DNA of 63,889 bases, taken from Vitrella brassicaformis CCMP3155 (lineage: Eukaryota > Protista > Chromerida). The first letter of the stretch is position 1, and each line of letters starts with the position of its first letter. The stretch spans positions 62,001 to 125,889 of the forward strand of contig CDMY01000176.1 in assembly GCA_001179505.1 (NCBI GenBank). Reading direction: 5' to 3'. The translations under genes and the position numbers were made by a program. The notes under the pieces were generated by a model. The model did no database searches, was not told the origin of the DNA, and saw only the letters and a list, made by a program, of their open reading frames with translations. Shown here piece by piece: positions 1 through 63,889 of this stretch.

Positions 1-285
1 GCCAGGCCAGCCATCGCATCTCTTCATTCATTGCCACCAACAGCATTCACTTCATGTGTGTGTGTGTGTGTAAGCAGTATCATTATCACCAGACGAGGGC
101 GTTCCGGGCGATTACTCGTGGGGAGGAGGCAGAGCGGGTGGAGTGGCCGACCCGGTGAATGGAGAGGATTACCCCAGTAGAACCGCACAAACGCCACAGC
201 GGGCGACAAACACGGCCACAGGTGACCGCCAGACACCACACACACACGGGGGCAGCACCATGGCTCTTTTTCTTTCCCTCTGCAG

Positions 286-1331
286 ATATATCCTCGTGGA
301 GCACCCCTTATGCGTGTGACGAGCGTCTGTTCCACCTAGAGCAGCAGCAGCGGGCCCTGATCCACGACAAGAAGATGCTGCAGGAGGAGCTGAGCTACCT
401 CAAGGCCACCGTTCACAAGCTGGCGGCGGTGGTGGAGCCCATGTCGCTCACGGACGGAGGCAGCACCCTCATGATCAGCGGCGTGAACGTCAAGATAGTC
501 AACGGAGAGGGCGCCACTGACACGGCCAATGGGAAGGGTACGTTGTGGCAGGTGGTGCATCACTCTTTCCTGCATACGTTTCTTGCTTGGTACGGTGTCA
601 GGTAATCTGATATTTGGGTATGAGGACTGCCAGGGCGAGGTGGCCACTAGCGATGCTGCTGGTGGGGGGACAATGGAGACCACATATGACAGCAGCAGCA
701 AAATCAGTTCCGCCCCACGATTCCGCCGTACCGCCGAGAACGGCCAGAACGGCCACACCTCACTCTTGGAGGACCGCTCTGGCTCACACAATCTGGTGGG
801 TGTCTCGTCTCCTCCACAGCTCTGCCTGTGCGTTCATTCTTGCCTGTGTGTGGTCGGTGTGGCTGTGTTCAGATAATGGGATGCGGCAACAGCTACTCGT
901 CATATTCGTGCATCCTCAACGGCATCCACAACCACGTCCACAGCCCGTTCTCGTCCATATTCGCGGGGGCACACAACACCATCCACCGCGCCACACCCGC
1001 ACCCGCACCCTATGTCACCCCCTACGGCCCTGGTCACTCGTGCATCCTCACGGGCAACCATGGCACCATTCACGGAGACAGAAACGCCATTATCACCGGC
1101 CATCAGAACAAGTGCAGCATGGCCTTCGGCACCGTTGTCAGCGGCCAGGAAAACTCGGTCGGTTACGGCGGCTGCGTGACGGCGGGGAGGAGGAACAAGG
1201 TGGAGGAGAGCTGGAGTGTGTGTATGGGTGGCCAGGGCAACAGGGTGGTGGATGGGGCTGTTTATGGGGTGTGCGTGGGGGGCAAAGACCACGAGATGGG
1301 CGAATCTGGTGAGGTGGGCTGTTTGACATGA
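286..1331 (+). CDS. Coiled-coil + GxxN-repeat beta-solenoid protein of bacterial type (3 exons seen; 5' end uncertain or outside the window)
   Basis: Exons 286-537, 602-795 and 873-1331 splice in frame at GT-AG sites, giving ...GVNVKIVNGEGATDTANGKGNLIFGYED...RSGSHNLIMGCGNSYSSY followed by ~14-15 aa repeats (SCILNGIHNHV, SSIFAGAHNTI, NAIITGHQNKC, GTVVSGQENSV, GCVTAGRRNKV, SVCMGGQGNRV). Confidence 0.75.
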
Positions 1332-1620
1332 GGCAGGTGAGGTGGGCACGGCACACTCTGTTTTAGGTGGGTGGGGTGGGTGGAATGAACGGTGATCTGA
1401 TCAGCTGTGGAATGGACGAGCTAGTTAAGACGTTTGTCCATCGATGTGTGAGTGTGTTCGGGTCGGGTGTGTGCAGCTGATGCCATGCAGACAGACCAAG
1501 CTTCATGTTAGTTATTGTACAGCGTGTCCGATTTACAAACGAATGAATGAATCCTCACGCACAGCACATGCCACCACGCACCCCGACCCCAAAGCAACCA
1601 ACCAACGGCGAAACCACTAG

Positions 1621-2967
1621 CTAGTTATCCTCCGGCCCCAGCTCCGCCCCACACCCGTCATCCATGTCTTCGTCCACATCCCCTCCGTCATCGCCATGCA
1701 TGTCAGGCGCCACAACCACAGTGGCGTCCTCCTGCGGCTGATGCACCTCCTCACCCACACGACCCTCGCTCACAACGGTCAACGGGCCACCCTCATCTGG
1801 AACCACCATGTCATGCGGCTGCTGCTGCTGCTGGTGGTGGTGGCCATGCTCGACGACGGCGCTTCTAGTGTCGGGGGGCGGCAGCTGCTGATCTTGCGGA
1901 TGGTGCTGGTGCTGGTGGTGGGGGTAGCCGTTGATGCTGGGTGGGGTGTAGGTGCCGCCACCGGCCCCGCTGCCTTGCTCGGTGTGGTCATCGATGAATC
2001 GGATAAAGTCCAAGATCTGCGGGAACTTCTTGCCGGCGTAGTGAATGGCGGCCTCGCCGCGATACATCCACGCCTTGTACTCACGCCGCACGCCATCCTT
2101 CCCCCTCATGAAGTAAGAGGCCGTGTCCATGGCTGCACTCACACACGCACACAAGCATGGCAAGCATGGCATGGAGGCAGACAGCGCGCGATGCGATGTG
2201 CGTGGTGTGGACAGACAAGTGTGTGTTAGTTGCTGAGATCCCTCCCTCCCTCCAGACTACGTACGTGAGGATGAGTTGATTTGTGGCTGCGATGCGATAG
2301 ACGTCTCGTGGGAGGGGGCGGCAGCCATCGACGGGGGCATGGGGGGCGGGGGGAACATCAGCCCGCCTGTGGGCAGGGGGGGCGGCTCTGGCAGAACCGA
2401 AAACTGATCACCTACACAGAGTAAAACAACACAAGCACACAAACCACGATAGTCCATCAGGTCAGAGTGCCGTGAACTGCGTCGTGTTCTCTCATCTCAG
2501 CCGTGCTTACCTTCCTTGGTGGTCTCGCCGAAGATGTCTTCATCGGTGAGGTCCCCACTGCCCGGCCCGCTGGTGGCCCAGAACCTCGCAGGCAGTGTCA
2601 GCACCGGTCCCCTGCCGTCTTGCTGCCCCTGCTCGCCGACGTCGTCCTTGCCCAGATCTGCCCATCCCATAGCTGACGATGATGCCGGCTCCTCCTCTGA
2701 CGATGGGAAGAGGCTGTCAGGTATGTTGATGCTCACGGATGCGTCAGCTGGAGGCTCGTGTTGGTCGCTGGCCGCGGCGGGATGAACGCCTTGCTGCCTT
2801 TGTGTGCTGTTGTCGAATGGGCTGCGCTGGGGTGCGGGGATGAAGTCATCGTCGTCGTCGTCTTGTTCTGTGCGTGTGGAAGCCACTGGGTGTTCGTTGA
2901 TCAGCACTGCGTGCTCCTGATCTGATGGCTGCTGGGTGACACGAGATGATGCGCCTTCTTCATCCAT
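1621..2967 (-). CDS. Hypothetical low-complexity protein (acidic/Pro/Gln-rich) with a short globular segment
   Basis: ORFs 2497-2967, 2257-2457 and 1621-2172 can be joined at GT-AG sites (donor at 2510, exon restart at 2411, exon restart at 2132). No clear family. Confidence 0.6.
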
Positions 2968-3019
2968 TTTGCTGTTCTTCTCGCCGCAGATAGCTCGCAG
3001 GGTAGCCTAGGGTACTGCC

Positions 3020-3029
3020 TGAAACCGCT
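3020..3029 (+). promoter_or_regulatory. Candidate promoter element TGAAACCGCT (copy 1)
   Basis: Lies in the divergent gap between ATG 2967(-) and ATG 3162(+). Shares the 14-mer CCTGAAACCGCTGC with the copy at 48603-48616. Confidence 0.5.
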
Positions 3030-3161
3030 GCAGCCACGGCTCCTTTGAGGAGAAAGCGGGGCTTGAGGATGGTCAGAGCGACGAGCATTCCATCGACGAC
3101 CCCCCCATTCCCCAGATCTGCGTCCTCGCCGCATCTCTCAGCGAGCATATCACGCCGAACC

Positions 3162-4315
3162 ATGAAGAACACCTGGAGGCGGGGCAGCGGCAGCCTCCTC
3201 TGCACAGGGGCATTTGTCATCTGCCTGTGGTCTTTGCTGGTGACCGCTGGAGCCTTTCATCTGCGGCCGACCTCAGTGCTTGTGGCGAGGGGGAGAGTCG
3301 GCTTCCCTGCCCTGGGAGGGATGCAGCTGCAGCGATTGAGATCAAGGTGGGCCGCGTTGGCCACTCGCTGAGATGCTGACGCTCGGATCTGGCTCATCCC
3401 TCTCATGCTCCTCGGCGCGTCACGCGTGTCTGTGGTGTGTGGTGTCTGTCAGGCCTGTGTGGGGTGGGAGCCATCTTGTGTTGTCGATGGCCGACGATGA
3501 CGACGACGATGACGAGGATGAGGACGAGGAAGAAGAGGCTGCCGAGGAGGAGGAAGAAGAAGAGGAAGGTGCGCGAGGGAGCGACGCCACTGCATCTTCA
3601 TGCTCGTGTTCTTATTGTTCTGTGTGTGTGGGGGGTGCTGCAGCGAAGGATGAGCTGCGTGTGGGCAAATTCCGCACCACCTGGAAGATCGGCAACGTTG
3701 AAGAGGTCAGACGACGACCGCCGAGTACACGGCGTACTGACTCCATGGGTGTGTGTGTGTTGTGTCCCATGTGTGTTGCAGAAGCTGCGTTGGCACTGGC
3801 GCGAGATGAAGTCGCCTCCCCTCCGCACATCCCGGTTCCCCTTCATGGGCACTCGCGGATTCCAGCTCAAATTCTGGCCAGATGGGAATGACTCATCCAA
3901 GAAGGGGTGAGGGACGAAGCACCACGAAACAACACACATGGGGATGGTGGCCCATTCATTCATTCTACTCTTATTTTGATGGATGGTCTGTCTGGTCTGG
4001 TGCATCAGGTACTGTGCTTTGCACCTGCACTACCCGGAGAACTGGGGTGCCCTGACCCAGCCCATCACTCTCTTCGTCGGCCCGTACAAGAGGGGACCTC
4101 TGACCTACCGATCCCAGGAATACTGGAAGGTCAGCAAACCACACCACAGACACCAAGTGACTCACATTCATATGGGCCCCTGTGTTGTGTGCTCATGCCT
4201 GTCTGTTTGTCTGTCTGTCTGTGCACTGCAGGCTGCGATGTCGCTGTGCCGTCTTGAGGATCTGGATCTGTCCAGCGATGAGCTGGAGGTCGGCGTCGAG
4301 GTCGGCACGGCGTGA
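3162..4315 (+). CDS. MATH (TRAF-like) domain protein with a bipartite signal/transit-like leader and an acidic tract
   Basis: Introns 3347-3452, 3569-3643, 3706-3781, 3907-4008 and 4130-4231 give one frame: MKNTWRR...CLWSLLVTAGAFHLRPTSV...MADDDDDDDEDEDEEE...TTWKIGNVEEKL...TSRFPFMGTRGFQLKFWPDGNDSSKKGYCALHLHYP...DELEVGVEV. This matches the MATH pattern W-x-I-x-N ... S-x-x-F ... F-x-L-K-F-x-P-x-G ... Y-x-A-L-x-L. Confidence 0.8.
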
Positions 4316-4715
4316 CCGACGATATGTGTCTGTCAAGGGCATCGCATCCGTCCATCCCATCCACCTTTCGAGTGGCTGCTGAGCTGATATGCACCAGCCA
4401 GCGATGCATGCATGCCTCGAGAGCTGAGTGAGAGATGTTGTGTGTCATTTCAACAAGGCGACCAGTGAGTGGTCTGACGAATGAAGCTAGCTGTGAATGG
4501 ACTCACTCGACGAGTGAGCTGCGCTGCATCTTGATGCGTCAATGCAGTGCGACAGACACGAGTGAGTACACACAAGTTATTGAATCAATCTACACAAGGT
4601 AAACAGGTCCCTCCACTCGCTGCGCGTACACACAGACACGTATGTATCCGAGCAGCGATCCCCACTCCACCTATTTATTGCACAAACTATCCATACACAC
4701 GCGGCAACAGCGATG

Positions 4716-7700
4716 CTACGACACGAGGGGCGAGAATAGCGTGTCGGCCGCCTCGGCCGTCCCCAGCAGCAGCTCACAGGCCTGTCTGAAGTCGTCACCT
4801 AAGCTATTCACATGCTGCCCACCGATGGCCAGGAGAAGTAGGTCGTCCACATCGTGACCGCGAATCGACCTCGAGTACGCGACCGTCTCCCTCGCGGCCG
4901 CCAGGGCCTCCTCCTCGCCCCGCCTGCACATGTTGAGCACCATGCACCGCCACGCCAGCAGCCGCAGCACCAGGAGGCTGCCGCCTTGCTCCTCCATCTG
5001 TCGGGCCTCCTGCAGCAGCTCGTTCACCATCTGCAGCCCCCTCTCGCCGTGTACGGGTGACCCGACGCACCCCTCCACCTTGCGGTGTGCAGATGGAGTA
5101 TCCATCTTGTCCGCTGGATGAATCCACCACTCCGCTGGAATATCCATTTTGTCCAATTCTTCCCACATCTGCGCGGCGAGGGACAGCACTCGCGGGGGAT
5201 CGCATGGCGGGGGCAGCTGGTAGTATCTCGCCAGCTCGATCTCGCGCTGAGGGGATGTCCACAGCTGGTCCCAAAAGGACACCGTCACCTCGCCGCCGCG
5301 GGGGATGGGCCGGATGGCACGGACGATGAGCAGACCCTCTACTTGGTACCTGAATGACGATCACACACACACAGCCTCGGTGCTTGTGTTGTTTTATGGT
5401 ATGGGCTGACCCGACCCACCAGATGGCATTCCGCTTCTCCCCGGCGTGCTGCATCAGAGAGGCGAGTGGCCACAGGCCGCTAGTGGGGTGCAGAAGGGGC
5501 ACTGAGGGGTGGGATGCACACATCCACCAGACAGACACCAGGCACCAGACACCAGACAGCAGCGAGAGACCCATATGAATGGATGGATGGACCAAATGGA
5601 TTGCTGAGGGATGGCTCACCACACTTGCTGAGGGGGCCCAGACCACCGTGTTTGGTCAGATCGCCAACCTTGCGGAAGTTGAATGCGACCAGATCGGCCA
5701 GCCTCTCGCGGCCACCACCATCCAACGTGGCCGCGGGCGAACCGAACTCCTCCTTACCCGAACTCGAATGCATGAATCGCGGCAGCATTGGGAAGCACGG
5801 AGCCAGGCCCAACAGGGTCTCGCGTGACGGCGGCGCCGCCATGGACGACGCCTGTCCCCTGCCCCTTGGCAGACAGAACAGCTGAGAGATCTGACGAGGG
5901 TGCCAGCTGTCCTGGTCGGCGCTCGTGTATCCGAGAGAGGAAAATCCATCGAGGCCGGGAAAGACGGGCTTTTGGACGAGCAGCAGCTGCCCCACCTGGC
6001 TTATGTCCTCTGTCGCGCACAGGCTGGGCTGCTGGCCCTCGGAGTGCCGCACGGCCAACGGGCCTGCATACTCGGCCACGTCGATGGATGGCGTGGGCCG
6101 GCCGAGCTCCCTCTCCTTGCCGTTGTCCACCGCCTGCCGGTAGATGGCCGCCCAGTTGTAGACGCCCTTGGCGTTGGTCCGGTGGGTGCTGATGCGCTGC
6201 TGGAGGGTGTCGGCCTCGTTCTGCATCTGGCCCTCCGAAGCCTGATAGTGACACACGCACCCAAAGACGCATACACGGTCGCATTCTGCCCAATAGATCA
6301 ACTCACGTGTTTCTTGATGGCCTTGGCCACCACATCGGCAGCACCGAACAGCCGCTCGGCCAGCAGCCCCTTGCCCAGCCACGCGAGGCTCCTCTGCTGG
6401 ATGGTGGTCAGCTGGTGGGAAGGGCGGTGGTCCAGAAAGCTCAGGTGGAGGGCGGCAGCCGCGCAACCAACTGCGTCCGGGCCCCCCTCTTTGACCAACA
6501 ACCGCCTGAGCAGACAGAATGAGGCGTTGCTCAGCAGCGTGACGAGGGTCTCCACGTCAGCACCAGCCAGACCAGCCGTGAAGCAGTTCCGCGCCCGCGC
6601 ATACTGCTCATCGTCCTGCAGCTGCTCGCCCTCCGTCAGCGCCAGCTCCATGCACGTCGGGACCACAACTGGTCTGTCCCTCGTGCAGAGCTCCGCCATC
6701 GCGAGCTTCATCAGCCGTGTGGTGGCCTTCCTCGATGGCAGCCTGAAATCGTCGGCGTCACCAGCGGCCGCCTGCTGGCCATTAAGCCACTTGATGATGC
6801 CCTTGTACACTTGGTGTGCTGTCTGCTGGGTCAGGGCCGCCCTGCTGTCGGGTGCGAGGGACGGGGGCGGCGGCAGGATGCGGAGGGCCGTGGTGACGTC
6901 GAGGAAGGCGCTGACGTAGCTCTCGAGGGCGAAATGGCACTGCCCGCGACGGACCAGCAACTCAGCGAGAGACTCGGGGCCGCTGGATCGAACGCCCTGC
7001 AATCCAAAAGTCACTCACAGCACACATCTGATCTGTCCATTCTGTGCGTGTGCGTTCCTTTTTTTTTGGTTGCGATTAATTAGCACGCTCACATGGATGA
7101 ATACGCGGTAGGTGTCGAGACACTTGCCACTGTTGCAGAGTGCCGTACCGACAGCCGTAGCGGAAAAAGGGCTACTGGTGTGAAAAGCAGAAACAGAAAC
7201 AACAGCTCAGTTCATCGTCTTTGTGTCAGTGTCTCACACAACCCTCCCTCCCTCCCTCACTTGGCGGATTGTGACAGAGGCCGTGGGGTGTTGCTCCCCA
7301 TACACAGGCGCACCTCCTCCAGCATCGCCCCAGAAGGCCTCACACGGCCACCTTCGCGGCCGATGTCGCACGGCTGTCTGCTAGGCATGGGCGTGTCTGC
7401 ATGGCCTTGTGCGGCCAGCCGACAGGAAGCACTGCCGCTGCTGCTCGGGGCCGCTGCTGTGGGCCGCCGTCTGTCCTCGGCAGTGGTCCCGCCGCTCGTC
7501 GAGGGCCCCATGGCTGCCTCCTTCCTGTCCCCCATGACCTCATTGAGGCGCTTGCGAAGTGCGTCAGAGCGACCGACCAAGGAATGTTGGTCGGCAAAGG
7601 AGAGCGTCGACTGCACGCGAATCATCTCATTCAGCCTTTTCGTCTTCACACGCATGTCGTGGGCAGCAGCGAAGGCCACCAGAGCGTCCTCCATGGCTTC

Positions 7701-10016
7701 AACGGGCCCAGCTGCCGCCCCACGGGTGCTGCTCGAGGATGCGGCCGGACCTCTGGCGGCGGCAGACGGGGAAGATGTGAGCGGCTGAGCGCTGCTGGCG
7801 ACCTTTCCCAGAAAGGTGGACACCTGATGGAGCACACGAATGAGAAGCGAACTTCTCCCTCCCTGGTTACATACCTTGTGTGGCACATTAATGGTCGAGC
7901 CATCGTCCCCACGCTGAGCTGCCTGCAGCTGCGCGATGGAATCCAGCTGCAACACACACACACACACACACACACAGGGGCACGGTCGTAGCCGAGCGTC
8001 TTTTCTCAAGCTCTACCGACCTGCACGATTCGCTCGGCTATCCGGTTGCTACTCCAGCTTCCATCGTCTACTTGCCCATCGCCACACCTGCGTCGCACAC
8101 AGACCAGACCACATTCATGGCAAATGGGGCCATGCTGCGTGCATGCTCTATATGTGTGTGTGTGTGTGTGTGTGCGTACGAGATGAGATCGTCCAGCTGG
8201 GCGGTGATGCGCTCCACGTCGTCACGCTCCGCATCGCCTGCCGCCGCCCCCAACTCGAGCTCGCCCTTGAGCTTCATCAACAGGATGTCACACAGGGCAT
8301 CAGGCAACTTCTCCTCAGTTGCTACAGCCTGTGTCACATCACACACGGCGACCACACAGACGTGGACCGTGTCCATGCCGACCGAGTTTGCCTGCCTGTG
8401 GTGCCATTCATGCTCGCCTGTGCGTCGTTGAAGAGCACGTCGTCGATGACGTCCATGCAGCTGCCCAAAACGTCGGGAGCTTTGGGGTGAGGCGGACCTG
8501 ACGCAAGCAGCACTCCACGGTCAGCCAGCACACTCGTCGCCGCACGGACAAATCCAGCCCGAACTAATCGGCGCACGCGCCTCTCACGCACTTCGGGATC
8601 AAGGGTGGTCTCTGATGTAATGCCAGACAGTGTTGGGGGATGCTTTCATGCCTCCCTCTCTCGTGTGGGTGCATCGCTCACCAGCGATGCGGATGGGTAT
8701 CTGCAGGGCCATGGCTACCACATCTGCGCTGCACTTGGCCGCCTCCAGACTCTCAATCATCAGCGATGCGACGGCCTGCAGCAGGCTCCTTTGGTCCGAC
8801 ATCTGAACCGTCACCCGCTCCAGGGCTGCATAACACGACCACAGATGGCACTAGTGGCAGACGCAACAGGCAGACACGCAAGAACATACAGCGTACCGTC
8901 GTCAAATCTGTCCATCCACCCAGGTTGGTCGCCCCCATCGTTCTCCCAGTCGTGTGTCTCAGTGACGCTCCACATGCCGTACGCCACGGACCCGAGCAGT
9001 CCCGTGGCCATCCACTTGACCGCCGGCTCGACAGACGGCGACGCCACTACACTGATGAGCTCCTCCACCTTGCTCGTCATGTGCTCCTGAAACGCCCGCA
9101 GCAGCTCACCACTCGCACCTGAACACCATACTCAGACCAACTCGGGCAACTGAGGTGACGCATCGTAGGCGGCCTCCATCCCTACCTTCTGGCTCCACAT
9201 CGTAGGCCCTGCGCGGCTCCTGACGGGCCTCTCGCGGCGCTGCGATGCGCTTGAGGTACCTCATCACGCCGCCAAAGAGTGCGTCAAATCTGGAGCGCTT
9301 CTGCTCGGTGGAAAGCGCCTCCGTCAATACGACCTTCACGCTAGTGCGAAGAGACGCAGCCATGACGAGGCGGGGAGGGTCGGGGTGCCCGTCGAAGAGA
9401 AGAGCTCCACAAGGAAGGTGACGGCATCTGCCCTCCGTGTGCCGTCTTCCTCCGCCCGTGCGATGAGCATCTGGTGGTCCGACAGGATGATAGGGTGGAC
9501 GACGCCGCCCCACTCCCTCAGCAGAGCGGAAAGCAGGCCAAACTCGGCCCTGCCAAGGCCGCATCCACCGCCCAGCCTGTCCACCGCGGCGACGAGCTGT
9601 CTGACCTGCGGCAGTGTCGACGAGAACCGGTAGCCGAGCTCCACAAGCCGCCTCAAGACCACGAGAGCCGTGTTGCCCGCCACGAGAGTCGTGTTGCCCG
9701 CAAGCCCCACGGCGATGACTGAATGCCCCGTCGCGTCTTGGAAGCACTGAATGAAGCAGTCGAGCAGGGCGTGGGAGTGCACGACTTGGAGTAAATCGCT
9801 CTGCCTCTGTTGCAGCGCCATCACCAGCTGCCTCTGCTCGATCGTGGCATGATCTCCGCGCGCCGTCAGGTAGACGCTGAGCAGGTCGAGAGGGCCCCGC
9901 CTCGCAAGGGCATCTGGTGCGGCAATGAAGGCGTCTACTGCCTCCGCCAACTTATCCACAGTGACCCCGGCACCGGCAAGTGGGGATCTCCTTCGGCTTC
10001 CGCTGCTCATCCTCAA
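4716..10016 (-). pseudogene. Large multi-exon gene: helical (ARM-like) N-terminus + TPR + degenerate SET domain (SMYD/TPR-SET-like); frame disrupted
   Basis: TPR-like helices (ELLVRRGQCHFALESYVSAFLDVTTAL; ARNCFTAGL...TLLSNASFCLL). SET N-half DVAEYAGPLAVRHSEG...ATEDISQVGQLLLVQKP and C-half GLWPLASLMQHAGEKRNAIWYQVEGLLIVRAIRPIPRGGEVTVSF. Frame breaks at 9394-9403 and ~8392-8417. That all exons form one gene is inferred from splice phases; the 7000-7310 junction is uncertain. Confidence 0.6.
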
Positions 10017-10076
10017 CGAAACCAGGCCAAGGCACCCTGAGGCTCCCCACAGCTATCTACGCCGATTCCATGAGCC

Positions 10077-10094
10077 CATTCCGTGAAACCGCTC
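10077..10094 (+). promoter_or_regulatory. Candidate promoter element CATTCCGTGAAACCGCTC (copy 2)
   Basis: 18-mer identical to 17321-17338. Lies between ATG 10016(-) and ATG 10377(+). Confidence 0.55.
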
Positions 10095-10376
10095 GTCGAC
10101 CAAAGAGGCGTCACAAAGAGCGTTTTCCCTTATCTCTCTCTTGTCGAAACATCATCTATGAGCAAAGGCGTGACAGGATCTCCTGCATTTTGCACTTCAA
10201 CGGGGCGAAGAAGCGCGACATTGTCACGCTGCTGCTGATCTGTGCTGATCTGCCCATCGCCCGGGCTCGTCCCTGTCTTGTCACGTCGTGTGCCGATCGG
10301 CTGTGCCCAGCCACGCCATTCAATCGCCCCTCGCACTCCTCCCGGGAGTGGTGCCGTTGGTCAGCCAGCAGCTATT

Positions 10377-12851
10377 ATGAGTGGAATTCGCCGCAGCCTC
10401 GGTGACGGTGCCCGCCATCTGTGCGCCCTCCCCCTCCCGCCTCCCTGCCTACCCCCACCAGCCACACACAGGTGGCCGATCAAGTCGCTGTCTGCGGCAG
10501 CCAGGAGGCTTCAGCACTCATCGTCACCACCATCGTCGGTGTCTGCCGAGCCTTCTCAGCCGGCGCCGGCATGCAGGAGGCATGGCGAGCAGAGGAGTGA
10601 GGTCGTTGGTTATTATCGGTCTGCAGAAGGGAGGTCGCTGCTGCATCAGCCGAGGAGGGGGCAGATGATGGCTGGGCGGGGGAGGGCTATGTGTGAGCAG
10701 CGTCGGTGTTTTTTGGGTTTGCATCTGCCGCACCTGCCCGGCACTGACACGAAGCCCCTCCACCATGAAGACAGGAAACTCGTGCCGTAAGCAAAGCAGA
10801 GGGAGGAGGGCGAGGCGACCACATGCTGCGTAGGTTGAATTCCATCCATTGTCTATCGATTGTGTTGTGTGAGTCGTGCAGTTACAGCCCCGAGCAGTAC
10901 TATGACCTGGTGGTGGATGTGGAAAACTACGAGAAGTTCCTCCCATGGTGCCAGGTAACGTACACACAGACATCCACACACAGCACAGCACAGCACAGCC
11001 TTATCGTTGGTTGTATCCTCTCACTGTGTGTGGGCTGGCCTGCCGTCTGTCTGTCTGTCTGTTTGTCTGTGGGCTGGCCTGTCCGTCTGGATGCATCAGG
11101 AGTCTCGTTTGGTGACCGAGGGCAACCCCGGTCCGGCGCGGGATGCGCACAAGACAGCCACCTCCGCCCGATTCAAGGCCGAGCTGGTCGTGGGGTTCAG
11201 GCTGTTCAAGTGAGCAAGGGGCAAAGGGGCCAGCCAGGATGGATGTCATGTCGTGTGTATGCCATCCATGTCTGTCATTTTGTGTAATGTATGTGTTGTT
11301 CCCCTTCCAGGGAGCGTTACACGTCGATAATCGACGGGACGCGCCCCAAGCTGATCAAGGTGTCGGCGGCCGACTCGAACATATTCGAAAGGCTGGTGGG
11401 GTGGGCTCTGACTGATGGACTGATGGATGCAGTGATAGATCGCATATGTGATGTGTGGATGCATTGTGTCTGCTGGTCTGTCGATGTATGTGTGTGTGTG
11501 TAGGTGAACATATGGCGCTTTGAGAACGGCCCCGAGCCCCAGACATGCTGGCTCACATTCACCATCGAATTCAAAGTCAGTCAGCCCCACACAATGACTG
11601 ACCGTCACAAGACAAGCAATAAAGCAAATTGTGGTTGCTGCCTGTGTGTGTGTGTGTGTACTGGCCAGTTCGCATCCGTCTTCCACCAGCAGGCTGCGGG
11701 CCTCTTCCTCTCTGAGGTCTGTGCGTTGGTGGGTGGGTGTTTTGGTGCGACAGACACATCGTGTCGTGTGTTATGTGATGGTGTGACCAGGTTGCCCAAG
11801 CGATGGTGCACTCATTCGACAAGCGAGCGTCTTTCCTATACGGTGGGCCAACAGGCCACACACGAGAGGAGAGAGAAGGGGGAGACACACACACACACGC
11901 AGTGCAGAGCAGTTTTTCTCTTTGTCGATGGATTGACCCAATCAGGTCGGTCGCAGCACATCAGCCCCGCCATCACAAGCCCATCGGTAACTGACACGGA
12001 CAGAGAAATGATCCAGTCCCACAAGGAAACCCGCTCATATTGTCTCCTTCCTCTCCTTTCTTGCAGCGTGCCCCGGAGGCCCGTCCAATGCGCCTGGCGC
12101 AGCGGCCGGCAGAGGCGCCCCGAGCACCCGCCGTGGCACCAGCGAGGCCAGTCCCCACCCCCGCCCCGCCCCGTGCAGTGAGGCCACCGCCCACCCCCGT
12201 GGCTGCAGCAGCCGGCAGGAGGGAGCCGGCCGTTCTCGCGCCAGGCGAGCTGGAAGCCATCACCTCACGTAGAAAGGGGATATGAATGAAAGGCCGGGTG
12301 GGTCGGTGAGTGTGCGCTGATAGCATCCCTCCCTTCGTTTGTTCGTTGGTTTTGGTGTGTATCTTCAGTGGGCTCCCAGGTGACCTCGTTTTCGTTTTCC
12401 GACTGGGCGCGCATGCTTTTGCGGATTCAGCAGCTGGAGAACGGCCAGAGGGTCAACTCCAGGGAGGCCAAGGCGCTGAGGAGCCTCGTGAGGCAACAGA
12501 AGCCCGAGGTACGTGTAATGAGAACAGGCAGACCGCGTGTGCATGTGTGTGTGCTGCGCGTTGATCGTCATGTCATCGATATATCATCAGGTGGGTATAG
12601 TCTTTGTGGCGTATGATCCGTTCTTTCACCACCCGCACGAGGGACAGACCTCGGGGGACTCGCCAGAAGAGGTCAGCCAGGCAGGCAGGCAATGAGGCAG
12701 GGAGGAAGGAATTCAACACGTTGAAGCCGTCAGTCAGTCAGTCACGGCTTATCTTATCTCATGTGTGTGTGGTTGTGTTGCGTGTAAACCACGTGCTGTG
12801 CAGATATCCCTGGTGATGAATCTGCGTGAAGTGCTGGAAGACGCCATGTGA
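10377..12851 (+). CDS. COQ10: Coenzyme Q-binding protein COQ10 (START/polyketide-cyclase fold), mitochondrial leader, C-terminal extension
   Basis: Spliced motifs YSPEQYYDLVVDVENYEKFLPWCQ, FKAELVVGF, ERYTS, IWRF, CWLTFTIEFKFASVFHQQAAGLF, AMVHSFDKRA. The R/S/A-rich N-terminus resembles a presequence. Confidence 0.9.
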
Positions 12852-13565
12852 TGTGACCGACAGATGGATGGAGGGAGGGATGGAGGGAGGGAGGGAGGGA
12901 TGGATGTGTGCCTATCTGTGTGTGCGTGTCGACTCGACATGGTTGTGACAACAAATAGCCATCTGGGTGTGTTTTCCCAGGTGGCATGGGCCCATGCCAT
13001 GAATGGTCGTGTGTGTGTGTGTGCAATGCAGTCAATGTGGTTTCTTTCTCAGTTCTCAGTGACGGACGGACGGACGGACGATACACACACGTGTGCAGTG
13101 CACGGGACACATTTGTAGTCAGTCATTCACTGTGATGAGTGAGTGGATGGGATGACCTGTGTTTGTGTCTGTCTACCCTTACTAACAACGTATATGTATT
13201 ACACGTCTCACCGTCATGTTAGCGAGCGAATTACACACACACACCGACAGACAGACATCAATCGCCATCATGTCATGACAGCTGGCCAGCCACAGATTTG
13301 ATAGAAAACGACGGTCAGTCACGATAAATACCGACAGCATGGCATGCTACCCACAATGTAAGGATGGAGGAATGCATTCATTATGTATGCACATATATGT
13401 GCAGGGGACACGCAAGTCAAGTGGCAGCTGGCGACACAACACACACAAAAATACATAGGCATCACACAGACAGACAGACAGGCAGACAGCAGCCCCCCTA
13501 CCCCTACACCTTCACCCCACCCCCTGTGCGCCACAACCTGGTGTGTCTACGCATCGCATCGCTCA

Positions 13566-16500
13566 TCACTCGATGAGCCGCTCACCGCCCTCGATCCCTG
13601 CTCTACCACTCCCATTCCCTCTCCCCTCTCTCTCCCCGCTGCTGCTGCCGCCATCCTCTGAGCTGCTGCTGTCGGGTTGGCGTGCGACCTCTTGCCATGG
13701 TTCGACCTCCCCGTCCCCCGTGTCGTCGTCTGCATCCTCATCAGAGTCGGTCTCTCGCTGCTGCCTGGCGGCGTGCTGCCTCGAGTCTCTGTCGGTGTCT
13801 GTGGTCTCTTCTTCTACTTCTGGGATGCCGACCTCCTGTTCGCCGTCTTGCTCGTCATCCTGCTCCTGCTCCAGGCTGGTGTCGTTGGCAGCCTCCACTT
13901 GCTGCTGCTGCTCATCCAGAGCGTCTTGGTCCGCTGCAGGCTGGCTGTCTGCCGCCCCGTTTCTTCCCTCCCTTCTCTCGCTGGCAGCATCTTCCTGCTG
14001 GATGACGGCTGGTGGTGGTGGTGGTGCTGGTTCCTTGTTGGCGTCATTGTTCTCCGCGGCCGTGTCGTTACTCTCATCATCAGAGCTGTCCTTCTTCCCT
14101 GCCCCTTCCTGTGACATCGCTTCAGCCTCCTCCACAGTGGCTGCATCCTTCTGGACAGGTGCTGCATTGTCAGCTGCCTTGGCGTCAGTCGACGCCTGTC
14201 CCCCCGGCCCCCCCGGGCCGTCCTCCCCTCCCTCCGGTGGCTGTGGCGGCTGTGGCGCTTGTGGCCGCTTTTCAGAGCGCTCCGCACTGCTGGCCACAAC
14301 GACAGGCTCCTCCTCTTGCTCCTCGATGACCATCTGACACGATTTGTGGGCTGCGTCGGGAAGCACGATGAAGGAATACGACAGAGCGTCGAGCATCAGG
14401 GGATCATCCCGGTGGACAACGTTCGGGTGGAGAGCAGGCATGACCGTCTCGTTGGTGGCGGGGTCGACGGTCGGTTCCAGGCGCTGGCCGTTGAGGCTCA
14501 TTGCTGTCGAGTCGGGGTCAGGCGAGGAAAAGATGTAGTCGAGCCGACGGGCGCCGCGGGTCTTGAAGGAGATAGAATAGGACTTCTTCTTGTCGAAGTT
14601 CAGTAATAAAATCGCCACGCCGCCCGGATGCTCCTTGGCGCACTGGGCATAGATCCGCAGAGGGGGCGTCTTGACCCCTTCCACCCCGAGCGCGTCCCAC
14701 AGCCCGCCACCAGTGGCCGGCCGCCTCCTGGTCTTCAGCCCTCCTCTCCGATTAGCCTCGATCCTCCGCAGAAGTGAGCTCTTTCCCTCCTGCGGCACGT
14801 GCCTCGCGCACTGCACATCGCCCTCCATGACGTCGCAGGCCAGTGAGGGCTTCCTGCTGTTGGGTCGGGGAGGGCCCCTGCCGACCATTCTGTCGGGTGA
14901 TGACTGGAGGTTGAACTTGGGGTTGATGGCGGGGGATCCCATGATCTTGTTCCACAGGATGGACGTGTAGAGGTCGGGCATGGGGGCGTAGGTCTGGTTG
15001 TGCAGGAGGCCGTAGAGGCCACCCACGAGGGTCTGCCGGCACCAGTGGGTGTAAGATTGCGCCGCCGCCATGCCCAGAGAGTCAAGGTACCAAAACCCAG
15101 AATAATAGTTCATCGTGACCAGCCTGAGACCAGACGAGACGAGACGTCACACCCGCACCGCATATATGCAGGTAACGAAACCCCTCCACCCTGTCAGCTG
15201 CATGTGCGCTACCTGCTTCCGGAGTTGTATGCTCCCCCCGCCTCGCCCATCCAGACTTCAGTGCCCGGCGCACGTTTTGCCGTGACGGTGGCCACGTCAC
15301 GCACCAGTGGCAGCTCCCACCGCAACATGTAGGACGGATCAAGCGCCTTGTTCTTCACCTCAGGATCCACCCTGCCGGACAAATCGAACCGAACCAGAGA
15401 TATATGCAAACCGAAGCAGAGAGATGTGTGTTTGTGGGCTGCTGGGCTGGCTGTGTGGAGCCTCCCTCGTGTCTGGCTCACCCGGCGCCAAGAACGTACT
15501 GCAGTCAAAGCAGCGGCACAAAAAAAAGGAAGGCAAGGCAAGGCAAGGCAAGGCCAGCAGCGAACCGATCAATGATAGCGTGTGTAGTGTAGTGCAATCC
15601 CCGATCCCGTCAGCATTGCTTACGTTGTGGTGGGTATAGGCGTCAAGCCTCATGTCCCGTTGGGCGAGCTCGTCGAAGAGCTGTGCGGTGTATTTTTCAT
15701 CGAACGTCGAATCCATGCCGACCAGCATTGGCCTCCCGGCTCCAATCAAGGAAGGAGCGCCGCCCTCAGACCCGTTGACTGGTGCAAACGACCACTCTGG
15801 GACACCGTCTGCACACAACGATTGACATCCATGATACATCACAAAGAGTACAGGTGTGTTGTGTGCGTGTTAGATGCATGCATGCTCACTCACGCCAGAT
15901 CTTGTCGATCAGCTGCCTGGTTTGTTGGATCATTTTGACGGCCTCCTCGACGTCAAAGTGGGCGGTGATGGCGGTTTCCGACCACAACTCATTGCCCATC
16001 TGTGTGGCACACAACATCAGCACAGGCGAGGCGCTCTGCTGTCTGTAACTTCGGTAGTGTCCTTCTTCCTCCTTTTCACCTCGACAGCGTATAGAGGCGC
16101 ATCGGACTCTTTGGCCCACCGCAACAGACGCTCAGCTGATGGGAGTCAACACACACGTACACGCACTCACACAGATGTCCATTCTGTGTCCATAGAACCA
16201 ACGACTGACTCACCGTCTGCAGGGTCCCAGACTCCCTCGTAAGACAGGTGACCGACCTTCCTCCGGCCGTACAGAGCGTTCAGACCAAACGCAAGAACAC
16301 AGCCAGCCTCCTGAGGGACGCCACGTAGACACGCAAGGCGACGTCTGGCAAAGCAGCAATCGTCAGCGTGCGTGTGCGTACCTTGCAGTAGTTGGAGAGC
16401 TCCAGGAAGCGCGAGTGAGAGAAGCAACCGCCGATGAAGCCCAGCCTACATGACACACACGCACACACACAAGGGCGTCGCTATGCCATGATCGACCTTT

Positions 16501-17251
16501 ATGTTGCTCTTCGCCCGCCTGCCCGCCTGACCTGTCGTCTGGATCTTTCTTCATCTCTTGGGGGCAGGCCTCGCCGTCCTCGCGGTAATAAATGTGGTCC
16601 TGACACACACACGCACACGTGCCGCAGGTATGTTTGGTGTATGGATGGATAGTGGTCGAGTGGCTGGGCTGACCTGCAGGCTGCCTCCAATGCGCAGGAT
16701 GAAAGGGGCGAGCGCCTTGCCTGCCGGGATGAGCTTGCTGAAGTCCACTGAGTTGAGACCGACATGATGCCAAGGACAGATGCCGTAGTCACACTTATCC
16801 TCGGGCCACCAGTCCAGATTCGCACACACGAACCCCAGCGGGTTCTCTGGAGCCGGCCCCTCCAGTGCTTCAGCCGGGGGCTGCTCATCTGCAGGCTCGA
16901 TCAGCGACAAGGACACGACCACGGACGAAGACGCTGGGGCCAGGCCGCGCCCGAACTGCAGGTCGCTTATATCGCTGTTGATGGACGCCTTGCGGGGCGC
17001 GGTGTCCGTGACGATTCCCAATAGCGCATCACTCTCGTGCAGCCGGGGGAGAAAGAAGCTGAAGATGATCCTGCAGAAAACAAGCACGGCGCACGAGAAA
17101 GACAAAAGCGTGAGCGATGCCGGGCCCTGCTTCTTCGCTGCGTCTTCTGTGTTGTGTTTGTGTTTGTGCTTGTGCTTGTGCTTCTTTCTTACGTGGCCAA
17201 AGCGGCGGCGAGCAGGGACACTGTGAATATTTTAAGGGCCAGCTTCCGCAT
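13566..17251 (-). CDS. Secreted heparanase-like glycoside hydrolase family 79 (plant-like) with a long acidic C-terminal tail
   Basis: Signal peptide MRKLALKIFTVSLLAAALAT. Motifs GFVCANLDWWPEDKCDYGICPW, FILRIGGSLQ, AFGLNALYGR, acid/base GNEL, YTHH, nucleophile VWMGEAGGAYNSG, FWYLDSLG, CRQTLVGGLYGLL, LRIYAQC, GGVAILLLN. Confidence 0.92.
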
Positions 17252-17320
17252 GCCCTGGTGAGTTGCAGACATCGCCTTCGTTTCTGATCCCTCGACACTG
17301 GACGAGAAGCGCGCAGACCT

Positions 17321-17338
17321 CATTCCGTGAAACCGCTC
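17321..17338 (+). promoter_or_regulatory. Candidate promoter element CATTCCGTGAAACCGCTC (copy 3)
   Basis: Lies within the 107-bp gap between GH79 ATG 17251(-) and PLD ATG 17359(+). Identical to 10077-10094. Confidence 0.55.
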
Positions 17339-17358
17339 CACCAAACTGTTGACGCACG

Positions 17359-20157
17359 ATGAATCTCCTCTGCCTTCTTTACAGCTTTGCTTTGTTGTCG
17401 GTCACTGCGACTGGCGGCAACACTTCTGCAGTGCAAAGCGACAGACTGAGTGCCATCCATGCGCACACTGCCGGAACAGCCGGTGCCGCCAGGGGCAGTG
17501 CCGACTGGAAGGGCACCTTTCCAGAGCGAAAGTGCACCTTCCACCCGATTGTGTGCTCGAATTCGTTTGACAAAAGGCACCTTGGCTACTATGAGCAGGT
17601 AGCTGACCAGACGACTCACTACCGTCCACATTGCATGCATGTGCTGGTGCCTTGTGTGTAACAACAGCTCTACGAAATCCTCACAGATCCAAACCTGGGC
17701 AAAGGCAGCGAAATTATCTTCACGGGTACACATAGAGACATCGGTTGGCAGCGGGTATGTGAAGTTGACGGGCGTGTCTCGGCTTCTCTGTCTCTCTTGC
17801 ATGTAGGCTACAAGATTGATGTGTCCACACGCCTGCTTGGCGCATGGGTATCTGCCGACAACCCGCCGCTGTCATTTTTGTTCAAGAAGTTGATCGAGAA
17901 AAACGTGAAGATTCATGTGGTCTTCTGGCAAAACATCGGTAATTCACATGAGGGAGTGGACTGACTACAACTGATCGGTGGGTGCCTCCGTTGTCCAGGC
18001 ACCTTCACCCTTGACGCTGTCACGACGACCGCATACAATGTGAACGAACAGGTGACCGATTCGTACCGGCAATGGTACGTGTTGTGCGTTCTTTGATGGA
18101 CTCACCCAGATTGTCTGACTGACATGCAGGCCAAACAGCTTGACAGAATGGGCGTGCGAGTCTTCATCGACGTTGGCACGGAGTATGGGACCGCAAAAAT
18201 GGCCAATTCGAATCACATGAAAAGGTCAATTTGTCAGGTTGGCTGCGTTGCCGCGTTATCGAATGCTAGGTCCATTGTGTTTGCGTCAGTCTTGTTATCA
18301 ATCGTGAGGTGGCCTTCATCGGCGGCCTGGACATTGACCCAGAGCGTGTTGACTCGCCAGAACACCGACATGACAATCCCTCAAGATACGCTCCGAAAAA
18401 GCCAGGTTGCGCCACTGAGTATTGAGCAGAACAGAGCGAATGGGAGACACGACAATGTAACATGACTTGCAGGTAATCTGCAGAAGCCTTGGCAAGATAT
18501 TCACAGTCGTTTGACGGGCCAGGCAGCAAAAGACATTGCCTACATCCACGTCCACAGGCAGGCAAATCTCTACACACAAGGGAGGTCTTCTATCTTCTCC
18601 CCTTCCCGTGTTCGAATTCGATGGCAGGAGGGGTGCAAAATCTACAAGTCCGACTCCTCCTCTTGGCTCGGTGGCCTCCTCAGCGGCGCAGTGGCTATCT
18701 TTCGAGACATCGTCGATGACGACTTGGCCGCCATCCGCGACAAAATGTGCACGGGGTCGTACATGCCGCCGTGGGACTACGAAGCGCCACGATTCGATTT
18801 CACGCCGTACTTGGAGAAACACAAGGGCTTCCCCGGAACGTGCCAGATTCTGCTATCTGGCACGAGAAACTTCTTGAAAACGCCAGAATCCATAACTGTC
18901 ACCAGCATTATGGTGCGGAGAGCGAGAGAAAAACAGTCGAACGTGCCTATGTCTGTATGTCTGTACTTGATGTCTGTGTCTATCAGGATGATTATGTCAG
19001 ACTGATTGGCAATGCGGAGCGCTATGTGTATCTCGAGACTCAATACTTTGTTGGGCTCGCAGCGGACGTCGACTGCAAGGCGGCACTGCAGTCAGAGGAC
19101 GGCAACTTCCACCCAAGAAACGCGGTCCCTGCCGCAATCTTCGAGCGCATCACCAAAGCCATGGACAACAAGGAGGACTTCTCCTTCGTGCTGTCCGTGC
19201 CACTCGCCCCCTGTACGCGATGTGTGCTTCTCTGTGCGCGTTGTGTCTCATGTCTCCTTTCATCTGTCCCAGATCCCACACTGCCCCTCTACGCGGTCCT
19301 CATGAGCCTTTTCCACGAGCGGTGTGGCATGGTTTCCCAGCTTGAGCGCTACCGGAGCAAACACAACGTCCGAGAACCACTCAAGCGCTATTTCAGCGTC
19401 TATTTCCACGGCAGGGTGGCCAACCTGGCTTCTGCCCGTGGGGCAGTGGCTTACGCCACCTACGTCCACAGCAAGATGCTGATCGTAGACGACAGGTATT
19501 GCCACCTTCGGGAAGTCCTGATCATGTGTCTCGATTGCCCTCTGTCTGTCTGTCTGTCTGTCTCCAGATACGCCCATGTGGGCAGTGCAAATTGTGTGAC
19601 GGGCAGGGAGTAAACCAATGACAACTGAGTTACACTTCGGTACCCGTTGTATTCGTCAGGCAACGACCGCTCCATGACGGGCGAGGGAGACGCGGAGGCC
19701 AACGTGCGATTCACAGCCGGGAGCGCCAAGCCCGACACGAATGGCGTCGTGGAGCTCAGGAAGAAGGTGTTCGGGTACCTGTTTCCCTACCTGACGTTTG
19801 ACCCGTTCTCCACATATAAGCGCAGCTTCTCAGAGATGGTGAGCGATGCCGTCGACGAGGCCGGCGAGGAGGTGGCGCAGCAGACGGGGTTGGACTGGGC
19901 CCACGGGACGCTCCAAGGGAAGCCTCTGAGGGAGCTACCTAACTGGGAGAAAATCACTGGAGGTGAGGCACACACAGGAACAAATGGACGAGACAGAGAC
20001 AGATGTCGTGTCAGGGTTCAACTACATCGACTTGGGCCACACCATCGACGACAGTGCTCTGCCTCTGCTGTGGCCGCTCACCAAGGACATATTCGGCGAG
20101 CCACGCAGCTGGAGGGGCACTTCCAACGCCACCAGCCTCGCCTATCTGGCGTGGTGA
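17359..20157 (+). CDS. Phospholipase D (two HKD-type motifs), signal peptide, no C2/PX/PH domain
   Basis: MNLLCLLYSFALLSVTATG leader; [80 protein letters not shown]. About 11 exons joined in frame. Confidence 0.9.
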
Positions 20158-21372
20158 GAGGGGGTGATTGATTGATTGATGGACCTGCGGAGCGGGGCGA
20201 GGACTGTTATGGTCGTGATGCTACAATTGATGGACGTGACTCTTGAGTTGTCCGGTGAACAGCCTTAGTTGGTGGATAAAGCAGCGGAAGTCATGCAAGC
20301 ATACAGGAAAAGCGAATGGGACACTCACTGACACGGTCCGGAAAAAGACAGAGACACACGCTGAGACTCGCGATCGTCAACACATTCGGTTGGAAGGACA
20401 GACACTGAAGGAAGGCACGGTAGCCACCTCACGCTTCCCCCCTCTCTATAAAGCCACACGCACGCCACGCACGCATAGAAGTGTGTCGGTGCAGTGCATG
20501 CGAGTGTGCTGCAGTGCACTCACTGCACCCCACCCAGCCTACCCCTGTACAAACAAATACTCGCGACTGTCACGTCACACGTGCCCTGCGATTCCCTGAC
20601 TACCCGTGTGCTGCCATCGCATCGGATCGCATCGCATGCCATCGACTGATGGACCGACCCGACCCACATTGTGTGTGTGTGTGTGTGCGCCCCCTCCCTC
20701 CCTCCCTACTCATAAAGCCATTACATCGGGTGTGGTGTGGGTGGTGAGTGAGTGGACGGTGCCGCCACCAAAAATGGGGGCGCACCGATCTGTATCATGT
20801 AGGTGAGGTGGGGATGGAAAGGATGGACTGGGTGCCGTGCAGCCCTGGCGAGTGAGTGTAGTGGACGGACGCGTGAATGAATTTGTGAATGAATCATGCA
20901 TGTACCATGAACGTCGAACCTGCTCTAAAACACAGTCTAGTGTGAAGCTTCCCCTCGGGCCTAATCCTTCCTTACCAGGTGGAGGATCAGCCCAGTTCGT
21001 TCGACACAGCTCTCGCCACCCCCACACCCCGAGAGCGCCCCAAAACCGATGGTCGAATGAGCCACTACTGTATGCATTGCATGGCTGGCATGTGGAAAAA
21101 AGGCGTGGTGAATAAAACGCACCAAACACGCAGGCACGTCACAGTCACACAGCCGCCCACCCCACCCGGACACACTGCCACATCAGACCGACCCCCAAAA
21201 AACCACTGAATGAATGAATGAATGAATGGATCGGCATGGCGTGCCTACGCATGCACGCCATGCCCTTCCTTCCTACACCCCCACTAGCCACAACAAATCA
21301 GTCAATCGAGAGAGAAAGGGATGGCAGGCAAGGCTCGGCGCCTTCACACACTCACGCAGTCCCATGACCCAT

Positions 21373-21869
21373 CTATAAATTACTCCCCGTGTGGCCATCC
21401 ACACGAATCGGCCTGTCCGCCGACTGTTCCGCCAGTCTCCGTGGCAGTGTGCCGGGAGTGGGTGGCGGTGGGACTGGGACAAGAGAAGGCGGCCCCACAG
21501 GTCGGTATGACCGCGACGCCGGGTACTCGCCGTTGATCACCTCTTGAGCCGTGTCGTCGCCCTCTGCCGGCACCGGCTCTGGATGAACGAACAGCAGCAC
21601 CAGCGGCAGATAGATAGATAGATGTGTACCAGTAGAGGCAGGCAGAGAGGCATCTTGTGTGGTGTGGTGTGGTGTGCATTGCATACCTGTGCACTTGAGT
21701 GAAGCTCCCTGTACGTCGGTGAAGCACAGGAAGGCGGCGCCGTCGAGGTCGAGGCCCTCCTTGCAGTCCGTGATGGCCGTCTCGTTGCCCTGGCAGTCGG
21801 GACGAGACACTACCGTGCGGTTGCCCAGGTACAGAGCGTAGATGTTGATTGCCTTGCCGAACCCTGCGG

Positions 21870-21901
<32 letters not shown>

Positions 21902-24900
21902 GTGTTGATGCAGGATGGTTGCGGAGGGGGTGCGCTCGGGGTCATCCCTCATCCATCCATACGCACCCAGTTGGCTGCAGATGACATTGGCTTCGGCGGC
22001 AGCGAATGTTCCGTCGCCACACACCGCTCCCCAGTCCTCCAGCTCCTCGTGGTAGATGAGGATCTGACCCTCAAAGGGCGACGCACCAGCGTGCAAGCGG
22101 ACCTCGCCATGCTCTGACACATACACACAGAGATGATTGATATCCTCGGCTGCTCATGCGCCTTTCTCCAGCGTGTCGTGTGCGCGTACTGGGCTTCGGT
22201 TTGCAGGACGGCGCATAATAAGACAGCTGGCCCGTCCGCAGACACTGCCGAGTGGCCATGTCGTGCGGCCACAGCTCCTCGCCCTCATCGCACAGGCCCT
22301 CATAGGTCACCACATCGCCCTCCTCCATCGCCACCAGGCTCGTCCGCGCGGCCGCGTCGTCCGATACCGCGATCTTGCCGATCTCGGGCACTGAGCCGGA
22401 GGTGGTGTTGGTGCTGTTGAGGACCTCCTGCCTGGCTTGAATGGAGGTCTGCGTGACGTTGACTTCGCACGTGCACGCCGGGCACGAGCCGCCGCAATCG
22501 ATGCCGAACTCGTCGCCGTTGAGCCTGCCGTCGTTGCACGACACTGAGGGAACAGCGACCGACCAGAAGTCACATTTTTTCGTGGGATTTGGCGGTTGTG
22601 GATATATAGGAGTGAGTACCTGTAGAGTTGAATGTGACCTCCTTCTGAGGCGCAAGGAGCTCCATGCCCACGGTGACGATGTGCCGCCATGAGCTGCCGT
22701 AGGCCTCCCCGCCGAGCGGCGCGCCACTCATCCCCGCCACCACACCGATCGGCAGCCCCTCCAGGCCTGGATCTGCACACAACACCAATGCCACCAACAC
22801 ACACATGAATGAGTGTCTGGTCCAACACACTCACTCACTGATGGTTTCCCAATGCTCACCTGCCCCGACGAAGCCCGCCACGCTGGATGCATCGAATCTG
22901 GGGTTGATTTGCGGCTCCATGTCGCTTGTGGGGCTCCTTGCCACAGGCACGTCGCTGAACGAGCCGTCGAATGACCTGGCCGTGTTGGTGCCAGGCGGGT
23001 CTGAGACGTCCCCTGATGGGTCGTTGGAGCCGGCGAGTGCAGCGGGGGCCGTTCGCGTGCGGGGCCCGATGCGGTTGCGATTGTTGGGGAGGTCGTTGAC
23101 ACGACTCGTGCGGTAGAAATCCCAGCCCACACCGTACACGAATCCCTTGCCCATCGGCTTGAGCCAATTGGGGGTGAACCCCAGACAACCTGCAGGGCGG
23201 GCAACCGACAGCACACACACGCACACACACAGAGCAACAGATAGAATGAGTGCAGTGCCGCAGGGGGCTCCTTTCATTCCCCCCCTCCCTGACTCACCGT
23301 ATAGCGGGATGGCCCCCTCAGGGAGGGACGACTCCGAGACGGACACCGTCACGTCCAGATCGGGAAGCTCCATCGGCAGCGACCGCAGCAGCTGGCCCTC
23401 ACGGTCATCCGGCGACTGCACACACCACACAGAGACACATCACACACGATGTCAGGTCAGGTGAGAGGTGTACTCAGTGACGGCGTCGATGGGATGGCGC
23501 TTACCGAGTTGCGTACGATGCTCTGCAGCTCAGTGGTGCGGTTGAAGCCGGCGCAGAAGATCATGTCGACGGCCAGACTCGGCACGGGAATGGCAATCGT
23601 CCAGTTGAAGAGGTAGTTGACCAGTGTCGCCATCTCCGTCTGCACCACTAAGGCCCCGCCAGATTCGACAAACCGCGAGAAGGCCTGGACATCTGACTCG
23701 TCCAGCTCCAGGAAGAGCTGCCGCCGCACCACGGGGGTCGGCACCCAGACGAAGGACTTGTTCTGGAAGAGGGCGCCGAGGGAGCCCGGCCTGAAGTCGT
23801 AGATGAGGTCCAGTTCGATGTCTAGAGAGAGGAGGAAGTTGCGGACGGCCATGGCGCTGGGGATGTACACCATGGACTGGTCGAACAGCAACACGCCCTT
23901 CCGCTGAGGCGCACCTGCACACACACGCACACAGGGGCCCGTTGACAGCCGCCGACCTGAGGGAATTGCCGGTGTTGTGTTACCTCGAGTGGTTGTCACA
24001 GTGTGGTCCCAGGGTGGTGGCGCCTCGGGCACGACTGGATCCCCATCTCGCGTTAGCAAGGGAGCCCCTTCCTTGGACTTGCCCGTGCACACCAGCCACG
24101 TGTCGGCATTGTCGCGGCATCCCTTCTGCAGCGTCCACCGGATGTTGGTGCACTCGGGCAGCCACCGCTCGCTGCCGCGGCAGTCGCACTGGTCGATCCA
24201 TATGGTGTCCTGGTCCTTGAAGGTGTTGGGGTCGACTGTGCCGCGGTAGAACTCCACCGCCACGCCCATCCCCAGCGATCGGCAGGCCACGTCGCCGATG
24301 AAGACGTCGAATGACGCGCCGCAGAAGGGCCGCCACTCGCCGTAGACGTACACCTGCACCAGGCCTTGGTTGGGCTCAGGCGACCCCACCAGCCGAATCA
24401 CACCGTCAACTGCAGCCAGGTGGAGGTGGACGGACACAAACAAAGAGACGCGCAGTCATTAATGATGACAACACAACCAGGCGCTGCATTCGCCTTTGCG
24501 CCGTGATGGTGTGTGTCACTTACCAGGTGCGTTGATGCACGCGGGAAATCCGGAACCATCTTCCCCCAGTATGAGAGTCTCTGGGCACTGGCACTCGAAT
24601 GTCCCCGGAGTGTTATTGCAGATGGCCCCTTCTGGGCAGGGCATCCTGGGCGGCATGGCGCCCTCAGGGTCAGCCAGGAAGGCCTCCCACTGCCGCTCAG
24701 CCTCCAGGCACTCGTCCACGTCCTGACACGTGCCGTTGACGAGCGTGTACCCCGGGTGGCACCTGCAGTCGGCCGTCCCGTCCTCCTGGTTGAGGCAGAT
24801 CGGGCACTCGTCGCGTGTGGCGTTGACGGAGGCGCACGCGTCTTCCTCGGAGCAGAAGATGTCCAGGCGCAGGTCGGTGGCCTGTCTCTCCTTGTAGTAG

Positions 24901-26474
24901 GTCCATGCCCCCGATGTGGGCCGGTTGCCGAGGGTGTCCTGGCTCGCCACGTGGCCATCTACCGCTATGCGGTTCCTGTCGAATATCCTGCAGCCATGCC
25001 ATGTGTGGTGGGGAGGGGGGAAACAACACATCCGATGACTTGGCTGTCCTTCTGTGTGTGGGTGAGGATTATGTTCCCACCATTTCTTGTATTGCGGCGA
25101 GAAGTAAAGGTAGAAGCTGCCGCGTGTGTATCGTGGCCACACTGCGTCGATGTCCTCCACCTCCCACACACCGTTGGGCTGCTCCGCGATGGGCGTATCG
25201 GGGTGGGACGCGAACCCGTACACATTCAAATACTGGATGATGAATGAGGCATAAACAAAACACACAGCAGAGCAGATGATGATGATGATGGGTGATCGAG
25301 TCGACCGAATTCTGTGCCCGCATCTCCCACCTCACCGGGCATCCGAGGCATCCCCCCTCCCTCAGCTGTACGTCGTCGATGGCCATGGCCTCCACGGCAG
25401 CACCCACAGCCTTTCTCTGCGCCTCGAAGTAGATGAGGAAGTCGCTCGATGCGATGAACCGTGTGCGGGCGTTCTGCCAGTTCTCTGAGCCGCCCTTGGG
25501 GACATCGCTGCCGAGCAGCTCCCACAGCTTGTCGGTGCGGTCGTTCTCGAACTTGTAAACCACCAGGTTGCCGAGGTCGTTGCCCTTGACGTAGAAGTAG
25601 AACTCGAGGCAGAACTTGGTGCCGGCCTCGCGGACAATGACGGGTGGGGACTGGATCATGGCGTTGCCCAGCACGTTGTTCGCCCTGATAGATAGATAAC
25701 GCACACACACACACGCACACAGAGAGGGATAAGCCCATCTCCGTCTCCACGCGATCTGCTCTCTGTGTCCCCTTCTCCCTCCCTCCCAGCACTTCCTCCT
25801 TACCATGTCCAGAGGTATGTGTCCCAGACGTAGCCGTTGATGGCCGTCCCCTCCCCCTCCCCGCCCTGGTGCACTGTCGGCGCATCCACAGGTGCCGGCC
25901 GACCACGCAATGGGAAGCTCGCCAGGTTGGCGAAGAGCTCCTGCGGCCCCAGCCCCCAGCCATCAGCGTCCTCGAAGCTGTTGAGGTACCCGCACAGCGT
26001 CCCGTCGAACGAGCACGACACGGCATCGGGGCACGTCCCCTTGTACAGGGCGATATCGTCCAGTGCCATCTCGCCCCAGTCCCGGAGCTGTCGTGCCTCG
26101 AAGACCACCTTGAAGGGCTTGGCCCTGGGCGGGATCTGCATCCTGGCCACCCGCCACACGCCCGACGCTTTGCCGTCCTCCTTGGAGAAGATCCACGAGC
26201 CGCCCACGGCGGAGGTGCCGTTGGGGGCCGCGACATCGCGTGGCTCGAGATCGGCGTCCATGATGAAGACGCTGAGGTCGACGATCTCCGAGCCGATGGT
26301 GAGGGGGGACCGTGCCACCCAGTAGAAGAACTCCAGACAGAGGGGAGCCGTGGTGTCTTCGTGGGCCGGGGAGATCAGCCGGGCTCGCGCACCGTACGGG
26401 TGGAAGAAAGCCGTGTCTGGGGCATGATAGAGAGAAGAGACCAAGGAGGGAGGTACAGGGGCATGCAGGCAGCT

Positions 26475-26505
<31 letters not shown>

Positions 26506-29500
26506 GTGTGTGTGTGTGAATATTGTTCCTTACCAATGTATGCGAAGTTGCCTGATGACGACGTGGGCGTGCTGTCGCTCTGGAAGGTCTGTCCGCCGCG
26601 AATCAGCACGCTGCCCGCAGCTGAACCAAGGCAACGCACACGCACCCGCACACGCACACACCACACATCGACTCTCTCTCTCTCTGTCCTGTTTTGCTAA
26701 CACACCTTCCAGGGACCAGTTGAAGTCGTCCGTAGCGTCCTGTTGGTAGCCGCAGAATCCGAACTCGAAATCACAAGGGACGACGTCACTTGCAAAGTCG
26801 TCATGCTCGTGGGAGAAGCTCTGGCAGCTCATCTGCACGTTGGGCAGGTCGCTGCGGCGCCCGTCCCACTGTGCCGTCTCCCAGTTGGCCTCGAGTGGCG
26901 GGTGCAGCAACCGCCCGGACACAATGGGGGAGAAGGCCACGGGCACGAGCGATCGTGAGAAGCCCTGCAGCTGGGGCAGGTACTGGTCGGGGGAGCCATG
27001 GAAGGAGGTGCCGTTGAGGGCGTCGAACGAGATGACCCAGCGGGACTGATCGGGCTCGTACGACAGGATCAGCTTCTTGTTGTTCCAAACCTGCCAGCCA
27101 GCCATATCACACACACGTGAGTGAGTAAATGTGAGCTCCTTCCGACCGCTCCTTGTTTCGTTTCGCAGGCCACGCACCTGGTGTCCGTTTCTGAAGCCGT
27201 TGGCGACCCAGAAGCGCGAGACATATCTGAGCATGGGCAGGTTGGCCGACCTGAGGTTCCTCACGTGCAGCACCGAGCAGGGCCGGATGGCGGGTAGGTC
27301 TACCGGGCTGACGCCTGTGGCGTTGGTCAGGCTGGTGGCGTTGGCCTCACTGGTGGGGATGGCAGTGGTGTTGGTGGCGTTGTTGGTGTCCAGCATGGGG
27401 TACTTGCTGCACCAGCCCTCCAGCACCAGGATGTCGTCGATGGCCATGAAGGGCGTGAACTGCTCGCGCAGCTGCACCCAGCGCTCGTTCAAGGTGGCGC
27501 GGAAGGCGAAGCGGAATGGCCCCTTGGGTCTCAGCTGCACCACCACCCGTCGCCACCCCTCCGTGCTGCCCTCACCAACCGTCACCACATCGGTGGCGTT
27601 GCCGTGGTCCATCACAACGTCGCCCACCGCTGCGTCGGCAAACTGCTTCTCGCGACCCTCTTTGGGCTCGTACACCATTGCCTGCATCCGGTAGGCGCCG
27701 GCCGTCTGCAGCCACACCCACATCTCGACGCAGTGGGGGCCGCCGCGGTTGATGTGGGGCGACACGGCCAGCTCGGGGATGGGCGCCGTCACGTCCTGCG
27801 TCAACTCGGGCACGAAGCTCAGGTCCAGCAACGCATACCGACCTGCTCGGTCAAACACACACACAGAGACACATGTGTTTGGTGTGTGTTGTGAGGTGCA
27901 TTCATTCATTCATTGCGTGCTTACCGAGTCCGGATCCCTGTGTGTGATCCTCCGGGGGCCCCGGTTTGTCCATCCTGTCCTCCGTGCGCTGCTCCACCTG
28001 CCAGTCGAGTGTGAAGTCCTCCTCACTTAGCCAGTCCAGCCCCTCGGTGCTGTTGGTCTGCCGCTGCGACGAGCGCAAAGGGCCCCGCTGCCGGCCCAGC
28101 TGGCCCCGCCACGTGGACGGACCGATGTCCACTCGCAAGGACGACGGCACGGCCCCTGACACGGGGGGCGCCGCCAGTCGTGAGAGCCGTGTGGAGTAGC
28201 CGCAGTCTGTGAAGTCGAAGTCGCATGAGCCGACGGTGCCGCACCAGACGCTGATGTTTTGTGCTGTGGAGACTGGCCCGATGAGGGCCGTGAAGTTGGG
28301 GACGCCGCCGGCCAGGAAGGTCTGGGCCACATACGACTGCCACTCGCCCTGGGGGGGCACGACGCCGTGGTGCGCCTCGATGACGTCTGGGGACCGGAAT
28401 ACAAGAGGCTGCACACACATAGAGACACACGCAGCAGACGCGTACGCCAATCAACGGTGCCGTCCACCACGCTCTCTCCCATCGCCCACCTGGTTGGGCG
28501 CCCACATCCACCATGGCGCCTCGGGTATTGAGAAGTCGCGGCCCACCCGCATGAGGCCGAAGGGCTCGATTGGTTTGGACCAGGCAATGCCCGTGGCAGC
28601 GATGAATGGCGTGTCTGGGGTGTCCACCCGCTCCCCTGTCCCGTTCACCGACTCGGCCAGGTCGCTCACACGGAGAGTCCATTCTCCGTTGAGGTCGCTC
28701 GTGGCGGCTGGGAAATTGGCAAATGACAGCACGGGGCACTCGCTCAGCCCGACGGCGTACTTGAGGGCCCGGTAGGCATTGACGCGCGCGTTGGTGATGA
28801 CAAGGCCCTGGAGGTAGGGCGAGTAGTCGGCTGAGGCGAGAATGCTGCGCTTCACTTGTGACGGGGTCAGGTGGGGGAGGTAGTCCATGAGCAGTGCCGC
28901 CACTCCGGCCGTCACGGGCGCCGCCATCGATGTGCCCGACGCTGTGGCGTAGCCTTGGCCGTGGAGGGGAACTGAGGGCGACAGCGCTTGTGGCACTCTG
29001 CCATATGTGCTGAGTATTTCCCACCCGGGGGCCCCCACATCGACGATCTGCTTGCCGACATTGCTGAAGCCCGCCACGCCGTCGCTGGGCACCGTGGCGG
29101 CGACGCATATGACGTTGTCGAGGAAGAAGCCGCAGGGGTAGTCCTGGACGGACACCATCCCGTCGGCCGAGCGGCTGTCGTTCTCGGCGTTGTCGTTGCC
29201 CGCTGCCGTGATCAGAATGTGACCCATGTCGCCCAGCCGACGGATGATCCGTCGGAGCACGGCGTTCATGAAGTAGGCAGCACGGCGCCACCCGAAGGAC
29301 GCCGTCGACACCTTGGCACCATTCTGGACGGCATAGTCCCACGCTGACATGACAGGGCAGACACAGACACAGACAGATGCGATGCGTGTCTTACGGAGTC
29401 TCTCTCGTCCTCCAATGCATTCATTCCAATGCTCTCCTTTCTCGTCTCTTCTCTATCTCTCTGTTCTGTGGCCCGGCCCACCGCACCGGCAGCGTATGCG

Positions 29501-31041
29501 TCATCTCTGCCGCCGCCAAGTTCGTCCATGACCTGGAGGCCCATGAGCCTTGGCTTCCACAGCACACCAGCCATACCCTCAGAGTTGTTGGCCACCGCAC
29601 CCACAATACCTGAATTGAATCATAAGACACACCACGACACGCCACGTGCAGCCATAGCAACCAACAGCCATCACATCGATGGACTCGCTGCGTTCGTTGC
29701 GTGTGATGTGATGTGTGATGTGTGATGGTCTGTCTTTCTGCGTCGGTGCGCACCGGCAACGTGGGTGCCGTGGTCGTTGCTTGACATGGTGTCGTTGTCG
29801 TCATTGATGAAGTCATAGCCAATCAAGTCGTCAATGTACCCTGTTTGCCCGCACAGCAGACCACAGCAGATCACAGCAGACAGAAGCATGATCCGCCCAC
29901 CACCCTGTCCCTCTCTATGAGTGCAGGGCGCTGGGTAAGTCCGTTTCCCTCACCATTGCCATCGTTGTCGATGCCGTCAGGGATCTGAGAGAACGGACGG
30001 AAGAACCACAGAAAGTTATCAGCAGCGGATCAGTCTGGACCACACACATGGCGTGATTTATTCTGTCGTCACCGACCTCATCAGGGTTGTGCCAGATGTT
30101 GTCGATGAGGTCGGGGTGCAGGTAGTCCAGACCGCTGTCAACGATGGCCACTATGATCCCATTGTTGCCCTGACACAACACGCCACGCCACGCCACGCCA
30201 CGCCACGCACATCCAATCCAATCCAATCCAATCAGCCCAGTCATGCGGCGTCATTTCGTATATATGTGTTGCCCACCCCACCGCCGACCCCACCCACCTT
30301 GTGAATGGCCCATCCTTCATATGCCTGGATGGCCCTGAGCCACCACATCCCATTGGTGCCAAGCAGGGGGTCATTCGGCACCACACGATCGACACCCTCA
30401 CCACCGGCGGCTCCATCCCCCTGCTGTTGCTCCTGCAGCCGCCTGGCTCTCCTGGCCTCCTCCGTCCCAGCCGCCATCGCCCCCGCCCCTTGGGACGGCA
30501 GCTGGGTCATCTTGGGCTGCTGGATGGGCACTGTCCACTCATCGTTAAACTGGGACGCTTCAACAAAAGGGTGGCTGTCGAGGTGCTCCTTGACAGCCGT
30601 CTTGTTGCCCTGCGGCTGGACCGTCACGATCTCCACATCAAGTGCTTTGAGGGGTCGGATGGACTGAATGCCCAGAGAGGGGTCGAGGGTGAGTGCCCTG
30701 CGATAGTGGGCACGGTCCTCCTCTGAGAGTGTCTCGGGGAAGGTGAACAGCAGCTTGTGGGGGGTGGTGGACGGGGCACCTGAAATCCACAACACACACA
30801 GACACAGGCACACAGGCACACAGATGAGTCATCTCCCTGCAACTACATGGGAGTGCGTGTGAGAGTGTGCGTGCATCCGCCAGCCTTGTCACTCACCAAG
30901 TGCGATAGACACGAGAAGCAAGACACACAGCATGACGCCCTTCACACGTCGCGGTGTGCATGGGTTCGTCATCGACGCTTTGCCCGTCAGCAGCGGCACA
31001 CCCTCACAGCTCGCCCCTGCCATGGCTGGGCTGTTCGTCAT
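21373..31041 (-). CDS. Giant secreted mosaic protease: S8 subtilisin + 3 MAM + EGF/EGF-Ca + SRCR + GATase-like module + Cys-rich repeat + sushi + SRCR
   Basis: Hydrophobic leader VMLCVLLLVSIALG. Catalytic triad IVDSG / HGTHVAG / SGTSMAAP, with oxyanion-hole AAGN. Three MAM units (CDFD..C, CDFE..C, CSFD..C, each ending in A[IL]DD[IV]). CRCHPGYTL..CQDVDEC...CNNTPGTFECQC. SRCR IRLVG...GLVQV..GEWRPFC and VRLHAG..FEGQILIY...WGAVC. Sushi VTYEGLCDEGEEL...CLRTGQLSYYAPSC. Start and stop positions are approximate. Confidence 0.85.
30180..30233. repeat. Adjacent pentamer microsatellites (CGCCA)n and (ATCCA)n in a subtilisin-gene intron; representative of window-wide intronic simple repeats
   Basis: Visible directly. 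Similar arrays include (AAGGC)n at ~15530-15553, (GGGCA)n at ~53512-53537 and many (TG)n/(CA)n tracts. Confidence 0.9.
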
Positions 31042-32440
31042 GGATCCTCTCAGGTCAAGAGGCGCGCCGGGTGCGCGAGGCCATGCACCGATCTGTCTTG
31101 CTTCCAGATGTCTTGAGGAGAGATGAGCAGGTTGGTGGTTCTCGGTGACTTCCTGATGACTTGCTGAATGAAACAGCAGATGTGCGATACTCCAATATGC
31201 GATGGCGCTGAGAAACAAGTGCTGGGACTTCTGCGATCCTTCTCGCAGATGCGAGCTGAGCTGCAAGACTTCTCAGCCGTCGGCTTCTGGACCTTTCGGC
31301 TGGAGCGTCGCCTGCCTGTATGGTGCTGATCATATCGTCTATCGCGATTGGCTCGTTCGTGGCGTGGCTTGTCAGAAGCAGGAGGCCGTCTGCACCGACC
31401 GACAAGCGACTCAACTTGAAGGTGGAGGTCAAACAGCCAGGGGAAAGCGTGGAGGGAGCCGTGGCCTCTGAGCGTCACGGTGTAATGGCGGCAGGCGGCT
31501 GATTCCGTAGCTTCGGCGTTCTCGAGCGGAGGCGCTTGTACTGTAGACGGCTGTCAAGGGCCGTGGATGGAGGAGAGGGACGGGGAAAGGGGTTGGCTTG
31601 TCTGCCGAGAGCTAGGTTTTGCCTGTCTGCTTCCCAGCGCGACGTCTGCCACTGCCTGTCTGTCTCTGTCTGGAGTAGATGCATTTGTCTGTCTATCTGT
31701 CGGGGAGCATGTGTGTAGACCTGTCTGCCTGTCTGCCTTGCTCACCGTGGTACGGGACGGGGGTATGTCATGTCGATGGATTGATTAGATGGGGCAGTGC
31801 AGTGCCGTGCAGTGCGTGCAGTGTTCTTGTCTGCCTGTGCTTCCCTTCCCTGTGCATTTGCTCATCACGATCACGTACGGACGCTCTGGTTGGGCTGCCT
31901 GCACGGCGATTTAAGTGGGCCTTTTTCCCGCTCGTTTTTCCGTGACTCATGGACAAACAGACTGCATATAATGTATGTGATTTGATTGATTGATTGATCA
32001 ACTGGCTACCCTGACGCAGTCATAAGTTGTTTGACCGAGAACATTTCGGTTGAGTAGTACACCTACAAACGCACTCACGAAGGCAAAGATGGTATGATAA
32101 AATGCACTCAATCCATCCATCCAGCCATCCAGCCACTGTGTGTGTCGTGTCATGTGTCTGTCCATTCGAGTCGACACTGTCCGCTGCGTACCGATCGATC
32201 GACACTTCCATGTGGTAGATGGCTGGCTGGCTGGCTGGATGGATGGATGGACTGACGGAGAATGGACTGCTGCACTGACTGCATTGAACAGCAACAGGTC
32301 ACCCATGTGACCGACCAGTCAAGTCAGGGCAGGACAGTCTTTGCACATGCCATGCATGGTTGCAACTGTCAAGGATACAAGCTAACTAACTAGTGAAATA
32401 CACCCACCCACATCGACGCAGACCAGCCCCCCCACCCACC

Positions 32441-32740
32441 NNNNNNNNNNNNNNNNNNNNNNNNNNNNNNNNNNNNNNNNNNNNNNNNNNNNNNNNNNNN
32501 NNNNNNNNNNNNNNNNNNNNNNNNNNNNNNNNNNNNNNNNNNNNNNNNNNNNNNNNNNNNNNNNNNNNNNNNNNNNNNNNNNNNNNNNNNNNNNNNNNNN
32601 NNNNNNNNNNNNNNNNNNNNNNNNNNNNNNNNNNNNNNNNNNNNNNNNNNNNNNNNNNNNNNNNNNNNNNNNNNNNNNNNNNNNNNNNNNNNNNNNNNNN
32701 NNNNNNNNNNNNNNNNNNNNNNNNNNNNNNNNNNNNNNNN
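32441..32740. other. Assembly gap (300 N)
   Basis: N run, followed by a poly-C tract. Confidence 1.
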
Positions 32741-33005
32741 CCCCCCCCCCCCCCCCCACCGACTCACTGGCGGCGCACGCACAGACCAGACCAGCCCAAC
32801 ACAGCCCAACACAACCAGCCACTTGCACCGATAGACAGGTAGATAGAGACAGAGAGAGGATCGGATCAGCAAGCAATGGAGAGTCCACCACCCTGCAACG
32901 AACGACCTGCATGAACATGAACAAACAATGGTGGCCCTTGCCGCCCTTGCGTCGTCTGCTCCCCCCTACGTGTGCGCACACGGCCACAGCGTTCGAAGGG
33001 TAGAG

Positions 33006-34474
33006 CTACTTCGCTCCTATGGTGTCCAGCTTGTTGCGGACCAGGGCCGCTGTGCGAGGGAACTGCTGAGCCACCGCTCGTTCGCCCACAACTGGCGGCT
33101 CAGTGGTGCGGATCGACAGTTCCCCGGTGTCCGAGCCTCCGGTGTTGTAGCCCATGTTGAAAGATGTTCTCACGCGAATAAGCGCAGCGAATTCGTCACC
33201 CGGTCTATCTCCACAAAGGACCACTGTTGTCTCGCACTTTCCGAAGTTAAAGACGTACGCCAGGCGACTGCCGCTCCACATCGGGTCCATTCGGGCGGTG
33301 AGCTGTCTGAGCTGCTCCGTCATCTGAAGCTGGGAGTCTCGTGTGACGACATCGTCGGGGGCCATGCAAACTTGGGAGCTGGTCAAGGAGCACCCGCATT
33401 CGTTGTGGATGAGCAGGCCGCTGAACGATGCAGCAACTTGGTAATCATCCCCTGGCAAGAAAACGAGCCAGACACAGAACGGCCAGAGCAAGAATTGTTC
33501 CCTGCCACATGGTCAGGTAGTGCGCAGCTGTCGCCTCCCGTGGGACAGGTGGGTCTGATTCGTCGACCTTGTAAGAGGAGAGGCCGGGCGGCAATGTGCG
33601 AATGCTCAGGATTCGCTTCAAGGCCTCTGAAAAACCCTGCCGGTGTTGGATCCCGATACGGGCCGTCCACACAGAACCAATGTTAAGTCGACCGCTGAAC
33701 AGCGAAAACCCGCGGATCGTCTCAGGACGCGATAGGAAAGCCGCCCTGCTGCCCACTTGACGCACGTCATAAGCCGTCATGGTCATCGGCAACGCAGGGA
33801 GGTCGTGGCACTTGCTCAGCAAGTGAACAGCCACACACCTCTTCCAGGACCCTCCCTCCTCGATAATGCTCGTCATCCGAAGCAGATACTCCATTCTGCT
33901 GATCCTTTTGCGGCAGCCCAGCAGCACCGGCAGCCCGTTCCACAGAGGCCCAGTGACGTACATCGGAAGTCTTCCGAGCTTGTCCTCCAAAACGCGGTTG
34001 AGTTCGTAGGTGAGCCTTTTGTTGGCAACAAGGAGGAGGCCATACATGGACAAGATCCCTGTCAGGCACGGGACGGCTTCACGGGACGGCTTTCAACAGA
34101 TACATCAAGAGCAAGGGGGAGCGGCAGAGAGTCACCGTCACATGAAACACAGCGCCTCCCAGGGCGAACCATGCGACAAGCAGCCAAGAGTCCACATCCA
34201 CTAGTGTGCTCCAAGCGGCCGTGAGGCAGTGCCGCAGATACGCCAAGGTCGTCTTGTGCCGCTTCGCCACTGCCATCACCCCGTCCAGGCCCCTCTCGCG
34301 GGTGGATCTGTCGATGTGGGCCGTCAGATAGTCCTCACTGATGAGATGACAGCCGATGCTCTTGGACGTGGCTCGAAGGGTGCCGCAGCTGACGGAAGGG
34401 AGGAAGCTCCTCACTTCTGTGGCCATGTCAGCGGGCAAGCGGACGAGTAAGCACTCAGAATGAAATCCAGTCAT
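33006..34474 (-). pseudogene. Intronless lineage-specific hypothetical protein (F-box-like N-terminus), frameshifted
   Basis: Three consecutive ORFs (34079-34474, 33445-34053, 33006-33491) read as one protein: LVRLPADMATEVRSFL ... YLLRMTSIIEEGGSW ... VVLCGDRPGDEFAALI ... TTEPPV...QQFPRTAALVRNKL. The first break is an exact 13-bp tandem duplication. The style resembles expanded Vitrella families (recollection only). Confidence 0.65.
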
Positions 34475-34837
34475 CGCAGGAAGTTAACACTGGGGAAGTA
34501 TCTTCACGCAAAGGCGATCACCTTTTTGAGCTCGCCAATCGAAGCTAGCGCTTTTCGCATGCAGTTTCCTCCCGTGGAAAGGAGGAGCGGCATAAATCTG
34601 TTCTGAAGGGCTCTGAGTAATTACTGCAGGCCCAGCTGGGCAGGGCGCGGCTCCCCCAGTCTCAAGTGTTGGCTCTTTGCCCGCCGCGGCAATTCGGCAG
34701 CCAAAGGCTTCCGGGCGGCTCACTTGAAGGTTTGGCTTGCTGCCTGAGAGTCTTCATCTTGCCGTGGACCCGTCGACTTTGACGGACGTCATTGCAAAGA
34801 GCAGACTCTGACTCAGCGTGGCCAAGTCGGTGAAGCC

Positions 34838-37800
34838 ATGAAGCTGCTGCACGCCTTCCTGCTGGGTTTGGTGGCAGGTTTCCTCAGCCCGCTTATTGGC
34901 CGTGTTGCGGCTGACCTTCCTGTCCACTGTGTGCACGGCGACATGCTGGGTACATGGGTGTTCTATATTGGCCACTACCACGCATGCGGCATGACGGACC
35001 ACTTCTGCGGCTATCCTATCCCTGACCGGGAGGACGCCCACAAGCACCTGACGCCGCCACACATCACGTCCAACTTCAAGATGGAGAGGACCGTCACGGT
35101 GGTGTTCGACGGGACTCACGCCATCTTCAGCAATGGGGAGCTGGGCAAGTGGACGATGGTGTATGACGAGGCCTTTAACATCGAGACACAATACATTATG
35201 TGGTTCGCTTTCTTCAAATACGTGACCGACGTCGGCCTCATGGGCGGCAGGACGGAGCACTCCTTTTGCGACCACTCCCTGCTGGGCTTCTGGTACACCA
35301 TGACAGAGAAGAGGAACCTCACGCAGCACATGTCTCAGCACATGCATGAGCACCCCAGCCGGCGACAACACAAGCTGCTTCAGCATGCCGTCTCCCCTCT
35401 CTCCCGCGCTCTCATCCCCTCGATCTTCCTGGACCAGACCAACTCATCCATCGACGCTGACATCGGATCAGGCCTCGACAGCGAGGCCTTCAAGAACAAC
35501 TTCAAGGCCCGCATGGAGGCACAAGTCACCATTCAGTTCCCTGCCAGGCTAACAGACCAGGAGCGCGGATGTTTCTGGGCGGTAAGGGTGACGGACCACA
35601 ACGGTCAGCCGACGACCAAGAAGGCGACGCGGTCCCGCCAGCTGAGCGCCGAGCACGTCAAGAACCTCATATGCAGCGGTCGCTGGTGGACGGCATGGAC
35701 GATACCGACATCTTCTCCAATGTGGGCGGGTCGTGGGGCGAGGGGCAGCAGAAAGAGGCTGCCGGGCAGGGTGCGGAAGACCAAGACACCAAGGAGGCCC
35801 TGAAGGCTGCCGACGCAAACTTTGTCAAGGCGGCGAGGGAGATGGTTGCCATGAGCCAGGACGATCGGGACAGACTCATGCCCCAGCAGAAGCAGGTGAA
35901 AGGGAGAGAGCCATGAAGATGAAGCAAAGACGAGCGACGAAGGAGACATGTGCGTGTCTCTTTTTTGTCAGTCGAATGGAACGTCTGTGGCTGAGTTTGT
36001 GGACAAGCTGCTCAAGAGCGTCCAGGACCAAAACAAAAGTAGGGAGACATCATTCATTTCTGTGTCTCCGTGTCTCACTGTCCAGTTCTGTCTCTTCGCT
36101 GCTTCCCAGCCATGTCCTGGACGCCCACACCTCATGGCTACGTTGAAATCCACGGCAAGAAGGTAAGGTACAGAAGGCAGCCAACGTACGATCCATCCCT
36201 TGTTCCAAGGTTGGCGCTTCACCCTGTATCTCAGCACTATACGCTGGAGGACTTCTTTAAGGCCATTGGCATCATCCCGTACCAAACGTCATTGGACACT
36301 GTGGTCAGTTAACCCCTTGCAAACATCCTACCGGTGCTCATTTGATTTGTCCTGTCTTGTTCAGATCGACCCCGACCACATGCCCATTCCGCCCTCCATC
36401 GAGGGCGAGCGCGGTTTCGACGAAGGCCTCCTTGACCACCTCCCATACAAGTATGGTCTGGCGCTGGATGACCACCTGGACGAGGCCACAATGCAGCAGA
36501 CCTTCCTCGACCTGCCCTACTGGATGGGGCCCGTCAGCCCTCCGCCGCCGTACAAGAACGACTCACAAACGATGACCTTTATGAAGGTCTTCTTCGCGCC
36601 CGTGCCGACCGACCGGCCTTGGCATCGGAAGTCATTCGACTGGCGAAATGAACAGGACGTCTATGAGCGGGTGGGCAACGGAGGGAGAAGAGACTTGGCT
36701 TTGGAGGGTGCTTACTCGTTCTCATTTCTCTGTCTGTCTGTGTGTATGCAGACAGGATATTGGTTCAAAGGTGGCTTGGTGCCAGAGCCTCACCCGCAGG
36801 GTGGATGTGGGTCATGTTATGCTGTGGCGACTGTTCAGATGCTCACGGCAAGGTAAGGTGAGACATGGCGCTGCCAGGTCATCCATCCGTTGCATTCATT
36901 GATGTTGGCATCCATCCTCTTGCTGCAGGTTGTGGGTCAAGTATCTGCACAATCCCGAGGTTGTCAAGAGAATCTACCCCTCAGTCGAACAGGTATCCAT
37001 ATCACCATTCATGGAGTGCCCGCCTTTCTGCATGACTCACTCCATCATTTCGTTTGCCTCTGCGTGTGCAGGCCTACCAGTGTGGTGTCTACAATCAGGG
37101 CTGCGGCGGCGGCTATCCATTCCTGGTGGCCAAATTCGGGAATGAGGTGGGCCTCAGGACCAGGGAGTGCGAGCAGCAAGTGCGCCAAGAGCTGCGGCGA
37201 TCATTTCCAGTACGAGACACATGGAGACACCGCAAAGACCTCTTCATTCATCTGGCTTGCCCATGGGTGTGTGTGTGTGTGTGTGCAGCACAGCAAGCGC
37301 CCAGTACAGGACCTGTGCAACATCCTGGGCGGTCAAGTGAGTCTCGAGGGCAGCTTCAACTGCGAGGAGCCCCCCCACCTGGACACACTGCCCGATGACT
37401 GCACCTGGCTCCTCCGCGTTACCGAGTGGACCTATGTGGGCAGGACGGGTGTGCTGGGCTCATGCGACGAGATGAGCATCGCCCATGAGCTCTGGAGAGG
37501 CGGGCCCATGGTCGTCTCTGTCGAGCCAGGAGGTATTTCTGCATTGGCAAGGGACACAATTGATGGAGGCCCGTGCATGCGGCTTCTTGTCTGGTCTTTG
37601 CAGCTGAGTTTGGTGTATATCACGGCGGTATTTTGACCAGCGACTACACCCCCAAAGTCGAGCGCGTCAACAGGGACCTGTACCATTATGAAAAGGTCGA
37701 CGCAGAGACACAAGCCTCCTGCCCGCCGCATGATTCACGTCTCTCTCTGTATCTATCGTGCAACAGGTTGACCACTCCATCCTCTTGGTGGGTTGGGGGG

Positions 37801-37982
37801 AGGAGCACGGCCACAGATACTGGATCGTCGCCAACTCATGGGGGCCGGCCTGGGGAGAAAACGGATATGCGAGGGTCGCCAGAGGCAAGAACGAGCTCTC
37901 GATCGAGCACCTGGGGATAGCTGCCGATGTCCAGCTCTACAAAGGGGCCGGTCATGGGGGCTTCATCGTGTCGATGCTGTGA
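34838..37982 (+). CDS. CTSC: Cathepsin C / dipeptidyl aminopeptidase (papain family C1A, with exclusion domain)
   Basis: Signal peptide followed by ADLPVHCVHGDMLGTWVF (exclusion domain N-terminus). SFDWRN, QGGCGSCYA (Cys), YNQGCGGGYPFLVAKFG, VDHSILLVGWGE (His), YWIVANSWGPAWGENGY (Asn). Confidence 0.93.
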
Positions 37983-38271
37983 CTGACAGATGATATGTCC
38001 ATCGACAGGCGGCCTGAACACCAGATGACGGCAGTCTGTCCGTCTGTCCGCGTGTACGTGTGTGTGTGAGGTTTTGGGATGACTGAGTAGGATGGGAGTG
38101 GTGTGGGTGTGTGCGAGGTTCCAGGATGAGAGATTTTAGTGGGTCAGCCCATTTGGCATGACATGCAGCTCTCTTCACGTGTGACGCACGGTGCGACAAG
38201 AACGACTGACTGGAATTCATATCACTCAATGCGCCAACAAATCATCTCAGCAAATCGGTGAGCGTGTCTCG

Positions 38272-41200
38272 CTAGGCATCGAACTTACCAACTGATATAA
38301 AACGTAGGCACCGATTCTCACGGGATGATGAAGACAGGTGGTATCCAAACCGATGACAGGTGCCACATGTCTCCGGCCGAGACAGGTGGCCTCTTGGCTG
38401 CACGAGCGACAAGCCACCCCTCACGCACGCGGCCATCCAACACCCCACGCGACTCGTCACCGCAGCCCCTCTCCCCACCGGCCTCCTCCCCTCCCTCGGG
38501 CCGCACCTTGTCGTCCGAGGGAGGGGGACGTCCCTTGGCTCAGCCCTGACAGAAACAGACACACATACACACACACATACACACAGAGAGAGGGAGGGAC
38601 ATGTGTGTGTGTCTGTGTGTAAGTTACCTGACTGCGTCCTTCTCGGCGTCGGCCTCGTCCTTACCCTCCCCGTCCTCGTCCGTCTCCTGCGTCTGGTGCT
38701 CGCCCTCGGTGGCGTCTCGAGCGGCGCTATCCTCGTCCGCCACACGGGCAGCCGCGGACACCAACTGACGCTCAGCCCTGACATAAACAGACACACACAC
38801 ACACACACATACACATACACACAGAGAGAGGGAGGGACATGTGTGTGTGTCTGTGGTGCTGGACCTGCCCTCCGACGTGTCGTCGGCTTGCTGTTCGTTG
38901 AACTCGACTGTCTCCTGCGTCTGGTGCTCGCCCTCGGTGGCGTCTCGAGCGGCGCTCTCCTCGTCCGCCACACGGGCAGCCGCCTGGATGACACACACAT
39001 ACATCACACACATTTATGTTCGTCTCACTATCGCCATTTCCCTTGCCTACATTGTCTTCTTACCCCTCCTCGGCTCATCGAGGTGAGTTTGGCGTCGAGT
39101 GTCCGGGCGTCGTATGTGCGTGTGGTGTGCTACGTGTGCTGGCTGTTTCTGCTGCTGGGCGCCTGATGAGACCAAACACAGACAGCCATGTGGTCAGCCG
39201 GATCCCCCGGCCCTGCTCGTGTGTCGCCATACCTTCACTAAGAAACAGACCGTACTGGCTGCATTCGGCCCCGCTGGGCCGTGTCGTTCTTGCAAGGACT
39301 GCTGGCACCTGATGGATGTCCGCAGCACGAACAGATGTCCACTCACTCCACACACCGAATACGTACCGACATACTCCTGGCTGGCCTGCATGCTGCCCCC
39401 TCCTGGATTGGATTACGTACCTGTGCCATCCGCCCCGGTGCTTCTCGCGGCTACCTTGTGCCCTGCAGCCGCAGCCGGCCCTGCTGTTGGTGATGGGTGA
39501 GAAATAAATAAGAGACAAGAAAGATCCACCCAAATGTGGAGGGAGATGGTGGTGCGGTGGGCGGTGTGTGTATGTGTGCATTGCATACCGGTGCTCTCGC
39601 CCTCGAGTAGCTGCTCAATTATGGCTCGGAGACGGGGGGTGCTGATGTTGTCTCGCCAGTCGGTATCGGCGGTCTTCTCGGCGGTGAGCTCCTGTCGGAT
39701 GCTGTCCATGCCCTTCTCGGCAGCCCAGTCGTCGATGAAGCCAAGCAGACTGAGACGGTCATGGTGGTCGTCGTGGCTGTGCTCGCCAGGGAGGCCATGT
39801 CGCAGTGGAGGGGTGGTTGAGGGCGCCGCTGGGGTGTCGTCTGACGGCTGGCCGTCTGTGGGGGAGCCGGCGGGGGCGGGCGCCTCGGGATCCACAGCCG
39901 TGGACGGCTTGCTACCATGAATCTGCATCTGCATACACACATACACACATACATAAATTACACATACGCACGGTGAGAGACAGCTATTCGTTCGGTCCGT
40001 GTGGTGTGATCTCTTTCTTGTTCGTTCCATCCCCCATTCCGTCACTCCACTCACTCACCTTGTGTAGTAGGGCTTTGTTGTCGACAGGAGCACCGTGAGG
40101 CGCGGGCGGCGGTGCAGCTGACGAAGCCGAAGCGGCGGCACTTGCGGCAGTGCCGGGGTGGCCGCCCTCGGCTGCCGATTGTCCTTTGCCTGTCGCATGA
40201 GGCACCACCAACTCGCTACGCTTAGCCTGAGTGACACAGCACAGCACACAACGAACACACATACGACCACATTAACTAATGTGTGCACATACATGATGTG
40301 ATGTGATGTGCGCATCAATCTGTGTAGTGAGTGTATGTGCTGTGCTGTGCGTCGTTGTGTTTAGTTTCCCGGCCGCACGCACCTTATGATCGGTGTCAGT
40401 TGGGGCCCTCTTGGGCTTGTCGCTTCCGACCCTCTCACCATCAACATCAACACTAGCCCCGTCACCCGCCACCGGCACCAGCAGCGGCACCTTGGCTCCC
40501 GGCCGGAGGGTCCTTGTGGGCGTGTGGTGCACACACAAACTGACGAACCAACCAACGAATCAGACAGACAGACAGACAAAAGGACACACATCCATCGATG
40601 CGATACAGCGATCGACCACAGCTCTCTGTCTGTCTGTCTGTCTGTCTGTCATGAATCGTCCCGTCCCCGAGTCTCACCTTGTCCCCAGGCGACGACAGGT
40701 GGCCTCTTGGCTGCACGAGCGACAAGCCACCCTCACGCACGCGGCCATCCAACACCCCACGCGACTTGCCGCCGTTGCCCCTCTTCCTCGGGCCGCACCT
40801 TGTCGTCCGCCTCAGCCCTCTCGGCCGTGTCCTTCTCCTGCTCATTGGTGTCGTCCACAGCAGGTGCCGGTGCATTCACACCAACTTCCAATGGACTGCT
40901 GTAACCAAATGATGACAGTGGTTCTCACAGTGACTTGGATGGATGTTTGCTTACTCGTGAGTCGGCTGAGGGTGTTCCTACTCACGGCAACACCGTCTGA
41001 TGGGTGGGGAGACACATAGCAGACAGACAAGCATACACGCACTTTGCCATTTCATCCACGACGATTGGATCTCAGGTGGCCCAGATTAAGCGAAAGTGAC
41101 TCGATGGCGGTGTCGCGTCTGAATGATTCGTGCAAGGCACACACAGACTTCCCTTGCCCGTGTTGCTCATTGGTTTGCCTACGTCTCCTGTTGGTGTGCG

Positions 41201-43200
41201 GGGCATTGCAATGAAGACAATCGCCGTCAGATATAAAATGTAGACAACGATGACAGCTGAAAGCAGGCAGGCAAGGACAGAAAGGGCCATGAGCAGCAGC
41301 TAAGGGCTCGTGGGCCTCGTCCAATATTGGCCTCGTCTGCATCCATGTGCGTGCCTGCTCTTGCTGTTCTTCCACGTCGTCGATCTGCTCCTCCTCCTCC
41401 TCGCTGTCGCTCCACTGGGGCTGATGCTGCTCTTGCTGCTGGCGGGGCTCTTGCCGCTCTTGCTCGAGCTGCAGATCTCCGGTTGGCGGCCGGTCCGGCG
41501 ACATAGGGAGGGTGGAGGTGTGGCTGTCGTAGACGGCAACACGACCACTCAACACCTTCCCCATGTCACTCTTGGAAAGCAGTTGCCCATCTTCCGATAT
41601 CGCCCCCAAGAGCGAGCTGTCGATCTGCACCATTCCATCCACGACAGGGATTCCGAAGCAGAGGGGGTTGTGTCGGGGCCTTTTGTCTGTCTGTCTGGCT
41701 GAGCGTGTTGTTGTGTACCTCCCGCTGCTGTCGCTTGGACACCTTGAGGCCCCCTGAAGAGATAGCAAGGACAGAGAGCCACGAAGGTCACATGCACAGA
41801 TGGATGGATGTGAGTCGCCTCTCCCTGCCCCCTTTCCGTTTGAATGGTGGTTTACCTTCGGCTGTGGACGGCCCCTCTGATTTAGGCGGCTGCACCCGAT
41901 CCCACACGCTCGACGCCCCTGATATCCACAGCAACAGAATGTTTACATACATCCGTAGGTACCATTCACAGATGCATGACCGTCCTTCCCACCTCTCTGC
42001 TCACGCTCGCCCTCCTTGCCCGTCTTCTTCTCGTCGTCCTTCTTGCTTCTTGTTCTCTGCTCGGCAGGCATAGCATGTAAGAGATTAGAACTCGACGTGG
42101 GCTGGTTCCAGTGATGTGTATGTTCTTGAGTACAAGCATACATACCGGCGGCCTCGAGTAGCTGGTTGATGAGGGCCTCCAGGCGAGGGACAGGCACCTT
42201 GTTCATCCAGTCGGGGTTGTCTGTCTCCTCCTCGGTCAGCAATAATGTGATGGTGCCGTCGTCGTTATCGGCCGCCCACTGATTCAAAAACTCGATACAG
42301 CTCCTCCGTTCCGTGTCTGATGGACACATAGCTGTCTGCCTTCTGCCTCTTTCTCTGCGGCTGTTTGTCTGTCTGATGGGAGGGAGGACACTCGTACCGT
42401 CGCTCGCGTCAGTGTCAGGCGCGGCGAGGGTAGTCGACTTGGAAGCCTGCAGACACACCGACACACATTCACAACATCACCTCACCCACAGACTCTGTGC
42501 ATTTATGTGACATGTGTGCGGCCCTCCCTCTGAACCCCCAGCTACCTGGTGGCGGCCGGCCGTGTCGTAGTCCTGCTCATGGTTGTGGGGGAGGGATGGA
42601 GGCTGCTGGTCATCCTCATGGCAAGGTTGCTCTGTTCTCGTTGGTTTTTGCAGGCGCGATGGCCGTCCATGGGATGGATCTCCACACCATCCTCCTCAAC
42701 ATGAAAGTCGTTGCCCTCCACACCGACCTTTATGTTGTGTATGCTCTCCATCTCCACGCACACCATCCTCCTCAAGCTCTGCTACCTTGGAAGGTACACA
42801 GACACAACACACAAACAGATGCAAACACAGGGATGACGGGCCTGAGCCCTCTCGTTGTCCTCCTTCTCCTTCAAATCACTGTCGGCCAAACCCAACTCAC
42901 CCTTCTGCATGACACACACACACACCCTCTCTTGTGGCCGGGCTTGCCCTCGCCCTCACCCTCCCCGTCGCCATGGCCGCCTCACACGCAACCTCGTCTT
43001 CACGCTGCAGGTAGCACACACCAAGGCAAGAAAGGGGTGCATGGAATGGGGTGCGTGGCACGTTCTTCCGTGTGCGCACTACCTCTCAGCAGCGGTATTG
43101 TTGGTGTGGGCGACGATGGGCTCCTGCTGGGGCTACTCGGGATCCTTGCACGCTTCCTCATCCTTCCTGGCGACCACCTCTTGCGAGTTCTAAGACAAGG
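38272..43200 (-). pseudogene. Tandem, partly decayed family of acidic low-complexity proteins with duplicated exons
   Basis: 74-bp exon repeat at 38682-38755 and 38910-38983 (AAARVADE[DE]SAARDATEGEHQTQET). Shared 3' segment at ~38381-38455 and ~40694-40766. Helical module at ~39590-39760 and ~42155-42310. In-frame stop and frameshifts near 43130 and 41295. Confidence 0.5.
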
Positions 43201-45127
43201 AACGCCACGCGGAGCCAAAAACGCGGAGAAACGGTGCAGCTGTAAGCGGGATGAGGGCAAATGAACCGATTGGCTGCGAATCAAGAAATTGTCCATTTGC
43301 TTCTCTCCGTCTCCCGGAGACGATCCCGAATTCTCGCCAATAATTAATTGAGAAATTTACAGAATGGAGAGGCTGCGAGGGTTGGCCAGCCGCTGCCTCC
43401 CTCGTGCCAGCCCCACCCTCAGCAATTGGCTGTGTGTCTCAGCACATGCAGGCAATGCGCCTGCCGGGACGAAAGGTGGAATGCCCCCACACTTTTGCAA
43501 TGGTGTATGCCCGGAGGCGTGGGGGTGGACATTTATACACCATGACACGGAGGTTTGGCCATTTTATACGTCCGTTGCCTTCGGTGATGAGCCACAGGCT
43601 GGGGATCCCCCGAATGCCACAGCACCACACGATGGATACTGTGGGAGACACCTAGAGACACGAGGAAACACCCGCTGCGTGTGTGGCCATAGACGGCTGC
43701 ACAATTGCGGCTGCATCTACTACCTCAAGCTGGTTCAGTGTTTTGCCAGCGACTTGACGACCGTCTGATGAGTCTGTAGTCTGCAATGTGGGGAGGGACG
43801 CATCTCACTACATGTGGAGTGAGGTGCCTTCCTCTTTACAGCAAGGCTGGACAACTCGGAAGCTGTCGCAAGTAGAGGAACGGTACTCTCTTACTCCATG
43901 GCTTATGAGTGGTAAGAGTTTCGGTGCCATTGATGAGTCGCATGAAGAAGTCTGTCACATGGGTGAGCTCTATCAAGTTCTCCTTCGTGAAGGCCATGGT
44001 GACATCAAGAACGCCTACAGTCGCGGCGCTCCCTGCTGCTCACGAGAAAGAGGGGCGGGAACACGACAACGAACGGCTCTAGTCTGTGGCTGTGCACACA
44101 CAGGGCAGGCCAACAGACAGGAATGCGCACAGGAACTTGCTCCCGAGGGCGTGAAGTGACGTGCGTGGCATCATACCCGTCGCAGATGCGTAGCGGAGTC
44201 AGCGCCTGGGACCCACCCCTCTTGCCGTAGGACCCCCGCAGATGGAACGGGGTTTGGCCCTTGCTGCGGGCCTCGAGGCGGAGGAAGGTCTCGTCGGTGG
44301 TGATGGAGTCCATCTTGATGAAGAAGAAGGTGGGCTTCTTGTAGTAGGGGATGTGACGGATCTTTTCACGGATCCTGTCGATGTCTAGCGGTCTCTGGGG
44401 CCTTGGACGCTTCAGGAAGTGTGCGACCCAGGAAGCGATCAAGTTCTCGTACGTCATGGTGCCCTCGACAACGCCGACAGAGGTCTCAGACGGCTTCCTG
44501 CCTCTCACGAGTAGAGGGCGGGGGCAGACGACAACGGATGCGTCTACTCTGTGGCGGTCCTCCTCCCGTGATGACATCAGGGGGAAATCCAAAGAGGGAA
44601 AGGCAGAGAAACAATTGCGTCCCGGCAGATGCAAATGGGCATGGCGAGATGGAGAGGCAGCTCGAGGACGAACGAAAGAAGAATATGGCGGTCAGCCGCA
44701 TCCATGCAGGCAGCCCCAAGGCCGATGCAGCCAACGAAACGTGTGCCTCAGGCAACGCTCCTGCTGGACCGAAAGATGCAATGTCCCACACTTTTGCAAT
44801 GATGTATGCCAAAAGGGGGGGTTGAACATTTTGGCAGAGAAACGGCAGAGAAACGATGACGTCCTGGGTGAAAGGAGATGGAATGGCAGAATCTGTTGGT
44901 TGTCCGTAGAGCACTGCATTCTCTTGCTGCCGGCTGTCTGAAGAAACGGTTTCTTTTTTTTAAAGAATCGTCCCATTTTCTCGCGTGAGGAAAGGGATTT
45001 CTCGACACAACAAAAATTTACAGAAAGGACAGGAGACAGGAGGGGATCGTACTCATCGCTTTCCCACTCTGCCTTCCCCCTCCGTGCCCCTTGTGGCCCG
45101 GCAGACGCAAATGGGCATGCCGCGATG

Positions 45128-46229
45128 GAGGGGTAGCTCGAGGACGAACGAAAGAAAATATGGCGGGTCGTCGGACCCGCTGGCCCCGCATCGCAGGCAG
45201 CCCGAAGGCTGATGCAGCCCAAGACACGTGTGCCTCAGGCAAAGCTCCTGCTGGACCGAAAGATGCAATGTCCCCACACTTTTGCAATGATAGACGCTAA
45301 GAGGGGGGGATATATGCCAAGAGGGAACGGGGGGGGGATGAACACATTTTATACGCCACAACGCGAAGGCTCGACCATTTTATACGGCCCTTGCCTCAGT
45401 CATATGAGGCGCAGCGGCTGATGATCCCCCGAATTCCACAGCACCACACAACGGGTACTGGGAGACACGAGACAACACACCCGCTTCATGTATGGCCATA
45501 GACGGCTGCATCCACTCCCTCAATGTATGCCAAGAGGGAANNNNNNNNNNNNNNNNNNNNNNNNNNNNNNNNNNNNNNNNNNNNNNNNNNNNNNNNNNNN
45601 NNNNNNNNNNNNNNNNNNNNNNNNNNNNNNNNNNNNNNNNNNNNNNNNNNNNNNNNNNNNNNNNNNNNNNNNNNNNNNNNNNNNNNNNNNNNNNNNNNNN
45701 NNNNNNNNNNNNNNNNNNNNNNNNNNNNNNNNNNNNNNNNNNNNNNNNNNNNNNNNNNNNNNNNNNNNNNNNNNNNNNNNNNNNNNNNNNNNNNNNNNNN
45801 NNNNNNNNNNNNNNNNNNNNNNNNNNNNNNNNNNNNNNNNGAGGGGTAGCTCGAGGACGAACGAAAGAAAATATGGCGGGTCGTCGGACCCGCTGGCCCC
45901 GCATCGCAGGCAGCCCGAAGGCTGATGCAGCCCAAGACACGTGTGCCTCAGGCAAAGCTCCTGCTGGACCGAAAGATGCAATGTCCCCACACTTTTGCAA
46001 TGATAGACGCTAAGAGGGGGGGATATATGCCAAGAGGGAACGGGGGGGGGATGAACACATTTTATACGCCACAACGCGAAGGCTCGACCATTTTATACGG
46101 CCCTTGCCTCAGTCATATGAGGCGCAGCGGCTGATGATCCCCCGAATTCCACAGCACCACACAACGGGTACTGGGAGACACGAGACAACACACCCGCTTC
46201 ATGTATGGCCATAGACGGCTGCATCCACT
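45128..46229 (+). repeat. Identical 389-bp copies (45128-45516 and 45841-46229) flanking an assembly gap
   Basis: Direct sequence comparison, offset 713 bp. Confidence 0.9.
45541..45840. other. Assembly gap (300 N)
   Basis: N run. Confidence 1.
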
Positions 46230-46529
46230 GCCTCAAGCTGGTTCAGTGTTTTGCCAGCGACTTGACGACCGCCTGATGAGTCTGTAGTCTGCAATGTGGG
46301 GGCGGAGTCGCCTCCCTCACCACAGGTGGAGTGACGTGTGACCTCCCCCATAGCACGGCTGGACAACTCGGAAGCTGTCGCAAGTAGAGGAAGTGCACTT
46401 TTTTAAGTGCATTGTGCGTGGCAAGGGTTTCGGTGCCATTGGTGAGTCGCATGAATAAGTCTGTCACATGGGTGAGCTCTATCAACATGAGCGTCTGCTG
46501 ATACATCCTTTCAAGTTGCGCATTCGCTG

Positions 46530-46969
46530 CCCCAGACTGGTTCATCCGCTGCCGTTGAGTCATGAGCCGTCAACCAGTCAAAAAGCTCGGCCGCTTGACA
46601 GTTCGGAAGCTGTCGCAAGCAGCGACACTATCAGTACAGACTGCACACACCAAACCGAAGAGATAGTTGAGTTTAGGGGCGTCCCGAGCGTGTGGACACG
46701 GGCATTTCAGCAGAGCATCTTGCTCTCCTCTCCGGGCCTCTTGTCTCGGCCCCAGACTGGTTCATCCGCTGCCGTTGAGTCATGAGCCGTCAACCAGTCA
46801 AAAAGCTCGGCCGCTTGACAGTTCGGAAGCTGTCGCAAGCAGCGACACTATCAGTACAGACTGCACACACCAAACCGAAGAGATAGTTGAGTTTAGGGGC
46901 GTCCCGAGCGTGTGGACACGGGCATTTCAGCAGAGCATCTTGCTCTCCTCTCCGGGCCTCTTGTCTCGG
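46530..46969 (+). repeat. Exact tandem duplication of 220 bp
   Basis: 46530-46749 = 46750-46969 (CCCCAGACTGGTTCATCC...GGGCCTCTTGTCTCGG). Confidence 0.92.
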
Positions 46970-47426
46970 GTGGGATCCCCTGTGACCAACAGCATCCGCC
47001 TAGACGGGCTATTGCAGACCGGGGTGCCATGCAGCAGCCTGGGCTGCGAGCTGCCGTAGCCTCTCGCCGATGCTGACAAGCCGTGATTCTGGTCACGCTT
47101 TTCAAATTGCCTTGCCGACGAGTAGTCGCTAAGCTCCGCCAGATGCGACTCTTGCTCAGTTGCCCTCTGCTGCCCGGCTGGCCGTTGAAGTATGAGCGGA
47201 CTATCAATACGAATATACACTGCTCCAGCTGCATGCATAGCTGGTCACAGCTCGGTTTGTGTGCCAAGCTGGTCATGAGCGCCCGCCCATTTCATAAATG
47301 ACATTGGTTGGTTGGTCGTATGACAGTTATCTGTGTGTGCGTCTGTGTGGGTGGGTGGGTGGGTGGGTGTGTGGGTGTGGTTGGTTTGTTTAGTAGGTGC
47401 CTTCATTACCGTTGAATGAGTCTGTT

Positions 47427-48552
47427 TCATGGATGAGCCATCCGTAAGGTCGAATTGCTACGATTAAGACACTCCAGCAGTCTACCGTCTTTTACACACT
47501 CTACCGTGTCCTGGTTCTCCCACAAATATACCAGCACCGTAAGATAACAATAGACAACCAGCGCCAAGCAAACAGAGGCCACGTCATGTCGAGCGAGTAG
47601 AATCAACTGTTGCAGCAGCTCGGCAGCAGCCGAACAGACAAACGACGGAATGAAAAGACCGCAGAAGATGTCTGCCTGAAGACACACGCCATGTGCCTTC
47701 TCGTCCGGTGTCCCTCCTTGTCTGGCTTGCAGCTCACCTTGAATGGCTTGCCTCTCTTCAAGAGCGAGAATGCCCAGCTCGTCCACAACCCCTCACACCT
47801 CTCTCTGAAGGTCAGGACATCATCAACGAGCCGAAGAGCTGCCTGCTTGTCCTGCGCGATGATGTCCTACATCTCCGCGGGCCGTGGCAGACCCACGAGA
47901 GGGACAAGGCCGAAGAGAGTGAATGACGATGAAGCACACGGCAATGGCGACCAGCGTCGCCTCCCTGTTTCTTGCTCCACTCTCGGAAGCTCTTCTATCA
48001 GCCGCTCGTCTTCGCAAGGCGAACCTTCATTGGTTGGTTTCAATGCCCTTTTGTCAGCTCTGCCGGTTCTTCAGCGGTGTTGCCACCCGACTGCAGCTGT
48101 TAGCGGTTGCTTCCTGCGAGGGCGGGCTGACGAACAAGGGGGCGGGCCTTTGGTGGGAGATCCGGTCTTGTTGCAGACGGTCTGCTGAGATGCTACTGCA
48201 TACCAAGCTGCCGCGCCTTCTCGAGATCTTCCATAAAGCAGCCTCTTGTGCAACATGCCCTCGATGGCTGACCGCTTTGGTCCTTTCGCCGATGTCGACA
48301 AGATCGGCCAGCTGTGGCTCTTGGACAGCCGACCTCTGCTTCACCCGCCGCTGAAGGCGTCAATGAGGGAGCCGACTCATTAGTGAGCATGGCTATGAAG
48401 AGCACCTTGCAAAAAACAGCATCTGGCAGAGAGTCATCACGGTGAGAAGCTGAGTACGACGCTGTCGAGACGATTCTTGAAGCCACCGCCTTTTTGCGAG
48501 CTTGCAAGCCCAGCGCTGGCTGGACAGTGTTTGTGGGTGCCTGGTTGTTCAT
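47427..48552 (-). pseudogene. Decayed gene fragment, unknown family
   Basis: Coding-like patches interrupted by stops, with one plausible intron (PFK|gtgag...ttcag|ADIFCGLFIP). Lies head-to-head with the OTU-HAT1 gene. Confidence 0.3.
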
Positions 48553-48604
48553 GTTTGGGACGGACGACAGAGGGCTTGGCCGTCACGCCGCCTAGGGTGC
48601 TCCC

Positions 48605-48614
48605 TGAAACCGCT
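48605..48614 (+). promoter_or_regulatory. Candidate promoter element TGAAACCGCT (copy 4)
   Basis: Ends about 26 bp upstream of the OTU-HAT1 ATG (48641). Confidence 0.5.
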
Positions 48615-48640
48615 GCTGCAGATCCCCAGCTTTGTGACAA

Positions 48641-51600
48641 ATGGGTAAGACCAAGCACACCCAGAAGAGCAAGGGCCGCCGCAGCCTCAACCGCCGCCGT
48701 CACCCTCTTCCGCACCCAACTTGGGTTCCTCTTTCGCGCCCTGGCACCCAAGTTGGGCGTCTGAGGAGCCATCTGGCGGCCTGTGGCCTCAGGATACGCT
48801 CTGTGAAGGCCGACTGCAACTGCCTGTTCCGGGCATTCGCCGACCAAATCACAGGTGGGCCTCACGGCAGCCGTGTGTCGACACCACAGGGTCAGCTCGT
48901 GTGTATGTGGGTGAGTGCGTCTGTGTGTTTTCAGGTGACCCAGATGAGCACGTTGAGTTTCGTCAGAAGGCTATGGACTACGTCGAGGCACATGCTAGCG
49001 AATTCGAGCCCTTCATGGAGGTGCGTTCTCGGCCGAAGAACACGCACTGCCACTCTGTCACATCAGGCACTGACGCATCGTGTGTGCCGGTTTCTGTCTG
49101 TGTGCTGCCATCCATCATCCCTCAGGATGGTGAGCAGCTCGACGCGTATGTGAGCCGCATGCGCCTGGACAGCGAGTGGGGCGGCCAGCAGGCGCTGCAT
49201 GCGCTCTGCCACCTGTACCAAGTCAACTGCCTGCTCCACAAGAAGGGCGTGGGGACATTGCAGTTGGACTTCTTCTCCAAGGAGTACCCCTGTGTTCAGC
49301 TCTGCCACGACGCAGGTATGATGCATGGCAGGGCAGGGGAGGCAGTGCATCAGGTGGCTGATGCGGTTTTTTGTTTCCTTCCATTTCGGCTGTCTGTGAA
49401 GGTGTCCATTATGATTCCGTGCGTCTGGCGGGCGAGAAAGGCGACGGTCCGCCGAAGAAGCTGACGATGGCCGAGTTGCTCGACTACATGGAGACCCGCG
49501 AGCACCCTGAGAAGGACCCCACCACCAAGACACACAAGGGCGGGGAGGACAGGAACGCCATTGTCAAGGAGAAGCTGTCCAAGCAGACGGCCTCTGACGA
49601 TGATGGGCCGCCGTCCAAGAAGCAGAGGCTCGAGGATCGCGTCAACACCCTTAAGAGCGTGTACTTCCACCCCTGCGAGTCTCTAAAGGACTATTACAAG
49701 CCGCCAGAGACGTTCCAGCCCTCATTCGGCCACCACTTCTTCGACACGGACCAGGCCATCATGGCCGTCGAGGAGGTCGCCCGACACGGGTCCGTCCACA
49801 TCTGCTATATCCCCGACACATTCGACGTGTTCGTGAAGGTGGAGGGCGAGAGCCCGTCCTTCCAGGCCTCCCGCGAGCGCGTCATGGAATGCCTGACCAA
49901 GGTGGACTTCCCGGGCGGCTTCTGCCCTTCAGAGCACGACTTCATCGTCAAGCTCGAGTGCCGGGCGACCCGTGGGTGGCAATTCCAGCCGCCTGGGGAG
50001 CATGTGGGGGTGTTGAGGCCCACGGCGGGTGCGGGGGACGAGCAGATCGAGATCGAGGTCAGACGGTGCACGTTTGACGAGAGCGAGTTCAAGCCGCTGC
50101 ACCGGCGGATGGAGTGGTTCCTGCACTGGTTCATCGAGGGCATGTCGGAGATCGACCAGGACGAGCGCTGGCACGTCTACCTCGCGTACAAGCGGCCCCT
50201 GGCGTCGCCCGGCAGCGTTGTCTACAGGCGCAAGCTGAGACCCCGTGCGTCAAGCGGGCGGCCGGGGTGTCTGAGCCTGTGTGGGTATGTCACCACCTAC
50301 ACATTCTGGAGCCGGTCGATGTTGGGCAGCCGCAGCCGGCTCTCGCAGTTCCTCATCTTCCCGCACTACCATAGAAAAGGTCAGTGCGATGCACTGCACG
50401 CAGACGGGGATGGGAGAGCGGCACTCACTGTGCTGTGCTGTGTGTTGTGTTGTGTTGTGTGTTGTGTGTTGTGTGTGCAGGAATTGGTAGGAAGTTGTAT
50501 CAGCTGATCTATCAGCAGAACCTGGACGATGCCGATGTCAAGGAGGTAACACCAACCCACAGAGCGCAACACCACCACACCATGAGACACGTCTTTCCCC
50601 CTCCCCCTCCCTCCCCGCCCCCTCCCTCTGTGTGTGTGATCCATCCATCCACCAGATGGCTGTCGAAGACCCTGCCCCGGCGTTCGTCCAGCTGCGTGAC
50701 GTGGTGACGGTCAAGGTAGCCATCGATCGCAACGCCGTGTCCCCCCTCGCACTCTACCCCCCACCCCCAGGGGCAGAGGTACCCAGCTCGGCATCAGCGG
50801 CCGTCCCGGCCAGCAGCGGCCTGGGCCTTACCAACGGCCAGTCCCAGCCCGAGCTCCCCCTAGACCGGACGCGCAACCGCACCCGCGCCCTCCACAAAGC
50901 CGTCAACGACGCGGGGGTGTCGAGCGGCGGGATTGGTGCAGCATCGTCGGCAGCCGCAGACGCGTCGGCGAGTGCGGCGTCTGGTGGCATGTCCCGCCGG
51001 AGCCAGAAGCGCCGGCGGAGTGTGGGGGATGGCATGGACATCGACAGCGGTGTGTCGGCGGTGGCTGCCAGGGACGTGGGTATGAGCACCAGGAGCAGGG
51101 CGAGGGGCAGGGATGGCGGCGGGGCCAGTAGCAGTAGTGCAGCAGCAGCAGCAGCAGCCGCCGCTGAGGGTGGTGGTGGTGGGAGCCATCCATCCACGGT
51201 GCAGAAGACGGTGAATCCGGATGCGGGCATCCCGACCATCGACTGCCTCGTCGCCAACCTCAAGGAAACCAAACCTCAAGCCACACGGTCGGTCGACACA
51301 GACACAGACACAGACACCTACCTTTCACACACACTATCCTCCCCTCCCTCCCTGCCTCCTGGCTGCGCATATCGTTGGCTGGCATCTGTCAATCAGGATG
51401 ACGGAGCTGCTGCAGCTCGCCCGTCTGCTACCGCTCGACCTGCCGGAAGAGATCCCGCCGGCCTACCTGGCTCCCGGCACCGCCTACCGCCGTAGTGTCG
51501 AGCAGCGGCTGCGCAAGGACATCAAGGAGCCCCATATCGTCTCGACCGACGAGGTGAGTGAGTGACGGAGGGCGGTCAGCCAGGCAGACAGGCAGACGAG

Positions 51601-52331
51601 CAGGGAGACGGGCAGTTAGGTTGGGAGGAAGGCATTAGTCATGGCCGCCGTAGAACAGTAGCACGGCAGCTGTGTGTGTGGTCACTGTCTGCACTGTTTC
51701 CCCTCTGCTGCTGTGCTGTGTGTTCGAGTAGGAGGATTTCGACTTCTTCAAAGTGTGCCACACTAAACACTCGGTACGGCACACACACCCAGACACACAC
51801 ATACAACACGACACGGCACACGCACACCACGTTCTTACATCGAGAGTAGGAGATGCGATGCGATGCGATGCGTGTAGATATACACACGAACCGTCTATGT
51901 AGAGCGTTTTTGTCGCCCATGCATTCCACCCATCCCATTACATACAGACATGATGGACGGAAGGACAGACAGCCTCAGCTGCTGGGCTCACTCGTCATTG
52001 TGTGGCGCTGTGGGTGGTTGGTGTGTGTGTGTGTGTCGCAGATGGACAAGGCCGCCCTTCAGGACGAGTATGAGAAACTCGTCACGTCTTACTTCAAGTA
52101 TGTCCATCAGACACACGCATGCACACACACACAGACGGGGATGCCACATCTCATCCGTGTGATCTCTGTCCGTTGTGTGATGGGTGCAGGTCCATCGTGA
52201 AGCTGCGCCAGATCTTCCCGCCGCCCCCACACATCAAGGCCGCCGGCAGCAACAAGAAGGCCGCGGCCACTGAGCTCAACGGGGGAGGGCCAGCCGAGAA
52301 CACGCGCAGCAAAAGACGCAAATTGGGCTGA
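48641..52331 (+). CDS. HAT1: Fusion of an OTU-family cysteine deubiquitinase and histone acetyltransferase type B catalytic subunit (HAT1)
   Basis: OTU: VKADCNCLFRAFADQI, RQKAMDYVEAH..EFEPF, WGGQQAL, HYDSV. HAT1: FQPSFGHHFF, LHRRMEWFLHWFIEGMSEIDQDERWHVY, GYVTTYTF, RSRLSQFLIFPHYHRKGIGRKLY, VEDPAPAFVQLRD. The OTU His motif and the HAT1 core lie in one uninterrupted ORF (49371-50507). Confidence 0.88.
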
Positions 52332-54329
52332 TCAAGGAGGGGGAAGACGGCAGTGCAGCGGCGGGCAGGAGGAAGGACAGCTCATCACCTTTGGCAAGGG
52401 GTGGGGGTATGTATCGCTTACGAGAGGGGTGCGTCTCGTGTGAGCTCTCTGGAGTCAGACAGCGACAAGGAAGGGGGGGGACCTCCCCCTGCATGCTCGC
52501 GCGAGCGGCGGGGGTCGGGCCGCATCTTCATCGAGTCAGACGACGACAAGTGACCATAGCACGGGACGGACAGGCATGCGGGCATTTTTAGCATGTCTGA
52601 GTCTGTCTGTTGTTGGGAGGGAGGGAGGGAGGGAGGGAGCGGTATATAGCATATGTGGCATATACATACGTACCAACGTACGTACGTAGGGGCCGCGTCG
52701 TGCCATGCCGTTGCGTCAGTCATCTGCCGTGCCGTGGGCCATGTGTGTCTGTGTGTGAGCGTATGGTGTCGGTTGTGTGTTTTGTGTTAATGAGTGATTG
52801 AGTGCCAAACGGGTGTGAGTGTCCGTCCGGCCGCTATTTGTGGTTAAGGAGAGAGGTGAGTCAAGGTCGTCTGTCCGTCCGTCTGGATGCGTGTATGTAT
52901 GCCTGCCTGTCTGTCCGTCTGGCTGCCCGTTCATTCATCATCCATCCACACTCACTCCATCACTCGATCACTGTATCCACGGCTGGCCAGCAGACCAGTT
53001 GGCTGGCCGGTCGTCTTTCTGTCTGTCTGTCTGTCTGTATGTATACGTCTGGCTGTGTCTGTCGCGACTTCCCCGAGAGCGGTGGGGAAGGTAGCGGCGG
53101 CCCAGCTTGCCTACCTGCCTAACGCTGACTCACTCAATGAATGACTTACTGACGTGACGACTTTTTCAGTCTGGTGGAACGGCATGGCATGGCGTGGCAT
53201 GGCATGGCTCCAAGTATTTCCAATCCGCCGTTGTGAGCCTTGCCCGTGTGTCGGCCGCCACGCCAGCCCTTTCTGTCTGTGAGCGGGCGGGCCGTTGCGA
53301 TGATGCGGGAAGGGCCACAGCGCACCTACTGACAGCCACACGGGGGCAGTTTTTTGTCCCATGCTCTCGGTGCGTCCAACGAACACTCCCCCTGTTTGCA
53401 CATCACATTCATGTGTTGGTTTACGCATGGCATGTGCGGGGGGACTCACGCACCATCGAAAGAGCAGAGCAGAGGAAGAGCGCTTGTTCGTTCCAACTCT
53501 TTTAAGCGGGGGGCAGGGCAGGGCAGGGCAGGGCAGGGCTGGCGGGAGAGGGAGAGGGGCGGGGCGGGGAGGGGTGTTGAGGGGCGTCAATGGTTGCATT
53601 GCGTACCTGCATACGTGTGCATGGTTGGGTGAGTGAGAGTGAGGTAATTGATGTGATGTATCGGTGGCTGGCTGGACTCTTGATTGAGAGAGAGAGATGA
53701 TTGAGAGAGAGATGATGTGCCTTTTAAGAAAGCTGATAGCTAGCGTGTATGTGATATATAGGACAATTTGTTCATTCGAGCTAGCCAACGAGCTAGCTAG
53801 ATAGACAGATCAGACACCGAACTGAGACCGACAGCGTGCGTGCTTGTCTCTCCTGATTAATGGCATGCCCAGCCCAGCCGAGTGTCTTGCCTTTTTGTGC
53901 GGCCCGTCCGTCCGTCCGATGACCTGACTGACCTGACAGTTTAGGTGTGCGATGAGTAGATAGATAGTGTACGTACTTGTGCACTGACCCGCAGAGCAGG
54001 TGTGCATGTCGCGCATGTGTGTGTGTGTGTGTGTGTGATGTGTGTGTTTGACAGGTAGCTAGAGAGAGGCAACCGGTAGTGAGTGCGTCACTTGACGCAG
54101 CAACTTGACGTGCAATGATTGTGTGAGTGAGTGGGTGAGTGGATGGATGAGTGCCTTCAGCCCATGCATATTGAATGGTAGGCAGACCGCACACACACAC
54201 ACGACACACGGATGCACACTTACACACACACATGATGGCACACGGCTTTGATTCCTGTGCATCGTCTGTTGGTGTGTCACAGGTTGCGCGGCTCACCGGA
54301 CAGACCAAATCATATGAGTGTGGAGGGTG

Positions 54330-54860
54330 TGTAGGACGAGCCACATCGAGTTTTCAAATCACTGGGCGGCCGACAACGACTGGATGAACACGGTGTCCGT
54401 TCTTCGGCTGGAGGCCCTCATCAACCAGCTGCTGGAGACCACCGGTACGAATGCCTGTACTCAAAGACACACACATCGCTGGAACCAACCCATGCCGAGT
54501 TCTAATCTCTTATATGCTATGCCTGCCGAGCAGAGAAGGAGAAGCAGAAGGACGTCAAGAAGAAGACGGGCAAGGAGGGCGAGCGTGAGCAGAGAGAGGG
54601 GAAGCACTGTCATGTGTGTGAATGGTACGGATCTGTGTATGTGAATGATGTGTTGCTGTGGATATCAGGGGCGTCGAGCGTGTGGGATAGGGTGGAGCCG
54701 CCAATGGCTGAGGGGCCGTCGCTGGGCCAAGGTAAACCCCCATTCACACGGCAGGGGGCAGAGAGAGGCGACTGACATCCATCCATCTGTGTGCATGTGA
54801 CCTTCGTGGTTCTCTGTCCTTTCTGTCCCTTCAGGAGGTGTCAGGGTGTCAAAGCGCCAG
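54330..54860 (+). repeat. Inverted, degenerate paralogous copy of the 41730-42320 segment
   Basis: HIEFSNHWAADNDWMNTVSVLRLEALINQLLE versus CIEFLNQWAADND...WMNKVPVPRLEALINQLLE. Flanking intron-like sequence (CATCCATCCATCTGTG...CATGTGACCTTCGTGG) also matches in reverse complement. Confidence 0.8.
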
Positions 54861-56124
54861 CACGTGGTCCCTCACGGGCGAAGATCGAACAGTCCTATTC
54901 TTCCATCCATCACGGTGAGCAGACACACACGCTCTCTCTCTCTCTCTCTCATATGGATGGATGGATGGCTGCATTGCATTGGTGTGTGTGTCCTCTCTCC
55001 CTCCAAGTGCGTGTGCTTTGGTTGTCAGACCCTAGATAGTCAAGGAGGGCCTTCTTTTTTGTGTGTGGCTGTGGGCTGCCTTGAGCATGACGCTTGCATG
55101 TGGCTGTGATGCCGTGTGTTTTGGGTCGTGTGGGATGGATGGATGGATGGAACGGATTGTCGGCTGTGCGCTCGCGAGTGGGACGAGTGTGTGGATGGGT
55201 GGGCGGGAGGGAAGGAGGACAGGGCAGACGTACTACCTTCAAGGCAGGTCTACGAGGCTGTCTGTATGGTATGTGTTCGATTTGGTTCCTCACATCTGAC
55301 TCGCATTGTGAGAGAGGAAAGCATTGCACTTAACTGGCAGAGAGAGAGATATAGAGTAGACAACATGAGTTCACTTCAGACAGTCGGCATTTAGTCAGCT
55401 GACCTGACTGACCTGACTGACAGACAGCCTGGCGATAGCCTCGCCCACTGGTGTGCGTGGAATTCATGGCGTGTGTGTGATGATTGCAATGATGCGATGA
55501 TTTAGGCCCACATGACACAACTTGGCACGGACACACGAGCACTTGAACACAGAATGACTTGAACCGGTACCGGAATCCACACGCACACACCCCCTGACGG
55601 CCAACAGTCCCACTCAGGAAGTGCAGCACAGCACTCCATCCCCCTCCGTCCATCTGCGTCCGCTTCACGCAGATTCCATGCTCACAACCACACACTCGCC
55701 GCCCGGCGCCCGAGGCCATCACACGCCGAATGAAGGTGTCCTTCCTTTCTCCTGACACACATTGCACACCGAATCATCTGCCTCCGTACGTACCTCGCTG
55801 CAGTGCAATAATGTGATTTTGGCATGGACATCCTTGAGACCCACCACAACCTGAACAAGACAACATGACAGTCCCTTCCCTTGGGGCCAATGAGGGTGGC
55901 ATTGCCCTTCTGTTCAAGTCTGCTCCGTGTCTGGCACAGGTGCCGTGCTTGGGGTGCGGGAGCAGACTGCAGCTGCCGATGGGGAAGGACAGATGGATGG
56001 GCAAACTCTTCCCACGAGGCTCCAATCGGGGAGCGATAAAGGCTGATGGAAACAAGAGGCGTCATGAGTTGGAGGAGATCTGCGCTGGATCTGTGGCCAC
56101 TGAGGTGCTGAGAGGCTGAGAACG

Positions 56125-58706
56125 ATGGGTGGAGGGGACAGCGTGTCGAGAGAGCGGTTCAATCTGCGAGCTGAGCTTGCAGACCGATCGGAGGGCAGGA
56201 AGAGGGCTCTTGAACGCGAAGGCAGCACACGTCCATGGCACAGGCAAACAGAAGGAGAGATACTCATCATCACTTGACGGAATGGGTTTCGTTGCTGTCA
56301 GGCACCTGCAAGTGAGCCCGGGGCTGCGCCACAGCTGACGCAGCACAGGGCTGCTGAGGCGAGTGTGGAGAAAGGAACAAACGCTGCGGAACGAAAGGTC
56401 GGGCCATGGAAGATGGCAGAGAAGCAGCCACTGCTTGGTGTGGATGGACGCCTTTCGTCGCAGGACGACAAGGCGCATCGGTGCCTTCGTCTGACCCATG
56501 TCAGCGGCAAGCCACCCACCGACGAAGGACCGGTGAGAAAAAAAGTAGAAAAACAATCTGAGAGCCTGCCAGGGGCTATGCACACACGTTCATAGGGAGT
56601 GAACTGTCTGTCTGTCCGTTCTTCTTATCTTTTGCTCGTCAGGCGCAGTACCGTATGCTTGACTGCCTCCCTCGCATCTTCGGCTGCCTCCGCTGCGCAG
56701 ACATCCACTCATTCAGCCGCACCAAGCTGTGGAAGGAGGCCCTCGCTCACCACACACACCTGGCCATCGACGCATCAGCAGACGACCGCTGTTTCTGGGA
56801 CCGCATCCCTCTCAGCGCCGCCAGTCGCATCGGCGAGTGCATGAGGGAGCTGCAGTCCATCACTGTCGGCTACCCGTGTGGGTGCCCGCGATGGTGTCTG
56901 GATGTGTTGGTCTCGCTGGTTGAGGCCCATGGGAAAGGCCAGCAGGAGTGGCTCTATAAGGAGGGCAGTGGGCGCAAGAGGCGCAAGGACGACGTGCGCG
57001 GGACCCTTCGGTCGATCACTTTCAAGATGATGCGCCTGTCTGGGGAGGGGGTCGAGGCTCTCAAGCGAACGGCTTCAGAGCTCCCTCCTGTCCCGGCCAC
57101 TGCAACGATGCTCGACGCCCTGACCTCCATCAAGGGGCTGGCGTCGAGAATGGGTGAGGAGTTCTCCGCCCGCCACTGGGAGCTGCCCCTGCTGAGCGAG
57201 ATCCGTGCGCAGCGGGGCGGAGACTTCGACTTCGACCCCGCCGTCCTGGCGGGTTTCGCCAAGACATCCACCAGTCTGCGGGTCATCGACGCGCCCCTGG
57301 ACTTTGTCGAGTGGGTGGCTGCGCTGGCGGCAATGCCAAAGACATCGGCGCCGCTGGCTAACCTGCAAGTACTCAGGACCCTCGCGCTACATGCTCTCGA
57401 AGGGCCTCCTGACAATGACGCGATCGGCACTGGACTGGACAGCCTGCAGGTAGACAGGACGACAGGACCACACCCGCACACCCAACCCCTTGGCCCGTGA
57501 CTGCCCACCTGTGTGTCTGGTTCTGCTGTGGTGGCCAGAAGACTTTGCTCTCCCGTGGCGGCGATGGCGGCTTTCTCCGAGCCATCGAGTTCACCTTTGT
57601 CGACGAGATTGATGCTGACTGCTTGGGGGTGGTAGACGGCCGCATCTTCACCGCTCTGTCGCACCTCGAGAGTTTCGTCAAGGCCGTCGGCAAGTCCAGA
57701 GACATTTCCGTCACCTTCACCGGCCGTGTCGGGGCAGTTGACGTCGCCCTGCTGCACAGCGTCCCCACCAACCCACCCCAATCGCCGTTTGTCATCAAGC
57801 AACTGCTGCACTTGGCTTCGCTTGCGTCCGATGTCGTGGTGACCATCACTCCAGAAGACGTCAGCACGCCGCCCACGAACCTCAGCGAGGCAGCCAAGGA
57901 GATCGCGTCACTCCTGGTCTTCAAGACGGCCATGAACATCAACGTGAAGGACGCCGACGGCTGGGACCCGCCTGATGAGTGGCCGCCTCCCGGCCATGTG
58001 GCCCCCACAGTGCAGCACCTGCCCCATGACGCCTTCCCCATGGCAGAATACATCTGCATTCAAGGCGGCAAGGTCGGCGGAGTCATCGCCGGCCGGCAGC
58101 TGGCCAAGCGTGCACGAATGGCGGATATCAGTATCTTGGGGCATGCTATCTCTGGGCAGCTGCCGGAGGGGGAGGTCATGCGCATCCTTCAGAGCATCGG
58201 CAGTGGCGTGCGGTTGGAGAAGCTGCGGGTGTATGTGAGCATTGTCAACGGCGTCAGCCTCAACTGGGGAGGAAAGGTTCCGCGAGCGAGGGAGATGGAA
58301 ATATTCGCGAGTGGTAAGCGCAGCAGAGAAGGACATGAGACGACGCGCGACGGCTGACTTATCGCCCACCTGTCGGTGGCTTCATGTAGGCGTGCATGAG
58401 ATGAGCCCCCTCAACGCCATCTGCGGGAGGATTGCGGCGCTGCTCAACCATGGCGGCCTTGATGTGATCAAGGTCGAGTTCACCGAGCTCAATCACACCA
58501 CCCGTGCAGCCCTCTTCGCATCGATGCGCAAGCACATGCAGGACGGGGACACTATCGAGGGGCACGATGGGGCCGTGTTCGACGTCGACCTGTTCGCCAA
58601 AGACCAAACAGCATCGCAGGAGCTCTTTGGCGTCACACTTGCAGAGGTGCGGGCGAAGGCATTCGGGTCCTGCCAGAGGGTCATCATCACTGCGGAGAGG
58701 AGGTGA
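56125..58706 (+). CDS. Lineage-expanded hypothetical protein (F-box-like N-terminus, LRR-like alpha/beta body); 5' exons uncertain
   Basis: Long coding-biased ORFs 56655-57500, 57497-58357 and ~58390-58706 joined by GT-AG introns near 57451-57537 and 58315-58389. Motif WCLDVLVSLVEAHG...GTLRSITF. The upstream exons (56125-56560) do not splice cleanly. Confidence 0.6.
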
Positions 58707-59310
58707 GAAATTACACACACAGTCGCGACACGAGTAGAGAGATGAGTGGCGGTGTTGATGGAGATGACGGGGTTCGTGTCCACTTACTTGCCGCCCTGAT
58801 GTTTGCAGGTTTGAGAGCTCTTGGGCGTGGGGCATAGCCAAGAGAGGCAAGCACAGACCTTGGGGGGAGTGATGCAGTCAGGTGTTGGCTAGGCAGGGAC
58901 ATAGGCAGGCAGGCAGGCAGGCACCTAGGTCCTGTGCTGTGCTGTGCTGTACTGTACCGTGCTATCTGTGGTTCTTGGCACAGGTGTGCACTGTTTACTT
59001 GTGGGGGAGTGGGTAGTGTCAGATGTGTGTGCTGTGTTGTGTTGGGTCAGATAGGGGAAAGGGTAGGATGGTTTGTCCACGGTGGGTGGTTGCTGGACTG
59101 GTAGGGGGACGCAGAACGAAAACCTTGCGGGATACTTACTAACCGATTGGACTGCACTCGCCCTGGCTGCTGCCCCTGCCGGGCGACTCTTGACGACTGG
59201 CTGACTCACCGCAAGACGACTGCATGTGTGAACGAGAGGCTTAATCATGACGTGTGTTGCACGAGAGAGATGTATGGTTGACATTGCTCGTCGTTTCAAC
59301 AACAAAAATC

Positions 59311-62300
59311 ATGAGTTCGATCGTCTTGCGAGCTCGAGCTGGCGAGGAAGGGAGTTTCCCCGCGAGAAAAGAGGCCGCCATGAGTGAAGGTACCGACGCA
59401 GGTGCGCCAAAGAAGAAGCGCAGCAAGAAGCGAGCCAAGATCTCCACCCAGGAAGCCCAGGACGGCTCATCAACTGAGCTTCCCGCAGTGTACGAGGCGC
59501 ATTCCCAGCGGTTCGCTGCCTTCCTGAAAGCCTACTCCATCCACTGCCGCATCGCCGCCCTGCCCAAGAGCGTCCGGGCCATCTCCATCACCGCTGGGCG
59601 GGTCATGGGCGACACATCTCCCGACGGAATGGAGCTCAGACACCTGCTGCAGCTGGCAGCAATCTGCAAGGACATCCAGGTGCCTTGAAAGCTCTCGTCT
59701 GCTGCGAACACATGAGTTAATGCATTCGTTGCTGCATGCTTGTGTGTGTGTGCGTGTGCGTGTGTGTGCTGGTGTGTCAGTTCTGGTGGAACACGAGAGC
59801 CGGCAACAGTGAGTTTCGGGACCCCGTTGAGAGGCAGGAGGTGCGGGCCGTCAGCGGGGAGGTGCTCGAGCATGCCGACGGACGCTCACTCTCCATCAAG
59901 ATGCACAAGGAGCAGCTCTCCGACCGCGACATACAGAAGATGGTCAAGCGCTTCCGTGAGAGCCTAGAGGCAATCGTCGCAGAGCACCGGAGCTGCAGCA
60001 GCAACGACGGCGGAGCGGCCGACATCCCCGACATCGAGCCCATCCCATATCCCCAGGACAACTCAGCCCTCGACAGGCAGCCCTTCACTCTGATGGTCAA
60101 GCGCACCGACGGTGACTCTTGTCGCACCCGCCAGACAGTGGAGACTATCCTGGACCACCTGAAGCAGCAGCCGTGGTACGGCGGGCAGGTGTCGTATGTG
60201 CACCGTATTGACGCCCAGCCGCCCAGGTATGAGCCGCTGCGGCATTCGCAGCTGCACCCGGCTTTGGTTGAGGGGCTGCGGAAGCATTATGGGAAGGGCG
60301 AAGGGGAGGCCATGCAGTTCTACACCCACCAGGCGAGAGGCATTGATGCGGCCCTGACTGGCAAGGATGTGGTCGTGTGCACGTCGACATCCAGCGGCAA
60401 GTCACTGTAAGCGCTCTGGCGGACAGACAGACAGAACCGTTGTGCTCTTGTCAGAGTGTACAACGCGGCGACGTTCCATCGGCTGTTTGAGGACCCCAAC
60501 AGCTGCGCGGTCTTCATCTTTCCCACCAAGGCGCTCGCACAGGACCAGCTGCGGGCCCTCAAGGCCCTCATCCTTGCCATGCCTCTTTCCTATCGCGACC
60601 GCATCCGGCCCGCCACATTCGACGGCGACACGCCGAAGAGCGACCGCTCGCACGTCATGCAGCACGCCAACATCATACTCACCAATCCCGATATGTGACT
60701 GAGCGAGCCAGAGAGGGAGGGAGGGAGCGACGTGTGCATATGGTGGGATGATGGTTGCCGTCTTGTCGTGTTGTGTGCAGGCTGCACGTGACCTTCCTGC
60801 CGTCCCATCGGCGCTTCGAGCGTGTGTTGCGGCACCTTTCCTATGTGGTGATTGATGAGGCGCACGTCTACAAGGGCGCGTTCGGTGCACACACTGCGGC
60901 GGTGCTGAGGCGGCTCGCCCGCGTGTGCTACAAGTCCTATCAGAGCAGCCCACAGGTAACAACAGACAGACACAGACACAGATACAGACACAGACACGGT
61001 CTGTCACGGTTGGGTGAATGTGCTTTTGTCCTGTCCTGTCGTCAGTTCATCTGTTGTTCGGCCACTATCGCCAACCCCCACGAGCACTTCTGGTTCCTCG
61101 TGGGCCAGGGCGGCGCTGACGACGACTTCCCATTATCACCCACACACGACGACGACCAACAGCCACAGCAGCAAGAGCAAGAACCCCCCGAAGCGGCACA
61201 TGAGCCGGGCGGCTTCTTCACTGAAGACGAGCAGCAAGCCCCTCCCCCTCCTCCACCCCCAGGGTACCCCAAGCGCCAGGTGGTGGTGTGTCAGAATGAC
61301 GGATCGCCGTGCGGCAGCAAGTGCTATGTGCTATGGAATCCCCCCTACATGAGTGCTGAAGAGATATGGGGGCCGACCAGGGCCGTCAAGGAGGTCTTCG
61401 GGCTGGACGAGGAGGATGATCAGGGTGGTCAAGGAAATGAGGATGAGAGTCACGAAACACCTGACGCCGCCAACGATGACCAATCGATGGACCAGCCCGA
61501 TGGCGAGACCAATGACAACGGCGCTCCCGCCCCCGCCGTCGCCCCCTCCGCCGCACCACCGATGAAGCGACGCAAGAAGCGTGGCGAGCCAGAGAACGGC
61601 TATCTCCGTCGGTCGCATCGGCTGGCCGACAAGCGTCGAGACGAGTGGTGCAAGAGCCTGTTCACGAGTGTGTCTGCTGAGGCAATTGCCGCACTGGAGG
61701 AGAGGGAGGGTGAGGGCGGTGGGGGGCCGATGGGCGAGGACGAGAGGGGCGAGCTGGATGAGCTCGTGGAGTATTATGTGCGGGAGCGACAGCGGCCGCA
61801 GGATGGCACGCGCAGGTGAGATGACTGACCTGCAGGGGGTGACTGACTGCAAGGGTGGTGTTTGTGTGTGTGTGCAGGCCCCCTCGTTTGTATGACTATC
61901 CCCTTGTGAAGTTTGAGTACGAGTATTGCATGGCCCACAACCCGCCGTACCTCCGCAACGCGCTCTGGCTGCTCAAACAGCTCAGGTCAATCAATGAGTG
62001 AACGAACGAACGAACGAACGAACGGCAGACAGACGGAGAAGCTCAGCTGCACACAGGAAACGCCCACCCTCCTGGGTCTGTGCTGTTTTCCGTTTTCCAC
62101 ACACAGGTACTTCGAAACAGAAGGATTATTCCGCCGCGAGGGCGTCCCGACACTGGGGCTGGCCACCGACACAGGCAACGATGACGTGCAGATGGGCCAC
62201 CAGCAAGGTACGGTACGCAGCTCAGTGGGAAGAAAGCATCAGCAAGATCTGATCTGCATGTGTGGTGTCCTTCCCTTTGTCTCTCTGCCTGCAGATGCAG

Positions 62301-63889
62301 ATGCAGATGCCGCCACCCCTTCAGACCAGCCCTCCCCCTCCCCTGCTGAAACGATCGACATCGAGAACCACGTCATCGACCTCCTCATCCAACGCATCAC
62401 CCTCAAGCCAGAGCCACAGAGCCCACAAAGACACCCGACCATCAAGCAAGAACCGACAGACGACGACCAGCAACCATCACCATCACCACCACCACCACTA
62501 CCACCGCCACCAGCAGCAAAGACCAAGCAAGAGCCGCCCTTCATCAAGGAGGAGGAGGAGGCCACAGCAGCAGCAGGAGGGATGCGGAACCCCCCGCCCC
62601 GCGTCATGCCCCCCGAAGATGAGTCGCGCGAGGGTTTCCGGCGTGAGGTGAGGAAGAGGGGCGGGGGGGCGCTGATATCGCAAGACCGGCTGCGGACCGC
62701 ACTAGAGGGCACGGCACCCGGGAGGCGCTCGCCCATTGTCGAGACCAGCGCCTTGCTCGCCGAACTTGTCAAGAACGGCATCCGCACTCTCGCCTTCTGC
62801 AAGTGAGCGACAGTCAGGGAGTCAGTCACGGAGAGATGACTTCACCCCCCCCCCCCNNNNNNNNNNNNNNNNNNNNNNNNNNNNNNNNNNNNNNNNNNNN
62901 NNNNNNNNNNNNNNNNNNNNNNNNNNNNNNNNNNNNNNNNNNNNNNNNNNNNNNNNNNNNNNNNNNNNNNNNNNNNNNNNNNNNNNNNNNNNNNNNNNNN
63001 NNNNNNNNNNNNNNNNNNNNNNNNNNNNNNNNNNNNNNNNNNNNNNNNNNNNNNNNNNNNNNNNNNNNNNNNNNNNNNNNNNNNNNNNNNNNNNNNNNNN
63101 NNNNNNNNNNNNNNNNNNNNNNNNNNNNNNNNNNNNNNNNNNNNNNNNNNNNNNNNCCCCCCCCCCCCACCACCGCCAGCCCACCCATTGTGGTTGCTTT
63201 CCTGGATGTGGGCAGATGGCGCAAGGTGGTGGAGGTGGTTCTCATCCACACACGGGACCTTCTCAAAGAGTGGGGCCACCCCGACCTTGCCGAGAAGGTC
63301 GTCAGCTATCGAGCCGGCTACGTCGCGTCGGAGCGCCGCCGCATTGAGAAGCAGATCTTCTCAGGCGATGTCCTGGGGGTCACCTGCACCAATGCCCTCG
63401 AGCTGGGGATCGACATTGGCACGTTGGACGCCTGCATTCTGCTAGGATTCCCCGGCTCAATAGCGTCCATGCTGCAGCAATTCGGGCGGGCAGGGCGTGG
63501 CACGCGGAGCTCGATATCCTTCATGGTGTCCTTCGCCTGTCCCGTCGACCAGTGGTGCGCGAAACACGGCCAAGAGCTGTTCGAAAAGTGAGTCGGCCGA
63601 CGAGCCAGCAAGGCAAGGGCAGTGGGAGGGAGGGAGGGAAGACACTCGTGTGGATGTGTGGATGTGTGTGGTGCACTCACTGCAGGGCGCCCGAGGCGGC
63701 GTCGTTGGATCCGTTCAACCCATCGGTGATCAAGCAGCACCTTCTGTGTGCAGCCAAGGAGTGCCCGCCACTGGAGTTCAAGGTACGTCACGTCAGCCGA
63801 CCCGACCACAACACGACCCCTCTCCCACCCACCCACCCACCCACACATACAGACACACACCGGTTTACCTGCCTCCCCCTCAAGCCCCC
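59311..63889 (+). CDS. HRQ1: HRQ1 (RecQ4-like/MrfA DEAH helicase), partial: internal gap and runs off the window
   Basis: FYTHQA, TSTSSGKSL, IFPTKALAQDQ, DGDT, LTNPDMLH, VIDEAHVY.G.FGAH, CSATIANP, NDGSP.G, WNPP, RTLAFCK, SYRAGY..SERRRIE, TNALELGIDIGTLD, QQFGRAGR, KQHLLCAAKE. Confidence 0.95.
62857..63156. other. Assembly gap (300 N) inside an HRQ1 intron
   Basis: N run flanked by poly-C on both sides. Confidence 1.

What the first reader, a model, noticed from the sequence alone, without database searches (positions are those of the whole stretch)
48641..52331. OTU deubiquitinase fused in frame to HAT1 histone acetyltransferase
The OTU catalytic Cys (ADCNCLFRA, a D-C-N-C variant of DGNC) and His (HYDSV) are intact, as is the HAT1 acetyl-CoA motif (SQFLIFPHYHRKGIG). 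The exon starting at 49402 begins with GVHYDSV and runs without a stop into the HAT1 core, so the fusion does not depend on guessing an intron between the domains. Yeast, human and plant HAT1 have no deubiquitinase domain, and I know of no OTU-HAT1 fusion. It would couple removal of ubiquitin to acetylation of new histones (H4K5/K12) or of other substrates in one enzyme, echoing the DUB+HAT pairing of SAGA. A basic N-terminus and C-terminal SKRRKL suggest nuclear localisation.
Basis: partly seen in the sequence, partly recalled or inferred. Interest (0 to 1): 0.82.

Follow-up and report, generated by a model that had tools for sequence, protein, structure and literature searches.

The report
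Young OTU–HAT1 chimeric gene in Vitrella
One alga (Vitrella brassicaformis) carries an intact gene joining a ubiquitin-removing enzyme domain to a histone acetyltransferase, but the join is a recent copy-and-paste accident between two of its own genes, with no sign yet that the combination is used or selected.

Summary
Window 48641-52331 (+) is a 10-exon, all GT..AG gene. Its 853-aa product is identical to the deposited Vitrella brassicaformis protein CEL93542.1 / A0A0G4EDS1.

The protein has a complete OTUD3-type OTU domain (Cys61, His166, Asp168). It also has a complete HAT1 (Hat1_N, an RKGIG acetyl-CoA loop, Glu409, Glu515/Asp516). The OTU His and the HAT1 N-domain lie in one uninterrupted exon.

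The origin can be traced. About 1 kb of the 5' end of the standalone OTU gene CEM20843, with its three introns (90% DNA identity), was pasted onto the start codon of one member of a Vitrella-specific HAT1 family of at least four loci. The junction is at 49603-49605 (ATG microhomology), and the old HAT1 ATG is now out of frame.

Among the HAT1 and OTU relatives recovered from two very large protein collections, only this protein and its neighbour paralog CEL93524 combine OTU and Hat1_N. No paper mentions either.

Since duplication, the OTU part has changed almost neutrally (dN/dS 0.53 pairwise; substitutions by codon position 12/11/15; about 9 of 10 polarisable changes fall on the fusion copy, including DGNC to DCNC). 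No RNA evidence could be obtained.

Verdict: a real, young, lineage-specific chimeric gene. The proposed DUB-HAT coupling is possible but unsupported.

The parts
48641..52331 (+). Whole coding region of the chimeric gene (CEL93542.1, 853 aa). Exons: 48641-48854, 48935-49020, 49126-49315, 49402-50379, 50481-50545, 50656-51287, 51397-51553, 51732-51773, 52042-52097, 52190-52331 (stop included).
   Evidence: Model built, all GT..AG. Identical to P0001. Pfam finds OTU + Hat1_N.
48641..49605 (+). Segment copied from the standalone OTU gene CEM20843: start codon, exons 1-3, introns 1-3 and the first 204 nt of exon 4. It encodes aa 1-231, comprising a basic N-terminus, the OTU fold (aa ~35-180) and a linker.
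   Evidence: blastn: 48762-49608 matches L001 4125-4989 at 90% identity, introns included. The first 36 nt of the CDS are 83% identical to the parent. The OTU part resembles human OTUD3 (4bou) at E 3e-21. An AF2 model has TM 0.90 and rmsd 1.3 A to 4bou.
48812..48823 (+). OTU Cys loop D58-C59-N60-C61. The catalytic Cys61 codon is at 48821-48823. C59 replaces the Gly of the DGNC consensus.
   Evidence: Sequence. Alignment A2 shows G in the parent and all outgroups.
49407..49415 (+). OTU His166-Tyr167-Asp168 (HYD) at the start of exon 4.
   Evidence: Aligned to HYDSV of human OTUD3.
49603..49605 (+). Recombination junction. This ATG is shared by donor and recipient and is the former HAT1 start codon. 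It is now +1 out of frame and opens only a 27-codon dead-end frame. The protein junction is D231/G232.
   Evidence: Three-way comparison with L001, L003 and L004.
49606..52331 (+). HAT1-paralog body (aa 232-853): Hat1_N, a GNAT core (E409 at 50136-50138; R488-K489-G490-I491-G492 across 50373-50379/50481-50487; E515/D516 at 50665-50670), and C-terminal helices ending in SKRRKLG.
   Evidence: 80-84% DNA identity to paralog loci L003 and L004, introns included. Aligns with human HAT1 2p0w at E 7e-21, with E187, E276 and D277 equivalents conserved.
50743..51267 (+). About 175-aa low-complexity (Ala/Ser/Gly/Arg-rich) insertion between the HAT1 core and its C-terminal helices. It is shared with the Vitrella paralogs and is absent from human HAT1.
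   Evidence: Alignment A1. No Pfam hit. dS to L003 is only 0.067 here, which suggests gene conversion.
47020..48481 (+). Upstream flank shared with the other HAT1 paralog loci. This is the presumed family promoter region, lying upstream of the inserted OTU segment.
   Evidence: blastn to L003 1574-3306 (83-86%) and L004 3117-3667.
48587..48621 (+). Short high-copy element 20 nt upstream of the ATG, ending in GCTGCAG. Its role is unknown.
   Evidence: Summed contig depth is about 6200 against about 60 in the flanks, with loose ends on both sides. A second copy lies at 3003-3035.

Best explanation
This is a young, Vitrella-specific chimeric gene.

How it arose. A genomic copy of roughly 1 kb was taken from the 5' end of the alga's standalone OTUD3-like deubiquitinase gene (CEM20843). 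The copy held its ATG, exons 1-3 with their introns, and the first part of exon 4. It was joined by a 3-nt (ATG) microhomology to the start codon of one member of a recently expanded HAT1 family. The join, together with a net 4-nt loss just after the old ATG, puts the OTU frame in register with the HAT1 frame and destroys the HAT1 start.

How it probably works (inferred). Transcription starts in the HAT1-family upstream region, or in the inserted piece, and runs through the OTU segment. The three inherited introns are spliced, and translation from 48641 gives an 853-aa two-domain protein.
- The HAT1 half has everything a type-B histone acetyltransferase needs: the Hat1_N domain, the RKGIG acetyl-CoA loop, and Glu409 plus Glu515/Asp516 at the positions of human E187, E276 and D277. 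It probably acetylates lysines as the other paralogs do.
- The OTU half has a complete fold and a Cys61/His166/Asp168 triad, so it could cleave ubiquitin. However, it lost the parent's C-terminal 360 residues and has drifted nearly neutrally since the copy was made.

My odds:
- Real chimera in the genome: 0.95.
- Made as one fused mRNA and protein: about 0.55.
- OTU half catalytically active: about 0.5.
- DUB-HAT coupling under selection: about 0.15.
For: Shown:
- The gene model is identical to the deposited protein.
- Both domains score above the Pfam cut-offs.
- The OTU fold model matches OTUD3 4bou with TM 0.90.
- HAT1 catalytic and acetyl-CoA residues align with 2p0w.
- Donor homology is 90% over 847 nt including introns.
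- Recipient homology to two paralog loci covers both flanks.
- The junction and the out-of-frame old ATG are visible in the three-way comparison.
- The junction is covered by error-free contigs in 3 DNA runs from 2 studies.
- The four Vitrella HAT1 paralogs are monophyletic (100/100) inside apicomplexan-type HAT1.
- Only P0001 and P0003 carry OTU + Hat1_N among the relatives found.

Frame maintenance:
- All 6 indels between donor and copy lie in introns (32% of sites), none in exons.
- All GT..AG sites are kept.
- No stops occur in 502-567 aligned HAT1 codons. HAT1-lineage omega is 0.58 (19.5 synonymous / 35.5 non-synonymous changes; about p 0.05 against neutrality by my own chi-square on those counts).

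The donor gene is expressed: its intronless mRNA contig is L002.
Against: - No RNA evidence for this gene. The runs served were DNA, since their contigs keep the introns.
- The exact protein is on record only from the genome.
- No transcript-derived protein overlaps aa 60-330 or 140-270, although other paralogs and the donor do have transcript-derived entries.
- The OTU half looks unconstrained. dN/dS to the parent is 0.53, and substitutions by codon position are 12/11/15.
- Exon divergence is 0.066 against 0.097 in introns. That is close to what one neutral plus one constrained copy would give.
- About 9 of 10 polarisable amino-acid changes fall on this copy, several at positions conserved in outgroups (G59C, D103G, Q139K, Y161H).
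- The sister 'fusion' CEL93524 carries a frameshift. This shows that the family tolerates broken or junk-bearing copies.
Confidence: 0.75

Rival explanations
1. Selected bifunctional enzyme. The OTU domain is an active deubiquitinase that works together with the HAT1 domain on histones or on new H3-H4 cargo, and the fusion is kept because the coupling is useful.
For: - Both catalytic sets are intact and the OTU fold is complete.
- The frame and the splice sites are kept, with all 6 indels in introns.
- A second HAT1 paralog has independently picked up a different, OTUD5-like OTU at another position.
Against: - The substitution pattern in the OTU half is near neutral, and the changes are concentrated on this copy.
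- The Gly of the Cys loop is replaced.
- The second fusion sits in a frameshifted copy.
- There are no orthologous fusions anywhere else and no expression evidence.
- With only about 5% divergence per lineage, keeping an open frame is expected by chance about one time in three (my estimate from the counts).
Confidence: 0.15
2. Non-functional by-product. This is a chimeric paralog in a birth-and-death gene family that is not expressed, or is on its way to becoming a pseudogene. The open frame merely reflects its youth.
For: - Family-wide omega is 0.4-0.7, with dN>dS tracts.
- The neighbour paralog is frameshifted, and a 206-aa fragment copy, CEL92986, exists.
- No transcript-derived protein matches this copy.
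- The OTU part evolves neutrally.
Against: - There is no stop or frameshift in 853 codons.
- All HAT1 catalytic residues are kept, whereas the expressed paralog CEL92990 has lost the Asp (VERPAP).
- HAT1-lineage omega of 0.58 is marginally below 1.
- The terminal branch (0.30) is not longer than those of the other paralogs.
Confidence: 0.3
3. A HAT1-only product. Transcription or translation starts inside exon 4 (Met186 or Met193, 'MAELLDYMET'). The OTU exons would then be a separate short transcript or an untranslated leader.
For: In-frame Mets exist 39-46 codons before the junction. The linker is disordered in the model (pLDDT below 50 from aa 195).
Against: - The family's upstream region lies 5' of the OTU segment, so read-through is the simple expectation.
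- Those Mets are donor-derived linker residues, not a former start.
- The ancestral HAT1 ATG is out of frame.
- The next Met inside HAT1 (aa 284) would cut into Hat1_N, which Pfam places from aa 259.
Confidence: 0.1
4. An artefact: an assembly chimera between the OTU gene and a HAT1 paralog, or an over-merged gene model.
For: Both parents have close paralogs (87-93% identity), which could mislead an assembler. The annotation of the sister locus does hide a frameshift.
Against: - Contigs from three DNA runs in two studies span 49523-49857 with zero differences. They carry the copy-specific variants on the OTU side.
- Depth is single-copy across the gene.
- The join lies inside one exon, so no intron call is needed.
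Confidence: 0.03

Closest known systems
Human OTUD3 / yeast Otu2-type OTU deubiquitinases (MEROPS C85); direct parent: Vitrella CEM20843 (A0A0G4FZ95)
   Same: - The OTU fold is complete, with TM 0.90 to 4bou.
- It has the Cys loop, the HYD motif and the DQ..GD..H..R motif.
- The basic N-terminal tail is the parent's.
- aa 42-231 are 87% identical to the parent, and the three introns sit at the same positions.
   Different: - It lacks everything after the parent's residue ~232, about 360 aa.
- Cys replaces Gly in DGNC.
- Further derived changes sit at conserved positions.
- It is attached to an acetyltransferase, which no other OTU among the relatives searched is, apart from the paralog CEL93524.
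HAT1/KAT1 type-B histone acetyltransferase (human 2p0w, yeast 1bob); nearest relatives are apicomplexan HAT1s (Rhytidocystis, Toxoplasma-group, Eimeria, Plasmodium)
   Same: It has the Hat1_N domain, a GNAT core with an R-K-G-I-G acetyl-CoA loop, equivalents of human E187, E276 and D277, and the C-terminal helical region.
   Different: - It is one of at least 4 recent Vitrella paralogs rather than a single conserved gene.
- It has a ~175-aa low-complexity insertion after the core.
- Its own start codon is replaced by a 231-aa OTU module.
- Constraint is relaxed (omega about 0.6).
Vitrella paralog CEL93524 (A0A0G4ED89), 57 kb upstream on the same contig (scan note s1-231175)
   Same: It belongs to the same HAT1 family and also combines Hat1_N with an OTU domain. 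It is the only other such protein found.
   Different: - Its OTU is of another type (27% identical, OTUD5-like).
- The OTU is inserted after the low-complexity region as about 8 mini-exons, not at the N-terminus.
- Its Hat1 domain carries a +1 frameshift that the annotation skips with a 103-nt 'intron'.
SAGA complex (Gcn5 HAT module + Ubp8/USP22 DUB module)
   Same: It brings an acetyltransferase and a deubiquitinase together in one physical unit. This is an analogy only.
   Different: In SAGA the two are separate polypeptides of other families (GCN5-type GNAT, USP protease), in an ancient, conserved complex with a shown function. Here there is one polypeptide, other families, a recent origin and no functional data.
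Young chimeric genes made by DNA-level duplication and exon shuffling (for example Drosophila jingwei-type new genes; comparison recalled from general knowledge, not tested here)
   Same: A duplicated 5' gene fragment is recruited in frame by a second gene. Both parents are still present and identifiable, and evolution after the event is rapid or relaxed.
   Different: The donor copy keeps its introns, so this is a genomic event and not a retrocopy. The join is a 3-nt microhomology exactly at the recipient's ATG.

Membership tests
OTU cysteine protease (Pfam PF02338, OTUD3-like) | Profile match above the curated cut-off | tested here: met
   52.9 bits against 23.3, aa 57-151. OTUD3 4bou at E 3e-21.
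OTU cysteine protease (Pfam PF02338, OTUD3-like) | Catalytic Cys in the D-G-N-C-L-F-R loop | tested here: met
   Cys61 is present and aligned. The loop reads D-C-N-C, with Gly replaced by Cys only in this copy. The effect on activity is unknown.
OTU cysteine protease (Pfam PF02338, OTUD3-like) | Catalytic His followed two residues later by an acidic residue (H-x-D) | tested here: met
   His166-Tyr167-Asp168 align to HYD of 4bou.
OTU cysteine protease (Pfam PF02338, OTUD3-like) | Complete OTU fold | tested here: met
   In the AF2 model, aa 35-180 have pLDDT 80-96. The best PDB match is 4bou, with target-normalised TM 0.90 and rmsd 1.3 A.
OTU cysteine protease (Pfam PF02338, OTUD3-like) | Isopeptidase activity on ubiquitin | not testable with these tools
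   This needs Ub-AMC or di-ubiquitin assays.
OTU cysteine protease (Pfam PF02338, OTUD3-like) | Purifying selection on the domain, as expected of a working member | tested here: not met
   Pairwise dN/dS is 0.53, and substitutions by codon position are 12/11/15. About 9 of 10 polarised changes fall on this copy. Power is low because the copy is young.
HAT1 / KAT1 type-B histone acetyltransferase | Hat1_N domain above the curated cut-off | tested here: met
   50.6 bits against 22.9, aa 259-409.
HAT1 / KAT1 type-B histone acetyltransferase | GNAT core with a Q/R-x-x-G-x-G/A acetyl-CoA loop | tested here: met
   R488-K489-G490-I491-G492 align to Q-G-Q-G-H-G of 2p0w. There is a weak Acetyltransf_10 hit.
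HAT1 / KAT1 type-B histone acetyltransferase | Catalytic acidic residues (human E187, E276, D277; numbering from my knowledge of the human enzyme) | tested here: met
   E409 in WFIEG, and E515-D516 in VEDPAP, sit at the aligned positions.
HAT1 / KAT1 type-B histone acetyltransferase | Groups with HAT1 of related organisms | tested here: met
   It falls in a 100/100 clade with three other Vitrella HAT1s, inside the apicomplexan HAT1 group.
HAT1 / KAT1 type-B histone acetyltransferase | H4 K5/K12 acetylation; partnership with an RbAp46/Hat2-type subunit | not testable with these tools
   This needs biochemical assays and pull-downs.
Conserved OTU-HAT1 domain architecture (a 'family' of fusions) | The same architecture in other species | tested here: not met
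   Of 142 HAT1 relatives found among 1.84 billion representatives, only P0001 and P0003, both from Vitrella, hold an OTU. The same holds for the 25 hits of the word-based search, judged by their precomputed Pfam domains.

The most novel reading that the evidence does not exclude
The fusion protein is made, and both halves are active. On this reading, Vitrella's expanded HAT1 family has twice independently recruited OTU deubiquitinase modules (OTUD3-like at the N-terminus here, OTUD5-like internally in CEL93524). It did so because joining ubiquitin removal to acetylation in one polypeptide is advantageous, for example by self-protection from ubiquitin-dependent turnover or by editing ubiquitinated histone cargo. 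That would be a single-chain analogue of the HAT + DUB logic of SAGA, caught at birth.
Probability: 0.12. Interest if true: 0.7.

Novelty: new variant of a known kind. Interest (0 to 1): 0.36.

Why it matters
If the fusion protein is made and active, it would be the first single polypeptide known to me that joins a deubiquitinase to a histone acetyltransferase. It would give a natural test of what such coupling does.

Even if it is not, the locus is an unusually clean record of how a new multi-domain gene is born. Both parent genes are still present. The donor copy keeps its introns, and the breakpoint can be read to the nucleotide (ATG microhomology at the recipient's start codon). The substitution pattern shows the new module drifting while the frame is still open.

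The finding also shows that HAT1 is a recently expanded, fast-evolving family in Vitrella, whereas its apicomplexan relatives recovered here appear as one HAT1 each. Automatic annotation also hides defects in that family.

Tried and rejected
- RNA evidence. The look-up of sequencing runs (kind rna) returned only runs whose contigs keep the introns, so they are DNA. One presumed RNA run of the species label held 4% of the words. The exact look-up of P0001 found only the genome record. Word searches with aa 60-330 and aa 140-270 found no high-identity fragment. This is weak negative evidence only.\n- PDB search with exon 3 alone gave spurious summed hits to TAL-effector repeats, which I discarded. 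The spliced OTU domain gave OTUD3 cleanly.\n- NCBIfam gave nothing. That library targets prokaryotes.\n- Literature. There were no hits for OTU + HAT1 fusion, Vitrella + HAT1, Vitrella + deubiquitinase, the accession numbers, or chromerid + gene fusion.\n- Retrocopy origin of the OTU module: rejected, because the three introns were copied too.\n- A transposon-mediated capture: no terminal repeats or target duplications were seen at 48482 or 49605. The only repeat is a 35-nt high-copy element at 48587-48621, whose role I could not establish. A spliced-leader link found no support in papers.\n- An older, conserved 'canonical' Vitrella HAT1 outside this family: none appeared among the hits.\n- I did not search for the donor of the OTU in CEL93524. 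A donor would show that copy is young too, but not whether its model is real.
Full report
**What is there**

Window 48641-52331 (+) holds a 10-exon gene. Every intron is GT..AG, and the model translates to 853 aa. The translation is identical to a deposited protein of Vitrella brassicaformis CCMP3155: CEL93542.1 / UniProt A0A0G4EDS1, auto-named 'histone acetyltransferase', on contig CDMY01000176.1. An earlier scan note (s1-227001) had named the organism, and one search confirms it.

Pfam on the whole protein gives two domains:
- OTU, aa 57-151: 52.9 bits against a cut-off of 23.3.
- Hat1_N, aa 259-409: 50.6 bits against a cut-off of 22.9.

The separate exons hit consecutive parts of the OTU profile. 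Exon 4 (49402-50379) is one open frame. It starts with (G)VHYDSV, the OTU His motif, and runs through a linker into the HAT1 N-domain and GNAT core.

**The two halves**

The spliced OTU domain is closest to human OTUD3 (4bou, E 3e-21; OTUD5 and OTUD1 are weaker).
- An AlphaFold model built on alignment A2 is confident for aa 35-180.
- Its best PDB match is 4bou, with target-normalised TM 0.90 and rmsd 1.3 A.
- Cys61 (48821-48823), His166 and Asp168 (49407-49415) are in place.

The HAT1 half aligns with human HAT1 2p0w (E 7e-21) from the N-domain to the end of the core.
- Glu409 sits at the position of human E187.
- R488-K489-G490-I491-G492 sit at the acetyl-CoA loop.
- Glu515/Asp516 sit at the positions of E276/D277. 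The human numbering comes from my knowledge of the enzyme and was checked against the construct offset in the alignment.

A low-complexity insertion of about 175 aa follows (aa 541-715). After it come C-terminal helices that end in SKRRKLG.

**Where it came from**

The representative search with exon 4 found several very similar Vitrella proteins. Their loci explain the gene.

1. The donor.
   - Window 48762-49608 is 90% identical, over 847 nt and through all three introns, to the 5' part of the standalone OTU gene CEM20843 (P0011; locus L001 4125-4989).
   - The first 36 nt of the coding sequence are also homologous.
   - That parent is expressed: an intronless contig of run SRR646408 encodes it exactly (L002).
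   - After residue ~232 the parent continues with about 360 aa that the window's gene lacks.
2. The recipient.
   - Window 49607-52286 matches the loci of HAT1 paralogs at 80-86% identity. The flanks 44600-48113 and 53286-54678 match them as well.
   - The paralogs are CEL93524 (L003; same contig, about 57 kb away, inverted) and CEM11299 (L004).
3. The junction.
   - The two homologies meet at 49603-49605, an ATG present in both donor and recipient.
   - It is the recipient's former start codon: MGEPSSKKQRLE in L003, MEEPSQKK in L004.
   - In the window it is one base out of frame and opens only a 27-codon dead end.
   - A net 4-nt shortening just behind it brings the OTU frame into the HAT1 frame. 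The protein junction is D231/G232.

The fusion is thus a DNA-level copy-and-paste and not a retrocopy. Contigs of three public DNA runs in two studies cover 49523-49857 with no difference and carry the copy-specific variants. Depth is single-copy across the gene. This makes an assembly chimera unlikely.

**How widespread**

A tree places the four full-length Vitrella HAT1 paralogs in one clade (100/100), on a long stem inside the apicomplexan-type HAT1 group. The window's terminal branch (0.30) is similar to the others (0.18-0.45).

Evidence on the OTU + Hat1_N combination:
- Of the 142 relatives found among 1.84 billion representative proteins, only P0001 and P0003 contain an OTU.
- The word-based search, judged by its precomputed Pfam domains, gives the same answer.
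- HAT1s with long N-terminal extensions from other organisms have no OTU.
- No paper in the searchable library mentions such a fusion or these accessions.

The absence claim reaches only as far as these searches. The query is divergent, and only 142 HAT1 relatives passed E 0.001.

**Is it used?**

Expression could not be tested.
- The exact protein is on record only from the genome.
- No transcript-derived protein overlaps aa 60-330 or 140-270.
- By contrast, the donor and at least one other paralog have transcript-derived entries. CEL92990 is matched by the JGI contig protein P0170, and P0004 is a further UniProt-only partial paralog.

Sequence evolution gives a mixed picture. For the OTU part against its parent:

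| Measure | Value |
|---|---|
| dS | 0.105 |
| dN | 0.056 |
| omega | 0.53 |
| Substitutions by codon position | 12 / 11 / 15 |
| Exon divergence | 0.066 |
| Intron divergence | 0.097 |

These values are about what one constrained copy plus one freely drifting copy would give.

I polarised the amino-acid differences by eye against outgroup OTUs in alignment A2. About nine fall on the fusion copy and one on the parent, and several hit conserved positions: G59C in DGNC, D103G, Q139K, Y161H. That is roughly p 0.01 by my own Tajima-type chi-square.

On the other side, all six indels between the copies lie in introns (32% of sites) and none in exons. All splice sites are kept.

For the HAT1 part:
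- There is no stop in more than 500 aligned codons.
- Lineage-specific omega is 0.58. My chi-square on the counts gives about p 0.05 against neutrality.
- Synonymous divergence is mosaic, 0.06 to 0.33, which points to gene conversion among the paralogs.

At roughly 5% divergence per lineage, an open OTU frame is expected by chance about one time in three (my estimate). Intactness alone is therefore weak evidence.

**The second 'fusion'**

- It carries a different, OTUD5-like OTU, 27% identical to this one.
- That OTU is inserted as about eight mini-exons after the low-complexity region.
- Its Hat1 domain has a +1 frameshift, which the annotation skips with a 103-nt 'intron'. This removes the conserved EWFLHWFI segment.

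Two independent OTU captures could hint at selection for the pairing. Because the second sits in a damaged copy, I read the pair as a sign of a turbulent, duplication-prone family.

**Verdict**

The fusion is real in the genome and intact. It is unique to Vitrella among the relatives I could search, and no paper in the searched library describes it. However, it is already deposited, it is young, and its OTU half shows no detectable constraint. The coupling of deubiquitination with histone acetylation is an open possibility, which I put at about 0.15, and not a finding.

I class it as a new variant of known kinds: a new domain architecture built from two well-known enzyme families. I score it moderate to low, mainly as a very clean example of new-gene origin. 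The deciding experiment is simple: look for spliced reads or cDNA across 48641-50500.

Noticed in passing
window 48587-48621 and 3003-3035: A ~35-nt element (GCCTAGGGTGCTCCCTGAAACCGCTGCTGCAG) lies 20 nt upstream of the fusion gene's ATG. It is high-copy in Vitrella DNA runs: summed contig depth is about 6200 against about 60 in the flanks, and many contigs diverge on both sides. A second copy in the window also ends in GCTGCAG and lies about 35 nt before an ATG (3069). It could be a core-promoter/TSS motif, a conserved splice-acceptor region or a tiny mobile element.
   Followed up: partly
L003 4500-4670 (contig CDMY01000176.1, about 57 kb upstream of the gene, inverted): Paralog CEL93524 has a +1 frameshift inside the Hat1 domain. 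The deposited model hides it behind a 103-nt 'intron' (L003 4532-4634) that deletes the conserved EWFLHWFI segment. It is likely a pseudogene or an assembly error.
   Followed up: partly
L003 5930-7147: An OTUD5-like OTU segment is inserted into CEL93524 as about 8 mini-exons with canonical splice sites. Similar short peptides flank it (…PRID / …PSID). Its donor gene was not sought.
   Followed up: no
P0165 / P0170 (CEL92990, contig of 184,768 bp); P0006 (CEL92986), same contig: A further HAT1 paralog of 401 aa ends after the low-complexity region and reads VERPAP where the catalytic VEDPAP should be. It is nevertheless expressed, since an intronless 1,946-nt JGI contig encodes it. A 206-aa fragment copy lies four genes away.
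   Followed up: partly
window 50380-51190 against L003 and L004: Divergence among the HAT1 paralogs is mosaic. Intron 50546-50655 is 99% identical to L003 and dS is about 0.06 in the core and insert, against dS of about 0.33 in the N-domain. This suggests recent gene conversion and produces local dN/dS above 1.
   Followed up: partly
window 44600-47400: Tandemly repeated blocks of about 0.3-0.7 kb lie upstream of the gene. They are shared at about 82% identity with L003 800-1900, so the segmental duplication carrying the HAT1 paralogs is at least 10 kb long.
   Followed up: no
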